From positions 1 to 40,723 of the forward strand of contig DATCLD010000084.1 of NCBI GenBank assembly GCA_036564115.1: DNA of 40,723 nucleotides, written 5' to 3'. Below are positions 1 through 40,723 of the stretch, one piece after another (the stretch's first letter is position 1; every line of letters starts with the position of its first letter). This stretch comes from Limnochordales bacterium (GTDB lineage: Bacteria; Bacillota; Limnochordia; Limnochordales; ZCTH02-B6). The notes under the pieces were generated by a model that was not told the origin of the DNA, searched no databases, and was given only the letters and a program-made list of their open reading frames with translations. The position numbers and the translations under genes were made by a program.

Positions 1-2
1 CC

Positions 3-422
<420 letters not shown>

Positions 423-478
423 CGTTCGTGGCCGGGTGGGGCGCAAGCACACGGCACCGGTCCTAACGACGCCCGACG

Positions 479-541
479 CGACGCGCCCAGGACTCGCAAC
501 GATACTCCCAGGACCCGTGACGACACCCCCTGGACCGGGGA
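479..541. repeat. Three imperfect tandem 21-nt units in the pepF/TraR-like intergenic region
   Basis: Units are cgacgcgcccaggactcgcaa / cgatactcccaggacccgtga / cgacaccccctggaccgggga. Neighbouring units share about 15-16 of 21 positions, hand aligned. They lie in a 295-nt gap with no convincing ORF. Confidence 0.6.
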
Positions 542-717
542 GGACCAGGGGGTTGTTTCCTGTCCGCCGCCGGTGGAGGAACGCGGCGCATCAGTGCCGA
601 AATACCCAGAGTATTGCAGCAAGCGACGGCACGGTCGCGACCGATGCGCGATATCATGGAGTGAATCGTAGCGGTTGTCCAGCGGACACTGGCAATCGCC
701 CGTGGAGGTGGTCACCG

Positions 718-903
718 GTGGAAGAGCGCCGCTGTGAGGTGTGCCACAAGCCCATTCCCCCCGAGCGGCTGGAGGCGCTGCCCGAAACGCGCCGTTGCGT
801 CCAGTGTGCGCGGGAGAAGGGATCAGACGTGTTCGCGCGGCGGGTAGGCATTGGGATGGACATCGACACGTACAAGGACCTGCTGGGTGCGACCCGCAGC
901 TAG
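718..903 (+). CDS. Small TraR/DksA-family C4-type zinc-finger protein (61 aa)
   Basis: GTG at 718 is preceded by GGAGG (704-708, 9-nt spacing). CEVC-N17-CVQC is the four-cysteine finger typical of the TraR/DksA C4 family. The upstream 110 codons of track ORF 388..903 cover the 21-nt repeats and look non-coding. Confidence 0.65.
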   Translation: MEERRCEVCHKPIPPERLEALPETRRCVQCAREKGSDVFARRVGIGMDIDTYKDLLGATRS

Positions 904-911
904 GTGCCGCT

Positions 912-1265
912 TCATCCCTGGGCCTCCGCGGGCTTCGGATCCACCCCGCCAGCCGTCTCCTCCGTGACCCATTTGAGGTAATCCGGATTGCCGCCCACGA
1001 TGGGAAACGCCGTGATGCACGGCACCGAGTAGGAGTGCAGTTCCCGCACCGCCTGGATCAGTTCCTCGAGAACCGCGGCCTTGGTTTTCAAGAACAACAG
1101 AGCTTCCCCGTCCTCGACTAGCCGGCCTTCCCACCAGTAAAGCGAACGGATCGCAGGGACCACGTTGGCGCAAGCCGCCAGCCGCCGTTCGACGACGGCG
1201 CGACCAATGCGCAAGGCTTCCGCCTCGTTGGGCGTCGTGATGTAAACCAGCATGTGGTCGGCCAA
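912..1265 (-). CDS. cutA: Divalent-cation tolerance protein CutA
   Basis: 117 aa. LVYITTPNEAEALRIGRAVVERRLAACANV...SLYWWEGRLVEDGEALLFLKT...YSVPCITAFPI is the CutA1 fold signature. TTG start at 1265 has AAGGAG 10 nt upstream; an in-frame ATG at 1253 is the alternative. Confidence 0.85.
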   Translation of the reverse strand: MADHMLVYITTPNEAEALRIGRAVVERRLAACANVVPAIRSLYWWEGRLVEDGEALLFLKTKAAVLEELIQAVRELHSYSVPCITAFPIVGGNPDYLKWVTEETAGGVDPKPAEAQG

Positions 1266-1310
1266 CGCGGCTTCACTCCTTGGAGGCAGGGGCGCCTGCC
1301 GGGCGCGGGG

Positions 1311-2435
1311 TCAACCGCGCTCGGCAAGCGGACGGAACTGCAAGTCCATGGGTCCTGCGTACTCGGCACGCGGCCGGATGAGCCGGTTGTCGGCGTACTG
1401 CTCGAGCACGTGGGCCGTCCAGCCGGACACGCGGCTGAAGGCGAAGATGGGTGTGAACAGGTCGATGGGGATGCCCAGCATGTAGTAAGTGGACGCGGAG
1501 TAGAAGTCGACGTTGGGGTAAAGCCCTTTCTTCTCAAACATGAGCTGTTCCAGGCGGCGGGACATCTCGTACCAGCGGGTGTCGCCGCGCTTTTCGCCCA
1601 GCTGCTGGGAGAACTGGCGCAGGAAGTCCGCCCGCGGGTCGCCGGTCTTATACACCCGGTGCCCGAAGCCCATGATGCGCTGCTTGTTTTCCAGTGCCTG
1701 GTCCAGCCACGCCGCGACGCGGCCGGGATCGCCGATCTCAAGCAGCGTGCGCATGACCTGCTCGTTGGCGCCTCCGTGCAAGGGGCCCTTGAGGGCGCCG
1801 ATGGCGGCCGTGACGGCCGAGTAGATGTCCGACAACGTGGAGGCCACCGTCCGCGCCGTGAACGTGGAGGCGTTGAGCTCGTGGTCGGCATGCAGGATCA
1901 GGCACGCATCGAAAATGCTGGTTTCCAGCTCGTCGGGCTCGGTGCCCCGGAGCATGAGGAGGAAGTTGGCCGCCAGGCCCAGATCGGAGCGCGGGGGCAC
2001 CGGTTCCCGGCCCTCCCGCAGCCGCGCGTGGTAGGCGATAATCATCGGGATGCGGGCCAGCAGGCGTACGGACTTGCGCAGGTTGGCGTCCCGGTCGCTT
2101 TTGTTCGCGTCCGGATCCACGACGCCGAGGGTCGAAACAGCCGTCCGCAACACAGCCATCGGTTCCGCATCGCGGGGGAAGGTGCGAATCAGGTCAATGA
2201 GTTCCCTGGGGAGGTCTTGCGCAGCGGCGATCTGTTGCCGCAGATCCGCAAGCTGCGCTTGGGTGGGCAGCTCGCCGTGCCACAGCAGATAGACGACTTC
2301 CTCAAAGGTGGCCTTGCCGATAAACTCGCCGATGTCGTAGCCGCGATAGACCAGCCGTCGCCGCTGGCCGTCGATGAAGCAGATCTCGGACCGTAGGGCG
2401 ACGATGTCTTCTAGGCCAGCTTTGAAACTCGACAT
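1311..2435 (-). CDS. Citrate synthase (or closely related 2-methylcitrate synthase), 374 aa
   Basis: Active-site motifs LILHADHELNASTF and GFGHRVYKTGDPRA are present. ATG at 2435 has AAAGGAG 8 nt upstream. Confidence 0.9.
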   Translation of the reverse strand: MSSFKAGLEDIVALRSEICFIDGQRRRLVYRGYDIGEFIGKATFEEVVYLLWHGELPTQAQLADLRQQIAAAQDLPRELIDLIRTFPRDAEPMAVLRTAVSTLGVVDPDANKSDRDANLRKSVRLLARIPMIIAYHARLREGREPVPPRSDLGLAANFLLMLRGTEPDELETSIFDACLILHADHELNASTFTARTVASTLSDIYSAVTAAIGALKGPLHGGANEQVMRTLLEIGDPGRVAAWLDQALENKQRIMGFGHRVYKTGDPRADFLRQFSQQLGEKRGDTRWYEMSRRLEQLMFEKKGLYPNVDFYSASTYYMLGIPIDLFTPIFAFSRVSGWTAHVLEQYADNRLIRPRAEYAGPMDLQFRPLAERG

Positions 2436-2548
2436 CTCCCCGACTCCTTTCGCTGCTCAGCATGTCGCCACAAGTTTTTCTTTGCGGCGGGCCTTCTTCC
2501 CTTTTTTCCCCAAAGTTCGCTCTCCAATTGGGACAAACGTCACCCAGG

Positions 2549-2581
2549 CAAAAGCAGGGCCGGGAGATACACCCGGCCCTG
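2549..2581 (-). terminator. Rho-independent terminator downstream of sufB
   Basis: Perfect 10-bp GC stem (cagggccggg 2555-2564 / cccggccctg 2572-2581) with a 7-nt loop. On the minus strand it is followed by CTTTTG. It lies 62 nt after the sufB stop. Confidence 0.55.
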
Positions 2582-2642
2582 CGCCTCGGTTGGTTGCGGT
2601 TGGCTCCGGCTGGCCGCCGCGCGGAAGGTCGGACGAGCGCGC

Positions 2643-4043
2643 TTACCCGACCGAGCCTTCCATCTCCAGCTGGATCAGCCGGTTGAGCTCCACAGCGTAC
2701 TCCATGGGCAGCTCCTTGGTGAAGGGCTCCAGGAATCCCTGCACCACCATCGTGGTCGCCTCGTCCTCGGAGAGGCCGCGGCTCATGAGGTAGAAGAGCT
2801 GGTCCTCCCGCACCTTGCTGACCGTGGCTTCGTGTTCGATGGCCACGTCCTCGTGCAGGATGTCCATGTAGGGAATGGTTTCCGCCTTGGAGTGGTCATC
2901 GAACAGGAGCGCATCGCACTTCACCGTGCAGCGGGCGTGGGCCGCGTTGGGATTGACCCGGACCAGACCCCGGTAGGTGGTGGTGCCGCCGCCCTTGGAG
3001 ATGGACTTGGACGTGACGGTAGAGGAGGTATAGGGGGCGTTGTGGACCACCTTGGCGCCCGCGTCCTGATGCTGGCCCTTGCCCGCGAAGGCGATGGAGA
3101 GGATGTCGCCGCGGGCGCCCTTGCCCATCAGGAACACCGCCGGGTACTTCATCGTCACCTTGCTGCCGATGTTACCGTCCACCCACTCCATGGTGGCGTC
3201 CTCGTAGGCCACGGCCCGCTTGGTTACCAGGTTGTAAACGTTGTGGGACCAGTTCTGGATGGTGGTGTAGCGCACCCGGCTGCCCGGCAGGCAGATGATC
3301 TCGACGACGGCCGCGTGCAGCGAGTCGGTGGAGTAGATGGGGGCCGTGCACCCTTCCACGTAGTGGACGAAGCTGCCCTCGTCGGCGATGATGAGCGTCC
3401 GCTCGAACTGGCCGACGTTCTCCGCATTGATGCGGAAATAGGCCTGCAGCGGGATCTCCACCCGCTTGCCGGGCGGCACGTAGATGAAAGACCCGCCGCT
3501 CCAGACCGCCGAGTTGAGCGCAGCGAACTTGTTGTCGCTGGGCGGCACGACGGTGCCGAAGTACTTGCGCACGAGGTCCGGGTACTCCCGCACGGCAGTG
3601 TCCGTGTCGCAGAAGATGACGCCCTGCTTGGCCAGGTCCTCGCGGATGTTGTGGTACACGACCTCCGACTCGTACTGGGCGGTCACGCCGGCCAGGAACT
3701 TGCGCTCCGCCTCAGGGATCCCGAGCCGGTCGAAGGTCTTTTTGATGTGCTCGGGCACTTCGTCCCAGCTGCGGCCCTTCTTCTCCGTGGGCCGGACGTA
3801 GTAGTGGATGCTGTCGAAGTCGATGGCCGACAGGTCGGCTCCCCAAGTCGGCATCGGCTTCTTGAGGAAGATCTCCAGCGACTTGAGGCGGAACTCCCGC
3901 ATCCAGTCGGGCTCGCCCTTCAGGTCGGAGATTTCTTCAACAAGCTGGCGGGAGAGACCCTTGCCAGACTTGAATACGTACTGCTCCGGATCGCGGAACC
4001 CGTAGCGGTATTCCTGATCGATATCGATCACAGGCTTTGCCAT
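2643..4043 (-). CDS. sufB: Fe-S cluster assembly protein SufB (466 aa)
   Basis: ATG at 4043 has GAAAGGGGG SD (4052-4060, 8-nt spacing). Conservation runs from N-terminal [16 protein letters not shown] to C-terminal [50 protein letters not shown]. Size matches Bacillus SufB. The 33 upstream codons of the track ORF were discarded. Confidence 0.9.
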
Positions 4044-4079
4044 CCGTGTTTCCCCCTTTCGGTCCAGCGATTCATACCT

Positions 4080-4107
4080 ATTATATCTAACCCACCCAGC
4101 GGCGCAA
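4080..4107 (-). promoter_or_regulatory. Candidate sigmaA-type promoter for sufB
   Basis: On the minus strand there is a perfect TATAAT (4085-4080) with TTGCGC (4107-4102) 16 nt upstream, about 30 nt ahead of the sufB ATG. The -35 is weak (3/6). Confidence 0.3.
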
Positions 4108-4287
4108 GCGGCCCGCTCTGCGAGGCGCCGGCTTCTGTCCAATCACTGGAAACCGCGGGGCCCGGTGTGCGCCGCACTCCGGTCCGCCTCATTTGACCAG
4201 AAGGCGCGCAAAATTTGGCCACAAGCTGCAAAAAAAGTGCGGCGTCGGGGAGGATTTGGGGCGCGATCCCCGAATTCACCGCTTACG

Positions 4288-4313
4288 GTGGGGCGAAGTG
4301 GGGGAAAGTGGAG
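4288..4313 (+). promoter_or_regulatory. Candidate MraZ operator: three direct GTGG(G/A) repeats at exact 10-nt phasing
   Basis: GTGGGG (4288), GTGGGGG (4298) and GTGGAG (4308) lie immediately upstream of mraZ. E. coli MraZ binds three TGGGN direct repeats with 10-nt periodicity (published). The third repeat overlaps the mraZ SD. Confidence 0.4.
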
Positions 4314-4325
4314 AGGACTGGGGCC

Positions 4326-4757
4326 GTGTTCGTGGGTGAGTTTCAGCACGCGCTGGACGACAAAGGCCGGCTCACTATCCCGGCCCGCTTCCGCGACGGG
4401 CTTGGGGAGCGGTTCATCGTCACGCGCGGGCTGGACAGCTGCCTGTTTGTCTACCCGCTGGCTGAGTGGCAGGTGCTGGAGAGCCGGCTCAAGTCCCTTC
4501 CCCTGACGAAGGCCGACGCCCGGGCCTTTGCCCGTTTCTTGTTTTCCGGCGCGTTCGAGTGCGAGCTGGACCGCCAAGGCCGCGTCATGCTGCCGCCCAA
4601 CCTGCGGCAATACGCGGGTCTGGAGAAGGACGCCGTCATCATCGGCGTCTCGACCCGGGTCGAGATCTGGGCCGCGGATCGGTGGGCGGCCTACGTGTCC
4701 CAGGCCGAAGCGTCCTTTGCCGAAATTGCCGAGAACTTGGAAGGCCTGGGGCTGTAG
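4326..4757 (+). CDS. mraZ: Transcriptional regulator MraZ (143 aa)
   Basis: GTG at 4326 gives VFVGEFQHALDDKGRLTIPARFR, the canonical MraZ N-terminus. A second DxxGR repeat (ELDRQGRVMLP) is present. It is the first gene of the dcw cluster. Confidence 0.9.
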   Translation: MFVGEFQHALDDKGRLTIPARFRDGLGERFIVTRGLDSCLFVYPLAEWQVLESRLKSLPLTKADARAFARFLFSGAFECELDRQGRVMLPPNLRQYAGLEKDAVIIGVSTRVEIWAADRWAAYVSQAEASFAEIAENLEGLGL

Positions 4758-4766
4758 GGTGCCGGG

Positions 4767-5729
4767 GTGGGTCGCTTGAGTCACGTGCCGGTGATGCTGG
4801 AGCAGGTGGTGGAGGTCCTCAAGCCCGCGCCGGGCCAAGTTGTCGTGGACTGCACGGTAGGCGGAGGCGGCCACGCGGCGGCCATCCTGCCGCGGCTTGT
4901 CCCCGGCGGGCGGCTGATCGGGATCGACCAGGACCCCCGCACGCTGCAAACCGCCCGGGAGCGCTTGGCTCCCTTTGGCGAGGCCGTGACGCTGGTGCAC
5001 GGCAACTTCAGGGATTTGGCGGCCATCCTGGCGCGCGTGGGCGTCAACCGGGTGCACGCTGTCCTCTTCGATCTAGGCGTCTCGTCCTTCCAGCTGGACG
5101 AGCCGGAGCGGGGGTTCACGTACCGGGCCGACGCTCCCCTGGATATGCGGATGGATCCCGGCTCCCCGGTGACGGCCGCGGACCTGGTCAACACCTTGCC
5201 CAAAGCGGAGTTGGCGCGCCTCATCCGGGAGTACGGCGAGGAGCGTTGGGCGGGCAAGATCGCGGCGGCCATCGTGCGGGCCCGGGAGCGTAAACCGTTT
5301 GCGACCACAGGGGAACTGGTGGAAGTGGTCAAAGCTGCGATCCCGGCACCAGCCCGCAGGCGGGGTCCGCACCCTGCCCGCAGGACCTTCCAGGCCCTGC
5401 GCATCGCGGTCAACGGCGAGCTGGATGCATTGCGCACGGGGCTTTTGGCGGCTATTGAGGCGCTGTCGCCCGGCGGCCGGGTGGCGGTGATCAGCTTTCA
5501 TTCGCTGGAAGACCGCATCGTCAAACAGACGTTCGCTGACTTGTCGGTCGGCTGCCGGTGCCCGCCCGACCTGCCCGAGTGCCGCTGCGGGCGGCAGGCG
5601 GTGCTCAGGGTGGTGACCCGCAAGCCCCTGGTGCCGGCAAGCCAAGAGGTGGCGGCGAACCCTCGGGCCCGCAGCGCGCGCTTGCGGGCGGCGGAGCGGC
5701 TTGTTCTAGGCGGGAGGGAGGAGGAATAG
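4767..5729 (+). CDS. rsmH: 16S rRNA (cytosine1402-N4)-methyltransferase RsmH/MraW
   Basis: Motifs [31 protein letters not shown] and [11 protein letters not shown] are present, in the position after mraZ. The exact start is uncertain (GTG 4767, TTG 4776 or GTG 4785). Confidence 0.9.
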
Positions 5730-5731
5730 CA

Positions 5732-6238
5732 TTGGTACCAGCACTGAAGACGCCCACTCCCCATTGGCAGCAATGGGATGAGCCGGGCCGCCTGTCCCAT
5801 ACCCATACCCCGGTCCGGCCGGCGCCCCGTTCGGTCAATCCCTTCGCGGTTGTGCCGGTCCTGGCCCTCTTGCTGCTCGGCGCCGGTATGGGCTTCATCG
5901 CCCAGCGGGTTTACGTGATGGAATTGGGATACCAACTGCGGGAACTGAACCTGGAACTGGCCCGGGTGCAGGATGAGCATCGCCGGCTGCAGGTGGAGAT
6001 CGTGCGGGCGAAAAGCCCGGAGCGGGTCGAGGCCCTGGCCCGGGCGCGCCTGGCCATGGTGGATCCCGGCCAGGCCCAGCTGGTCGTGCTGTCCTCGGAC
6101 GCAACCGACACCGCTGTGGCCGCTACGGAACCCTCGCGCTCGCTGCCGGAAATGCTGGCCGCGCAGATGACCGCGGTCGGGGACTGGCTGCTGGCCCGCT
6201 TTGCCGCGACGGCGGAAGCGGGCAGCCGGCGGCCGTAA
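5732..6238 (+). CDS. ftsL: Cell division protein FtsL (septum formation initiator family)
   Basis: One TM helix (FAVVPVLALLLLGAGMGFIA) is followed by a coiled coil (LGYQLRELNLELARVQDEHRRLQVEIVRAKSPERVEALAR). Position between rsmH and the PBP fits FtsL. TTG at 5732 has a GGAGGAGGA SD 6 nt upstream. Track ORF 5558.. overlaps rsmH and was trimmed. Confidence 0.65.
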   Translation: MVPALKTPTPHWQQWDEPGRLSHTHTPVRPAPRSVNPFAVVPVLALLLLGAGMGFIAQRVYVMELGYQLRELNLELARVQDEHRRLQVEIVRAKSPERVEALARARLAMVDPGQAQLVVLSSDATDTAVAATEPSRSLPEMLAAQMTAVGDWLLARFAATAEAGSRRP

Positions 6239-6301
6239 CCGGCAGTCCGGAGACAGGCGCTCGATCCCGGGGGTGCGGGCGACCCTTGGGAGTGTTGCAC
6301 C

Positions 6302-8410
6302 TTGCCCAGGCTGTCGCACGTTGTCATTCGCCAGCGGATCGTGCTCGTCTTCGCGGTGGCTTTCGTTGCCGCTTTCCTGCTTGCGACCCGACTTGCCTAC
6401 GTCCAGGTCTTGCAGAACCAGCGATACACGCAACTCGCGCTGGAGCAGCGCTTGCGGGGCGTGCCGGCTGACCCGCTGCGGGGCACGGTTTACGACCGCA
6501 ACGGGATCGAGCTGGCGGTGAGCGTCAGCTCCGACGCCGTCTACGTCCGGCCGGCGGAGATTCGCGATCGCAGCAGCACAGCAGCGCAGCTGGCCCAGAT
6601 CCTCGGGATGCCCTATGACGACGTCCTGGAGCGGCTGGGACAGCACCAGGCGGAGGTTTGGATCCGCCGCCGCGTGAGCGAGGAGGAAGCCCGGCAAGTG
6701 CGGGCCGCCGCGCTGCCGGGGGTTTACGTGGCCCAGCGGACAGCGCGCCTGTACCCGCATGGCACGTTGGCCGCGCACGTCCTGGGCTTGGTCGGGATCG
6801 ACAACCAGGGGCTTGAGGGGATCGAGCTGCAGTACGATCAGCTCTTAAGGGGCGTGCCGGGCCGCGAGCTTGTGGAACGGGACGCTCGCGGGCAGCGGAT
6901 CCCGGCGGGGTTGGCCGATTTCGTGCCGCCCCGGGACGGGTATGGCGTCATCCTCACCATCGACGCCGCCATCCAGGCTATCGCCGAACGGGAATTGGAG
7001 CGAGCGTGCATCGCCACGCTGTCTGAGTTTTGCATGACGATGTGGATGAATCCCCGCACCGGGGAAATCCTGGCTATGGCCGTGTACCCGACGTTTGATC
7101 CCAACGCACCGGGCGACTACCCGGCCGCGGTTCGCCGCAACCGGGTGGTGACGGATCAGTTCGAGCCCGGCTCCATCTTCAAGATCGTCACGGCCGTGGC
7201 GGCTCTGGAAGAAGGCGTCGTCACGCCCGAGGAGCAGTTTTACGACGCCGGTTTCATCGAAATCGGCGGCGGGCGCGTCCACTGTTGGCGGGCAGGCGGC
7301 CACGGGAGCCTGACGTTTGCCCGGGCAGTGGAGGTGTCGTGCAACCCCGTCTTTGCTGAACTGGGCGGCTTGCGGCTGGGACCGGAGCGGTTTTACCCTT
7401 ATCTTAAGGCCTTCGGTTTCGGCGAGCGCCTGGGCCTTGATTATCCCGGCGAGGCGGCGGGACTTATCCCCGTTCCGGGCCAGGTGCCTCACGGGGAAAT
7501 CTTGCGGTGGGCCAACGTCGGGTTTGGCCAGGGGGTCGCCATCACTCCCTTGCAGATGCTGTCGGCCCTGGCAACCATTGCCAACGACGGCGTCCGCATG
7601 CGGCCGCAACTGGTGGCAGGCATCGTCGACCCGGTGACGGGCGCGGTGCAGCACATCCGGCCCCAGCCCGTCCACCGCGTGATTTCCGACGCGACGGCGC
7701 GGGCCTTTCTGGCCATGATGCGGGAGACGGTCGTCAACGGCTCGGGGAGCAATGCCGACATCCCCGGGTATTTGGTGGGCGGCAAGACGGGCACGGCGCA
7801 AGTCGCGGAGGGTGGTGTCTACACGGAGAAGCGCCTGGCGTCGTTTCTCGGGGTGGCGCCGGTAGACGACCCGCGGCTTGTGGGGCTCGTGATGCTCTTT
7901 GATCTGAAACCGCGGCCCGCGTACGGCGGCGTGCACGCAGCGCCAGTGTGGCGGGCGATTGCGCAGCAAGCCTTGCCTTACCTCGACGTGGCACCGCGGG
8001 CCGAGGGACAGGGTGCGGAGCCTACCGATCCCGCACGGGTGCGGGTGCCCAACGTGCAAAACTTGCCCGTGAACGAGGCCGAGGCCATCTTGCGCGCCGC
8101 CGGCCTGCGGCCGGTGCTGGAGGGGCTGGGCACCTACGTGCTGGACCAGACGCCGGTCCCAGGGGCAATCGTGGAGCGGGGCACCCAGGTACTTCTCGAG
8201 TTTTGGGAGGTGCCCGAGCATTGGCAGGGCGAAACGACGGTGCCCTCGGTGCTAGGATACTCGCCGCAGGAGGTCGCGGAGCGGCTCGCGGCGGCGGGCC
8301 TTGTGCTGGAGATGGACGGGAACGGCGTCGCCCAAGTCCAGGTGCCTGCGGCAGGCGAGCGCGCCCTCAGGGGCACCCGGGTGCGGGTGCAGTTTGGCCC
8401 CGCAGGTTGA
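6302..8410 (+). CDS. ftsI: Class B penicillin-binding protein (FtsI/PBP2B/SpoVD type) with two C-terminal PASTA domains
   Basis: 702 aa with an N-terminal TM anchor. Transpeptidase motifs GSIFK (SxxK), SCN (SxN) and KTGTA are present. Two PASTA-like repeats follow (VPNVQNLPVNEAEAILRAAGL..., VPSVLGYSPQEVAERLAAAGL...). TTG start has GGGAG 7 nt upstream. Confidence 0.9.
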   Translation: MPRLSHVVIRQRIVLVFAVAFVAAFLLATRLAYVQVLQNQRYTQLALEQRLRGVPADPLRGTVYDRNGIELAVSVSSDAVYVRPAEIRDRSSTAAQLAQILGMPYDDVLERLGQHQAEVWIRRRVSEEEARQVRAAALPGVYVAQRTARLYPHGTLAAHVLGLVGIDNQGLEGIELQYDQLLRGVPGRELVERDARGQRIPAGLADFVPPRDGYGVILTIDAAIQAIAERELERACIATLSEFCMTMWMNPRTGEILAMAVYPTFDPNAPGDYPAAVRRNRVVTDQFEPGSIFKIVTAVAALEEGVVTPEEQFYDAGFIEIGGGRVHCWRAGGHGSLTFARAVEVSCNPVFAELGGLRLGPERFYPYLKAFGFGERLGLDYPGEAAGLIPVPGQVPHGEILRWANVGFGQGVAITPLQMLSALATIANDGVRMRPQLVAGIVDPVTGAVQHIRPQPVHRVISDATARAFLAMMRETVVNGSGSNADIPGYLVGGKTGTAQVAEGGVYTEKRLASFLGVAPVDDPRLVGLVMLFDLKPRPAYGGVHAAPVWRAIAQQALPYLDVAPRAEGQGAEPTDPARVRVPNVQNLPVNEAEAILRAAGLRPVLEGLGTYVLDQTPVPGAIVERGTQVLLEFWEVPEHWQGETTVPSVLGYSPQEVAERLAAAGLVLEMDGNGVAQVQVPAAGERALRGTRVRVQFGPAG

Positions 8411-8625
8411 ACGTCGGGCGAGCCCAGGCCGCGGCCTGCCGGCACCCGGCGGGCCAAAGCCGCTGCGCCCCAAAAACGGTGGCCGCCCAACGCCGGGGCC
8501 AGCCAAGACCCCAGCCGGCCGAAGCCCGGGCGCGCAAGGCCTGGCGGGTTGAAAAATAGAGGCAACGCTGGGAGGAAACACTCAAACCGGCGCCGTAGTA
8601 GGCAAGGACACGCCAGGAGGTCGCA

Positions 8626-10125
8626 ATGGAGCTACGTTCGCTGCTCGCCCACGTGCCTGAGTACACCCTGCTGCAGGGCGATCCGGCCCTCGAGATCGGG
8701 GGCATTGCGTACGACTCCCGGGAAGTACGCCCGGGGGATCTCTTTGTCTGCTGGCGAGGCTTGCGCTTTGACGGCCACGCTTTCGTCCAGGAGGCGCTGG
8801 CGCGGGGTGCCGTGGCCGTCGTCGCGGAGCGAGCGGTGGAAGGGGCGCCCGTCCAAGTGGTCGTGCCTGACGGGCGCGAGGCCTTGGCGCGGCTGTCAGC
8901 GGCGTTTTACGGGTTTCCTTCCCGGCGGCTCAGGCTCGTCGGCGTGACGGGCACCAACGGCAAGACGACGACAACGCACTTGATCAAGGCGGTACTGGAG
9001 GAAGCCGGTTACAAGGTAGGCCTGATCGGCACCATCCGTCACCTGATCGGCGACGAGGTGCTGGAATCCCACCGGACGACGCCCGAGTCGCTGGACCTGC
9101 AACGGCTGCTGTTTCATATGGCCGAGCGCGGGATGGACTATGCGGTGATGGAGGTGTCCTCCCACGCCTTGGCCTTGCGGCGGACGGTGGGCGCGGAGTA
9201 CGATGTGGCCGTCTTCACCAACATCACCCGGGACCATCTGGACTTCCACGAGTCGTTTGAGGACTACGCCGCGGCGAAGGCGCGCCTGTTCGCTTCTCTT
9301 GACCCCGGGGGGACCAAGCCCCGCAAGGCGGCTGTCATCAACATGGACGACCCTCAAGCGGGCCGGATGAGCGACGCCTGCCGGGTGCCCGCCATTGGGT
9401 ATGGCATCGGGCGGCGCACGGATGTGTATGCGGAAGACGTTATCGTACGACCGTCGGGCCTTTCCTATCGCGCCTACACCCCAGCAGGCGTGCTGCCGCT
9501 TCAGCTGCAGCTCACCGGCCGCTTCAACGTCTACAACTCCCTGGCCGCTGCGGCGGTGGCGTGGCACGAGGGCGTGCCGCTGGCGGCGATCCGCAAAGCC
9601 CTCGAGAAGGTGCCCGGCGTGCCGGGGAGGCTCGAGCGCGTCGACCGGGGCCAGGATTTCACGGTGCTGGTCGACTACGCGCATACGCCCGACAGCCTGG
9701 AAAACGCGCTGCAGACATGCCGTGGGTTCGCCCCGGGGCGGGTGCTGGTCGTCTTTGGCTGCGGCGGCGACCGGGACCGGGGCAAGCGCCCGGCCATGGG
9801 CGCGATCGCGGCGCGACTTGCCGATGTGGTCATCATCACCTCGGACAACCCCCGCAGCGAAGACCCGGAAGCCATCTGCCGCGAGGTGGAGGCGGGGGTG
9901 TTGGCTGCAGGCCGGCCGCCGGGAGGCTACCACGTGATCGTGGAGCGTCGGGAAGCGATCCGGGAGGCGATCCGGCTTGCCCAGCCGGGCGATATCGTCC
10001 TCATCGCAGGCAAGGGCCACGAGACGTACCAGGTTTTCCGCGACCGCACCGTGCACTTCGACGATCGCGAAGAAGCGGCCCACGCCCTAAAGGAGCGGTT
10101 TGGCGATGGAGCCTCTTCCGGTTGA
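8626..10125 (+). CDS. murE: UDP-N-acetylmuramoyl-L-alanyl-D-glutamate--2,6-diaminopimelate ligase
   Basis: Mur ligase P-loop GVTGTNGKTTT is present. The DNPR motif (TSDNPRSED) is characteristic of meso-DAP-adding MurE. ATG has an AGGAGG SD. Confidence 0.92.
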   Translation: MELRSLLAHVPEYTLLQGDPALEIGGIAYDSREVRPGDLFVCWRGLRFDGHAFVQEALARGAVAVVAERAVEGAPVQVVVPDGREALARLSAAFYGFPSRRLRLVGVTGTNGKTTTTHLIKAVLEEAGYKVGLIGTIRHLIGDEVLESHRTTPESLDLQRLLFHMAERGMDYAVMEVSSHALALRRTVGAEYDVAVFTNITRDHLDFHESFEDYAAAKARLFASLDPGGTKPRKAAVINMDDPQAGRMSDACRVPAIGYGIGRRTDVYAEDVIVRPSGLSYRAYTPAGVLPLQLQLTGRFNVYNSLAAAAVAWHEGVPLAAIRKALEKVPGVPGRLERVDRGQDFTVLVDYAHTPDSLENALQTCRGFAPGRVLVVFGCGGDRDRGKRPAMGAIAARLADVVIITSDNPRSEDPEAICREVEAGVLAAGRPPGGYHVIVERREAIREAIRLAQPGDIVLIAGKGHETYQVFRDRTVHFDDREEAAHALKERFGDGASSG

Positions 10126-11554
10126 TCTGATCGCCCAGGCCGCGGGCGGCCGCCTCATGTCGGGGGACCCCCGTACGCTGGTGCGGGGGGTGTCCACCGA
10201 CAGCCGGACACTGTCGCCGGGTGATCTCTTTGTCCCCCTCAAGGGCGAACGGTTTGACGGTCACGACTTTGTGCCGGACGCGCTGGCGCGGGGGGCGGCG
10301 GCGACGTTGTGGCAGCACGGACGGCCGTTCCCGTTCAGGGGCGGCGCGGGCGCGACCGCCAGCGGGCCGGGTGCGGGCCCCGGCGGCGCGGCCGTCATCG
10401 CGGTAGACGATCCGCTGTCGGCCTTGCACCGCCTGGCGTCCTGGTACCGGTCGCGGCTTGGCGCCCGGGTGGTCGCTGTGACGGGCAGCAACGGCAAGAC
10501 AACGACCAAGGACATGGCCGCGGCGGTCCTTTCCGTTCGCTGGTCCTTGGCCAAGTCCGCCGGCAACTACAACAACGAGGTCGGGCTGCCCTTGGCGGTC
10601 TTGGCCGCGCCGCGGGGCACCGCTGTGCTGGTGCTGGAGATGGGTATGCGGGGCCCCGGGCAAATCCGGCAGTTGGCCGAGATCGCCCGCCCGGACGTAG
10701 GGATCGTCACCAACGTCGGCCCCGTGCACCTCGAGCTCTTGGGGAGTATCGAGAACATCGCCAAGGCCAAGCAAGAGCTGGTCGAGGCCTTGCCCGGGGA
10801 CGGCTGGGCCGTGCTCAACGCCGACGACCCGCTGGTCCGGGCGATGGCCGGCGCGGCGCGGAGCCGGACGATCTTGTACGGCTGCGGGCCGGATGCGGAC
10901 GTACGGGCCAGCGCCGTGGTAAGCCGGGGCTTGGCAGGCCTCGAGTTTACGCTCCACTGGCGGGGCCAACGGCGCAGGGTGTCGGTGCCCGCGCCGGGAA
11001 GGCACAACGTGTACAACGCCCTGGCGGCCGCGGGCGCGGCGCTCGCTTTGGGCTTGACCCTGGATGAGGTGGCGCGGGGTCTGGCAGCGTTTCCCGAGCA
11101 CGCCTCCGCGATGCGCATGGAGTTGCGCGTGCGGCCCGATGGGGTGCAGGTCATCAACGACGCGTACAACGCGAGCCCCGCGTCCATGGCGGCGGCCCTG
11201 GAGCTTTTGCGGGAACTCGCTGGCGGCCGGCGCGTGGCGATTTTGGGAGACATGCTGGAACTCGGGCCCCTGAGCGAAGCGGCCCACCGGGAGGTGGGCC
11301 GGGTTGCCGCGGCGACGGGAGTCGACCAGTTGGCGGCCGTGGGCCGGTGGGCCGGCACGCTGGCGGCCGCGGCCGTGGAAGCGGGTCTCGCGGCGGAGCG
11401 GGTGGCTGCGTTTCCCGATGCGGAGGCGGCCGCAGCGTGGGCAACGACGTTTGTGCGCCCCGGCGACGTGGTGCTTGTGAAGGCGTCGCGGGGTTTGCGC
11501 CTGGAGCGGGTGGCCGCAGCGCTGCTTGCGGGCCAAGGCGGTGAATCATCGTGA
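10106..11554 (+). CDS. murF: UDP-N-acetylmuramoyl-tripeptide--D-alanyl-D-alanine ligase
   Basis: P-loop VTGSNGKTTTKDM and the typical MurF N-terminus (RGVSTDSRTLSPGDLFVPLKGERFDGHDF) are present. ATG is at 10106, with in-frame TTG 10100 as the alternative. The gene overlaps the murE 3' end. Confidence 0.9.
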   Translation: MEPLPVDLIAQAAGGRLMSGDPRTLVRGVSTDSRTLSPGDLFVPLKGERFDGHDFVPDALARGAAATLWQHGRPFPFRGGAGATASGPGAGPGGAAVIAVDDPLSALHRLASWYRSRLGARVVAVTGSNGKTTTKDMAAAVLSVRWSLAKSAGNYNNEVGLPLAVLAAPRGTAVLVLEMGMRGPGQIRQLAEIARPDVGIVTNVGPVHLELLGSIENIAKAKQELVEALPGDGWAVLNADDPLVRAMAGAARSRTILYGCGPDADVRASAVVSRGLAGLEFTLHWRGQRRRVSVPAPGRHNVYNALAAAGAALALGLTLDEVARGLAAFPEHASAMRMELRVRPDGVQVINDAYNASPASMAAALELLRELAGGRRVAILGDMLELGPLSEAAHREVGRVAAATGVDQLAAVGRWAGTLAAAAVEAGLAAERVAAFPDAEAAAAWATTFVRPGDVVLVKASRGLRLERVAAALLAGQGGESS

Positions 11555-12504
11555 CGACCATCATCTATCCGGCCGCTTTTGCTTTTGCCGTGGCGTTTGT
11601 GCTCGGGCCGGCCACCATCGGGTGGCTGCAGCGGCTGCGGGTTGGGCAGGTTGTCCGCCAGGACGGTCCCAAGACCCACCTCAAGAAGGCCGGCACGCCG
11701 ACGATGGGAGGGATCCTGATCATCGCCGGCGCCGTGGCGGCAACCGCCGCTTTCGCCCCGGATCCCTGGGCGTTGTGGCCGCTCCTTTTGGCGCTGGTGG
11801 GTTATGGCGCGGTGGGTTTTGTCGACGATCTGGCCAAGCTCCTCGCCCGCCGCTCGTTGGGACTTAAGGCCCGGCAAAAGTTGGTGCTGCAGTTTGGACT
11901 GGCCATCATTATCGCCTGGGCGGCCTTGAGCCGGGTTGGCCCTCACCTGCGCGTGCCCTTCATGGAGGGCCTGTGGACGGTGCCCGAGTGGCTGTACCTG
12001 CTGCTCGCCGTGGGGACGCTGGTCGGCACCGCCAACGCCGTCAACATCACCGATGGCCTCGACGGCCTGGCTGCGGGGTCGACAGCGGTGGCGGCCATCA
12101 CGATGGGCGTCGTCGCGCACGTGCTCGGATACGTCGATGTGGCCGTGTTTGCCGCGGCGATCGGGGGCGCGTGCCTCGGTTTTGCCTGGTTCAATGCGCA
12201 TCCGGCGCAAGTGATCATGGGCGACACGGGGGCTCTCGGCCTCGGAGGGGCCTTGGCCGCCGTGGCCCTGTTTACGGGCACGCCGCTGTTTCTGGTCATC
12301 GTCGGCGGGCTGTTTGTGGTGGAGACGCTCTCAGTCATCATTCAAGTGACCTACTTCCGCCTGACGGGCGGCCGCCGCGTCTTTCGCATGAGCCCGCTCC
12401 ACCATCACTTTGAGATCAGCGGGTGGGCGGAGCCCCAGGTGGTGACGCGCTTTTGGCTGGTGTGCCTGGCCTTCGCCGCGGCGGGTCTGTTGGGCCTGCG
12501 CTGA
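11551..12504 (+). CDS. mraY: Phospho-N-acetylmuramoyl-pentapeptide transferase
   Basis: Multi-TM protein with NAVNITDGLDGLA and MGDTGALGLGG motifs. Its GTG start overlaps the murF stop (GTGA). Confidence 0.95.
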   Translation: MTTIIYPAAFAFAVAFVLGPATIGWLQRLRVGQVVRQDGPKTHLKKAGTPTMGGILIIAGAVAATAAFAPDPWALWPLLLALVGYGAVGFVDDLAKLLARRSLGLKARQKLVLQFGLAIIIAWAALSRVGPHLRVPFMEGLWTVPEWLYLLLAVGTLVGTANAVNITDGLDGLAAGSTAVAAITMGVVAHVLGYVDVAVFAAAIGGACLGFAWFNAHPAQVIMGDTGALGLGGALAAVALFTGTPLFLVIVGGLFVVETLSVIIQVTYFRLTGGRRVFRMSPLHHHFEISGWAEPQVVTRFWLVCLAFAAAGLLGLR

Positions 12505-12505
12505 C

Positions 12506-12534
12506 GCATCGGGGCCGGGCGGGGTTCATACAAT
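12506..12534 (+). promoter_or_regulatory. Candidate sigmaE-type (mother-cell) promoter upstream of the SEDS gene
   Basis: CATACAAT (12527-12534) is an exact match to the B. subtilis sigmaE -10 consensus CATACAHT. GCATCGG lies 14 nt upstream and matches 4/5 of the -35 core ZHATA. This is a motif match only. Confidence 0.4.
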
Positions 12535-12564
12535 GGGGACGCGTAGCGTTCCGGAGGTGGAGCG

Positions 12565-13662
12565 GTGCAGCGGGCACCGGGTCGACCCGACGTCATCATT
12601 TTTGCCGCCGCCGTGGCGCTTTTGGCCATCGGCCTTCTCATGGTAACGAGCGCCGGGAGCGTGACGGGGCTCATCCAGTACGATGATCCGTACTATCATG
12701 CCAAGCGGCAGGCCGTGGTCGCGGTGGCGGGACTGGTAGCCATGGTGCTGTTGATGCGGATCGACTACAGGTTTTTCCGGCTGCTCACGGTGCCGCTCCT
12801 GGTCGCGGGATTTCTCGGCCTTGTGCTCGTCCTGTTTCTTGGGGCGGAGATCGGCGGGGCGCGCCGGTGGATCAGCCTCGGCGCGTTCAACGTCCAGCCT
12901 TCGGAGATCATGAAGTTTGCGCTGGTCAATTACTTGGCCGGCTTCGCCGCCGTGCGCAAAGGGCAGATCGCCGACTTTTTCCGCGGGCTTGTGCCGCCGC
13001 TTGTGGTCGTGGGCGCCGCGTTTGGGCTTGTCCTTCTGGAACCCGACTTCGGCACCGGCGTGGCCATGGTGGTCACCGCCTTTATCGTGCTGTTTGCCGC
13101 GGGGGCCCGGGTTGCCCACTTGCTTTTCGTAGGCCTGCTCAGCCTGCCGGGTTTGGGAGTCTTGATCTATATGGAGCCTTACCGCATGCGGCGGCTGCTC
13201 GCGTTCATCGACCCGTGGGCGGACCGGATGGACGCGGGCTGGAATGTGGTTCAGTCGCTTTTGGCCATCGGGTCCGGGGGGCTGTTTGGGCTTGGCCTCG
13301 GCGAGGGGAGGCAGAAGTACCTGTACGTTCCTGAGCAGCACACGGACTTCATCTTCGCGATCCTCGGAGAGGAACTGGGGTTCGCCGGCACGGCGACGGT
13401 GGTGCTCCTCTTTCTCGTGATAGCTTGGCGGGGTTACCGGGCGGCTTTGCGGGCCCCTGACGTGTACGGCTGCATTCTGGCGGTCGGGATTACGACGATG
13501 ATCGTGTTTCAGGCGCTGCTCAACATCGGTGTCGTGACCGGATCGCTGCCGGCCACCGGGATTACGCTGCCGTTCATCAGCTACGGGGGATCGTCCCTGC
13601 TCATGACGCTGGCGTCCGTGGGCATCCTCCTGAACATTTCCAGCCATGGAACCAGAGCGTAG
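12565..13662 (+). CDS. ftsW: SEDS-family peptidoglycan polymerase FtsW/SpoVE
   Basis: 10-TM SEDS protein with ILGEELGFAG and TGITLPFISYGGSS motifs. GTG at 12565 has a GGAGGTGG SD. It is the only SEDS gene in this cluster, so it may serve both FtsW and SpoVE roles. Confidence 0.9.
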   Translation: MQRAPGRPDVIIFAAAVALLAIGLLMVTSAGSVTGLIQYDDPYYHAKRQAVVAVAGLVAMVLLMRIDYRFFRLLTVPLLVAGFLGLVLVLFLGAEIGGARRWISLGAFNVQPSEIMKFALVNYLAGFAAVRKGQIADFFRGLVPPLVVVGAAFGLVLLEPDFGTGVAMVVTAFIVLFAAGARVAHLLFVGLLSLPGLGVLIYMEPYRMRRLLAFIDPWADRMDAGWNVVQSLLAIGSGGLFGLGLGEGRQKYLYVPEQHTDFIFAILGEELGFAGTATVVLLFLVIAWRGYRAALRAPDVYGCILAVGITTMIVFQALLNIGVVTGSLPATGITLPFISYGGSSLLMTLASVGILLNISSHGTRA

Positions 13663-14815
13663 GTTGCGCGTCCTCATCGCGGCCGGCGGCACCGGCGGCC
13701 ACATCTATCCCGGCATCACCATTGCCGAGACGCTGAAGGCCCGCCGGCCGGTTACTGAGATCTTGTTTGTCGGCACTTACCGGGGATTGGAGGCCGACAT
13801 CGTGCCCCGGGCAGGGTTTGCGTTTGCCGGCATCCCGGCCCACTACTTGCGCCGCCGCCTGTCCCTGGACGTGCTGCGCACCGGGTGGACAGCCCTCCGG
13901 GGCGTGGTGGAGGCCGCCCGCATTGTGCGCCGGTTTCGCCCCCATGTGGCGGTGGGCACGGGCGGCTACGTGTCCGGTCCCGCGATGGCTGCGGCGCTTC
14001 TGATGCGCGTGCCGGTCGTGCTCCAGGAGCAAAACGCGTACCCAGGCCTCACCAACCGGTTGCTGGGGCGGTTTGCCGCCTGCGTCGCCCTGGGCCATCC
14101 AGAGGCCAAGGCCTACCTGGGCGGCGGGACCCGGGCGGTGGTGACGGGCAATCCCATACGGCGGGACGTGTTAACCGCCACCCGCACCGCGGGGTTGTCC
14201 AAGTTTGGGCTGGACCCGGGTCGCAAGACGCTGCTTGTCTTCGGCGGCAGCCAAGGCGGGCGATCCATCAACCAGGCGCTGCTTGCAGCCGCACCGGTGC
14301 TTTTGGACAGGCTCGGGATCCAGATCCTGCACCAGACGGGCAAGGCCGGCTTTGCGGCCGTGGCGGAGGAGGCCGAGCGGCGCATGCGTGCAGCCGCCCC
14401 CGGCACGCCCGTGGTGCGCCGTGACGCGGAACATGTGGTTCTTGGCCGCTGGCACGTGGTGCCGTACATCCACGATATGCCCGCGGCCTACGCCGCCGCG
14501 GACCTGGTCGTCAGCCGGGCCGGGGCGATCACGCTGGCTGAAATCACGGCCCGCGGTTTGCCCGCGATCCTGGTGCCGTACCCATTCGCCGCCGAGGGTC
14601 ACCAGGACGCCAATGCGCGAGCGCTGGCTCAAGCCGGTGCGGCCGTGGTCGTGCAGGACAAGGATCTCAACGGGGATGTGCTGGTGGAACACGTGAGCGC
14701 GCTCATGGAGGACCCAGAGCGCCTAGCGCGGATGAGCACGGCCAGCCGCGCCCTGGCACGCCCCGAGGCGGCGGAGCACATCGCCGACCTGATCGAGCGG
14801 GCCGCTCGCGGCTGA
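13646..14815 (+). CDS. murG: UDP-N-acetylglucosamine--N-acetylmuramyl-(pentapeptide) pyrophosphoryl-undecaprenol GlcNAc transferase
   Basis: N-terminal GGTGGHIYPG motif and a GT28 C-terminal domain (LVVSRAGAITLAEI...PYP) are present. It overlaps the ftsW 3' end by 17 nt. Confidence 0.92.
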   Translation: MEPERRLRVLIAAGGTGGHIYPGITIAETLKARRPVTEILFVGTYRGLEADIVPRAGFAFAGIPAHYLRRRLSLDVLRTGWTALRGVVEAARIVRRFRPHVAVGTGGYVSGPAMAAALLMRVPVVLQEQNAYPGLTNRLLGRFAACVALGHPEAKAYLGGGTRAVVTGNPIRRDVLTATRTAGLSKFGLDPGRKTLLVFGGSQGGRSINQALLAAAPVLLDRLGIQILHQTGKAGFAAVAEEAERRMRAAAPGTPVVRRDAEHVVLGRWHVVPYIHDMPAAYAAADLVVSRAGAITLAEITARGLPAILVPYPFAAEGHQDANARALAQAGAAVVVQDKDLNGDVLVEHVSALMEDPERLARMSTASRALARPEAAEHIADLIERAARG

Positions 14816-14942
14816 GCCCGGCGACCTTGGACAGGCCGGGCTGTCCGGAGGCAAGAACAGGGGTTTTTGGGCATGCATAGAATGGAGTACTCGCCTGCGC
14901 CTGCCCCGTGATCCAGCCGGCCGCGCAGAAAGGGGACGCAGC

Positions 14943-16367
14943 ATGTCGCAGCAGAAAGTCCACTTCATCGGCATCGGCGGTGCAGGCATGAGCGGTCTCG
15001 CCCGGATCCTCTTGGCCCAAGGCGTCGCCGTGTCCGGCTCCGACTTGTCGGAATCGGCCGCCACGCAACGTTTGCGCGCCTTGGGCGCCCGCATCTACAT
15101 CGGCCACCGCGCCGCCCACGTGGAGAAGGAAACCCCCGACACCGTGGTGGTCTCGAGCGCCGTGCCAGCTGTCAACCCCGAGGTCGTGGCCGCCCGGGAA
15201 CGGGGCATCCCCATCGTCTCCCGCGGCGAACTGCTGGCGCGGCTGTTCAACGGCCGGTTTGGCATCGCCGTGGCCGGCACCCACGGCAAGACGACGACCA
15301 CATCCATGATCGCTTTGGTTCTCGAGCGGGCGGGCCTTGACCCCACCATCGCTGTCGGCGGCGAGCTGCGGGAGTTGGGCGGCAACGCCAAGCTTGGGCG
15401 GGGCCCGCACTTCGTGGCCGAAGCCGACGAGAGCGATCGCTCCTTTCTGCACCTGCGCCCCCGGATCGCGGTGGTGACCAACATCGAAGCCGACCACCTA
15501 GAAAACTACGGATCCACGGCGGACATCGTGCAGGCTTTCCGGGCCTTTGTCAGCCAGGTGCCGGCGGATGGGCTCGTGGTGCTGGGCACCGACGACCGCA
15601 ACGCGGCAAGCCTTGCCCCATTGCCGTGCCCGTGGGTTAGTTATGGGCTGAGGAGCCCGGCCGATTACACCGCTGGCGAAGTGCAGCTCAACGGCATGGG
15701 CAGCCGCGCCGTGGTGCTGGAGCGGGGCGAGGCCCTGGGCACGCTGGAACTCGCCGTGCCGGGCGTGCATAACATAGCTAATGCGCTCGCGGCCATTGCC
15801 GTCGGCCGCCGCCTGGGGCTCGCGTTTCCGGTTTTGGCCGAAGCGCTGGCCGCGTTCCGGGGCGCCAAGCGGCGGTTTGAAGTGCTGGGTGAGGCGCGGG
15901 GCGTCCTGGTGGTGGACGACTACGCCCACCACCCGACGGAAGTGCGTGCGACCCTGGCCGCGGCGAGGCAACTGGGCAGGCGGGTGGTGGCGGTCTTCCA
16001 GCCGCACCGGTACACCCGCACCCAGTTTCTCGGGCGGGAGCTCGCGGAAAGCTTCGGCGACGCTGACTGCGTCGTTTTGACCGATATATACGCTGCGCTG
16101 GAACGGCCCATACCCGGCGTCACCATCGACCGGGTGTATGAGGTGGCCCGGGCGGCCGCCGGTGACAAGGTGATCCTGGTGCGGGACAAGGACGCGATAC
16201 CGGGTTTCCTCCTGGGCCTCACCCGGCCAGGCGACCTTGTCATCACCTTAGGAGCAGGGGACGTCCGCCGGGTGGGGGAGCAGTTCCTGGCTCTGCTCCA
16301 GGCGGACCCGGCCCTGGTGGCCCATTTGACGCCACCGATCCCCAACCCGGGCGGCTCTGGGCAGTAA
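14943..16367 (+). CDS. murC: UDP-N-acetylmuramate--L-alanine ligase
   Basis: HFIGIGGAGMSGLA and GTHGKTTTTSM motifs are present. ATG has a GAAAGGGGA SD. Confidence 0.92.
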   Translation: MSQQKVHFIGIGGAGMSGLARILLAQGVAVSGSDLSESAATQRLRALGARIYIGHRAAHVEKETPDTVVVSSAVPAVNPEVVAARERGIPIVSRGELLARLFNGRFGIAVAGTHGKTTTTSMIALVLERAGLDPTIAVGGELRELGGNAKLGRGPHFVAEADESDRSFLHLRPRIAVVTNIEADHLENYGSTADIVQAFRAFVSQVPADGLVVLGTDDRNAASLAPLPCPWVSYGLRSPADYTAGEVQLNGMGSRAVVLERGEALGTLELAVPGVHNIANALAAIAVGRRLGLAFPVLAEALAAFRGAKRRFEVLGEARGVLVVDDYAHHPTEVRATLAAARQLGRRVVAVFQPHRYTRTQFLGRELAESFGDADCVVLTDIYAALERPIPGVTIDRVYEVARAAAGDKVILVRDKDAIPGFLLGLTRPGDLVITLGAGDVRRVGEQFLALLQADPALVAHLTPPIPNPGGSGQ

Positions 16368-16380
16368 GGGGGCGGGCCGG

Positions 16381-17289
16381 GTGAAAGACTTGGGCCGTGC
16401 CCTGGCGGAGCGCATCCGGGGCGAGATCCGGTTTTCCGAACCGTTGCACCGCTACACCAGCTTTCGCATCGGCGGACCGGCCGATATTTTTGTGTCACCC
16501 GCCTCGGTGGAAGACGTGGCCGCCGTCCAAGAAACGGCGGCCGCGTACGGCGTGCCCGTCACGGTCATCGGCGGCGGCAGCAACCTGCTGGTCGCTGACA
16601 CTGGCGTCAGGGGTGTCGTCATGCGCATCGGCCGGGGGTTGAGCCGGATCGAGTGGGATGGCGCCCGGGTGACGGCCGAGGCTGGGGCTCCCTTGCCCCT
16701 CCTGGCTAAGGAGGCGGTGCAGCGGGGGCTCACGGGGCTTGAGTTTGCCGGCGGCATTCCCGGCACCGTGGGCGGCGCCCTCGTCATGAACGCTGGTGCC
16801 CACGACGGGTGCATGGCCTACGTGGTGCGGCGGGTGTGGATCGTGGACGCGGCGGGGAACACGGCGGAACTGGATGCGAGCTCGATGGAGTTCGGGTATC
16901 GAGCCAGCCGCCTGCAACGGGAAAAGGGCTGGGTCGCGGTGCGGACGGAGATGGAACTGGTGCCGGGTGACCGGGAGGCGATTCAGGCCAAGATGATGGC
17001 CTATCTTGAGAAGCGCCGCCGCACCCAGCCGCTCGGGACCAAAAACGCCGGCAGCATCTTCAAGAATCCGCCCGGGGATTTCGCAGGCCGCCTCTTGGAG
17101 CAGGCGGGCTGCAAGGGGATGGCGGAAGGGGACGCGTACGTGTCTCCCGTGCACGCCAACTTCATCATCAACCGCGGTAGCGCCACCGCCGCCGACGTCT
17201 TGCGCCTCATCGAGCAGATGCGTTCCCGGGTGAAAGAGCGGTTTGGCATTGAGCTTGAGCTCGAAGTCAGGATGCTGGGCTTCGCCTGA
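16381..17289 (+). CDS. murB: UDP-N-acetylenolpyruvoylglucosamine reductase
   Basis: FAD-binding N-terminus (HRYTSFRIGGPADIF, GGGSNLLV) and the C-terminal GSIFKNP motif are present. Confidence 0.92.
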   Translation: MKDLGRALAERIRGEIRFSEPLHRYTSFRIGGPADIFVSPASVEDVAAVQETAAAYGVPVTVIGGGSNLLVADTGVRGVVMRIGRGLSRIEWDGARVTAEAGAPLPLLAKEAVQRGLTGLEFAGGIPGTVGGALVMNAGAHDGCMAYVVRRVWIVDAAGNTAELDASSMEFGYRASRLQREKGWVAVRTEMELVPGDREAIQAKMMAYLEKRRRTQPLGTKNAGSIFKNPPGDFAGRLLEQAGCKGMAEGDAYVSPVHANFIINRGSATAADVLRLIEQMRSRVKERFGIELELEVRMLGFA

Positions 17290-17295
17290 AGCGGG

Positions 17296-18603
17296 GTGGC
17301 GCGGTTGGCAGGCATATGGATCCGTGGCGGACGGCCGCTCGTAGGCAGTGTACGGGTGTCGAGCGCGAAAAACGCCGTCTTGAAAATGATGGCCGCCGCT
17401 TTAATGACCAGCGGGCGCTGCGCGATTCGCCGGGCGCCCGCGATCCGCGATGTGGAGACGATGGCGGACCTCATCCGGTGTCTCGGGGCCAGCGTCACGC
17501 GGGATTCCCACGGAACCCTGATGATCGACGGCAGCAGCGTCGACAGCGTCGAGGCGCCGGAGCAGCTCGTGCGCCGCATGCGGGCGTCGGTGCTGGTCAT
17601 GGGACCGCTGCTCGCCCGCTTCGGCCGGGTGCGGGTGCCGCTGCCAGGCGGCTGCGCCATCGGGCCGCGCCCCATCGAGCTGCACTTGCGGGGCTTGCAG
17701 CAGATGGGCGCCCGCATCACAGAAGAGCGGGGCTTTGTGGAGGCCCGGGCCGACCGCCTGCTGGGGACCGAGATCCACCTCGACTACCCAAGCGTCGGTG
17801 CGACGGAAAACCTGATGATGACCGCCTGTTTGGCCGAAGGGACGACCGTCATCCGCAACCCGGCCCGGGAGCCGGAAATCGTCGATCTGCAGCTCTTTCT
17901 CAACAAGATGGGGGCCCGGGTGCGAGGTGCGGGCGGCGACGCCATCTACATCGAGGGCGTCGAAGAGCTGGCCGGGGCGGAGCACGATCCCATCCCTGAC
18001 CGCATCGAGGCGGGCACCTTCATGGTGGCTGCGGCCATCACCATGGGCGAGGTCGTCTTGCACCCCGTGATCCCCCGCCACGTGGAGGCCGTCACCGCCA
18101 AGCTGCGGGAAGCCGGTGCCATTGTCGAGGAGGTCGGGCCCGCTACATTGCGGGTGCGGGGCGGGGAGCGGCCCCGCCCGCTGTATGTGCGCACGCAGCC
18201 GTACCCCGGGTTTCCGACCGACATGCAGCCGCAGTTCATGGCGCTCTTGGCCGTGGCCTCAGGGGCGAGCATTATCAGTGAAACCGTGTACACGAGCCGC
18301 ATGAAGCACGCCGACGAGCTGCGGCGCATGGGCGCCGACATCGTGGTGGACGGCCAGGTCGCCATTGTGCGGGGCGTTCGCCGGCTGACGGGCGCCTGCG
18401 TCGAAGCGTCGGACCTGCGGGCGGGAGCCGCCTTGATCCTGGCCGGTCTTGCAGCCGACGGCGAAACGGTGATCGAGGGCGTGCACCACGTGGACCGGGG
18501 CTACGAGGCCATCGAAGAGAAACTGCGCGGCCTGGGTGCGGACGTGCGGCGCATGGCGGAGGACGTGCCGGCCGCCGGCGGGCTGCCCCTTGTCCGCACC
18601 TAG
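17296..18603 (+). CDS. murA: UDP-N-acetylglucosamine 1-carboxyvinyltransferase
   Basis: SSAKNAVLKMMAAAL and the active-site loop LPGGCAIGPRPIELH are present; 435 aa. Confidence 0.92.
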   Translation: MARLAGIWIRGGRPLVGSVRVSSAKNAVLKMMAAALMTSGRCAIRRAPAIRDVETMADLIRCLGASVTRDSHGTLMIDGSSVDSVEAPEQLVRRMRASVLVMGPLLARFGRVRVPLPGGCAIGPRPIELHLRGLQQMGARITEERGFVEARADRLLGTEIHLDYPSVGATENLMMTACLAEGTTVIRNPAREPEIVDLQLFLNKMGARVRGAGGDAIYIEGVEELAGAEHDPIPDRIEAGTFMVAAAITMGEVVLHPVIPRHVEAVTAKLREAGAIVEEVGPATLRVRGGERPRPLYVRTQPYPGFPTDMQPQFMALLAVASGASIISETVYTSRMKHADELRRMGADIVVDGQVAIVRGVRRLTGACVEASDLRAGAALILAGLAADGETVIEGVHHVDRGYEAIEEKLRGLGADVRRMAEDVPAAGGLPLVRT

Positions 18604-18675
18604 CACCCTGGCCCTGACCGGCCGCACCTTGGAATGCGGCCCATGCCGACCGGCGGCAGCCCGGCGGGTGCGCTA

Positions 18676-18704
18676 TTGCTCCTGGGACAAACTGGAGGTA
18701 TACT
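18676..18704 (+). promoter_or_regulatory. Candidate sigmaA-type promoter ahead of divIB-ftsA-ftsZ
   Basis: TTGCTC (18676-18681), a 17-nt spacer and TATACT (18699-18704), 40 nt upstream of the divIB ATG. The -10 is 5/6 and the -35 is 3/6. Confidence 0.35.
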
Positions 18705-18744
18705 GGACCCGCGACAGCACTGGTACACGGAAGGACCGGTGCCC

Positions 18745-19413
18745 ATGTCCGAGCACCCCGACCGGTTCCGCGTGGGGGCGGCCCTGCTGGCTCTCCTGGG
18801 GGTCGTGGGCCTGTACGCATTCCTGCAGTCACCGTATTTCGCCATCACCGAAGTTAGGGTAGAAGGCGCCGCGACCATCGATCCGGCATCGCTGATCGAG
18901 CGCGCCCAGATACGCATTGGCGACAACGTGCTGCACGTAGACCTGCATGCGGTGGCCAGCCGGCTTGCCAGCCACCCGCGTATTCAGCACGCGGCGGTTG
19001 TGCGCCGATTGCCGGGCGCCTTGCTCATCAGCGTCACCGAGTACGAGCCGGTGGCGGTTTTGGAACTGGAGGAGGAGCGGGTCGGCGTCGCCGCCGACGG
19101 CACGCGCATCCCGCTGGTGCCCGGCGAAGAGGAGCAGTTGCCCGCGGTTGCCGGCGTCCCCGAGGAGATGCTCCCCCTGGCCCTCAGGGCGTCCGCGCTG
19201 CTGCCTGCGGCGGTGCGCCGGGAGATGGCCGCAATCGGCTTTGACGATGAAGCGGGCCTGTGGCTCGTCACCCGCTCGGGTACCCGTATTTTGGTCGGCG
19301 ACGAGGCGGACTTGGAGCGCAAGCTGGCCATTGTGACCGAACTTGTGCAGGCCGGCCGCTGGCGCCTGATCGATGTCCGCTATCCCCGGTCGCCGGTGGT
19401 GCGCTCGCAATAG
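18745..19413 (+). CDS. divIB: Cell division protein DivIB/FtsQ (POTRA domain)
   Basis: Short cytoplasmic tail, one TM helix (VGAALLALLGVVGLYAFL), then a POTRA-like segment (FAITEVRVEGA...IGDNVLHVDL...HPRIQHAAVVRRLPGALLISVTE). ATG at 18745 has a GGAAGGA SD. Track ORF 18634.. was trimmed. Confidence 0.75.
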   Translation: MSEHPDRFRVGAALLALLGVVGLYAFLQSPYFAITEVRVEGAATIDPASLIERAQIRIGDNVLHVDLHAVASRLASHPRIQHAAVVRRLPGALLISVTEYEPVAVLELEEERVGVAADGTRIPLVPGEEEQLPAVAGVPEEMLPLALRASALLPAAVRREMAAIGFDDEAGLWLVTRSGTRILVGDEADLERKLAIVTELVQAGRWRLIDVRYPRSPVVRSQ

Positions 19414-19448
19414 TCGGAAAAACTCCGGGGAGCCCGCCCCAGGGTGCA

Positions 19449-19473
19449 AGGAGTCCCAGCGGCACTGTGGAAT
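19449..19473 (+). promoter_or_regulatory. Candidate sigmaH-like promoter upstream of ftsA
   Basis: AGGA (19449-19452) and GAAT (19470-19473) are separated by 17 nt; the sigmaH consensus AGGAxxT-N14-HGAAT implies 18. B. subtilis ftsAZ has a sigmaH promoter (published). This is a motif match only. Confidence 0.3.
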
Positions 19474-19510
19474 AGAGGACGAAAGCGGTCCAGGTGGGAG
19501 GGAGCTCACC

Positions 19511-20719
19511 GTGGCCAAGCGACGGATCGTGGGCGGCCTGGATGTAGGCACGACAAAGGTTTGCACCTGCATCGGCGAAGTGACCGACGACGGCGGCGTC
19601 AACATCCTTGGGGTTGGGGTCAGTCCGTCGCAGGGACTGCGGCGAGGTGTTGTCGTCGACCTGGACGCGGCCGCCCGCGCGATCCAGGAATCCGTCGCGG
19701 CGGCCGAGCAGATGGCCGGGTCGTCCCTGGAGAGTGTCTACGTCGGCGTATCCGGGCCCCATATCAGCTCCCTCAACTCTTCGGGCGTTATCGCGATTGT
19801 CGGTGCCAAGGGCGAGATCAGGCCTGAGGACACCCAAAGGGTGCTGCAGGCCGCCCGGGCGGTCAAACTGGCCCAAGACCGGGAGATCCTGCACGTTTTG
19901 CCCCGCGAGTTTATTGTCGACGGTTACAAGGGTATCCGTGACCCCGTGGGCATGACCGGCGTGCGGCTGGAGGCCGTCGTCCACATCGTCACCGGGGCGG
20001 TCTCCCACGTGCAGAACCTGGTCAAAGCCGTGCAGCGGGCAGGGGTCGCCGTGGCCGAGCTGGTGCTGCAAGCCTTGGCCGCGGCCGAAGCGGTGCTTGA
20101 GCCTGCTGACCGGGAAATGGGCGTCGCCGTGGTGGACATCGGTGGGGGCACGACGGATGTGGCGGTCTTTGCGGAGGGACGTGTGGCCCATACCGCGGTG
20201 CTGCCCGTCTCCGCCCAGCATGTGACCAACGATATCGCGGTGGGTTGGCAGATCCCCCTGGCCCAGGCGGAAGACATCAAACTGCAGTACGGGTGCGCCC
20301 TGCGGGAACTGGCCGCGGCCCGGCAGTCGCCGGCGCCGCGCCCGGCCGCCAACCGGCTGAGCCTGGCGGACATCGTCGTCCCCCGGGTCGAGGAGCTGTT
20401 CCAGCTGGTGCAGGCGGAGATCCAGCGCGCGGGCGGCGGTGAGATGCTGCCGGGCGGTGTGGTGCTCACGGGCGGCGGCGCCTTGATGGAAGGCATGCTG
20501 GAGGCGGCCCGGCGGTACTTGGGGATGCCGGCGCGCCTGGGCGTACCCTTGGCCACCGGGGGGCTCGCGGATGTGGTCAACAGCCCCGTTTACAGTACCG
20601 CCGTTGGGTTAATGCAGTATGGGTGCCAGCAGGTAGAGGCCACTGCACCCAGCGCCAACGGCGCCGCATGGGGCCGCTTGGTGGAACGGGTAAAGCAGTG
20701 GCTGAGCGAGCTTCTGTGA
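19511..20719 (+). CDS. ftsA: Cell division protein FtsA
   Basis: GTG at 19511 has a GGGAGGGAG SD. The actin-fold phosphate-1 motif GLDVGTTKVCTCIGEV and the motifs VDIGGGTTDVAVF and VLTGGGA are present. Confidence 0.92.
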   Translation: MAKRRIVGGLDVGTTKVCTCIGEVTDDGGVNILGVGVSPSQGLRRGVVVDLDAAARAIQESVAAAEQMAGSSLESVYVGVSGPHISSLNSSGVIAIVGAKGEIRPEDTQRVLQAARAVKLAQDREILHVLPREFIVDGYKGIRDPVGMTGVRLEAVVHIVTGAVSHVQNLVKAVQRAGVAVAELVLQALAAAEAVLEPADREMGVAVVDIGGGTTDVAVFAEGRVAHTAVLPVSAQHVTNDIAVGWQIPLAQAEDIKLQYGCALRELAAARQSPAPRPAANRLSLADIVVPRVEELFQLVQAEIQRAGGGEMLPGGVVLTGGGALMEGMLEAARRYLGMPARLGVPLATGGLADVVNSPVYSTAVGLMQYGCQQVEATAPSANGAAWGRLVERVKQWLSELL

Positions 20720-20755
20720 CGGAGCGTGTCGGCAGACAGTAAGGAGGCTGGGGCG

Positions 20756-21811
20756 ATGTTTGAGTTGGATGAGGTCCAGGGCCAGTTTGCCCGCATCAAG
20801 GTGATTGGGGTGGGCGGGGGCGGCCAAAACGCCGTCAACCGCATGATCGAGGCCGGCCTGCAAGGGGTTGAGTTTGCGGCCCTGAACACCGACGCGCAAG
20901 CCCTCATGATGTCCAACGCCCCCACAAAGCTACAACTCGGTGCAAAGCTCACGCGCGGGCTTGGCGCAGGCTCCAACCCCGAGATCGGGCAGAAGGCGGC
21001 GGAGGAGAGCCGGGAGGAAATCCGCCAGCTCCTGGAAGGGGCCGACATGGTGTTCATCACCGCCGGCATGGGCGGCGGCACCGGCACGGGCGGCACCCCG
21101 GTGGTGGCCGAGATCGCCCGGGAAGTGAGCGCCTTGACCGTAGGCGTGGTTACCAAGCCCTTCTCTTTTGAGGGCCGCCGGCGCCAGCAGCAGGCCGAGC
21201 AGGGCATCGAGGCGCTGCGGGACAAGGTGGACACGCTGATCGTCATTCCCAACGACCGCCTGCTGCAGGTGGCGGAAAAGAAGACGTCCATCCTGGAGGC
21301 GTTCCGGCTGGCCGACGACGTGCTGCGCCAGGGCGTTCAGGGCATCTCGGATCTCATCACGGTACCGGGCCTCATCAACCTGGACTTTGCCGACGTGCGG
21401 ACCATCATGGCCAACGCCGGGTCTGCACTCATGGGCATCGGCGTCGCCAGCGGCGAGGAGCGGGCGATTAAGGCGGCCAAGATGGCGATTTCCAGCCCCC
21501 TGCTCGAGGCGTCCATCGAAGGTGCCCGCGGCATCCTGCTCAACATCACCGGCAGCTCCAACCTGGGCTTGTTCGAGGTCAACGACGCCGCGGAAATCAT
21601 CGCCGAGGCGGCCGATCCGGAGGCCAACATCATCTTTGGCGCGGTCATCGACGAATCGCTGCGGGATGAGGTGCGGGTGACCGTGATCGCGACGGGCTTC
21701 GATGGAGGCCGGGGCAACGGCCGGCGCAAGAACTTCACGGACCTGGAGCTGAAGCCATTTGCCACCGATGATCTCGACATTCCTGCCTTCCTGCGGCGGC
21801 GGTCGTCCTAG
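20756..21811 (+). CDS. ftsZ: Cell division GTPase FtsZ
   Basis: ATG at 20756 has an AAGGAGG SD. The motifs [13 protein letters not shown] and the tubulin signature GGGTGTGG are present, with a conserved C-terminal peptide [11 protein letters not shown]. Confidence 0.97.
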
Positions 21812-21864
21812 GGGAAGCCCTCTGGCAGCAAGGCCGCTTCACCTAAGACGCCGTGGGCGGCGCT

Positions 21865-22599
21865 TCAGGAGATTCCCTCCATGCGCTGCATCTCCCGGCG
21901 CAGCTTGTTGAGGATGCGCTTCTCCAGGCGGGAGATGTAGGACTGGGAGATCCCTAGCAGATCCGCGACCTCTTTCTGCGTCTTCTCGCGCCCGTTTTTT
22001 AAGCCAAACCGCAGTTCCATGATCCGCTTCTCGCGGCCGGACAGGCGATCCATCGCGATGCTGAGCAGCGTCCGGTCGACTTCGTCCTCCAGGCGCCGCG
22101 TCACGTCGCTCTCCGTGCCGATCACGTCCGACAGGAGCAGCTCGTTGCCGTCCCAATCCGTGTTGAGGGGCTCGTCGAACGACACTTCCGCCCGCGTCTT
22201 GCTGTTGCGGCGCAGGTACATGAGGATCTCGTTCTCGATGCACCGCGAGGCGTAGGTCGCCAGCTTGATGTTCTTCCCCGGGTCGAAAGTGTTTACCGCC
22301 TTGATGAGTCCGATGGTGCCGATGGAAACCAGGTCCTCGATGGCGACACCGGTGTTCTCGAACTTGCGGGCGATGTAAACCACGAGGCGCAGGTTGCGCT
22401 CGATGAGCGGGCCGCGGACCGACGTGTCGCCGCGCTGCAGGCGCCCAATCAGTTCGGCCTCCTCCGCCGGCGTCAGCGGTGGCGGCAGCACTTCACTGGA
22501 GCCGACATAAAACACCCGCGGGGCCAGCCAAAACCGGCCCAATGCCCGCATGAGCCACAAACGCAGAAGCAGCCTATACTTGAACACGCTGGGTCGCAT
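21865..22599 (-). CDS. sigE: Sporulation sigma factor pro-sigmaE
   Basis: Near-collinear with B. subtilis SigE as I recall it: pro-sequence [15 protein letters not shown], then [98 protein letters not shown] at 22599 overlaps the spoIIGA 3' end by 26 nt; the track start TTG 22623 is the alternative. Confidence 0.92.
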
Positions 22600-23536
22600 C
22601 GGCCGACGGCGCCCTCCCCGCAAGCGATTTGGGTGAACGTTCCGCAGAAGCAGCCGGACGCACCAGGTCCGGATGGATCAGGGCCTGGTACGCGCCTTCG
22701 GGGTCCAAAGGACCCTTGCACAATCCCAAGATACACGGGCCCACGGGCACGGCGCGCCCGTCCACGACGAGGCGCACCTCATCGGGACGGAAGCCGATGA
22801 GCAGCCCATGCTCCCGGCCGATGGAAGCGTAGGGAATGACGCGGAACCGGGCGGACCATTCTTCCGACGCCAGGAGCCGGCTGACCGGGCCCAGGTCCCC
22901 GGTTTCCATCGCGGCCACCGCCGGTTGCAGATATTCCGGCAAGAGCGGCCGCAGCGCGTCGCCCTCCGCCACCACCACGGGCGCTCCCGACAAGGGGTCC
23001 CGCAGGCGGTTGCCCGTGTCCACCAGCGCCTGCAGGCGGCAAGTCCGGTGCCCAAACCGGATTTCCAGCGGCATCTGGTACAGCTGCTGCCATATGCTCC
23101 GCTGCACGGCGCCCCAGCCCAGTTCGGCGATCAAGAGTATGGCGCCGCTGGCCGCCAGAAACCCGGCGATGGTGTCCGGGCGGGACGGGCTTCCCAGCAG
23201 TTGGGCCGCGGCCATCCCGGCGCCGGCAGCGGCAAACCCGATGCCGTAAAAGTGCGCCGCCACAGACACGAGTCTCCGCAAGCGCAACCGGCCAAAGGCC
23301 AAAAATAGCATCAAAGTGGAGACGAGCACGACGACGGGGAGCGAACGCAACGCTCCGTAATACGGCACAAGGCGCGCTTCCGCCAGCACGTGGAGCAGAT
23401 AGTAGCCGGTGCCGGTCAGGGCGGCGACCAAGAGGCGTCCGCGGCTGGTTGCCGTGCGGGTTACGGCCGCGGTAGCCCACAGGAGCAGGCAGTCAAAGAG
23501 GCAGTTAGCCACAACCTGCAGGATGAGCACGTCCAT
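22574..23536 (-). CDS. spoIIGA: Sigma-E processing aspartic protease SpoIIGA
   Basis: Five-TM N-terminal half, the aspartic protease motif [19 protein letters not shown] (B. subtilis LIDSGNQLYDPLTKTPVMI) and C-terminal RVIPYASIG are present. It lies immediately upstream of sigE on the same strand. ATG at 23536 was chosen because [20 protein letters not shown] aligns with the SpoIIGA N-terminus; its SD is poorly spaced (19 nt). Confidence 0.85.
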
Positions 23537-23656
23537 CCAGATGACAGCCCGCGCGCCTCCGATGGCCGTTCCCTCCCCCTGCCGTACGTGTGCACATCTT
23601 ATTACCAACCTTGTGGCTCGATTCCTCCCCCGGCTCGCGCTCGCGATCGGCGCCCG

Positions 23657-23686
23657 GAATAGGGCGCCTTTGCCCATGGCAATACT
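23657..23686 (+). promoter_or_regulatory. Candidate forespore (sigmaF/sigmaG-type) promoter for sigG
   Basis: GAATA (23657-23661), 18 nt, then CAATACT (23680-23686). The -35 fits GHATR perfectly and the -10 fits CAHWHTAH at 5/8. It is the only AT-richer patch upstream of sigG. Confidence 0.3.
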
Positions 23687-23724
23687 GAAAGAAGCAAGGC
23701 GAGCGCCGGGGAGGTCCCAAACCG

Positions 23725-24498
23725 ATGAACAAGGTGGAGATCTGCGGCGTCAACACCGCCAAGCTCCCGGTATTGTCCAGCGAGCGCATGCGGGAGCTGC
23801 TGGAGCGGGTCCGGAAAGGCGACAAGGAGGCCCGGGCGGAGCTCATCCAGGGAAACCTGCGCCTCGTGCTCAGCGTCATCCAGCGGTTCAACAACCGCGG
23901 CGAGAACGTGGACGACCTGTTCCAGGTGGGCTGCATCGGCCTGATGAAGGCCATCGACAACTTTGACCTGAGCCAAAACGTCAAGTTCTCCACCTACGCC
24001 GTGCCCATGATTGTAGGCGAGATCCGCCGCTACCTGCGGGACAACAACCCCATCCGGGTCAGCCGCAGCCTGCGGGACATCGCCTACAAGGCGCTGCAGG
24101 TGCGGGACAGCCTCGTGAGCCGCTACAACACCGAGCCGACGATCAGCCAGATCGCCCAGGAGATGGGCCTGCCGCGGGAAGAGGTCGTGTACGCCCTGGA
24201 CGCGATCCAGGAGCCGATCTCCCTGTTTGAACCCATCTACCACGACGGCGGCGACCCCATCTTCGTGATGGACCAGATCAGCGATGAGCGGTCGCTGGAC
24301 AGCAGCTGGATCGAAGGCATTTCCATCCGGGAGGCCATGGCGCGGCTCGGTGAGCGCGAAAAGCTCATCCTGACCAAGCGGTTCTTTGACGGCCGCACCC
24401 AAATGGAAGTGGCCGAGGAGATCGGCATCTCCCAGGCGCAGGTGTCGCGCTTGGAAAAGGCGGCCCTCAAAAACCTCCGGCGCTTTATGTCCGGTTGA
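23725..24498 (+). CDS. sigG: Sporulation sigma factor sigmaG
   Basis: Long identical runs with B. subtilis SigG as recalled: NKVEICGV, GNLRLVLSVIQRFNNRGE, VDDLFQVGCIGLMK, IDNFDLS, NVKFSTYAVPMI, GEIRRYLRDNNPIRVSRSLRDIAYKALQVR, SLFEPIY, DGGDPI, VMDQISDE, TQMEVAEEIGISQAQVSRLEKAA. Confidence 0.93.
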   Translation: MNKVEICGVNTAKLPVLSSERMRELLERVRKGDKEARAELIQGNLRLVLSVIQRFNNRGENVDDLFQVGCIGLMKAIDNFDLSQNVKFSTYAVPMIVGEIRRYLRDNNPIRVSRSLRDIAYKALQVRDSLVSRYNTEPTISQIAQEMGLPREEVVYALDAIQEPISLFEPIYHDGGDPIFVMDQISDERSLDSSWIEGISIREAMARLGEREKLILTKRFFDGRTQMEVAEEIGISQAQVSRLEKAALKNLRRFMSG

Positions 24499-24512
24499 AA
24501 GGGGGGTGGAGC

Positions 24513-25217
24513 GTGGACGGCCGCACGCATCAAAAGACGCATCATTGGCGCAGGACAGGCGCCTGGCTGCCGGTTGGGCGCATCGGTTTGGCCGCGCTGC
24601 TAGCCGTCCTGATCGTCCTGGTTCTGATCGGCTGGCGCCTCTTGCGGCCCCACGTGTTGCACGCCTACGACACCGTGCCGGTGTTTCGCTTCCACGTGGT
24701 GGCTCACAGCGACGCACCCGAGGATCAAGAGATGAAACTCACGGTGCGGGATGCGGTACTGCCGCTCGTCCTCGCGTTGGTGGACGGGGCGCAATCCCCG
24801 GCGGAGGCTTACCAGCGCCTAGCGGCGGCGCAAAAAGCGTTGGGGGCGGCGGCCCAGGCAGTTGTGCGGTCGCTTGGGGCACACTTTCCTGTGGCGGTTG
24901 AAACGGAGCTGGACGCCGCAGGCGAGCCGGCCGCCGTGCGGATCGTCATCGGGGCCGGGCGCGGCGCCAACTGGTTCTGCGTCCTCTTCCCGCCTTTGTG
25001 CTTCGCCGACGGGAGCAACGCCATCGAGCCCGCCCCGGCAAGCCCTACGGCACCGGCCAACGACGGCGTGCAGCTCGCCCTGCGTTGGCTTGACTGGCTG
25101 CCCGGGCTGTCATCGCTCCTGCTCGACGGCGTCGGGCAAGTGCACCAGGATGACGTCCACACCTATTTTGCGCACGCGCTTCCAGGGGATGGCCACGTCG
25201 GGCCGGCGGCCGAATAA
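24513..25217 (+). CDS. spoIIR: Stage II sporulation protein R (SpoIIGA-activating signal protein)
   Basis: Signal/TM segment, then FRFHVVAHSDAPEDQEMKLTVRDAVL and GANWFCVLFPPLCF, the two hallmark SpoIIR motifs. GTG at 24513 has a GGGGGTGGAG SD, 14 nt after the sigG stop; TTG 24495, overlapping the sigG stop, is the alternative. Confidence 0.8.
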   Translation: MDGRTHQKTHHWRRTGAWLPVGRIGLAALLAVLIVLVLIGWRLLRPHVLHAYDTVPVFRFHVVAHSDAPEDQEMKLTVRDAVLPLVLALVDGAQSPAEAYQRLAAAQKALGAAAQAVVRSLGAHFPVAVETELDAAGEPAAVRIVIGAGRGANWFCVLFPPLCFADGSNAIEPAPASPTAPANDGVQLALRWLDWLPGLSSLLLDGVGQVHQDDVHTYFAHALPGDGHVGPAAE

Positions 25218-25370
25218 GGCCAGCCACCGCCGGCCCTCGCCCGGAACCAGCAGGGCCCGGATGCGGCCCGTGTCCACGTCCACGTCCACATCGTAGACGT
25301 AGCCCAGCTTGCGGCCGTCGACGACGTTGACTACGTCTAGGAGCCGCAGCTCGGAAGCGCGCACAAGCAC
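25110..25370 (-). CDS. ylmC: YlmC/YmxH-family sporulation protein (PRC-barrel)
   Basis: ASELRLLDVVNVVDGRKLGYVYDVDVDVDTGRIRALLVPG...FGRRPDVAIPWKRVRKIGVDVILV parallels B. subtilis YlmC. GTG at 25370 has a GAAAGGGGGA SD at 9-nt spacing. Track ORF start 25421 was trimmed. Confidence 0.8.
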   Translation of the reverse strand: MLVRASELRLLDVVNVVDGRKLGYVYDVDVDVDTGRIRALLVPGEGRRWLALFGRRPDVAIPWKRVRKIGVDVILVHLPDAVEQER

Positions 25371-25533
25371 GGGCCTGTTTCCCCCTTTCAAACTACTATA
25401 TTCCGCCCGAGTGAACGCCACACCGCACCGCTACAGCCGCCGCCGGGGCGCTCAACCGCACCGGCGGCGCGAGCGGCCTCCGCCGTTCCCGCGATTGACA
25501 AGTGTATAATGGTAGGAGAAGGGAGGGGCGGGG

Positions 25534-25989
25534 GTGCGCTGCCCGTACTGCCACCACATGCACAGCAAGGTGCTGGACTCCCGGGCCACCGACGAAGGCG
25601 CGTCCATCCGGCGGCGGCGGGAATGCGAACGCTGCGGCCGGCGTTTCACTACTTATGAGCGCTGGGAAGAGACGCCGCTGATGGTGATCAAGAAGGACGG
25701 CCGCCGCGAGCCTTTCCAGCGCCAGAAGATCTTGAGCGGCTTGATGAAAGCGTGCGAGAAGCGGCCGATCCCGGTGGCCGTACTCGAGCAGGTCGTGGAC
25801 GACATCGAGCGGGAGGCGCGCCAGCGGGGCGACACCGAGATCACCAGCCGCCAGATCGGCGAACGGGTCATGGAAGCGCTCCGGGGCATCGACGAGGTGG
25901 CGTACGTCCGCTTCGCGAGCGTGTACCGGGAATTTCGCGACTTGACGGCGCTGCTTGGGGAAGTGCAAAAGCTGGTGAAGCGAGAGTGA
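25534..25989 (+). CDS. nrdR: Transcriptional repressor NrdR
   Basis: Zinc ribbon MRCPYCHH...[17 protein letters not shown] is followed by an ATP-cone ([29 protein letters not shown]). Confidence 0.95.
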
Positions 25990-26819
25990 GCCGGCACCGC
26001 CTGGTGAGGCGCACGTTGGGCGGGGTCGCGGTGTGGCAGGTGGAGCCGTGGGTTGAGCGGGGCATCGTGCACGGCTTCTCCGAGCGCGGCGGCGGCGTGA
26101 GCCCTCATCCTTTCCATGCCCTTAATCTCGGCCTCCATGTGGGGGACGCTCCGGCCCAAGTGATGGAGAACCGCCGGCGGCTGTGCCAAGCCCTTGGGGT
26201 GCCGCCGGAGGCGCTTGTGGCGGGGGAGCAGGTGCATGGCGCCGAGGTGGCGGTCGTGACCGCCGCCGACATGGGACGCGGCGCCGAGCGGGCGGCGGAC
26301 GCCCTGCCCGGGGTGGACGCGCTCATCACCCGTGATCCCGGGCCGGTGCTGATTGGGCTGTTTGCCGACTGCGTGCCGGTGCTGGTTGTGGACCCGGAAA
26401 CGCCGGCCGTGGGCCTCGTGCATGCGGGGTGGCGGGGGACGTGTCAAGGGATCGCGGCCCGCGCCGTCGAAGCGATGGCGCACGCCTTCGGCACCCGGCC
26501 GCAAAGTTGCGAAGCCGTCCTCGGCCCCAGCATCGGCCCATGCTGCTATGAAGTCGGGCCGGAGGTGGCGGAGCGGTTCGCCGGCTGGGCGGAATCCCCC
26601 GTCCGCGTGCGGGACGGGCGGCTGCATCTGGACTTGTGGGCGGCCAACCGGCACCTTTTGGAAGCCGCAGGGGTGCCGGCGGCCAACATCCACACGGCGG
26701 CGATGTGTACTCGCTGTCGAAGCGATCGCTTCTTTTCTTACCGGGCCGCGGGCGGCCAGACCGGCCGCATGGCGGCGGTGATTGGCCTTAAGGGGCCGGC
26801 GGGACCGGCGGCCCGCTGA
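25986..26819 (+). CDS. pgeF: PgeF/YlmD family (DUF152) peptidoglycan editing factor / purine nucleoside phosphorylase-like protein
   Basis: Motifs [35 protein letters not shown] and CT.C....FFSYR are present. GTG at 25986 overlaps the nrdR stop (GTGA). The track ORF N-terminal extension (25752..) lies inside nrdR and was rejected. Confidence 0.85.
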
Positions 26820-26913
26820 TGTGCAAAAGCGGCGCTGATCGGCCTGTAGAGCCGTTCGCGGGCAGGACTTGTCCCCGGGGCCACGAACCCTTGTGGACGG
26901 GAGGTGCGTACGT

Positions 26914-29064
26914 GTGGGGCGAGGCCGCAAAATCGCCGCCACATTTTTGATGGCCTTGGGGCTGTTTAGCCTGCTCAGCCTGCACACCGGGGCCACCGGC
27001 GAAGCGGGCCGCTACTTGTCGGCCTGGCTGCGGACGGCGAGCGGGCAGGCGGCCACCGGGATCGGGCTCATCGTCATCTGGCTAGGCTGGGCGCTGTTCC
27101 GCCGCCCGTGGGATCTGGAGGTGGCGCGCCGGCTGGGCGGTTGTCTGCTCATTTTGTCGGTGGCCGCCGCGGCGCTTCATGTCGTACAGCTCGGTCCCGG
27201 AGCGTGGCCGGCGGTCTGGAGCGTGCAGGAACAAGTGCGCACGCCCATCGCCATGCAGGCGGGGGGCGTTTTGGGCGGCGCGCTGGCCGCCGTATTGATG
27301 CGGACCCTGGGCCCGTTGGGGACGGCCCTGGCCGTTCTTGCCATGACGGTGGTGGCGTGGCTGCTCCTGTTTGACACCTTCGCGGGCGATTGGCTGTCGT
27401 GGGCGGCCTATGGCGTGTCCGGCCTCGGGGAGCGGATACGGGCGGCACGGCGCGCCCGCAGCGAGCGGCGCCGGGTCCGGGCGGTGCGCATCGCCGAGGA
27501 GCCCGCAGCGGCCCGGGAAAGCGCTGTCCCAAAAGCCGAGGCGCCCCGGCCCATGACCCTCGTGACGGTTGAGGAAGAGCCTGAGGGCGCCCGTGCCAAA
27601 CCTCGCCGCCGCAGCCAAGAACAACCGGCACCACCGCCCGGGGCCGCAGGCGACTACCAGATCCCGCCGATCTCCCTGCTGAGCCGGCCGCGGCCTCCCA
27701 AGCGGCCGCGGACCGGGGAGGAAGAGGACCAGGCGCAGTTGCTTGAGGAGACGCTGGCCAGTTTCGGCATCCAGGCGCGGGTCGTGAGCATCAGCCGCGG
27801 GCCAGTCATCACCCGCTATGAAGTGCAGCCGCCCCCGGGGATCAAGGTGAGCCGCATCGTCGGGCTGGCCGACGACATTTCCCTGGCCCTCGCAGCCGCA
27901 GGGGTGCGGGTGGAGGCGCCGGTGCCTGGCAAGTCGGTGGTGGGCATCGAGGTGCCCAACCGGGAGACGAGCCCGGTGTTCTTGCGGGAGATTCTCGAGA
28001 CCGACGAGTTCCAGACGGCGCCGTCGCGGCTCACCATCGGACTCGGTAAGGACATCGCCGGGAAGCCCTTGATCGCCGACCTGACGAAGCTGCTGCACCT
28101 GCTCATCGCCGGGGCGACGGGATCGGGCAAGAGCGTCTGCCTCAACAGCATCATTGCGAGCCTCCTGTTCAAGGCCCGGCCCGATGAGGTCAAAATGATG
28201 ATGATCGACCCCAAGCGGGTCGAGCTGTCGGTCTACGACGGCATCCCGCACTTGATCGCGCCGGTCGTCACCGACCCGCGTCAGGCGGCGGGTGCCCTGC
28301 GCTGGGCGGTCAAGGAGATGGAGCGCCGGTACCAGCTTTTGTCGCAGACCGGGGCCCGCAACATCGATGCCTACAACAAGAGCACCCGCAAGCCGGAAGG
28401 GGCCGATCCGTTCCTGCCTTACCTCGTGGTCATCATCGACGAGCTGGCCGACTTGATGCTGGTGGCCGCGGCGGACGTGGAGGACAGCATCTGCCGGCTC
28501 GCACAGATGGCTCGGGCGGCTGGCATCTACCTGATCATCGCCACCCAGCGCCCGTCGGTGGACGTCATCACGGGCCTGATCAAGGCCAACGTGCCGTCGC
28601 GCATCGCGTTTGCCGTCAGCTCCCAGGTGGACTCCCGGACGATCCTGGACATGGCCGGGGCCGAGCGGCTGTTGGGCAAGGGCGATATGCTGTTTTACCC
28701 CATTGGGGCTCCGAAACCGATCCGGGCCCAGGGCGCCTGGATTTCGGATCAGGAAGTGGAAGCGTTGGCCGACGCCTGGCGCAACCAAGGCGAGCCGCAG
28801 TACATTGAAGAGGTGCTGACGACGCCGGCCCAAGGCGCTGGTCTCGATGAGGAGATGGAGGACGAGTTGTACGAGGACGCGGTGCGCCTTGTGCGGGAGG
28901 CGGGACAGGCGTCGGTCTCCATGCTGCAGCGGCGGTTTCGCATCGGGTACTCCCGCGCGGCGCGCCTCATCGACATGATGGAGATGCGGGGCGTCGTCGG
29001 CCCCTACCAGGGCAGCAAGCCCAGGGAGGTGATCGGCGCCGATGGTGGACTACGGCAGCGGTGA
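26914..29064 (+). CDS. ftsK: DNA translocase FtsK/SpoIIIE
   Basis: Four N-terminal TM helices, a Pro/Arg-rich linker, a motor domain with Walker A GATGSGKS and Walker [11 protein letters not shown], and a C-terminal gamma winged helix ([24 protein letters not shown]). GTG at 26914 has a GGGAGGTG SD; TTG 26869 is the alternative. Confidence 0.9.
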
Positions 29065-29953
29065 TCATGGCGACCACCTGGTGCAGGCCCTGTTGGCTGA
29101 CGGGCAAGTGCGGGCGATGGCGGCGGTCACGACCCGCACCGTCGAAGAGGCCCGCTGGCGGCATGATTTGTACCCGACGGCCGCGGCAGCCCTCGGGCGC
29201 ACGTTGACGGTGACCGCTATTTTGGGAGCAATGCTCAAGGCGCCCCAGAAGGTGTATGTGGAGATCGTGTGCGATGGTCCCATCAAGGCGGTGCACACCC
29301 AGGCGGACGCCGAGGGGCGGGTGCGGGGGTATGTGGGCAATCCCCACGTGGACCTGCCGGCCAATGCCCGGGGCAAGCTGGACGTGGCCGGGGCCGTCGG
29401 CCACGGCACGTTGTACGTCATACGGGACCTGGGCCTCCGGGAGCCTTACCGGGGCTTCGTGCCGCTGGTGAGCGGCGAGATCGGCGAGGACTTCGCCCAC
29501 TACTTCCTCCGCTCCGAACAGACCCCGTCGGTGGTCGCCGTCGGGGTGCTGGTGGACCCGGATCACCGGGTGCGGGCAGCAGGGGGGCTCTTGCTGCAGG
29601 TGATGCCCGGGGCCAGGGAGGAGGTCATCTCCGTCCTCGAGCAGCGGGCCCGCGAACTCCCGCCCATCTCATCAGCCGTTGACAATGGGAAGGACGCGGA
29701 GGGGCTTCTGGCCCTGGCCGCGGGCGACTTGGATGTGCGCGTGTTGCGGCGCCTACCGGTGCAGTTCAAGTGCAGCTGTTCCCGGGAGCGGTTTGAGCGG
29801 GCCCTCATCGCGCTGGGCGAGGAGGAGCTGCGGGACATCCTGGAAACCGACGGCTCCGCCGAGCTCGTCTGCCACTTCTGTTCCGAGGTGTACCGCTTTG
29901 ACGCCAAGGACCTCACGGCCCTGCTCAAGGCGGCGGCGCACCGGCAGCAGTAG
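29042..29953 (+). CDS. hslO: Redox-regulated chaperone Hsp33
   Basis: The C-terminal zinc centre CSCSRERF...[11 protein letters not shown] (CxC...CxxC) and the N-terminal [20 protein letters not shown] are present. It overlaps the ftsK 3' end by 23 nt. Confidence 0.9.
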
Positions 29954-29962
29954 TGGGGGAGG

Positions 29963-32752
29963 GTGGCAGCGGTGGCGACCGCCCGGCGTGTCATATGGAT
30001 CGCCCTAGGCGTCCTTGTGCTCTTGGCGGGGCTGACCGTCGCCTCGGCCCACCTGGTCACGGACTGGTGGTGGTTTCAAGAGCTCGGGCACGGCGGCCTG
30101 TTTGTGCGGCTGCTGGTGTGGCCGTGGGCGGTGCGCCTCGCGGCGGCGGCCTTATTTGCCGCGCTGATCTTCGGAAACCTGCTTGTTACCCGCGGGGCGT
30201 TGGCCCGGGCCATGTTCCGCTTCCAGGGCCGGGTGCCGGTCTTTTTGAGCTGGCGGGTCATGCGGCGGGTGCTGCTATTTGGCAGCGTGCTGCTGGGCCT
30301 GCTGTCCGCTGAACCGATCGCTCAGAACTGGCTCCTCATCGCCCGCTTTTGGCACAAGACCCCCTTTGGCGTCGCCGATCCGCTGTTTGGGCGGGACGTA
30401 AGCTTCTACGTCTTTGAGTTGCCCTTCTACCGGCTTGTGCACGGGTCGCTGGCGGGCATCCTCTTCCTGGCGGCCCTCATGGTACTCCTCGTGTATCTGC
30501 TGGCCCGGGCCGTCGAATGGCGCGGGAGGCAGGTGTTCTTGGACGAAGGCCCGCGCCGGCACCTTCTGATACTGGCGGCCGTCCTGGTGCTCCTGAAGGC
30601 GCTGGATTACCGCCTGAGCCTCTACGGTCTCCTGTTTTCCAGGACCAGCGACGTCATCTACGGTGCCACTTACACCGACTGGCACGCCCGCGCCTTGGCG
30701 CTCAAGGTGCTGTTTGTCGTGGCCCTGGCCTTCGCCGCGGTGCTGCTGGCTTCCTGGCGGCGGATTCGGTGGCGCTGGCTTGCCGGTGTGGGCGCGGTGT
30801 GGATGGCGGCGGCGGTGCTCCTCGGACAGGTTTATCCGGAAGGGCTGCAGCGCTTTGTCGTGGAGCCCAATGAGCTAGAGCGGGAACGGCCCTTCATCGA
30901 GCACCACCTGGCCTTCACTCGGCTGGCCTATGGTCTTGACGCCATCGAAGAACAGCTCTTTGTGGTCGACAACGAGTTGACCTGGGAAGGGCTGGCCAAG
31001 CACGCGCACATCCTCGACAACGCGCGCCTGTGGGACTGGCGGCCGCTGGCCCGCAGCTACGCGCAGCTGCAGTCCATCCGGTTCTACTACACGTTCCCCG
31101 ATGTGGACGTGGACCGCTACGTGGTCAACGGCCAGCTGCGCCAGGTGATGCTGGCCGTGCGGGAGCTGGACTTGAGCCAAATCCCAAATCGCACCTGGGT
31201 CAACCAGCACCTGCAGTACACCCACGGCTACGGGCTCGTCATGAGCCCGGTGGCGGAGGTGACGCCCCAGGGCCTGCCCAGGTTTCTCCTGGCCGACATC
31301 CCGCCCCGGCCGCGGGATGTGGACCTGGTCGTGACGCGGCCTGAAATCTACTACGGCGAGCTCACCAACCACTACGTGGTCGTGGGGACGCGCACACCCG
31401 ACTTTGAGTTCAGCTATCCGTCGGGGGACGACAACGTGCGCACCACCTACCGGGGTACGGGCGGGGTGCCGCTGCATTCCTTTTTCCGGCGGGCTGCGTT
31501 CGCGGCCCGTTTCCAGACCATCAACCTGCTGCTCTCCGACGAGATCACGAGCACGACCCGCATCTTGTTCCGCCGCAACATCACGGAGCGCCTGCAGACG
31601 CTCGCGCCGTTCCTGCGGTTTGACAGCGACCCATACGCCGTGCTGGCCGACGGGCGGCTGTTCTGGATCGTTGACGCCTATACGACGACGCTGGGCTTCC
31701 CATACGCCATGCCGCATGCCCGCTGGCAGGCCAATTACGTGCGCAACGCGGTCAAGGCCGTCGTGGACGCGTACAATGGCACGGTACACTTCTACGTCTT
31801 CGCGCCCGAGGATCCGCTGATCCGGGCGTATATGGGGCTGTTTCCCGGGCTGTTTGAGCCGGCGGAGGCGATGCCTGAGTCCCTGCAGGCACATGTGCGC
31901 TATCCGGAGGACCTCTTCCAGTTGCAGGCCGAGGTGCTGTCCCTCTACCACATGGACAACCCGACGGTGTTCTACAACCGCGAGGACGTGTGGCGTCCTG
32001 CCCGGGAGGTGTTCAGCACCGACGCGTCCGGTCAAACACGGGAGCAGGTGATGAGCCCCTATTACGCCATCGTGCAGCTGCCCGACCGTGCGGAGCCGGA
32101 AATGGTGCTCATGCTGCCCTTTACACCGACCGAGCGCAACAACATGATCGCTTGGTTCGCGGCCCGCATGGACGGTGACAACTACGGGCGGCTGCTTTTG
32201 TACGAGTTTCCCAAGGATGTGCTGATCTATGGGCCCATGCAAATCGAGGCCCGCATCGACCAGCACCCCGACATCTCGCAGTTGTTGACCTTGTGGGCGC
32301 AGCGGGGCTCGCAGGTGATCCGCGGCAACATGCTCGTGTTGCCGGTCGAGCGGAGCCTGTTGTACCTCAAGCCCATCTATCTCCAGGCGGAAACCGGCGA
32401 TCTGCCGGAGTTGGTGCGGGTCATTGCGGCCTTCGGTGACCAGATCGCCATGCACCCGACCCTCATGGGGGCGCTCCGGGCCGTGCTGCCGGGAGGGACG
32501 GCGGCCGGGCCTTCGGAAGCCGGGCCGGGTTCTCCCGCTTTGTCGCCGGAGCCCGGGGCGGCGACGGAAGCTGAGGAGGCCCCTGGGCCGGTCGCGGCGG
32601 CGAATGAATTCTCGCTCAAGCAGCTGGCGGCGGAAGCGCTGCGCCTTTATGATGAGGCCCAGGCCCGCCTTGCGCAAGGAGACTGGGCCGGCTACGGCGC
32701 GGCGCTGGAGCAGCTGGAGCTTATCCTGCGGCAGCTGGCAGCCGAGCCGTAA
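29963..32752 (+). CDS. UPF0182-family large membrane protein (929 aa)
   Basis: Seven or so N-terminal TM helices are followed by a large soluble domain. The size and motifs such as WWFQELG, FYVF.LPFY, YGELTNHYVV and LLYLKPIYLQAE match my recollection of UPF0182. Not searched. Confidence 0.75.
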   Translation: MAAVATARRVIWIALGVLVLLAGLTVASAHLVTDWWWFQELGHGGLFVRLLVWPWAVRLAAAALFAALIFGNLLVTRGALARAMFRFQGRVPVFLSWRVMRRVLLFGSVLLGLLSAEPIAQNWLLIARFWHKTPFGVADPLFGRDVSFYVFELPFYRLVHGSLAGILFLAALMVLLVYLLARAVEWRGRQVFLDEGPRRHLLILAAVLVLLKALDYRLSLYGLLFSRTSDVIYGATYTDWHARALALKVLFVVALAFAAVLLASWRRIRWRWLAGVGAVWMAAAVLLGQVYPEGLQRFVVEPNELERERPFIEHHLAFTRLAYGLDAIEEQLFVVDNELTWEGLAKHAHILDNARLWDWRPLARSYAQLQSIRFYYTFPDVDVDRYVVNGQLRQVMLAVRELDLSQIPNRTWVNQHLQYTHGYGLVMSPVAEVTPQGLPRFLLADIPPRPRDVDLVVTRPEIYYGELTNHYVVVGTRTPDFEFSYPSGDDNVRTTYRGTGGVPLHSFFRRAAFAARFQTINLLLSDEITSTTRILFRRNITERLQTLAPFLRFDSDPYAVLADGRLFWIVDAYTTTLGFPYAMPHARWQANYVRNAVKAVVDAYNGTVHFYVFAPEDPLIRAYMGLFPGLFEPAEAMPESLQAHVRYPEDLFQLQAEVLSLYHMDNPTVFYNREDVWRPAREVFSTDASGQTREQVMSPYYAIVQLPDRAEPEMVLMLPFTPTERNNMIAWFAARMDGDNYGRLLLYEFPKDVLIYGPMQIEARIDQHPDISQLLTLWAQRGSQVIRGNMLVLPVERSLLYLKPIYLQAETGDLPELVRVIAAFGDQIAMHPTLMGALRAVLPGGTAAGPSEAGPGSPALSPEPGAATEAEEAPGPVAAANEFSLKQLAAEALRLYDEAQARLAQGDWAGYGAALEQLELILRQLAAEP

Positions 32753-32766
32753 TCGGGAGAGGCTTG

Positions 32767-32796
32767 GCATAGGCCGTCCCCTCTGGGAATATAGAT
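32767..32796 (+). promoter_or_regulatory. Candidate sporulation-sigma promoter upstream of spoIIP
   Basis: GCATA (32767-32771) is a perfect -35 core for the sigmaE/sigmaF/sigmaG classes. An AT-rich GGGAATATAGAT (32785-32796) follows 13-16 nt downstream; AATATAGA fits the sigmaE -10 at only 4/8. The same GGAATATAG string precedes ylmC. Confidence 0.25.
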
Positions 32797-32812
32797 CGTC
32801 CCGAAAGGGGAG

Positions 32813-33709
32813 ATGGCCGTGACACGCTGGAACAGAGGCAGACTGCCGCGGTTTCCCAAAGCCACGTCGTCCAATGGGCCGAGCCTGTTGTTCATCCTGG
32901 TGGCGCTGATCGCCGTCGCGGTGGCGGGCGCCCGGCTTTTAGGCTTTGGGCCCGGGCAAGGCGCGCAAACGGCGCAGACCCGCATCACACCTCCGAGTCA
33001 GCAGGGGACTGCTCCGTTGCCACAAGCGCCTCCGGCTCCGCAGACCCCGCAAATCCCACAAACCCCACCCGCGTCCATGCAGGCACCGTCAACTGCGGCC
33101 CGGCCCACCGTGCTGGTGTACCACTCCCATGGGACGGAAAAGTACGGCCCGGGCGACACCCATGCCGCCCAAGGACGCCCAGGCGACATCGTCGAGGTAG
33201 GCGAGGCCTTCAGCGAATCCCTGGAGGCGCGGGGCATTACGGCTATCCACCACACGCAGGTGTACGACCATCCCCGGTGGGCCGAAGCGTTCCAGCGGGC
33301 CGGCCAGGCCGTGGGCAGCCTGCTCCAGCAGAACGACGGCGTCCAAGCGGTAATCGACATCCACCGGGACGCCATCGCCCGGGACGTGGGCCGGGAAGTG
33401 ACGACCGCCAACATCGGCGGGCGGCCGGTGGCCCGCATACTCCTTGTCGTGGGGGAGCAGAACAACCCGTATGCCCGTGAGAATACGGCCTTTGCCGAGG
33501 CCTTGAAGGCCAAGATGGACGCCCTGTACCCTGGGCTGTCCCGGGGCATCCGCATCCAGCCGTCCGACTACAACGGCCGCCTGCACCCCAACTCGGTGCA
33601 AGTGTTCATCGGCGACCATCGCTACAACACGGTCGAGGAGGCCCGGGAAGCGGCCCGCCTATTCGCCCACGTGGTGGCCGAGGTGCTACGCGAACGAGGC
33701 GGCGTCTAA
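32813..33709 (+). CDS. spoIIP: Stage II sporulation protein P (SpoIIP amidase/endopeptidase)
   Basis: N-terminal TM anchor, a low-complexity Pro/Gln linker, then VLVYHSHGTEKY...IDIHRDA...ILLVVGEQNNPY...N...L..G.R, which matches the SpoIIP catalytic domain pattern (IYHTHxxESY...DIHRD). The start is ATG 32813 or GTG 32819. Confidence 0.8.
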   Translation: MAVTRWNRGRLPRFPKATSSNGPSLLFILVALIAVAVAGARLLGFGPGQGAQTAQTRITPPSQQGTAPLPQAPPAPQTPQIPQTPPASMQAPSTAARPTVLVYHSHGTEKYGPGDTHAAQGRPGDIVEVGEAFSESLEARGITAIHHTQVYDHPRWAEAFQRAGQAVGSLLQQNDGVQAVIDIHRDAIARDVGREVTTANIGGRPVARILLVVGEQNNPYARENTAFAEALKAKMDALYPGLSRGIRIQPSDYNGRLHPNSVQVFIGDHRYNTVEEAREAARLFAHVVAEVLRERGGV

Positions 33710-33717
33710 AGGCACGT

Positions 33718-33776
33718 CCTCCCCGCCCGGGCGCAGACCGGACATGGCCCGGTCCGCGCATACTAGGGCGGGGAGG
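33718..33776 (+). promoter_or_regulatory. Long two-tier hairpin whose 3' arm contains the SD of the first SNF2 gene
   Basis: The outer stem is 11 perfect bp: cctccccgccc (33718-33728) pairs with gggcggggagg (33766-33776). The inner stem is 11 pairs with one mismatch (33731-33741 with 33749-33759) around a 7-nt loop. GGGGAGG in the 3' arm is the only SD for GTG 33784. No U-tract follows. Confidence 0.45.
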
Positions 33777-33783
33777 GTGCCGC

Positions 33784-35466
33784 GTGGAAATCGCGTTTCG
33801 CAACGATCATGAGGCGGTCCTGGACGCGCTGGCCCAGGGCCGCTTTGAACCGTGGCGCTGGTTTGAGCTGCGGGTGCGGGCCGAGCGGCTGGCCCTCACC
33901 CAGGGATTTGAGCGCCTGTTGTGCCTGGAAGGCCTGCGGATTGAACTCTACGATCACCAGCGCGCAGCCGTCCTCCGGGTGCTGCGGGACATGCGGGGCC
34001 GGGCGCTGCTTGCCGACGAGGTGGGCCTGGGCAAGACCATCGAGGCCGGGGTGATTCTCAAGGAATACATGCTCCGCGGCCTCGCCCGCAAGGCGCTGAT
34101 CCTCGCACCCGCATCGCTCTTGACCCAGTGGCAGCAGGAGTTGACCGAGAAACTCGGCATCCCCGCCCGCATCAACCGCTCCGCAGACAACTGGCACCGG
34201 TGGGACTGCGTCATCACCTCACTGGATACGGCGCGCCGAGCGCCGCACGCCGACCGGATCCGTGCGATCCCGTGGGACATGGTCATCGTGGACGAGGCTC
34301 ACCGCCTGAAAAACCGCCACACGGTCAGCTGGCGCTTCGTGGACGGGTTGACCAAGAAGTACCTGCTGCTTCTGACCGCAACGCCCATCCAAAACGACCT
34401 GACGGAGCTCTACAACATGTTCACCCTGCTTAAGCCCGGTCTCTTGCGCACCTACTCCTCGTTTAGGCGGGAATTCATGCTGGACAAGCGCTCCGCTAAA
34501 GATCCCGGGCGGCTGCGGGAGCGCCTGGGCGAAGTGATGGTGCGTTCCACCCGTCGCGACGCCCTCCTGAGGCTGCCCAGGCGCGTGGTGGAAACCGTGC
34601 CCGTCCCCTTGTCCGGGGCAGAGGAAGCCTTTTACCAGGATGTGTTGGCCTTTGCCCGGGCCTTGCACCAGCGCGGCAGGGCGGCCGGGGAGCGGGTCTT
34701 GCCGCTCATCCTGCTGTTGCGGGAGCTGTGCAGCAGCCCCCACGCCGCCTGCCGCACCTTGGCAGTGATGGCGCGCAGCGACCGCTTGGAGCCGGACGAA
34801 AGAGACTGGGCGCGCGCCTTGGCCGAGCAGGCCTGCGCCATAGCCGTAAGTGCCCGGAAGTTGGCCGCGGCGGAACGTTGGATCGCCGCGCAGGGTGAGC
34901 CGGTACTGGTGTTCACCGAGTTTCGTGCCACCCAGACCGCCTTGGCTGAGCGCTTGGCGGCCTTGGGCCTGATTGTGACCGTTTTTCACGGAGGGTTAAC
35001 CCGAGAGGAGCGGTCGGCGGCCGTGGACCGCTTCCGGCAAGCAGGCGGCGTCCTCATCAGCACCGAGGCCGGCGGGGAGGGGCAGAACCTGCAGTTTTGC
35101 CGGGTGGTGCTCAACTACGATCTGCCGTGGAACCCCATGCGGGTCGAGCAGCGCATCGGACGGGTGCACCGCCTTGGACAGACGCGCGACGTCCGCATTG
35201 TCAACCTGATCACTCCCGGCACGATCGACGAGCATGTCTACCGGCTGCTGCACGAGAAGATTCGCCTCTTCCAGCAGGTCATCGGGGATCTGGACCTCAT
35301 CCTGGCCGAGGAACCGCGGCTTGAGCGGACCGTGGGGCGCCTGGTGCTGGAGGCGCCCGACGAACAGACGCTCCTGACAGGTCTTGCCGCCGTCGGCCGG
35401 CGCCTCGAGCGGGCCCGGCAGCGCTGGGAAGCCGTTCAGCGCCACAACGAGGAGGTGCTCGCTTGA
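33784..35466 (+). CDS. SNF2-family (RapA/HepA/YqhH-like) ATPase-translocase, 560 aa (module 1)
   Basis: Motif I LADEVGLGKTIEAG, motif II VDEAHRLKN, motif III LLLTATPIQNDLTELYN and the helicase-C motifs STEAGGEGQNLQ and NYDLPWNPMRVEQRIGRVHRLGQTR are present. GTG start has a GGGGAGGG SD. The size is close to B. subtilis YqhH (about 557 aa, from memory). Confidence 0.9.
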   Translation: MEIAFRNDHEAVLDALAQGRFEPWRWFELRVRAERLALTQGFERLLCLEGLRIELYDHQRAAVLRVLRDMRGRALLADEVGLGKTIEAGVILKEYMLRGLARKALILAPASLLTQWQQELTEKLGIPARINRSADNWHRWDCVITSLDTARRAPHADRIRAIPWDMVIVDEAHRLKNRHTVSWRFVDGLTKKYLLLLTATPIQNDLTELYNMFTLLKPGLLRTYSSFRREFMLDKRSAKDPGRLRERLGEVMVRSTRRDALLRLPRRVVETVPVPLSGAEEAFYQDVLAFARALHQRGRAAGERVLPLILLLRELCSSPHAACRTLAVMARSDRLEPDERDWARALAEQACAIAVSARKLAAAERWIAAQGEPVLVFTEFRATQTALAERLAALGLIVTVFHGGLTREERSAAVDRFRQAGGVLISTEAGGEGQNLQFCRVVLNYDLPWNPMRVEQRIGRVHRLGQTRDVRIVNLITPGTIDEHVYRLLHEKIRLFQQVIGDLDLILAEEPRLERTVGRLVLEAPDEQTLLTGLAAVGRRLERARQRWEAVQRHNEEVLA

Positions 35467-36827
35467 GGGCCGGCGCCTTCGTCCAAAGGGCGTTTGACCA
35501 TCACGCCGCCGTCGAGGCGCTGCTGAGCGACTACCGCCGCTGGGGCGGCGACGATCCAGCAGGGGTCGAGACGGCCGACGCTGTCATCCAAGCGTGCCGG
35601 CGGCGGGGGATGGCGGCGAACGTCTTGCATCCCCTCGCCTGTGACCTGGATTTCGCCCGCGCCGTCGTCGAAAACGGCGTCGAGCCGGCGGTGGACGGAG
35701 CCTTGCGCTTGCCGGGCGCCTGCGGCCACCCGGCGGTAGCGGCCATGGCGGAGGTTTTCGGACGGATCCATTTCCTCAACGCCCACTGCCGTGAGCTGGG
35801 GCGCCGACTGCTGCTCCAGCGCCAGCTGCTCTTTTGCTTTAAGGTGGTGTACCGGTCCGATGAGGCCCAGGAGGAATTGGTCTCGGTGCTCGTCGACCCG
35901 CTGACCGAGGAGGCGGCTCCGGTGCCGGGCCTCGCTGGGGCCGTAGACATCGGGCTTGACGCGGGCGCGGCCTGGCAGGGGTACGCCCTGAAGCGGCTGT
36001 ACCGGAGCGCTTGCGGGCACCTGGAGCGATTGGTAACAGCCCGGGGCCGCCGGCTGGAGCTGGCAGCCCAGCGGCGCCTGGAGCGGGATATGGTACGGCT
36101 TGAAGAATATTACCAGGCGCTGCGGGAGGAAGCCCTCGAACCGCTAGCCCGCGAGCTGCACCGGCTGGAGGCGGCCCGCAACCGGGCGCGGCTTTGGCGT
36201 GCCATCGGCATGCAGGACGACGCCACGCCGGTGGAGCCGCATAAGGGCAACGGCGGTCAGTCGCAAGCCGCGACGGATCGGGAACTGGCCGCCCTCGAAG
36301 CCAGGGTGCGGGAGGTGCTGGCCGCTCTCGCCGCCGACCGGGAACGGCGCATACAGGAGCTCAAGGAGAAGTACACCGTGCGGGCGGAAGCGGCGCTGGT
36401 GGCGGCGGCCAGTGTCTGGACACCCCGCGTCGAGGTGCGGGTCAAGCTGACGGGCCCGAGCCGGCGGGAAGTTACCTTCTTCTATGACGCTATCCGCGGC
36501 CGCTGCCTCGACCTTGCCTGCGATGCGTGCCAAGCGCCGCTCACGCAGGTTTACCTGTGCACCGAGGGGGAGCTCGTTTGCCCGCTGTGCTTCGCGCCGT
36601 GCGCCGCCTGCGGGAAGGCCCTCTGCGTCAGCTGCACCTCTCAACGCTGCCATCTGTGCGACGCACCGCTTTGCGGCAGCTGCGACACGACCTGCCCGCT
36701 GGCAGGGCCGCTGGCGGCCGCAGGGACAATCTCCCTGGACCCGAGGCCCATCCGGCATGTTTGCCCCGCCTGCCGGGAACGCACCTGCGGGGCGTGCGCC
36801 GTGTTGGCGCAGGTGTTAGCCGTGTAG
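35463..36827 (+). CDS. Uncharacterised SNF2-partner protein, 454 aa: YqhG-like core plus coiled-coil insert plus Cys-rich (8 x CxxC) tail (module 1)
   Basis: TTG at 35463 overlaps the helicase stop (TTGA), with GGAGG 7 nt upstream, which implies translational coupling. The core is collinear with the module-2 partner. Residues 347-454 contain 19 Cys. No enzymatic motif was recognised. Confidence 0.7.
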   Translation: MRAGAFVQRAFDHHAAVEALLSDYRRWGGDDPAGVETADAVIQACRRRGMAANVLHPLACDLDFARAVVENGVEPAVDGALRLPGACGHPAVAAMAEVFGRIHFLNAHCRELGRRLLLQRQLLFCFKVVYRSDEAQEELVSVLVDPLTEEAAPVPGLAGAVDIGLDAGAAWQGYALKRLYRSACGHLERLVTARGRRLELAAQRRLERDMVRLEEYYQALREEALEPLARELHRLEAARNRARLWRAIGMQDDATPVEPHKGNGGQSQAATDRELAALEARVREVLAALAADRERRIQELKEKYTVRAEAALVAAASVWTPRVEVRVKLTGPSRREVTFFYDAIRGRCLDLACDACQAPLTQVYLCTEGELVCPLCFAPCAACGKALCVSCTSQRCHLCDAPLCGSCDTTCPLAGPLAAAGTISLDPRPIRHVCPACRERTCGACAVLAQVLAV

Positions 36828-36874
36828 GGCGGTGCAGCAGGGGCGGGCGGCAAAGGAGATCGGCCGCGTGCGCC

Positions 36875-36907
36875 GAACCCCTGGTTGATCGATACGGGAA
36901 GGGGTTC
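36875..36907 (+). promoter_or_regulatory. Hairpin occluding the SD of the gamma-CA-family gene
   Basis: GAACCCCT (36875-36882) pairs with AGGGGTTC (36900-36907) across a 17-nt loop. The 3' arm overlaps the GGGAAGGGG SD, 5 nt before ATG 36912. Confidence 0.3.
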
Positions 36908-36911
36908 TGGC

Positions 36912-37433
36912 ATGGTCCGTTCCTTAGGCGGGCGGGAACCAAAGCGGGGAGCCCGCGTCTTTATCGCCGACAACGCGCAAATTATCGGAGACGTCGAATT
37001 AGCCGACGGCGTCAGCATTTGGTTCGGCGCCATCCTGCGGGGGGACATCGAGCCCATCCGCATCGGCGAAGACAGCAACGTCCAGGATGGCGTCATCATG
37101 CACACCGATGAGGGCTATCCGGTCGAAGTGGGCAAGCGGGTCACCATCGGGCACGCCGCGGTCATCCACGGCGCGGTGGTGGAGGACGAGGCCCTGATCG
37201 GCATGGGCGCCATCCTGCTGTCGGGTTCCCGCGTCGGGCGCGGCGCGGTCGTGGCGGCGGGGGCGCTTGTGCCCGAGCGCGCCACGATCCCGCCGGGGGT
37301 GCTGGCCATGGGCGTGCCCGCCCGCGTCGTCAGGCCCCTGACGGCGGAGGACCACGCCCGCATCATGCGGGGTGTAGAAAACTACCGCCTGCGGCGGGAC
37401 CGCTACCTGGCCGAAGGATTCGGCATCAGCTAA
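36912..37433 (+). CDS. Gamma-carbonic-anhydrase-family / left-handed beta-helix (hexapeptide repeat) protein, 173 aa
   Basis: [29 protein letters not shown]...[14 protein letters not shown]...[14 protein letters not shown] is the YrdA/PaaY/gamma-CA pattern, including the His ligands. ATG at 36912 has an SD; track start 36885 was trimmed. Confidence 0.85.
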
Positions 37434-37439
37434 GCCCGG

Positions 37440-38372
37440 CTATTCCGGCGAATCCTGAACCGGATTGCCCGGCTGAACCGGATTGCCCGGCTGAACAGGA
37501 TCGCCCGGCGCCGGCCGCTCCCATACCGGGTTATATAGGCGGCCGGAGCGCCCCCGCACAAGGGGGATGTACAGCAGCGTCGCGGCTTCGGCCCGCGCCC
37601 GGACATGGGGGCGGGCCAGGGTTTCCAGCTCCCGCATGCGCATGCGCCCGGCGGTTTCCACTGCACCGGCTTCGTCATGGTCCAGCGCCGCCCGGCAATA
37701 GCTGTACAATTCCTCGAGTTCCCGCTCAAGCCGCATGCGGGCCGCTCGCAGCCAGCCTGCGTCCTGCTCTCGGACCGCCCGTGCCAGGGCGTCGACAGCC
37801 CGCTCGTGCGCCTGGCCCAGGGAGAGACGCGGCGGCTCGGCGGGCGTCCCGTCGCCCTGCGGGATGAGGCGCCAGCGGGCCGGGTCGGCGGGCGTGACGG
37901 CGAAGGCGTCGCCGGTCACCAGGTCAACGGCCACCGGGACGAGCTTTTCCTGCGGCGCGTAGCCCACGTAGGCCACGAGGAAGTGGAAGATGAGGTAGGG
38001 CCGGTCCAGCGTGGCCCGCACGCCCGGTGGGCGCACCCAGGCCCTGCCCAGCCGGCCAAGCTGCAAGGCAACCGAAACGAGCTGCTCCAGGCGCCAGCTA
38101 CCGGCTGTCACCAATTCGGCCGCTTCGGTTTCCTGGTCAAACGAGAAAGCCAGATACATCGCCGCCCGCGGCTTAGGCAACGGGGAAGGCGGGAAGGAAG
38201 GCGCGAAGCGACGGCCTTCCAAAAGCGCCAGCTGCTCCGGGTCCAGCTCCACCCGTACCGCGTCGGCCGCCGGCTCGATGCGGGCGCCCAACTGCGCGAG
38301 CACCCCAAGCGCGAACTCCTTTACGGTCACCCGCTCCCCTGTCAGGGGAGCGGCCAGGGAATCGCTATCCAT
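37440..38372 (-). CDS. Uncharacterised YqhG-like SNF2-partner protein, 310 aa (module 2)
   Basis: It starts 12 nt after the module-2 helicase stop, with no SD. The N-terminus (VKEFALGVLAQLGARIEP..VRVEL), the middle (GSWRLEQLVSVALQLGRLGRAWVRP; YLIFHFLVAYVGY..EKLVPVAVDLVTG) and the RLERELEELYSY segment resemble my recollection of B. subtilis YqhG (Pfam YqhG family). Not searched. The C-terminus is a PG(D/N)PVQ x3 repeat. Confidence 0.7.
   Translation of the reverse strand: MDSDSLAAPLTGERVTVKEFALGVLAQLGARIEPAADAVRVELDPEQLALLEGRRFAPSFPPSPLPKPRAAMYLAFSFDQETEAAELVTAGSWRLEQLVSVALQLGRLGRAWVRPPGVRATLDRPYLIFHFLVAYVGYAPQEKLVPVAVDLVTGDAFAVTPADPARWRLIPQGDGTPAEPPRLSLGQAHERAVDALARAVREQDAGWLRAARMRLERELEELYSYCRAALDHDEAGAVETAGRMRMRELETLARPHVRARAEAATLLYIPLVRGRSGRLYNPVWERPAPGDPVQPGNPVQPGNPVQDSPE
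37455..37508. repeat. 3 x 18-bp tandem repeat inside the 3' end of the module-2 partner gene
   Basis: ctgaaccggattgcccgg occurs twice perfectly (37455-37472, 37473-37490), followed by ctgaacaggatcgcccgg (37491-37508, 2 mismatches). On the minus strand it encodes PGDPVQ-PGNPVQ-PGNPVQ. Confidence 0.9.
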
Positions 38373-38384
38373 GCGGGAGATCCA

Positions 38385-40310
38385 TCACCCCAAGATGCGG
38401 TCCAAGAGCTCGGCGCCACGACCGGCGGCTCGCGCCGCATGCACTTGCGCCGCTAGAGAATCCAGGCGCGCCTTTGCCTCGTCTGGACTTGCGCTGTCCA
38501 GGACGATGTCGGCGATGGCCTGTTCAAAGGAGCGATCCATGGCGAGGCGGGCCAGCACCGCATCCACATCGCCCAGGACGGCTTGGAACATGTTCAGCTT
38601 CTCGTGCAGGAGATAGAGGATGTACTCCTCGATGGTGTCTCGGGTCGCCAGATTGTGGATGTGCACTTCCCGGGTCTGTCCCAGGCGGTGCACCCGCCCG
38701 ATGCGCTGCTCAAGCCGCATGGGGTTCCAGGGGAGATCGTAGTTGACCACACGCCGACAAAACTGGAAGTTGAGCCCCTCGCCGCCGGCTTCGGTGCTGA
38801 CGAGCACCTGCGCCCGATGTCGGAAGAGCTGGCGGGTCCACTCCTTCTTGGACGCTGACATGGAGCCGTCAAAACCCAGCGCCGGGATGCCCGCCTGCTC
38901 CAGCCGCCAAAGAAGGTATTGCTGCGTCGCCCGGAACTCCGTGAACACGATAACCTGCTCGCCGGTTTCGCCTATCAGCTCGAGCAGCCGGTCGCACTTG
39001 GAGCTGACGCTGGCTAGGCTCTCCCCGAGGTCCAATAGCTCGCTGAGCCGCGCTTTATCGTCCGTGTCCTGCGCCCGCTGCAAAAGGACCAGGAGCGTCT
39101 CCAGAGCGGCCGGCACGCTGCTGACGAGCTCCCGCTGGAGCGTGATGAGGGGCAGTATGCCGGCTTGCCCGCGGCGGCGGTACTCCTCTCTGAGAAACCC
39201 GGTGACCGCGTCGTAAAACTGCCGCTCGGGTGGACTCAGTTCCACCGGGAGGGCGTGCACACGGCGGGGCGGAAACTCGATGGTGTGGGGACCCCGGCGG
39301 TTGCGGATCAGGCACGTGCGCAAGATGGCGCGCAGGGTGCCGGTGTCCCTGGGGGTGCGCTTGTCCAGCATGAACCGCTGCTGGAACTGCCGGTACGTGC
39401 CCAATGTCCCAGGCCAGAGAAGCGTGACCAGGTTGTACAGCTCCCGCAGGTCGTTTTGCACGGGCGTGGCGGTCAAAAGCAGGCAATAACGGCGCCGGAT
39501 CTGGCTCACCAGCCGCCAGTTGGCGGTGCGGGCGTTTTTGAGCTTGTGGGCTTCATCGACGATCAAAAGGTCGTATTCCAGGCCGAGAATGATGTCGCAG
39601 TGGGGCGGGCGTTTGGCGGTATCCAAGGAGGCAATGACCACCGCGCAACGCTCCCAGTCGTACTCGCTGCGCTGCAGGGCGGCGGTGATGCCGAACTTCT
39701 CTTTGAGCTCCCAGTACCACTGCCAGGTCAGGGAGGCCGGGGCGAGAATGAGCGCTCGCCGCACGAGCCGCCGCAGCATGTACTCTTTGAGGATCATGCC
39801 GGCCTCGATGGTCTTGCCCAGGCCGACTTCGTCGGCCAAGATGGCGCGCCCGTGCATGTCGCCGATGACCCGGCGGCATGTGGCCAGCTGATACGGGTAC
39901 GGCACCAGTCCCACTTGCCGCCAGCGCTCGCGGCAATGATCCTCGATGAGCAGCCGGTCAAGCCCGGGCCGAACCTCGAAGGCCAAGGCGGCCAAGGCCA
40001 GCCGGTGCTGTTCCCAGGTCGACCACGCCGCGGACTGCATGCACCGCGCGAGCTCAAGCAAGGCACTCTCCGAGGCCAATACCTCCGCGTCTCCGTCGCG
40101 CCGCGGCGGCAGGAAGCGCTCATCCACAGGCGCCGGGCCCCACGCCCCGGCCGCACTTTGGCCCAAGATGGGGACGTCGACGGGAAACGTCTTTAGGGGC
40201 AGCTTGAAACTGTGCAACCGCAAGGCCTCCCTGGCAAACGAGGCGGGATTCGTCGCCGGCCAGCAATCGTCGCCTGCTAGTGTAACCAGCCGTCCAGACG
40301 TCAACTCCAT
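38385..40310 (-). CDS. SNF2-family (RapA/HepA/YqhH-like) ATPase-translocase, up to 641 aa (module 2)
   Basis: It is a paralogue of 33784..35466, sharing LADEVGLGKTIEAG, LILAPASL, VDEAHKLKN, LLLTATPVQNDLRELYN, FTEFRATQ, STEAGGEGLNFQ and NYDLPWNPMRLEQRIGRVHRLGQTR. It has about 80 extra N-terminal residues. The start is uncertain: ATG 40310 has no SD, whereas in-frame TTG 40217 has AGGGAGG 8 nt upstream. Confidence 0.9.
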   Translation of the reverse strand: MELTSGRLVTLAGDDCWPATNPASFAREALRLHSFKLPLKTFPVDVPILGQSAAGAWGPAPVDERFLPPRRDGDAEVLASESALLELARCMQSAAWSTWEQHRLALAALAFEVRPGLDRLLIEDHCRERWRQVGLVPYPYQLATCRRVIGDMHGRAILADEVGLGKTIEAGMILKEYMLRRLVRRALILAPASLTWQWYWELKEKFGITAALQRSEYDWERCAVVIASLDTAKRPPHCDIILGLEYDLLIVDEAHKLKNARTANWRLVSQIRRRYCLLLTATPVQNDLRELYNLVTLLWPGTLGTYRQFQQRFMLDKRTPRDTGTLRAILRTCLIRNRRGPHTIEFPPRRVHALPVELSPPERQFYDAVTGFLREEYRRRGQAGILPLITLQRELVSSVPAALETLLVLLQRAQDTDDKARLSELLDLGESLASVSSKCDRLLELIGETGEQVIVFTEFRATQQYLLWRLEQAGIPALGFDGSMSASKKEWTRQLFRHRAQVLVSTEAGGEGLNFQFCRRVVNYDLPWNPMRLEQRIGRVHRLGQTREVHIHNLATRDTIEEYILYLLHEKLNMFQAVLGDVDAVLARLAMDRSFEQAIADIVLDSASPDEAKARLDSLAAQVHAARAAGRGAELLDRILG

Positions 40311-40311
40311 A

Positions 40312-40340
40312 TGGACAGCGTGGGGAGGGGATGGTATAAT
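40312..40340 (+). promoter_or_regulatory. SigmaA-type promoter of tRNA-Ala (extended -10)
   Basis: TGGACA (40312-40317), a 17-nt spacer and TGgTATAAT (TG at 40332-40333, TATAAT at 40335-40340). The predicted start is about 7 nt before the mature tRNA 5' end. Confidence 0.65.
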
Positions 40341-40353
40341 ACGAAAGCGGCAG

Positions 40354-40429
40354 GGGCCTGTAGCTCAGCTGGGAGAGCGCTGCACTCGCATTGCAGAGGT
40401 CGGCGGTTCGAGTCCGCTCAGGTCCACCA
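40354..40429 (+). tRNA. tRNA-Ala (anticodon CGC), 76 nt with encoded CCA
   Basis: Hand-folded cloverleaf. The acceptor GGGCCTG/CAGGTCC includes the G3:U70 alanine identity pair. The D arm is GCTC-AGCTGGGA-GAGC. The anticodon stem CTGCA/TGCAG has loop CTCGCAT (anticodon CGC). The T arm is GGCGG-TTCGAGT-CCGCT, with discriminator A and CCA. Confidence 0.95.
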
Positions 40430-40436
40430 ACAGCAG

Positions 40437-40471
40437 AACCCCTACGGACCGGTGGTCCGAAGGGGTTTTTT
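40437..40471 (+). terminator. Rho-independent terminator after tRNA-Ala
   Basis: aacccct-a-cggacc...ggtccg-a-aggggtt forms a stem of about 13 bp with one A/A mismatch, followed by a T tract through 40471. Confidence 0.8.
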
Positions 40472-40514
40472 CATGCCTTCGTGCGTGCCGCACCGCTGCG
40501 GGAACGGGCACACT

Positions 40515-40578
40515 GGGCTATTCGCACCAGTACCTTGGGCTATTCGCCCATCACTTTGGACTATTCGCCCATCACCTT
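40515..40578. repeat. Three tandem 21-22-nt repeats spanning the stop codon of the YjbQ-like gene
   Basis: Units are gggctattcgcaccagtacctt (40515-40536), gggctattcgcccatcacttt (40537-40557) and ggactattcgcccatcacctt (40558-40578). On the minus strand, units 3 and 2 both read K-V-M-G-E-stop. Confidence 0.85.
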
Positions 40579-40723
40579 GATGACAACCCGCTTCGGCCGC
40601 TGGCCGTCCCATTCGCCGTAGAACACCCGCTGCCACGGCCCGAAATCGAGCCGGCCGTTGGTCACGGGGATGATCACCTCATGGCCGATGGTCAGGCTGC
40701 GCAGGTGGGCCGCACCGTTGTCC
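40561..40723 (-). CDS. YjbQ/UPF0047-family protein (secondary thiamine-phosphate synthase-like), C-terminal fragment; 5' end beyond window
   Basis: Not in the ORF track because there is no start in the window. My translation of the minus strand is DNGAAHLRSLTIGHEVIIPVTNGRLDFGPWQRVFYGEWDGQRPKRVVIKVMGE-stop (TAG = cta at 40561-40563). This matches the conserved YjbQ C-terminus (..G.L.LGTWQ.I...E.DG.R.R.....GE). Confidence 0.75.
   Translation of the reverse strand, partial: DNGAAHLRSLTIGHEVIIPVTNGRLDFGPWQRVFYGEWDGQRPKRVVIKVMGE

Follow-up and report, generated by a model that had tools for sequence, protein, structure and literature searches.

Convergent Snf2 motor and YqhG-family partner gene pairs in a Limnochordales genome: predicted likeness of the partner fold to the accessory domains of RapA

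The window analyzed here is a 40,723-nucleotide stretch of the genome of a Limnochordales bacterium in which two pairs of genes, each coding for an Snf2 motor and a YqhG-family partner, point toward each other. An earlier note on this DNA had described five ORFs at the locus together with their junctions and a set of shared motifs, and all of these were borne out at the positions listed below.

33784..35466, + strand: H1, short Snf2/Swi2 ATPase (560 aa), motor of module 1
35463..36827, + strand: P1, divergent YqhG-family partner (454 aa), TTG start
35760..36497, + strand: P1 core (~aa 100-345), modelled as a β-sheet interrupted by a long two-helix coiled coil, RapA CTD-like
36510..36803, + strand: P1 Cys-rich tail (~aa 350-447), eight CxxC-type knuckles
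36885..37433, + strand: γ-CA-like hexapeptide-repeat gene (182 aa), between the modules
37440..38372, - strand: P2, canonical-type YqhG-family partner (310 aa)
38058..38372, - strand: P2 N-terminal α+β domain (aa 1-105), counterpart of the RapA Spacer by model secondary structure
37530..38045, - strand: P2 C-terminal domain (aa 110-281), RapA CTD topology by model secondary structure
37455..37508, - strand: three PG(D/N)PVQ repeats forming the C-terminal tail of P2, disordered and lineage-specific
38385..40310, - strand: H2, Snf2/Swi2 ATPase (641 aa), motor of module 2
40164..40208, - strand: short motif FKLPLKTFPVDVPIL in the H2 N-terminal extension (aa 35-49), conserved in some relatives

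The TTG start codon of P1 (35463) overlaps the H1 stop codon as TTGA and lies 7 nt downstream of a GGAGG sequence (35451-35455). On the other strand, the P2 ATG begins 12 nt past the H2 stop codon with no SD in the gap, and the converging stops of the γ-CA-like gene and P2 (37433 and 37440) are 6 nt apart. The two motors are paralogous, with 49% identity across 516 aa (BLASTP, E = 5e-149), and both pass the Pfam check for SNF2-rel_dom (H1, E = 3.8e-41; H2, E = 1.4e-32) and Helicase_C (H1, E = 5.2e-22; H2, E = 3.7e-24). Residues 14-499 of H1 align with residues 113-635 of RapA, and the Tudor N-terminal domain (NTD) and RapA_C are missing; overall, the motors correspond to RapA from residue 113 to about 700, and Pfam RapA_C gave no match. 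Against the NCBIfam RapA model, the motors score ~200 bits, with a cutoff of 576. H2 groups with YqhH proteins of Limnochordia and other Bacillota (48-56% identity, versus 45% to H1) and is the orthologue of the canonical Bacillota YqhH. Its N-terminal extension has no Pfam match, and the motif FKLPLKTFPVDVPIL within it is kept in the window and in loci L003 and L004/L005 but is missing from the H2-type copy of L010. H1 forms a monophyletic group with five other helicases whose partners are of the P1 type, and the partner is Cys-tailed in every case in this clade. Helicase clade and partner type co-vary.

P1 and P2 are true yet distant homologues. A BLASTP comparison gave E = 7e-5, and profile-profile alignment with hhalign gave a probability of 95.9% and E = 5.8e-9 over 122 columns. 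Their Smith-Waterman score of 87 exceeds the mean of shuffled controls (40.6, sd 6.4; z = 7.3), a score that no shuffle reached in 1000 attempts, and in the same test the β-core gave z = 10.4. Both frames also behave as coding sequence by the GC3 check (0.81-0.83, with GC3 > GC1 > GC2 as in the neighboring genes), and both proteins have conserved homologues. The earlier description of the partners as YqhG-like holds for each of them. P2 matches Pfam YqhG (PF11079) at E = 2.4e-4 and 20.6 bits without reaching the gathering score of 25, and a profile of its relatives retrieved 218 clusters, among which 112 of the 121 sampled are Pfam YqhG proteins (best E = 2e-121). P1 has no match to PF11079, but a YqhG HMM built without any P1-family sequences (A4) matched it at E = 3e-16 over HMM positions 118-289. 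Both partners are members of the YqhG family. Searches of P1 and P2 against Pfam, NCBIfam, and PADLOC returned no nuclease or repair motif, and no PADLOC model matched either protein.

The tails of the partners differ in their conservation. The Cys-rich tail of P1, pointed out in the earlier note, is conserved: 19 Cys and one His are invariant among 10 homologues, including C353, C356, C373, C376, C380, C383, C396, H397, C399, C404, C407, C411, C434, C437, C442, and C445. These knuckles probably make up some four clustered zinc sites; in Pfam, only faint matches to Trm112p and B-box were found (E about 0.05). A longer Cys array of the same kind is present in the protein P0156. The PGNPVQ repeat tail of P2, described in the same note, is present in the window but is not conserved in relatives, and residues 293-310 were modelled with pLDDT < 50.

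Pairing of motor and partner extends well beyond the window genome. A YqhG-like gene lies directly downstream of 91 of the 92 YqhH-type helicase genes surveyed in Bacillota and beyond. Stop and start codons overlap by 4 nt at 44 of 86 junctions, and in 80 of the 86 the gap is at most 30 nt; the motor and partner genes are translationally coupled. The order in these loci, those of Bacillales included, is helicase first and partner second, which corrects the earlier statement that yqhG precedes yqhH in Bacillus subtilis, and the published chromosomal order for Bacillus is likewise yqhH, yqhG, sinI/R (PMC6123443). A fragment resembling a natural motor-partner fusion (P0154) was also encountered. 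Two modules facing each other are also seen in several other lineages or loci (L001-L007, L010, and L014). Together, these data support the core proposal of a duplicated, diverged two-component Snf2 system with a YqhG-like partner that probably targets or regulates the motor, in which H2-P2 represents the canonical module of Bacillota, passed on vertically, and H1-P1 is a separate, co-diverged module. The γ-CA-like gene, previously implied to be part of the arrangement, proved to be lineage-specific. It matches Pfam Hexapep (E = 1.7e-15) and scores 170 bits against the NCBIfam gamma carbonic anhydrase model (cutoff 250), and it sits between modules only in close relatives (L001-L007 and L045); L010, L014, and loci with a single module do not have it there. 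It is probably incidental, with no functional part in the motor-partner system.

A likely function for the partners was suggested by structural modelling. The AF2 models were based on shallow alignments of 9-10 sequences and reached pLDDT 80.4 and pTM 0.74 for P2 and pLDDT 76 for P1. When the P2 model was compared with the PDB using Foldseek, the only four significant matches were all E. coli RapA (8spg, 6bog_A, 8t0l_F, and 8so8; E = 1.4e-5 to 3.6e-5, probability 1.00, 278-285 columns), and the next-best match had E = 0.31. Because two of the four entries are N-terminally truncated RapA, the NTD is not what P2 matches. TM-scores were low (0.26-0.32, rmsd 13-15 Å), which is consistent with different domain orientations. 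The modelled C-terminal domain of P2 (E110-113, E122-136, E141-150, E156-158, H185-203, H205-231, H235-252, E256-273) has four strands, long coiled-coil helices, and a fifth strand, the topology of the RapA CTD. In RapA this domain is a sheet of five strands into which a two-helix coiled coil is inserted, matching the strand and helix order of both partners, and it follows a Spacer with a degenerate REase fold; apart from RapA and BrxHII, no protein is reported to have the CTD fold (PMC12839542). For P1 the top PDB match was also RapA, at a non-significant E = 0.11. The YqhG HMM match in P1 falls on its modelled core (E108-131, E135-144, E151-154, H173-247, H264-303, E307-330, E334-342).

Similarity between YqhG and RapA_C at the sequence level is by itself non-significant (hhalign E = 0.004-0.05, probability <= 8%), and an hmmsearch of PDB sequences with the YqhG profile found nothing. 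The two best local alignments from hhalign, a weak match of YqhG 10-104 to RapA 711-792 (E = 0.004) and one of YqhG 193-228 to RapA 888-923, share one diagonal, and a global alignment places YqhG 1-276 against RapA 691-968. From its model, P2 looks like the structural equivalent of the RapA Spacer plus CTD. In P1, most of the Spacer-like domain is gone, the coiled coil is longer, and a conserved Cys cluster has been added.

Three known systems come closest to the modules. E. coli RapA (HepA), the RNA polymerase (RNAP)-recycling Swi2/Snf2 ATPase, has an Snf2 core 28-30% identical to and collinear with the motors, followed by domains in the order predicted for the partner: an α+β domain and then a sheet holding a coiled-coil insert. 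In contrast to RapA, the modules are divided into two polypeptides, with the break at about RapA residue 691-697. B. subtilis YqhH ('HepA')/YqhG is the same kind of gene pair in the same order; H2-P2 belongs to its canonical lineage, with the P2 family tied to PF11079 by profile searches. It differs in lacking the second, Cys-tailed module and in adjoining gcvT and sinI rather than spoIIP and UPF0182. BrxHII of type 3 BREX also combines a RapA-like Snf2 core with an inactive REase-like domain and a RapA-type CTD (PMC12839542), but it carries these parts and one Tudor domain on a single polypeptide and is encoded inside a BREX operon, whereas the modules have a separate C-terminal-domain protein, no Tudor domain, no BREX genes, and housekeeping synteny.

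We favor, with a probability of roughly 0.6, the interpretation that each module is a RapA-type Swi2/Snf2 machine in two polypeptides with RNAP as its most likely substrate, since the P2 model matches RapA alone in the PDB and motor plus partner are collinear with RapA 113-968. The short YqhH-type motor would provide the ATPase core alone (~RapA 113-700), and the coupled partner would supply in trans the region equivalent to RapA ~691-968, a degenerate REase-like Spacer and, after it, the unusual CTD. If the analogy with RapA holds, the partner may dock on the motor lobes and position or regulate the motor on its substrate. That substrate would most likely be RNAP that has stalled or is retained on DNA, and the complex would spend ATP to remodel or release it. 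In RapA itself, the Spacer makes contact with the β' zinc-binding domain of RNAP and acts as a wedge in the opened clamp (for Spacer roles, PMC8501970; bioRxiv 10.1101/2024.09.28.614012). Since both modules lack the autoinhibitory and targeting Tudor domain, their regulation must differ, and the loss of most of the Spacer-like domain, the longer coiled coil, and the probable multi-zinc Cys cluster of P1 suggest that the target or state differs for module 1. We infer a physical motor-partner complex acting on RNAP and a specialization of the two modules.

RNAP binding is nevertheless unproven, because the Tudor NTD, a main RapA-RNAP contact, is missing and the residues L216, V217, and L220 with which RapA grips the β flap-tip helix (PMC8501970) are replaced by Q, Q, and T in H1 and by Y, W, and K in H2. 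These differences are among the arguments for a DNA-directed translocase involved in repair or replication-transcription conflicts. Instead of RNAP, such an enzyme would remodel branched DNA or protein-DNA complexes at lesions; the RapA-like partner fold would be no more than a reused regulatory or adaptor scaffold, with the degenerate REase-like domain sensing DNA structure. Such a role would also fit the reported yqhH phenotypes: truncation or knockout in B. thuringiensis is linked to UV sensitivity (PMC10054049), and B. subtilis ΔhepA(yqhH) lowers survival with MMS under PcrA depletion (PMC7385302). The REase-like ancestry of the first partner domain (PMC12839542) is in line with it as well, and a separate RapA homologue of full length, YwqA, already exists in B. 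subtilis and is the protein that reviews describe as recovered with RNAP (PMC10804225, PMC12448304). On the other hand, a factor clearing stalled RNAP would give UV and MMS phenotypes too, the partner's sole structural relatives are RNAP-associated RapA and, according to the literature, BrxHII, and the partners carry no repair motif. We consider the repair interpretation unlikely, though the most probable of the alternatives.

The genomic context bears on two further interpretations. In the window, the modules are accompanied by genes for FtsA/Z, a sigma70-family factor of sporulation type, SpoIIR, FtsK/SpoIIIE, Hsp33, UPF0182, and SpoIIP, and the SpoIIP-H1 adjacency is kept in relatives. A sporulation-specific role in chromosome or forespore DNA handling is improbable all the same: neighborhood by itself is weak evidence, and the canonical Bacillales pair adjoins gcvT/gcvPA or other unrelated genes. 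Homologous pairs also occur in MAGs of Riflebacteria, Eisenbacteria, and Thermoplasmata, groups that are not known to sporulate. We regard as more improbable still a role for the modules in anti-phage defence, as relatives of the Snf2 helicases of DISARM (DrmD), BREX (BrxHII), or Dpd (DpdE), even though DrmD, BrxHI/II, and DpdE are the best NCBIfam/PADLOC matches of H1 and H2 (205-270 bits), BrxHII shares the C-terminal architecture of RapA, and the module is duplicated with one fast-evolving copy. These scores all fall well short of the curated cutoffs (500-950), the matched region being the generic Snf2 core alone, and methyltransferase, PglZ, BrxC, DrmA/B/C, and Dpd genes were not found nearby. 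The surroundings are core chromosome genes for cell division, sporulation, and glycine cleavage and not a defence island, with synteny conserved across families, and among the sampled Paenibacillaceae and other Bacillales the two genes look like single-copy core genes. This housekeeping context argues against defence.

In the literature, YqhH of B. subtilis already goes under the name 'HepA', as a poorly characterized RapA-like Snf2 protein (PMC7385302). The new result here is the likeness of the modelled partner fold to the accessory domains of RapA, which provides a testable role for the uncharacterized YqhG family.

The five open reading frames called in the earlier note were all confirmed and form two facing modules with one further gene between them. 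Module 1 (H1-P1) lies on the + strand and module 2 (H2-P2) on the - strand, each pairing a motor (H) with a partner protein (P):

33784-35466, + strand: H1, predicted Snf2 ATPase of the YqhH type, 560 aa
35463-36827, + strand: P1, predicted YqhG-family partner, 454 aa
36885-37433, + strand: γ-CA-like gene, 182 aa
37440-38372, - strand: P2, predicted YqhG-family partner, 310 aa
38385-40310, - strand: H2, predicted Snf2 ATPase of the YqhH type, 641 aa

The junctions also proved to be as first read. The start codon of P1 is a TTG sharing bases with the H1 stop (TTGA) and has GGAGG 7 nt 5' of it, the H2 stop is separated from the P2 ATG by 12 nt that carry no Shine-Dalgarno sequence, and the stop codons of P2 and the γ-CA-like gene converge 6 nt apart. 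Upstream of H1, a block encoding FtsK/SpoIIIE, Hsp33, UPF0182 and SpoIIP (26869-33709, + strand) is syntenic at the homologous loci of all Limnochordia-like relatives examined (L001, L004, L006, L010). Beyond the modules, a tRNA-Ala(CGC) gene (40354-40429, + strand) is divergent from H2; a -10 element like TGGTATAAT precedes it (~40331-40339), and a GC-rich hairpin with a T-run resembling an intrinsic terminator follows it (40431-40475). Just 3' of this terminator, three imperfect direct copies of a ~20-nt unit, GGGCTATTCGC[A/C]CC... / GGACTATTCGCCCATCAC[C/T]TTG, can be recognized by eye at ~40506-40575 (+ strand).

The paralogy of the two motors was upheld by BLASTP (49% identity over 516 aa, E = 5e-149) and by Pfam, where both exceed the gathering scores for the SNF2-related N-lobe (SNF2-rel_dom; 141.5 bits for H1, 113.5 bits for H2) and for Helicase_C (78.6 and 85.5 bits). 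Walker A (GLGKT), DEAH and motif VI (QRIGRVHRLGQ) are visible in their alignment. By domain and motif content, H1 and H2 are accordingly classed as predicted Swi2/Snf2 (SF2) ATPases. The N-terminal extension of H2 contains the motif (F/L)KLPLKTFPVxVPIL...F.PP at aa 35-49 (window 40164-40208, - strand), which is kept in the close relatives L003 and L004/L005, is missing from the H2-type helicase of L010, and may be a linear interaction motif. A Tudor domain is unsupported there, as the Pfam scan of the extension returned no match.

Scans of the partners against Pfam, NCBIfam and PADLOC returned a single match, that of P2 to the YqhG family (PF11079), which at 20.6 bits (E = 2.4e-4) falls below the 25-bit gathering threshold; P1 matched nothing in the three collections. 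Although the Pfam threshold is missed, homology to bona fide YqhG is clear at the profile level. Seven of eight close P2 relatives match Pfam YqhG weakly (best E = 1.6e-5), and an exhaustive P2-family profile search gathered 218 representative clusters, with 112 of the 121 full-length relatives sampled being PF11079-positive (best E = 2.3e-121). An HMM built from the P2-family YqhG relatives, with every P1-family sequence left out, also detects P1 (E = 3e-16, HMM positions 118-289). Because P2 has PF11079-positive relatives and the P1-free HMM matches P1, we assign both, at the profile level, to the YqhG family as divergent members. Between themselves P1 and P2 show modest BLASTP similarity (E = 7e-5), their family profiles align in hhalign with a probability of 95.9% (E = 5.8e-9, 122 columns), and their Smith-Waterman score was reached by none of 1000 shuffles (z = 7.3 for whole proteins, 10.4 for the β-core), so the shared core perceived by eye is one of homology. 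Both frames also have GC3 > GC1 > GC2, the coding signature of the neighboring genes, and both have conserved homologues. The objections raised in the earlier note, that the partners might match unrelated, well-characterised families, resemble each other no better than shuffled sequences, adjoin the helicase in this genome only or be non-coding, were each tested and none held.

P1 is the more unusual partner. It keeps only the C-terminal two-thirds of the YqhG-family domain, its N-terminal ~100 residues being poorly conserved and modeled at low confidence, and it ends in a tail with 19 invariant cysteines and one histidine arranged in CxxC-type knuckles. This tail matched no Pfam family significantly, with B-box and Trm112p at E ~0.05. 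A low-GC YqhG protein of 662 aa from the P2-family search (P0156) has a P1-type core (E = 1e-60) and a much longer Cys/His array, in which 57 cysteines make up some ten repeats of the C-x2-C...C-x2-H/C knuckle type. Proteins of the Cys-tailed subtype are thus not confined to Limnochordia, and their repeat number varies. The tail of P2 (aa 289-306, window 37455-37508, - strand) consists of three PG(D/N)PVQ repeats, is predicted to be disordered and is unique to this genome, the tails of relatives being unrelated or absent. Other YqhG-family proteins (P0089, P0101, P0105, P0134-P0136 and P0142) have a 100-240-aa insert between their N-terminal, Spacer-like domain and their CTD-like domain.

Pairing of the two proteins is very general. 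A helicase-alignment scan of one genome per GTDB species gave 80 loci, from Paenibacillaceae, Brevibacillus, Cohnella, Alicyclobacillus, Thermoactinomyces, Limnochordia and other Bacillota MAGs, and also from Riflebacteria, Eisenbacteria and Thermoplasmata MAGs. When six-frame translations were searched by HMM, a YqhG-like ORF directly 3' on the same strand, as in both modules of the window, was present for 91 of the 92 YqhH-type helicases whose 3' flank spans 900 nt or more. The adjacency anticipated earlier is thus conserved across genomes. The order given for B. subtilis in the earlier note, with yqhG before yqhH, is contradicted: helicase precedes partner throughout the survey, and the published chromosomal order is yqhH, yqhG, sinI/R (PMC6123443). 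At the 86 junctions analyzed, an exact 4-nt stop/start overlap was the modal arrangement (44/86); 61 overlap to some extent and 80 have a gap of at most 30 nt. The sole surveyed helicase with no detectable downstream partner is L040, from Eisenbacteria. In a 283-aa database fragment (P0154), the C-terminus of a YqhH-type helicase (E = 3e-49) is followed without a break by the N-terminus of a YqhG protein (E = 3e-50); this may be a naturally fused gene pair, or else an artefact of assembly or of a frameshift. Beyond Bacillota, YqhH-YqhG-like pairs occur in archaeal MAGs of the Thermoplasmata (L081, L083, L087), in Riflebacteria/Ozemobacteraceae (L015, L064, L066, L067, L069, L079) and in Eisenbacteria (L017), which could reflect horizontal transfer or bin contamination.

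The most informative comparison is with RapA. In the Pfam scan, RapA itself has two Tudor domains at 3-118 and RapA_C at 605-965. Unlike RapA, H1 and H2 have no match to Tudor_1_RapA or Tudor_RapA, and RapA_C matched no protein of the window. H1 14-499 aligns with RapA 113-635, and its last 61 residues reach to ~RapA 697; against the RapA equivalog NF003426, H1 and H2 score 200.7 and 195 bits, over the core only, versus a full-length cutoff of 576 bits. In RapA, the helicase core is followed by a degenerate REase-like α+β "Spacer" and then a CTD in which two long coiled-coil helices are inserted between strands 4 and 5 of a five-stranded antiparallel sheet, a fold that its describers saw only in RapA and BrxHII (PMC12839542). 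RapA thus carries Spacer and CTD in the same polypeptide, whereas H1 and H2 lack them and end at ~RapA 700.

The partners may hold the missing part. The partner structures were modeled from shallow alignments. The P2 model from AlphaFold2 (pLDDT 80.4, pTM 0.74) has exactly four significant PDB matches in Foldseek, and all four are E. coli RapA (8spg, 6bog_A, 8t0l_F and 8so8; E = 1.4e-5 to 3.6e-5, probability 1.00, 278-285 aligned columns), two of them N-terminally truncated; the next PDB match is at E = 0.31. The TM-scores of these matches are low (0.26-0.32), presumably from differing domain orientations. The model comprises an α+β domain (1-105), four strands (110-158), long helices (185-252) and a fifth strand (256-273), an order that, as modeled, is that of RapA Spacer plus CTD, so P2 is predicted to present this fold in trans. 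The P1 model (pLDDT 76) has RapA as its top PDB match at a non-significant E = 0.11, with the sheet and coiled-coil part present and the helices longer. Weak sequence alignments, used as support for collinearity only, agree: with a five-sequence RapA_C profile derived from misfiled chromosomes in PLSDB, hhalign pairs YqhG 10-104 with RapA 711-792 at E = 0.004 and, on the same diagonal, YqhG 193-228 with RapA 888-923 at E = 0.13; with a single RapA sequence the alignment is at E = 0.054. A YqhG profile search of PDB sequences gave no match. Globally, YqhG 1-276 aligns with RapA 691-968, ending at the RapA C-terminus. Since H1 ends at ~RapA 697, motor and partner together run collinear with RapA 113-968 and are divided at ~691-697, with the Spacer/CTD boundaries taken from published papers and from alignments made here.

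The doubled arrangement proposed from this one contig is also found outside this genome. An H1-P1 pair converging on a P2-H2 pair of the other strand recurs at L001-L007, where P1 is only 47-63% identical to that of the window, in a more distant Limnochordia genome (L010) and in another Bacillota MAG (L014), with one Cys-tailed and one canonical partner at each doubled locus. In a neighbor-joining tree (no bootstrap), the six helicases that are paired with P1-type partners form a single clade, and H2 falls with the canonical YqhH lineage of Bacillota. H1 and H2 are 45% identical there, and either is 46-49% identical to Paenibacillus YqhH. Given these similar distances, motor and partner have diverged together, and the second module is either old or acquired. 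In the closest GTDB genome, "Firmicutes bacterium ZCTH02-B6" (LZRQ01), each module sits on a short contig of its own (L009, L045), and H1, H2 and the γ-CA-like protein are 84%, 88% and 97% identical to those of the window. The middle gene (Hexapep E = 1.7e-15 in Pfam; NF050158 170 bits versus a 250-bit equivalog cutoff) is predicted to encode a γ-CA/PaaY/CaiE-family member. Its inclusion in the system did not survive comparison: only the closest relatives (78-97% identity) have it between the two modules, L010, L014 and every single-module locus lack it, and it was treated as incidental. Its 78-97% identity in relatives, against 47-83% for P1, indicates a constraint far stronger than that on the flanking partner genes.

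What the modules act on was approached from their relatives and their context. In NCBIfam and PADLOC, H1 and H2 match defense helicases best (DISARM DrmD, BREX BrxHI/II and DpdE), but these matches score 205-270 bits against cutoffs of 500-950 and cover the Snf2 core only, and the partners match no PADLOC defense model. The window encodes FtsA, FtsZ, a sigma factor, SpoIIR, FtsK/SpoIIIE, Hsp33, UPF0182 and SpoIIP, that is, division, sporulation and housekeeping genes rather than those of a cognate defense system, and in Alicyclobacillus, Thermoactinomyces and Brevibacillus the pair adjoins gcvT/gcvPA. On this context a defense island was rejected, and the nucleic-acid defense role entertained in the earlier note is disfavored. 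The same neighborhood is all that speaks for a sporulation-specific role, and it is not conserved outside this lineage.

We favor two-subunit RapA-like remodelers. The RapA Spacer contacts K66 of the β' ZBD through D744 (PMC8501970) and wedges into the opened RNAP cleft in a nucleotide-bound post-termination complex (bioRxiv 10.1101/2024.09.28.614012), and the CTD, the NTD and domain 1A together make up a cleft (PMC8501970). From these roles we propose that a YqhG-type partner would dock on its cognate motor and supply the Spacer/CTD functions in trans, each module forming one remodeler. RNA polymerase would be the most likely target. That proposal is weakened because the Tudor NTD is missing and the residues with which RapA grips the β flap-tip helix (PMC8501970) are not conserved in H1 and H2; the full-length RapA homologue of B. 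subtilis, moreover, is the separate YwqA, the one reported with RNAP (PMC10804225, PMC12448304). The phenotypes reported for yqhH are sensitivity to UV and MMS (PMC10054049, PMC7385302), and a DNA-repair role would fit these too. In its full form, the RapA-like reading holds that YqhH-YqhG is an ancient "RapA in two pieces" whose Spacer/CTD is a detachable, swappable subunit for regulation and targeting, and that H1-P1 is a second machine whose zinc-cluster partner directs it to another state of the polymerase or another nucleic-acid substrate (e.g. sporulation-specific holoenzymes or DNA). It is tentative, with a probability of roughly 0.3.

YqhH-YqhG adjacency, the Pfam YqhG family and the loose label "HepA/RapA-like" for YqhH were already known. 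The literature searched contained neither YqhG as a stand-alone equivalent of RapA Spacer plus CTD, a split RapA architecture, nor a second, co-diverged module whose partner carries a putative zinc cluster. For YqhG (PF11079), an uncharacterized conserved family, and YqhH, a "poorly characterised" second Bacillota Snf2 ATPase, the link to RapA Spacer/CTD offers the concrete hypothesis of a two-subunit RapA-like RNAP or DNA remodeler that dispenses with the Tudor domain. It would also mean that a fold so far described for RapA and BrxHII alone exists in a widespread protein that stands by itself. With the accessory domains on a polypeptide of their own, their control of the motor becomes accessible to simple mixing or deletion experiments, and the Cys-cluster partner of the second module points to the accessory subunit as an evolvable specificity element. 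If "RapA in two pieces" is true, these pairs would be a natural system for learning how the enigmatic C-terminal domains of RapA control a bacterial Snf2 motor, and the YqhG family would gain a function.
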